A stretch of DNA of 5,634 nt from Takakia lepidozioides (taxonomy: Eukaryota; Plantae; Bryophyta): NCBI GenBank assembly GCA_030704615.1, contig JAKLZA010000343.1:1-5634 (forward strand). The letters are read 5' to 3'. The position numbers and the translations under genes were made by a program. Shown here in pieces: positions 1-5,634 of the stretch; the stretch's first letter is position 1; every line of letters starts with the position of its first letter. The notes beneath the pieces were generated by a model. That model had not been told where the DNA came from. It made no database searches and saw only the letters and a program-made list of their open reading frames with translations.

Positions 1-525
1 CAAAACGAGTAGGCAAGAACTGTCTAGGACGACACTATCCACTGCTTTGCACAAACCCCTGCTTTTCTTTGTTTAAAAGCAACCGGGGGAGAAGAGAGGA
101 GACTAAATTCCGAAGCTGCAGCCTCCGCATAAAATGCAATTTAAATCTGCTTTCGGACTTGGGAAAAAATGCGGGTTTGCAAATAAGGGAGAACCGTGGC
201 GACCTTGGCTCCTGTACCCACAAATAAACAATTTAAGTCCAACATACATTCAGCTGGCCCAACTTGTGCAGGAAAGATGGAAATGGAAGGAATGGCGTCG
301 TCGTGTCAGTGATTGCCACAACTGAACTAGCCACTTATTCACATGAGAAATCGGAATCACATCCAGAGCATCGGGCTTTCCAGATCCGCTCCACAACAAT
401 GTTCTCAGTCTGGGTCGAATGCGATGAACCCCCAGACAGAGGTGCAATGACTTGAGAGTAGCTGCTCGTCCCCCCACCATCCCAAAAAATGCCTGCCTGC
501 ATACTTGCATGCATGGAAGAAGCCC

Positions 526-621
526 CTGCAACAGTGCAAATGGATCCACGAAACAAAGTAAGAAGCACAATCTGAAGGCAAAGAAGTGCACCCAAGAAAT
601 GGAATTTGATTGGGCACCAAC
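526..621 (-). other. Spliceosomal intron (96 nt, phase 1) splitting the SAM-binding glycine motif
   Basis: Minus strand reads ACAG|GTTGGT...T-rich...CTGTTGCAG|GG. Removal gives S-M-G-T-G-A-S, restoring a motif I-like GxG loop in frame. Confidence 0.75.
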
Positions 622-905
622 CTGTTCCCATGGACAGGTTTTCCCACATCCCACCATGCCAGCTGCATATCTCAATCAAAGTCTGCATGAAAGCGGGGAA
701 CTTCTCCCGAGCACCTCTCATGGAATGCCACCAATTTTTTTCAATGTCTGGGAGGAGTCACATAGTTGTGGATAACATCGGATTCCACAGGATTACATTC
801 CGGGTCTATGTGAAGCCCCCCTTCCCAAACGTCGAAATGGCCAACATGAGCAGGAGTGGTGTCTGACCGAATTCGAGCAAGACAAATGGCCTTGAACACA
901 TGTGT

Positions 906-985
906 CTGCAGCAACACCAATGTTAGAACGTTGTTAAGGAGGCAATTCCACGAAACAATAACACACCAAAAGCCCAGGTGAGTAC
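906..985 (-). other. Spliceosomal intron (80 nt) in the methyltransferase-like gene
   Basis: Minus strand reads AG|GTACTC...TTCTAAC (branch-like)...GTTGCTGCAG|ACA. It is T-rich and separates two protein-like blocks. Joining them needs one extra base just before the donor (agcagaag vs agcaagaag). Confidence 0.68.
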
Positions 986-1220
986 CTTCTGCTGGGAAAC
1001 TCTACCCTAGATAGTGGCAGGGTGTTGACACAGGTCCAAATTTTGCGGATTTTGAACCCCCGGACTTCATGTAGCTGTGAAGCATCCGGCGGGAATGCCA
1101 TGTCCCTCACCTTGGAAAATCAAAGTGACCCAGCGTCAGACAGAAACTTGTTGCTGAAAGAGAAGGCCCACTGGCAATAAAGTGGATTATGAGCATTCCA
1201 AGCTAGAGTCACATCTGTGG

Positions 1221-2033
1221 AAGATGAGCACCGCCTTCCGACCTACGGCCAAACAGAAAGAGTGAATTCCGTAGTGAAGCAGATGTTGCGGAATTACGTG
1301 TCGGCAGCCAATCAGACTGGGTGGAACACTTAGACGCGGTAGAGTTCTGTTATATAAACACAGAACACTCCGCAACGGGAGTTTCCTCCTTTTCGTATTG
1401 GTCTATGGAAAAGCACCTCTAGTGCTGACAAGTTGGGCCGCCCAGGACGTTGAGGACCGGCAGTAGCGGCGGTACTGGAAGAACGCGAGCGTTTGTTGAA
1501 GCTCGCAAATACAACATTGCCCAAAGCGAGGAAACGGTAAAAAGGCAAGCGAATCGGAAGCGGAGGGAAGTGAGTTTGAGGCAGGCACGGAGGTCCTGGT
1601 TGAACATCAAGAATTTCCGACTACCTCCGGAAGTGAGTCCCAAAATTTGTACCTCCGTATACGGGACCTTTCTCGCATCCTAAGGTTATGAACGAGAATG
1701 TGTATGAATTGGAGCTGCCGCGGCAAACAGCAGGTGCATCCAGTATTCCACGTCTCCCTTTTGAAGCCTTACTTCAAAGATGAAGCGCGTCCGAATCGGC
1801 ATCAATTGTTGCGTCCGCCACCTGTTGCTTTTGGATCATGAAAATGAACCTGAGTACGAGGTGGAGGCAGTACTTAAGTCGAGGAGTTTCAAGAACCGAG
1901 AAACGGAGTATCTCGTCAAATGGAAGGGCTATCATCATGTGGAGGCATCTTGGGTGCGTGCTCAGAAATGAGAAACGCATCCGAGGCGGTTGTAGTTTTT
2001 CGAAGGGCGACCTCAAAAGCGAAGAAGCGTTGA
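1221..2033 (+). mobile_element. Ty3/gypsy chromovirus pol 3' fragment: integrase core C-terminal half, GPY/F module and chromodomain (5'-truncated, frameshifted)
   Basis: Stitched translation: KMSTAFRP/GQTERVNSVVKQMLRNYVSA/DWVEHLDAVEFCY/NTEHSATG/SPFVLVYGKAPL...KRQANRKRREVS...NIKNFRLPPEVSP/KFVPPYTGPF/..NENVYELELP/VHPVFHVSLLKPY...EYEVEAVLKSR...YLVKWKGY..EASW/MRNASEAVVVFRRATSKAKKR, stop TGA 2031-2033. GQTERVN carries the E of the integrase DDE triad. Confidence 0.93.
1852..2000 (+). other. Integrase-fused chromodomain with all three aromatic-cage positions (group I type; Tcn1/Galadriel-like)
   Basis: EYEVEAVLKSRSFKNRETEYLVKWKGYHHVEASWV in ORF 1780..1971. Y of EYEVE, W of VKW and Y of KGY occupy the cage positions. 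Confidence 0.88.
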
Positions 2034-2055
2034 TGGGGACATCAACCTGGAGCGT

Positions 2056-2066
2056 GGGGGAGGAAA
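2056..2066 (+). other. Polypurine tract of chromovirus A
   Basis: GGGGGAGGAAA lies 22 nt after the pol stop codon and directly before TG at 2067-2068. Confidence 0.72.
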
Positions 2067-2507
2067 TGCATGCTTAGCCCGAGCCTTAGCTAGCTCAGGA
2101 ATCCGATTGCAAAAACTTGTATTGTAACAAAAATTTGTTATAAAGGAAATGGGTTTCCAAATGGTTGTGTGTCCTATTTTGTTTGGAATGGTGATGCGCT
2201 ACCAAGGTGGTTGCCTTGTAGTGCGGGCTAACACGGAAGCTATGTGCTTCCGTTCACGTACTATAATCGTATAGCCTCGGGACGAAGTCGTAGTGCGGCT
2301 TCGACGTGTTCCCGTACCTCAGGCCAGCATTCCAAGACGGACCTAATTGGTAGTGATTGGGGCGCACGGTTGGTTCAGGTTATCTTCCTAGTCAAAGGGG
2401 TTTGAGGTGAACCCTTGTGCAAAGTGATGCCAAAAGCGGCATCAGGAGCGATCGCAAGCAATGTTGTTGCAGTAAGGCGATTCGATCCTCGGGGAGGATC
2501 GTTCCTT
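2067..2507 (+). repeat. Probable start of the 3' LTR of chromovirus A; right boundary not identifiable
   Basis: Begins with TG immediately after the PPT, non-coding, dense in short inverted repeats. No partner LTR or matching CA terminus in the window, so the end coordinate is approximate. Confidence 0.45.
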
Positions 2508-2599
2508 GACCTTGAAGAGGCCAAGAAGAGTGCACTGGGAGGAGCTTGAGAGGCTCCACCCCTGGCCGGGACTTGGAGGAAGTGGCCGAACTAGCTAGT

Positions 2600-2753
2600 G
2601 GAGAGAGTTAGTCAAGTGTGGGTTTGGTTCTTTGCCATGGGACGCCATGGTACGGAAACAAACTCCTTGAATGTGGGCCACAAACTTGGATGTTCGTTTT
2701 CTACAAAATGGACAAGTCGATGAGGACATCGACTCCCTGTTGGTAGGGGTGTG
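2600..2753 (+). mobile_element. Degraded 3' internal end of a second chromovirus-like element (B): possible chromodomain remnant, hairpin and G-rich PPT-like tract
   Basis: ttagtcaagtg...ccatgggacgcca-tgg can be read as LVK(W)...PWDA.W with indels (weak). It is followed by the hairpin GTCGATG-AGGA-CATCGAC (2716-2733) and GGTAGGGGTGTG directly before TGTCGC at 2754. Confidence 0.4.
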
Positions 2754-3471
2754 TGTCGCGGCCCTTTGCCTTGAGGGCAGGGGGTCGGGACACATGAGGG
2801 GCTGCCCCTGTGGTGGGGCAGCGGCAGCGCAGCGATAGGTAGGGGGGCTGAAAGCACCCTTGAGAGTGCTTGGGCACTCAAGGAGGCGGAGCGCTCACTA
2901 GGTGGAGCCCCGCACACCGGGTTGCGGTGGGGGTGGCTCCAAGGGGTGGTGTTAGCTTAGCGGGACTTAGTGGGGGTGGCATAGGACTCACCATGGGGGC
3001 GGAGACCTCGTGGTGGGAGTCGTGGGGAGTCTTGGGACTCATCACGGTCCATAGGGGCTGTGGTGAGTGGGCCAAGACTCACCGCGACTCATCACCGGGA
3101 GTCGGGGTTTCGTGGTGGTTCGCCATAAATGGCATGGCTGTTGTGAACCCCCGTGGATAGCTACAGAAGTATATATAGGGAGTAGTAACTCCGAGAACGG
3201 TGCAAGCCCGTTGGTGACCAAAAACTAGTGAGTAAGCGAGCGAGCCGGAAAGCGACCAAGAGTGGGGGCTGTTCCGGACTACCAACTACCAAAGGGAATT
3301 CCCCTGGTTCCAAATCGGTGAGGGTTCTTTGGGAGTTCAAGGGGGACCGTTATGCCCCGGTGAGCAGCCGAAGCTCCAAGTTGGTCCGGCGGCCAGGTTG
3401 GGAGTTAGGCGAGCGCATCAAGCTAGCAACTATGACTTGAAGGGGAGCTTACCGAAGTGAGGCGTGCGACA
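2754..3471 (+). repeat. LTR of element B (718 bp), TG...CA with 6-bp inverted termini
   Basis: Starts TGTCGC (2754-2759) and ends GCGACA (3466-3471), a perfect inverted pair. Preceded by a PPT-like tract, contains TATATATA at 3170-3177, and its 5' part is G-rich. Confidence 0.65.
3170..3177 (+). promoter_or_regulatory. Candidate TATA box of LTR B
   Basis: TATATATA followed by GGG, an isolated AT run in a GC-rich LTR, about 300 nt before the LTR 3' end. Confidence 0.55.
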
Positions 3472-3586
3472 TTGTCGCTCGGACAACCGCACTCGCTGCA
3501 TTCCTTCCCCAGCGTTTGCATCCCCCTTCTCTACCAGGGAGCTTGCCCGCACGCCATCCTGGGAGTCTTGTGTGCACATCTCCCAT
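3472..3586 (-). pseudogene. Possible N-terminal stub of a minus-strand gene cut by LTR B (candidate start of the methyltransferase-bearing gene)
   Basis: Minus-strand ATG at 3586 in the strong context CCGCCATGG. It reads MGDV/..QDSQDGVRASSLVEKGDANAGEGMQRVRLSERQ without a stop up to the LTR edge. Same strand as the methyltransferase fragment. No recognisable domain. Confidence 0.25.
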
Positions 3587-3672
3587 GGCGGAAAACCCGA
3601 GCGCTACAGTGTAACTGCCCTCCTCACGAGCATAGAGCTTCATTTCCGTGCAGAGGGGACATCTGCCGGGTG

Positions 3673-5634
3673 ATGGAGAATATTTGTGCGTTCGATAACC
3701 ACCTGAAACCGGGGTCGGTTTTTTTGGAGGAGGAAAGGAATGACTCAAACGGCGTTGTTGTCGAGAGTATTGTTGTGCTCCACGATGATTTCGGCGATGG
3801 CAGGGAATGGCGAGTTCCACCATCGGACAGCGTCATATACAGGGCTGTTGGGGACTTCATTTGCCCGCCAAATGCACCTTCTATCCTGGCGCCTTCCACG
3901 AAACAATCCGCGAATCAGAGAGTGGTTACCTCAAAGAGAGAAGTCCGCAACGAAGTAAATCCAGAGCCGAACCCATCCATGAAGACGAGCGAGAACCGGG
4001 TTGTTCACAACCTGTCCGACTCAGACGAGGTCAGGAAGTTCCGAGGTCGTCTTGGAGATCAGGCAAGTCCTCAATGGACGTCAGTGGACGAGGGAGTCAT
4101 ATATTCCCAGCACGAGCACCGCAGTTCGATCTATTCTTGAAATTCTGCGAGGGCTTCACATGGAGGGACACCGCTCGGAGCTGGCCGGGCTGGACTACAC
4201 AGTTTGCAATTAAATCGGTTACATGCTTCCCGCAGACGTCGACGGTAATATCTTCTTTGAGTTCCCTCCTCGGACGGACTACTCGAGGGCGTCCGGAATG
4301 TTGACATATGGATAGAAAACATGATGGTCATCCTTGGTGCGTCACCAAAACCACCAGCATGAAGATGCTCGATGGTGTGCGGGTGCGCTACGTTGTTTGT
4401 GGGTGCATTGCGGTGTTTCTCCCCAAAACTTGCTTCCATTTTAAATCCAGAGGTCACAGGAACGAGACCGATTGGACAGGCACAGCTCATCAACCATTTC
4501 GTGCTCAGGAGAAGGTTCCGACTCCACATTTAAGGTGCGCATTGCAAAGAACCACCCACTCTGCATGTCTATTTGTAATGCCAAGCAGTTCTATGGTGTG
4601 GCAGCACCGTTTCCCTGACCTCACCTGAGCTTGCATACGTTTTGGTTCCCATTGTCACAAATTGGCGAGAGGGAACTCGCGGGAGGCTTGCCCACGAGAC
4701 AGAGCAGTTTTGTTCAGGAAGAGGTTAAGTTGAGACCGGGTGCCAAACCCAAACAGATACAGCTCCAAGCCGCCCATAAGATGGCCTTGGCCAGAATTAT
4801 GTCGAAAGACGGCTCCGATAGAGTTCCTCTCGATGAGAAGGAAATGGAGGCATTGCTGGAGTCGGTGTCCCACGTATGTTCACCGAATGTCCGAAACCAC
4901 ATTGTCTCATGTAAACAGAAAATTGGCGTGGCTCAGATATGCACTCCATTCTGGAGGTGAAGCGACGATGTGGAATATGACTACATTCATGGAAGTAGGT
5001 TTCCAGGACAAGGGACTGAGGCAGATCGTTGTTTTTGTGTATTCAAAATGTCCACGTGTGGACGTGGCAGCGGCGTCGAAACTGGTCGACAGGATGACTA
5101 GTGGGGACTTGTCAAATAGTTGGGTCCTGTTCGACCATATCAAGCGAATTACAAATCAACCAGTGGGTGACAATGGGTGCACATGTCTACGACACCCACT
5201 GCAGGATGCTAATGACAATTGTTTATTTGTGAGATGAAAGGAAAGGACACACAATCGGAGATGCTTCTTTGGCAGGGAATAAACGAACAATGGCCAGGCG
5301 GGATTGCAAGGCGGGATTGCCCCCTCCCAATTTCCGTGGTTTCATGGCGGACAACGCACAAGCAAATTGGGCTGCCATCCGAAGGGTGTACGGGCAAGAC
5401 CCCAATGTTTCCCATGGAAGGCAAGGAGAGATCTTGTTGGTTCCATTTTCTGCAGAGTCTTTCGCAGTACACAATCAGGCTCGTGGCGCCAGATTTCAGA
5501 GAGGAGCACCGTTCCATGTGTCTTGCGTAGAAGCGCGCTCCCACCTTGGATGATGCAGAGACACAGTTTGCATGTATACGGGCTTGGTGGACATCGTCAG
5601 GTGCTGTAAGGAAATCAGACGAGGGAGCAATGGT
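3673..5634 (+). mobile_element. Mutator-like (MULE) DDE transposase gene, frameshifted, running off the right edge of the window
   Basis: Stitched from ~4130: SILEILRGLHMEGHRSELAGLDYT/FAIKSVTCFPQT/DGNIFFEFPP.../MDRKHDGHPWCVTKTT...C...RNETDWTG...HRFPDLT*ACIRFGSHCHKLARG (Cys/His, WRKY-GCM1-like Zn domain).../YDYIHGSRFPGQG...VFKMSTCGRGSGVE/LVDRMTSGDLSNSWVLFDHIKR (D at 5133-5135)/WVTMGAHVYD...ICEMKGKD...FRGFMADNAQANW (D at 5350-5352).../PMEGKERSCWFH (CxxH, 5435-5446)...IRAWWTSSGA. D..D..CxxH is the established MULE-type signature and the catalytic E would lie beyond the window. The start is uncertain: ATG 3673 or ATG 3979 in the open, low-complexity frame 3457..4140. In-frame stops at 4626-4628 (TGA) and 5528-5530 (TAG). 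Confidence 0.85.

Follow-up and report, generated by a model that had tools for sequence, protein, structure and literature searches.

The window, a stretch of 5,634 nucleotides from Takakia lepidozioides, raises the question of what lies hidden over its positions 335..1217, where a sequence-only reading had proposed a spliced gene for a beta-class amino-methyltransferase-like protein with divergent SAM-binding motifs, cut off where the sequence switches to a retroelement. At issue are the existence of such a gene, the fold and family to which it belongs, and whether the intact members of that family would methylate DNA or put the fold to another use.

An intron-split gene remnant and its relatives

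Taken alone, the open frames of the window find no relative, so the gene claim was testable only through relatives. With the window frame 338-757 as a query, no match was found in PDB sequences, 1.8 billion representatives, longer proteins, the Atlas, or phages, and Pfam returned no methyltransferase match for 17 window frames. Relatives were sought with a seed motif, PWRGAREK, taken from the loose ends of sister short-read contigs over the window. The scan returned mostly noise; among the matches listed, true relatives amounted to 11 of at least 119 metagenome loci, one of at least 120 genome loci, and none of four viral loci (the 11 metagenome loci and one genome locus are the 12 homologous loci referred to below), and no related locus was found in the viral contigs searched. 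An exon alignment in which one row came from the window was used as a query and returned 57 proteins. The 45 of these that were inspected, along with their cluster members, were all unnamed and mostly exon fragments running into introns, and clusters held up to 28 near-identical members.

A profile of 299 positions was built from 61 relatives, with the window's own sequence excluded, and aligned locally to window 300-1300 with any GT-AG intron and frameshifts allowed. The profile matches the window at 1203-985 (i-E 1e-6) and 727-620, and the spliced alignment picked two introns unaided (985..906 and 621..526), plus four frameshifts (near 986, 754, 719, and 516), for a score of 49.2 bits. Control scores were far lower, including 60 shuffles (mean, 14.5; maximum, 20.1), the opposite strand (13.2 bits), and eight other window segments (12–16 bits), and the alignment still scored 34.7 bits when the seed motif was scored zero. 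On this sequence evidence the hidden gene is real and intron-split, which bears out the spliced gene first read by removing introns and correcting indels, and the junctions proposed then are those that the relatives-only profile chose, with introns in the same place in relatives.

The remnant occupies the minus strand, and both introns (80 and 96 nt) were seen to be GT..AG on inspection of the sequence. It opens with a 5'-truncated exon (986..1220) that starts ~10–13 codons after motif IV (S-T-D-V..W-N) and extends through motifs V–VII; the first profile match ends at the donor of the intron that follows, tblastx matches this exon to three of the homologous loci (L033, L074, and L082), and three single-base indels interrupt it, two that compensate each other (near 1122/1103) and one near 990. 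Intron 1 (906..985, 80 nt, minus strand; phase 0 in relatives) is present at the same place in eight of the 12 homologous loci and absent with read-through in three (L082, L098, and L198), with L029 uncovered at this position. The middle exon (622..905, minus strand) holds motifs VIII and X with a variable region between them (motif X reads PWRGAREK in relatives), then motif I as far as a split glycine, with single-base losses near 758 and 720 and a WENL that is specific to this copy. Intron 2 (526..621, 96 nt, minus strand, phase 1) splits the glycine codon of motif I, as had been proposed, and the same codon is split as G|GT in 10 of the 12 homologous loci. The next exon (339..525, minus strand) carries the rest of motif I, followed by motif II (RHFLG..) and a low-complexity tail, has a tblastx match to L037, and shows sister-copy variants at 518, 483, and 476.

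The region originally assigned to the gene holds, with its ends shifted, as homology extends to ~1220 and the gene probably continues below 335 past a third intron at ~338..212. This candidate intron (approximately 212..338, minus strand) has a donor reading AT in the window copy and GT in sister copies; all contigs covering position 338 carry the variant, and a donor is found at this position in six relatives as well (L074, L032, L029, L025, L037, and L198). A candidate last exon (100..211, minus strand, limits approximate) would follow, and multi-copy depth reaches ~78–100; a profile test of protein homology for this exon was negative, with 34 of 200 shuffles reaching its score. Junction reads at 985/906 and 621/526 were looked for in two runs guessed to be RNA and were not found, as no contig from these runs joins across either intron; one contig reads into the start of intron 1, and in another, from a run guessed to be RNA, ~52 letters and not 179 separate positions 208 and 388. 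As a separate observation, the CG observed/expected ratio is 0.48 in window 100-1210 compared to 0.66–1.04 in the other four window parts.

Predicted fold, conserved motifs, and selection

Structure was modelled for a relative with the domain in one frame (P0046) and not for the window copy (pLDDT 84.7; the low-confidence stretch is read-through of a retained intron 2). A Foldseek search with this model placed M1.HpyAVI and CcrM at the top (E 2.7e-11), and a wide structure search gave a match to CcrM (Z 19.7, rmsd 3.2, 219 residues aligned), the kind of Rossmann-fold methyltransferase match on which the sequence-only reading had staked its proposal. The top 20 structures were beta-class and MT-A70 enzymes, followed by a drop to Z 6.6, and viral models and the Atlas agreed with the fold (all listed Atlas matches, PF01555). 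An hhalign comparison to 20 bacterial sequences set DVPE on DPPY with the order IV..X-I-II kept (E 5.8e-6), and the window copy, through the spliced alignment, is collinear with the beta-class motif order. The best PF01555 score was below the gathering cut-off (19.6 bits vs 26.7; 27 relatives), family profiles gave no significant match to PDB sequences, and the family profile against YhdJ alone was weak. Together, the model, the structure matches, and hhalign support the beta-class fold and motif order claimed for this gene, and the relatives are predicted to share a permuted Rossmann fold of the beta-class amino-methyltransferases. Two bacterial genomes (G010 and G012) had 43 and 25 PF01555 matches, respectively.

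The most intact family member seen (L198, 1-3103) is multi-exon with GT-AG introns and a DVPE motif IV. This locus comes from a cyanobacterial genome bin and was rejected as a bacterial homologue because of its GT-AG introns; it is likely mis-binned plant DNA. Intact relatives also have a charged linker and, spread across several additional exons, an N-terminal region that is conserved; the L198 exons had no Pfam match, and the N-terminal region, for which all loci end before the gene start, gave a model with pLDDT 61.5 and a best Z of 5.2. In L037, a 31-bp tandem repeat (3421-3711; 9.4 copies, 95% alike) lies in an upstream intron of the gene. By tree and BLAST, the nearest relatives of the window copy are P0056 and P0037, neither of which covers motif IV. 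Horizontal acquisition, which the sequence-only reading had assumed in taking the introns as a sign of long residence in a eukaryote, is plausible from the fold, and a donor was not identified in a quick tree that places the family on one side of a branch (DN4MT1 and N4CMT left out; L037 row partly misframed).

The divergent motifs described for this gene, WENLSMGTG in place of motif I and WWGD at motif II, are correct as literal readings (the latter through a local frameshift in exon 339..525) and do not hold as properties of the gene. Loose ends of sister copies from four runs read VVDLSMGTG, VVDLSIGT, and KVVD, and sister-copy variants at 483 and 476 lead to an acidic motif II; judged against these copies, both readings are damage or sequence error confined to the window copy. 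Across the family alignment, after masking, 51 of 53 rows have the motif I aspartate and 28 of 34 the motif II glutamate. The phenylalanine of DPFxG is replaced in the family, according to hhalign, and two tryptophans are near-invariant (16/16 and 56/57). Intact relatives keep the SAM-binding residues and likely still bind SAM and DNA.

By alignment, the true oddity of the family is its motif IV, D[VI]PE, which lies outside the window. The 16 aligned rows comprise DVPE (n = 7), DIPE (n = 5), DVPK (n = 1), YVPE (n = 1), and out-of-frame readings (n = 2), such that the first aspartate and the proline each occur in 14 rows, DPPY or SPPY in none, and an aromatic at the fourth motif position in none. 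For the window's own subfamily, D[VI]PE is suggested by L037 and others. The available text of PMC4738411 describes a mechanism for [DNSH]PP[YFW] in which the target base stacks on the aromatic, and in N4CMT the change of SPPY to APPA, which alters two residues and not the tyrosine alone, abolishes activity (PMC8885841, in the part available). As D[VI]PE replaces DPPY, the relatives would probably not methylate; to the choice between an active and a catalytically dead protein, which could not be judged from the window, the family thus brings a motif IV that reads D[VI]PE and not DPPY/SPPY.

The exon spanning motifs VIII-X-I is under strong purifying selection (pS 0.70–0.77 vs pN 0.09–0.11 in deep pairs), as measured over 86 codons of which eight were fixed by the search, with motif IV outside the exon. 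Omega was 0.04–0.06 in deep pairs of one subfamily where it was computable, many pairs being saturated, 0.17–0.38 in shallow pairs, and 0.34–0.44 between subfamilies.

Truncation and decay of the window copy

Homology to the gene ends at ~1220, where a multi-copy sister contig that matches 1127-1220 departs from the window. Motif IV would be expected near 1250-1260 and is absent, along with the whole N-terminal half, which supports the claim that the catalytic motif was lost where retroelement sequence takes over. The exons carry at least eight single-base indels, and the window copy as assembled is dead. Compared to sister contigs, gaps outnumber substitutions (two substitutions and five gaps over 396-567; one and six over 2028-2197), so part of this damage is likely assembly error, and none of the short-read contigs listed spans the 1220/1221 junction.

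The sequence that abuts and truncates the gene (1221..1971, plus strand) is a frameshifted 3' part of what, by its motifs, is a Ty3/gypsy chromovirus integrase, followed by a chromodomain (PF00385, E 3e-10 in 1765-1968). Its depth in short-read contigs is ~100-fold that of the methyltransferase region. The chromodomain was considered as part of the methyltransferase-like gene and rejected, given its location on the other strand and this ~100-fold higher depth. A purine tract followed by TG (2056..2068, plus strand) is, by its sequence, the likely start of the 3' LTR. The stretch 1221-2300 as a whole has the character of a very high-copy chromovirus-type fragment, 5'-truncated within the integrase, and its many single-base gaps relative to sister contigs suggest an error-prone assembly.

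Multi-copy state and probable transposon context

Window 78-1220 is multi-copy, with a summed depth mostly in the thousands in run X1 compared to ~100 at 1-77 (a short-read depth and not a copy number), and 165 contigs with many variants over the window were obtained from one run. In one of the 12 homologous loci among the matches listed, most of which are short, the gene (L074) is flanked on both sides by arrays of an 85-bp repeat in inverted orientation (E 4e-30), at 5-235 and 2592-3386, with 2.7 and 9.4 copies; subterminal repeats of DNA transposons lie in such flanking positions. No flanking inverted arrays were found in the window, nor were element ends or a target-site duplication for its copy.

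Further along the window, a frameshifted transposase-like gene (3436..5634, plus strand, start approximate) shows a D..D..C-x2-H pattern in its frames and runs off the window. It faces away from the methyltransferase-like gene, with the retroelement in between, and is presumably Mutator-like. Pfam, a homologue search, and an IS256-like comparison gave no match for it, and none of the homologous loci searched holds both the methyltransferase-like gene and this transposase-like gene. Between the retroelement and the transposase-like gene lies a GC-rich stretch with a hairpin and a pair of inverted repeats, each of 19 nt (2483-2501 and 3017-3090). The multi-copy state, the inverted arrays of L074, and the transposase-like gene facing away make it likely that the methyltransferase-like gene is transposon cargo.

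Competing explanations

The explanation that we favour, at roughly an even chance of being right, is that the gene is cargo of a plant DNA transposon: a spliced, multi-copy pseudo-methyltransferase gene whose product still binds SAM and DNA and works for the element that carries it. Intact relatives would encode a large protein ending in the predicted beta-class fold, probably a dimer by analogy with other beta-class enzymes, that would bind SAM and DNA without methylation. The fold and the conserved N-terminal domain may bind repeats in the protein's own element, and the service rendered could be the assembly of the ends for transposition or the shielding of those ends from host silencing. 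For the window copy, a chromovirus retrotransposon would have inserted nearby, and a later deletion (or misassembly) would have taken away the 5' half of the gene, motif IV included, together with the retroelement's 5' part. A distinctly less probable version, still to be taken seriously, keeps the transposon cargo and makes the protein active, with the aspartate and proline of motif IV activating the amino group, a conserved tryptophan stacking the base instead of tyrosine, and 6mA, 4mC, or another mark being placed on the element's DNA or RNA. The retention of the motif I and motif IV aspartates, the motif II glutamate, and the motif IV proline at the frequencies given above fits such activity, as does the strong purifying selection; either near-invariant tryptophan could stand in for the lost aromatic, and self-modification has been proposed for algal accessory proteins in the text available of PMC12477816. 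However, the fourth motif position, the site at which the mechanism in the available text of PMC4738411 stacks the base, is aromatic in none of the aligned rows, and the SAM pocket may persist for structural reasons.

Two other explanations give the transposon or the decay a smaller role. That the family was domesticated by the host after a single acquisition from bacteria or phage, as with DN4MT1 of Marchantia, and was copied by ordinary duplication or passive capture with the elements as a repeat-rich background, is improbable. It would account for intron positions conserved across deep divergence, for an intact multi-exon member (L198), for the purifying selection, and for the lack of a transposase in any homologous locus among the matches listed, but it sits poorly with the many divergent, broken copies per sample, the inverted repeat arrays that flank L074, and the lack of a spliced product among the 45 of 57 database matches inspected. 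Very unlikely, and concerning the copy instead of the family mechanism, is a window copy less broken than it appears, with frameshifts that are mostly long-read assembly errors, a misjoin at 1220, and a real locus that may be intact. The excess of gaps over substitutions relative to sister contigs, the occurrence of several indels in base runs, and a best short-read run that contains 0.26 of the window's words all point this way; against it, substitutions occur at conserved sites too (476, 699, and 338, the donor of the third intron), and genomes of this kind commonly hold nested elements that are truncated.

Comparison with known systems

The closest structures are beta-class PF01555 enzymes (CcrM 6PBD, M1.HpyAVI 5HFJ, M.BceJIV 8URK, M.MboIIA 1G60, M.PvuII 1BOO, and E. 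coli YhdJ), which have the same predicted fold (Z 17.6–19.7) and with which the family has in common the permuted motif order, the motif X helix, the motif I aspartate with its glycine loop, and the motif II acid. The family differs from these enzymes in D[VI]PE for DPPY/SPPY, PWRGAREK for HPTQKP, 10–22% identity, spliceosomal introns, a long N-terminal extension, and a Pfam score below the cut-off.

PF01555-type accessory proteins of transposons are already known from algae. As described in the available portions of the sources, Sola1-1_Ec32 of Ectocarpus, an algal DNA transposon, has an accessory protein with ParB-like and N4/N6 methyltransferase domains (PMC12477816), and PAG2 of the Bostrychia Plavaka is an accessory protein with a PF01555-type domain (bioRxiv 10.1101/2025.02.11.637652). 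Compared by description, these resemble the present family in a PF01555-type domain within a large protein, a multi-copy and probably mobile context, a gene opposite a transposase-like gene (an arrangement that the window fits, with a retroelement in between), and repeat arrays nearby (as in the one member, L074). The family differs from the algal proteins, so far as those partial descriptions go, in its likely land-plant host and non-canonical motif IV; a ParB or SET domain was not found in it by Pfam on the L198 exons or from the N-terminal model. The transposase-like neighbour in the window presumably differs from the algal elements as well, looking Mutator-like and not Sola or Plavaka.

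Within seed-free plants, the beta-class fold is shared with MpDN4MT1a/b of Marchantia, a host enzyme that writes 4mC (bioRxiv 10.1101/2021.02.12.428880, as far as its text was available); DN4MT1 is active, with TSPPY, two genes, and no extra domains (available text of PMC8885841), in contrast to the D[VI]PE, many copies, and long N-terminus of this family, a comparison made by description in those sources. The N4CMT of bdelloid rotifers, a 4mC writer with SPPY and a chromodomain of its own (PMC8885841 and PMC10406627, both in part), is likewise a eukaryotic, intron-bearing representative of the beta-class fold (structural match 8S9N, Z 16.8), whereas the chromodomain in the window lies on the other strand and belongs to a retrotransposon. 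No description of a D[VI]PE plant family was found in the literature searched (main texts, without supplements), nor in the parts available of PMC4738411 and PMC12344493.

Implications

The window copy is a marker of the family only and carries no evidence of 4mC or 6mA in the host. Because neither Pfam nor standard gene calling picks the family up, surveys for 4mC and 6mA writers in plants miss it. Should the conserved D[VI]PE protein prove to serve its transposon, it would be a land-plant example beside the small number of elements believed to bind or mark their own DNA, and it would allow the need for the aromatic of DPPY to be tested in nature. Tentatively, in seed-free land plants an old transposon lineage may have rebuilt a phage-type DNA methyltransferase into a strongly selected D[VI]PE protein. 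Such a protein would shield or assemble its element as a SAM-gated, DNA-binding pseudo-enzyme, or it would be an enzyme that writes a mark of self by a new active-site chemistry.
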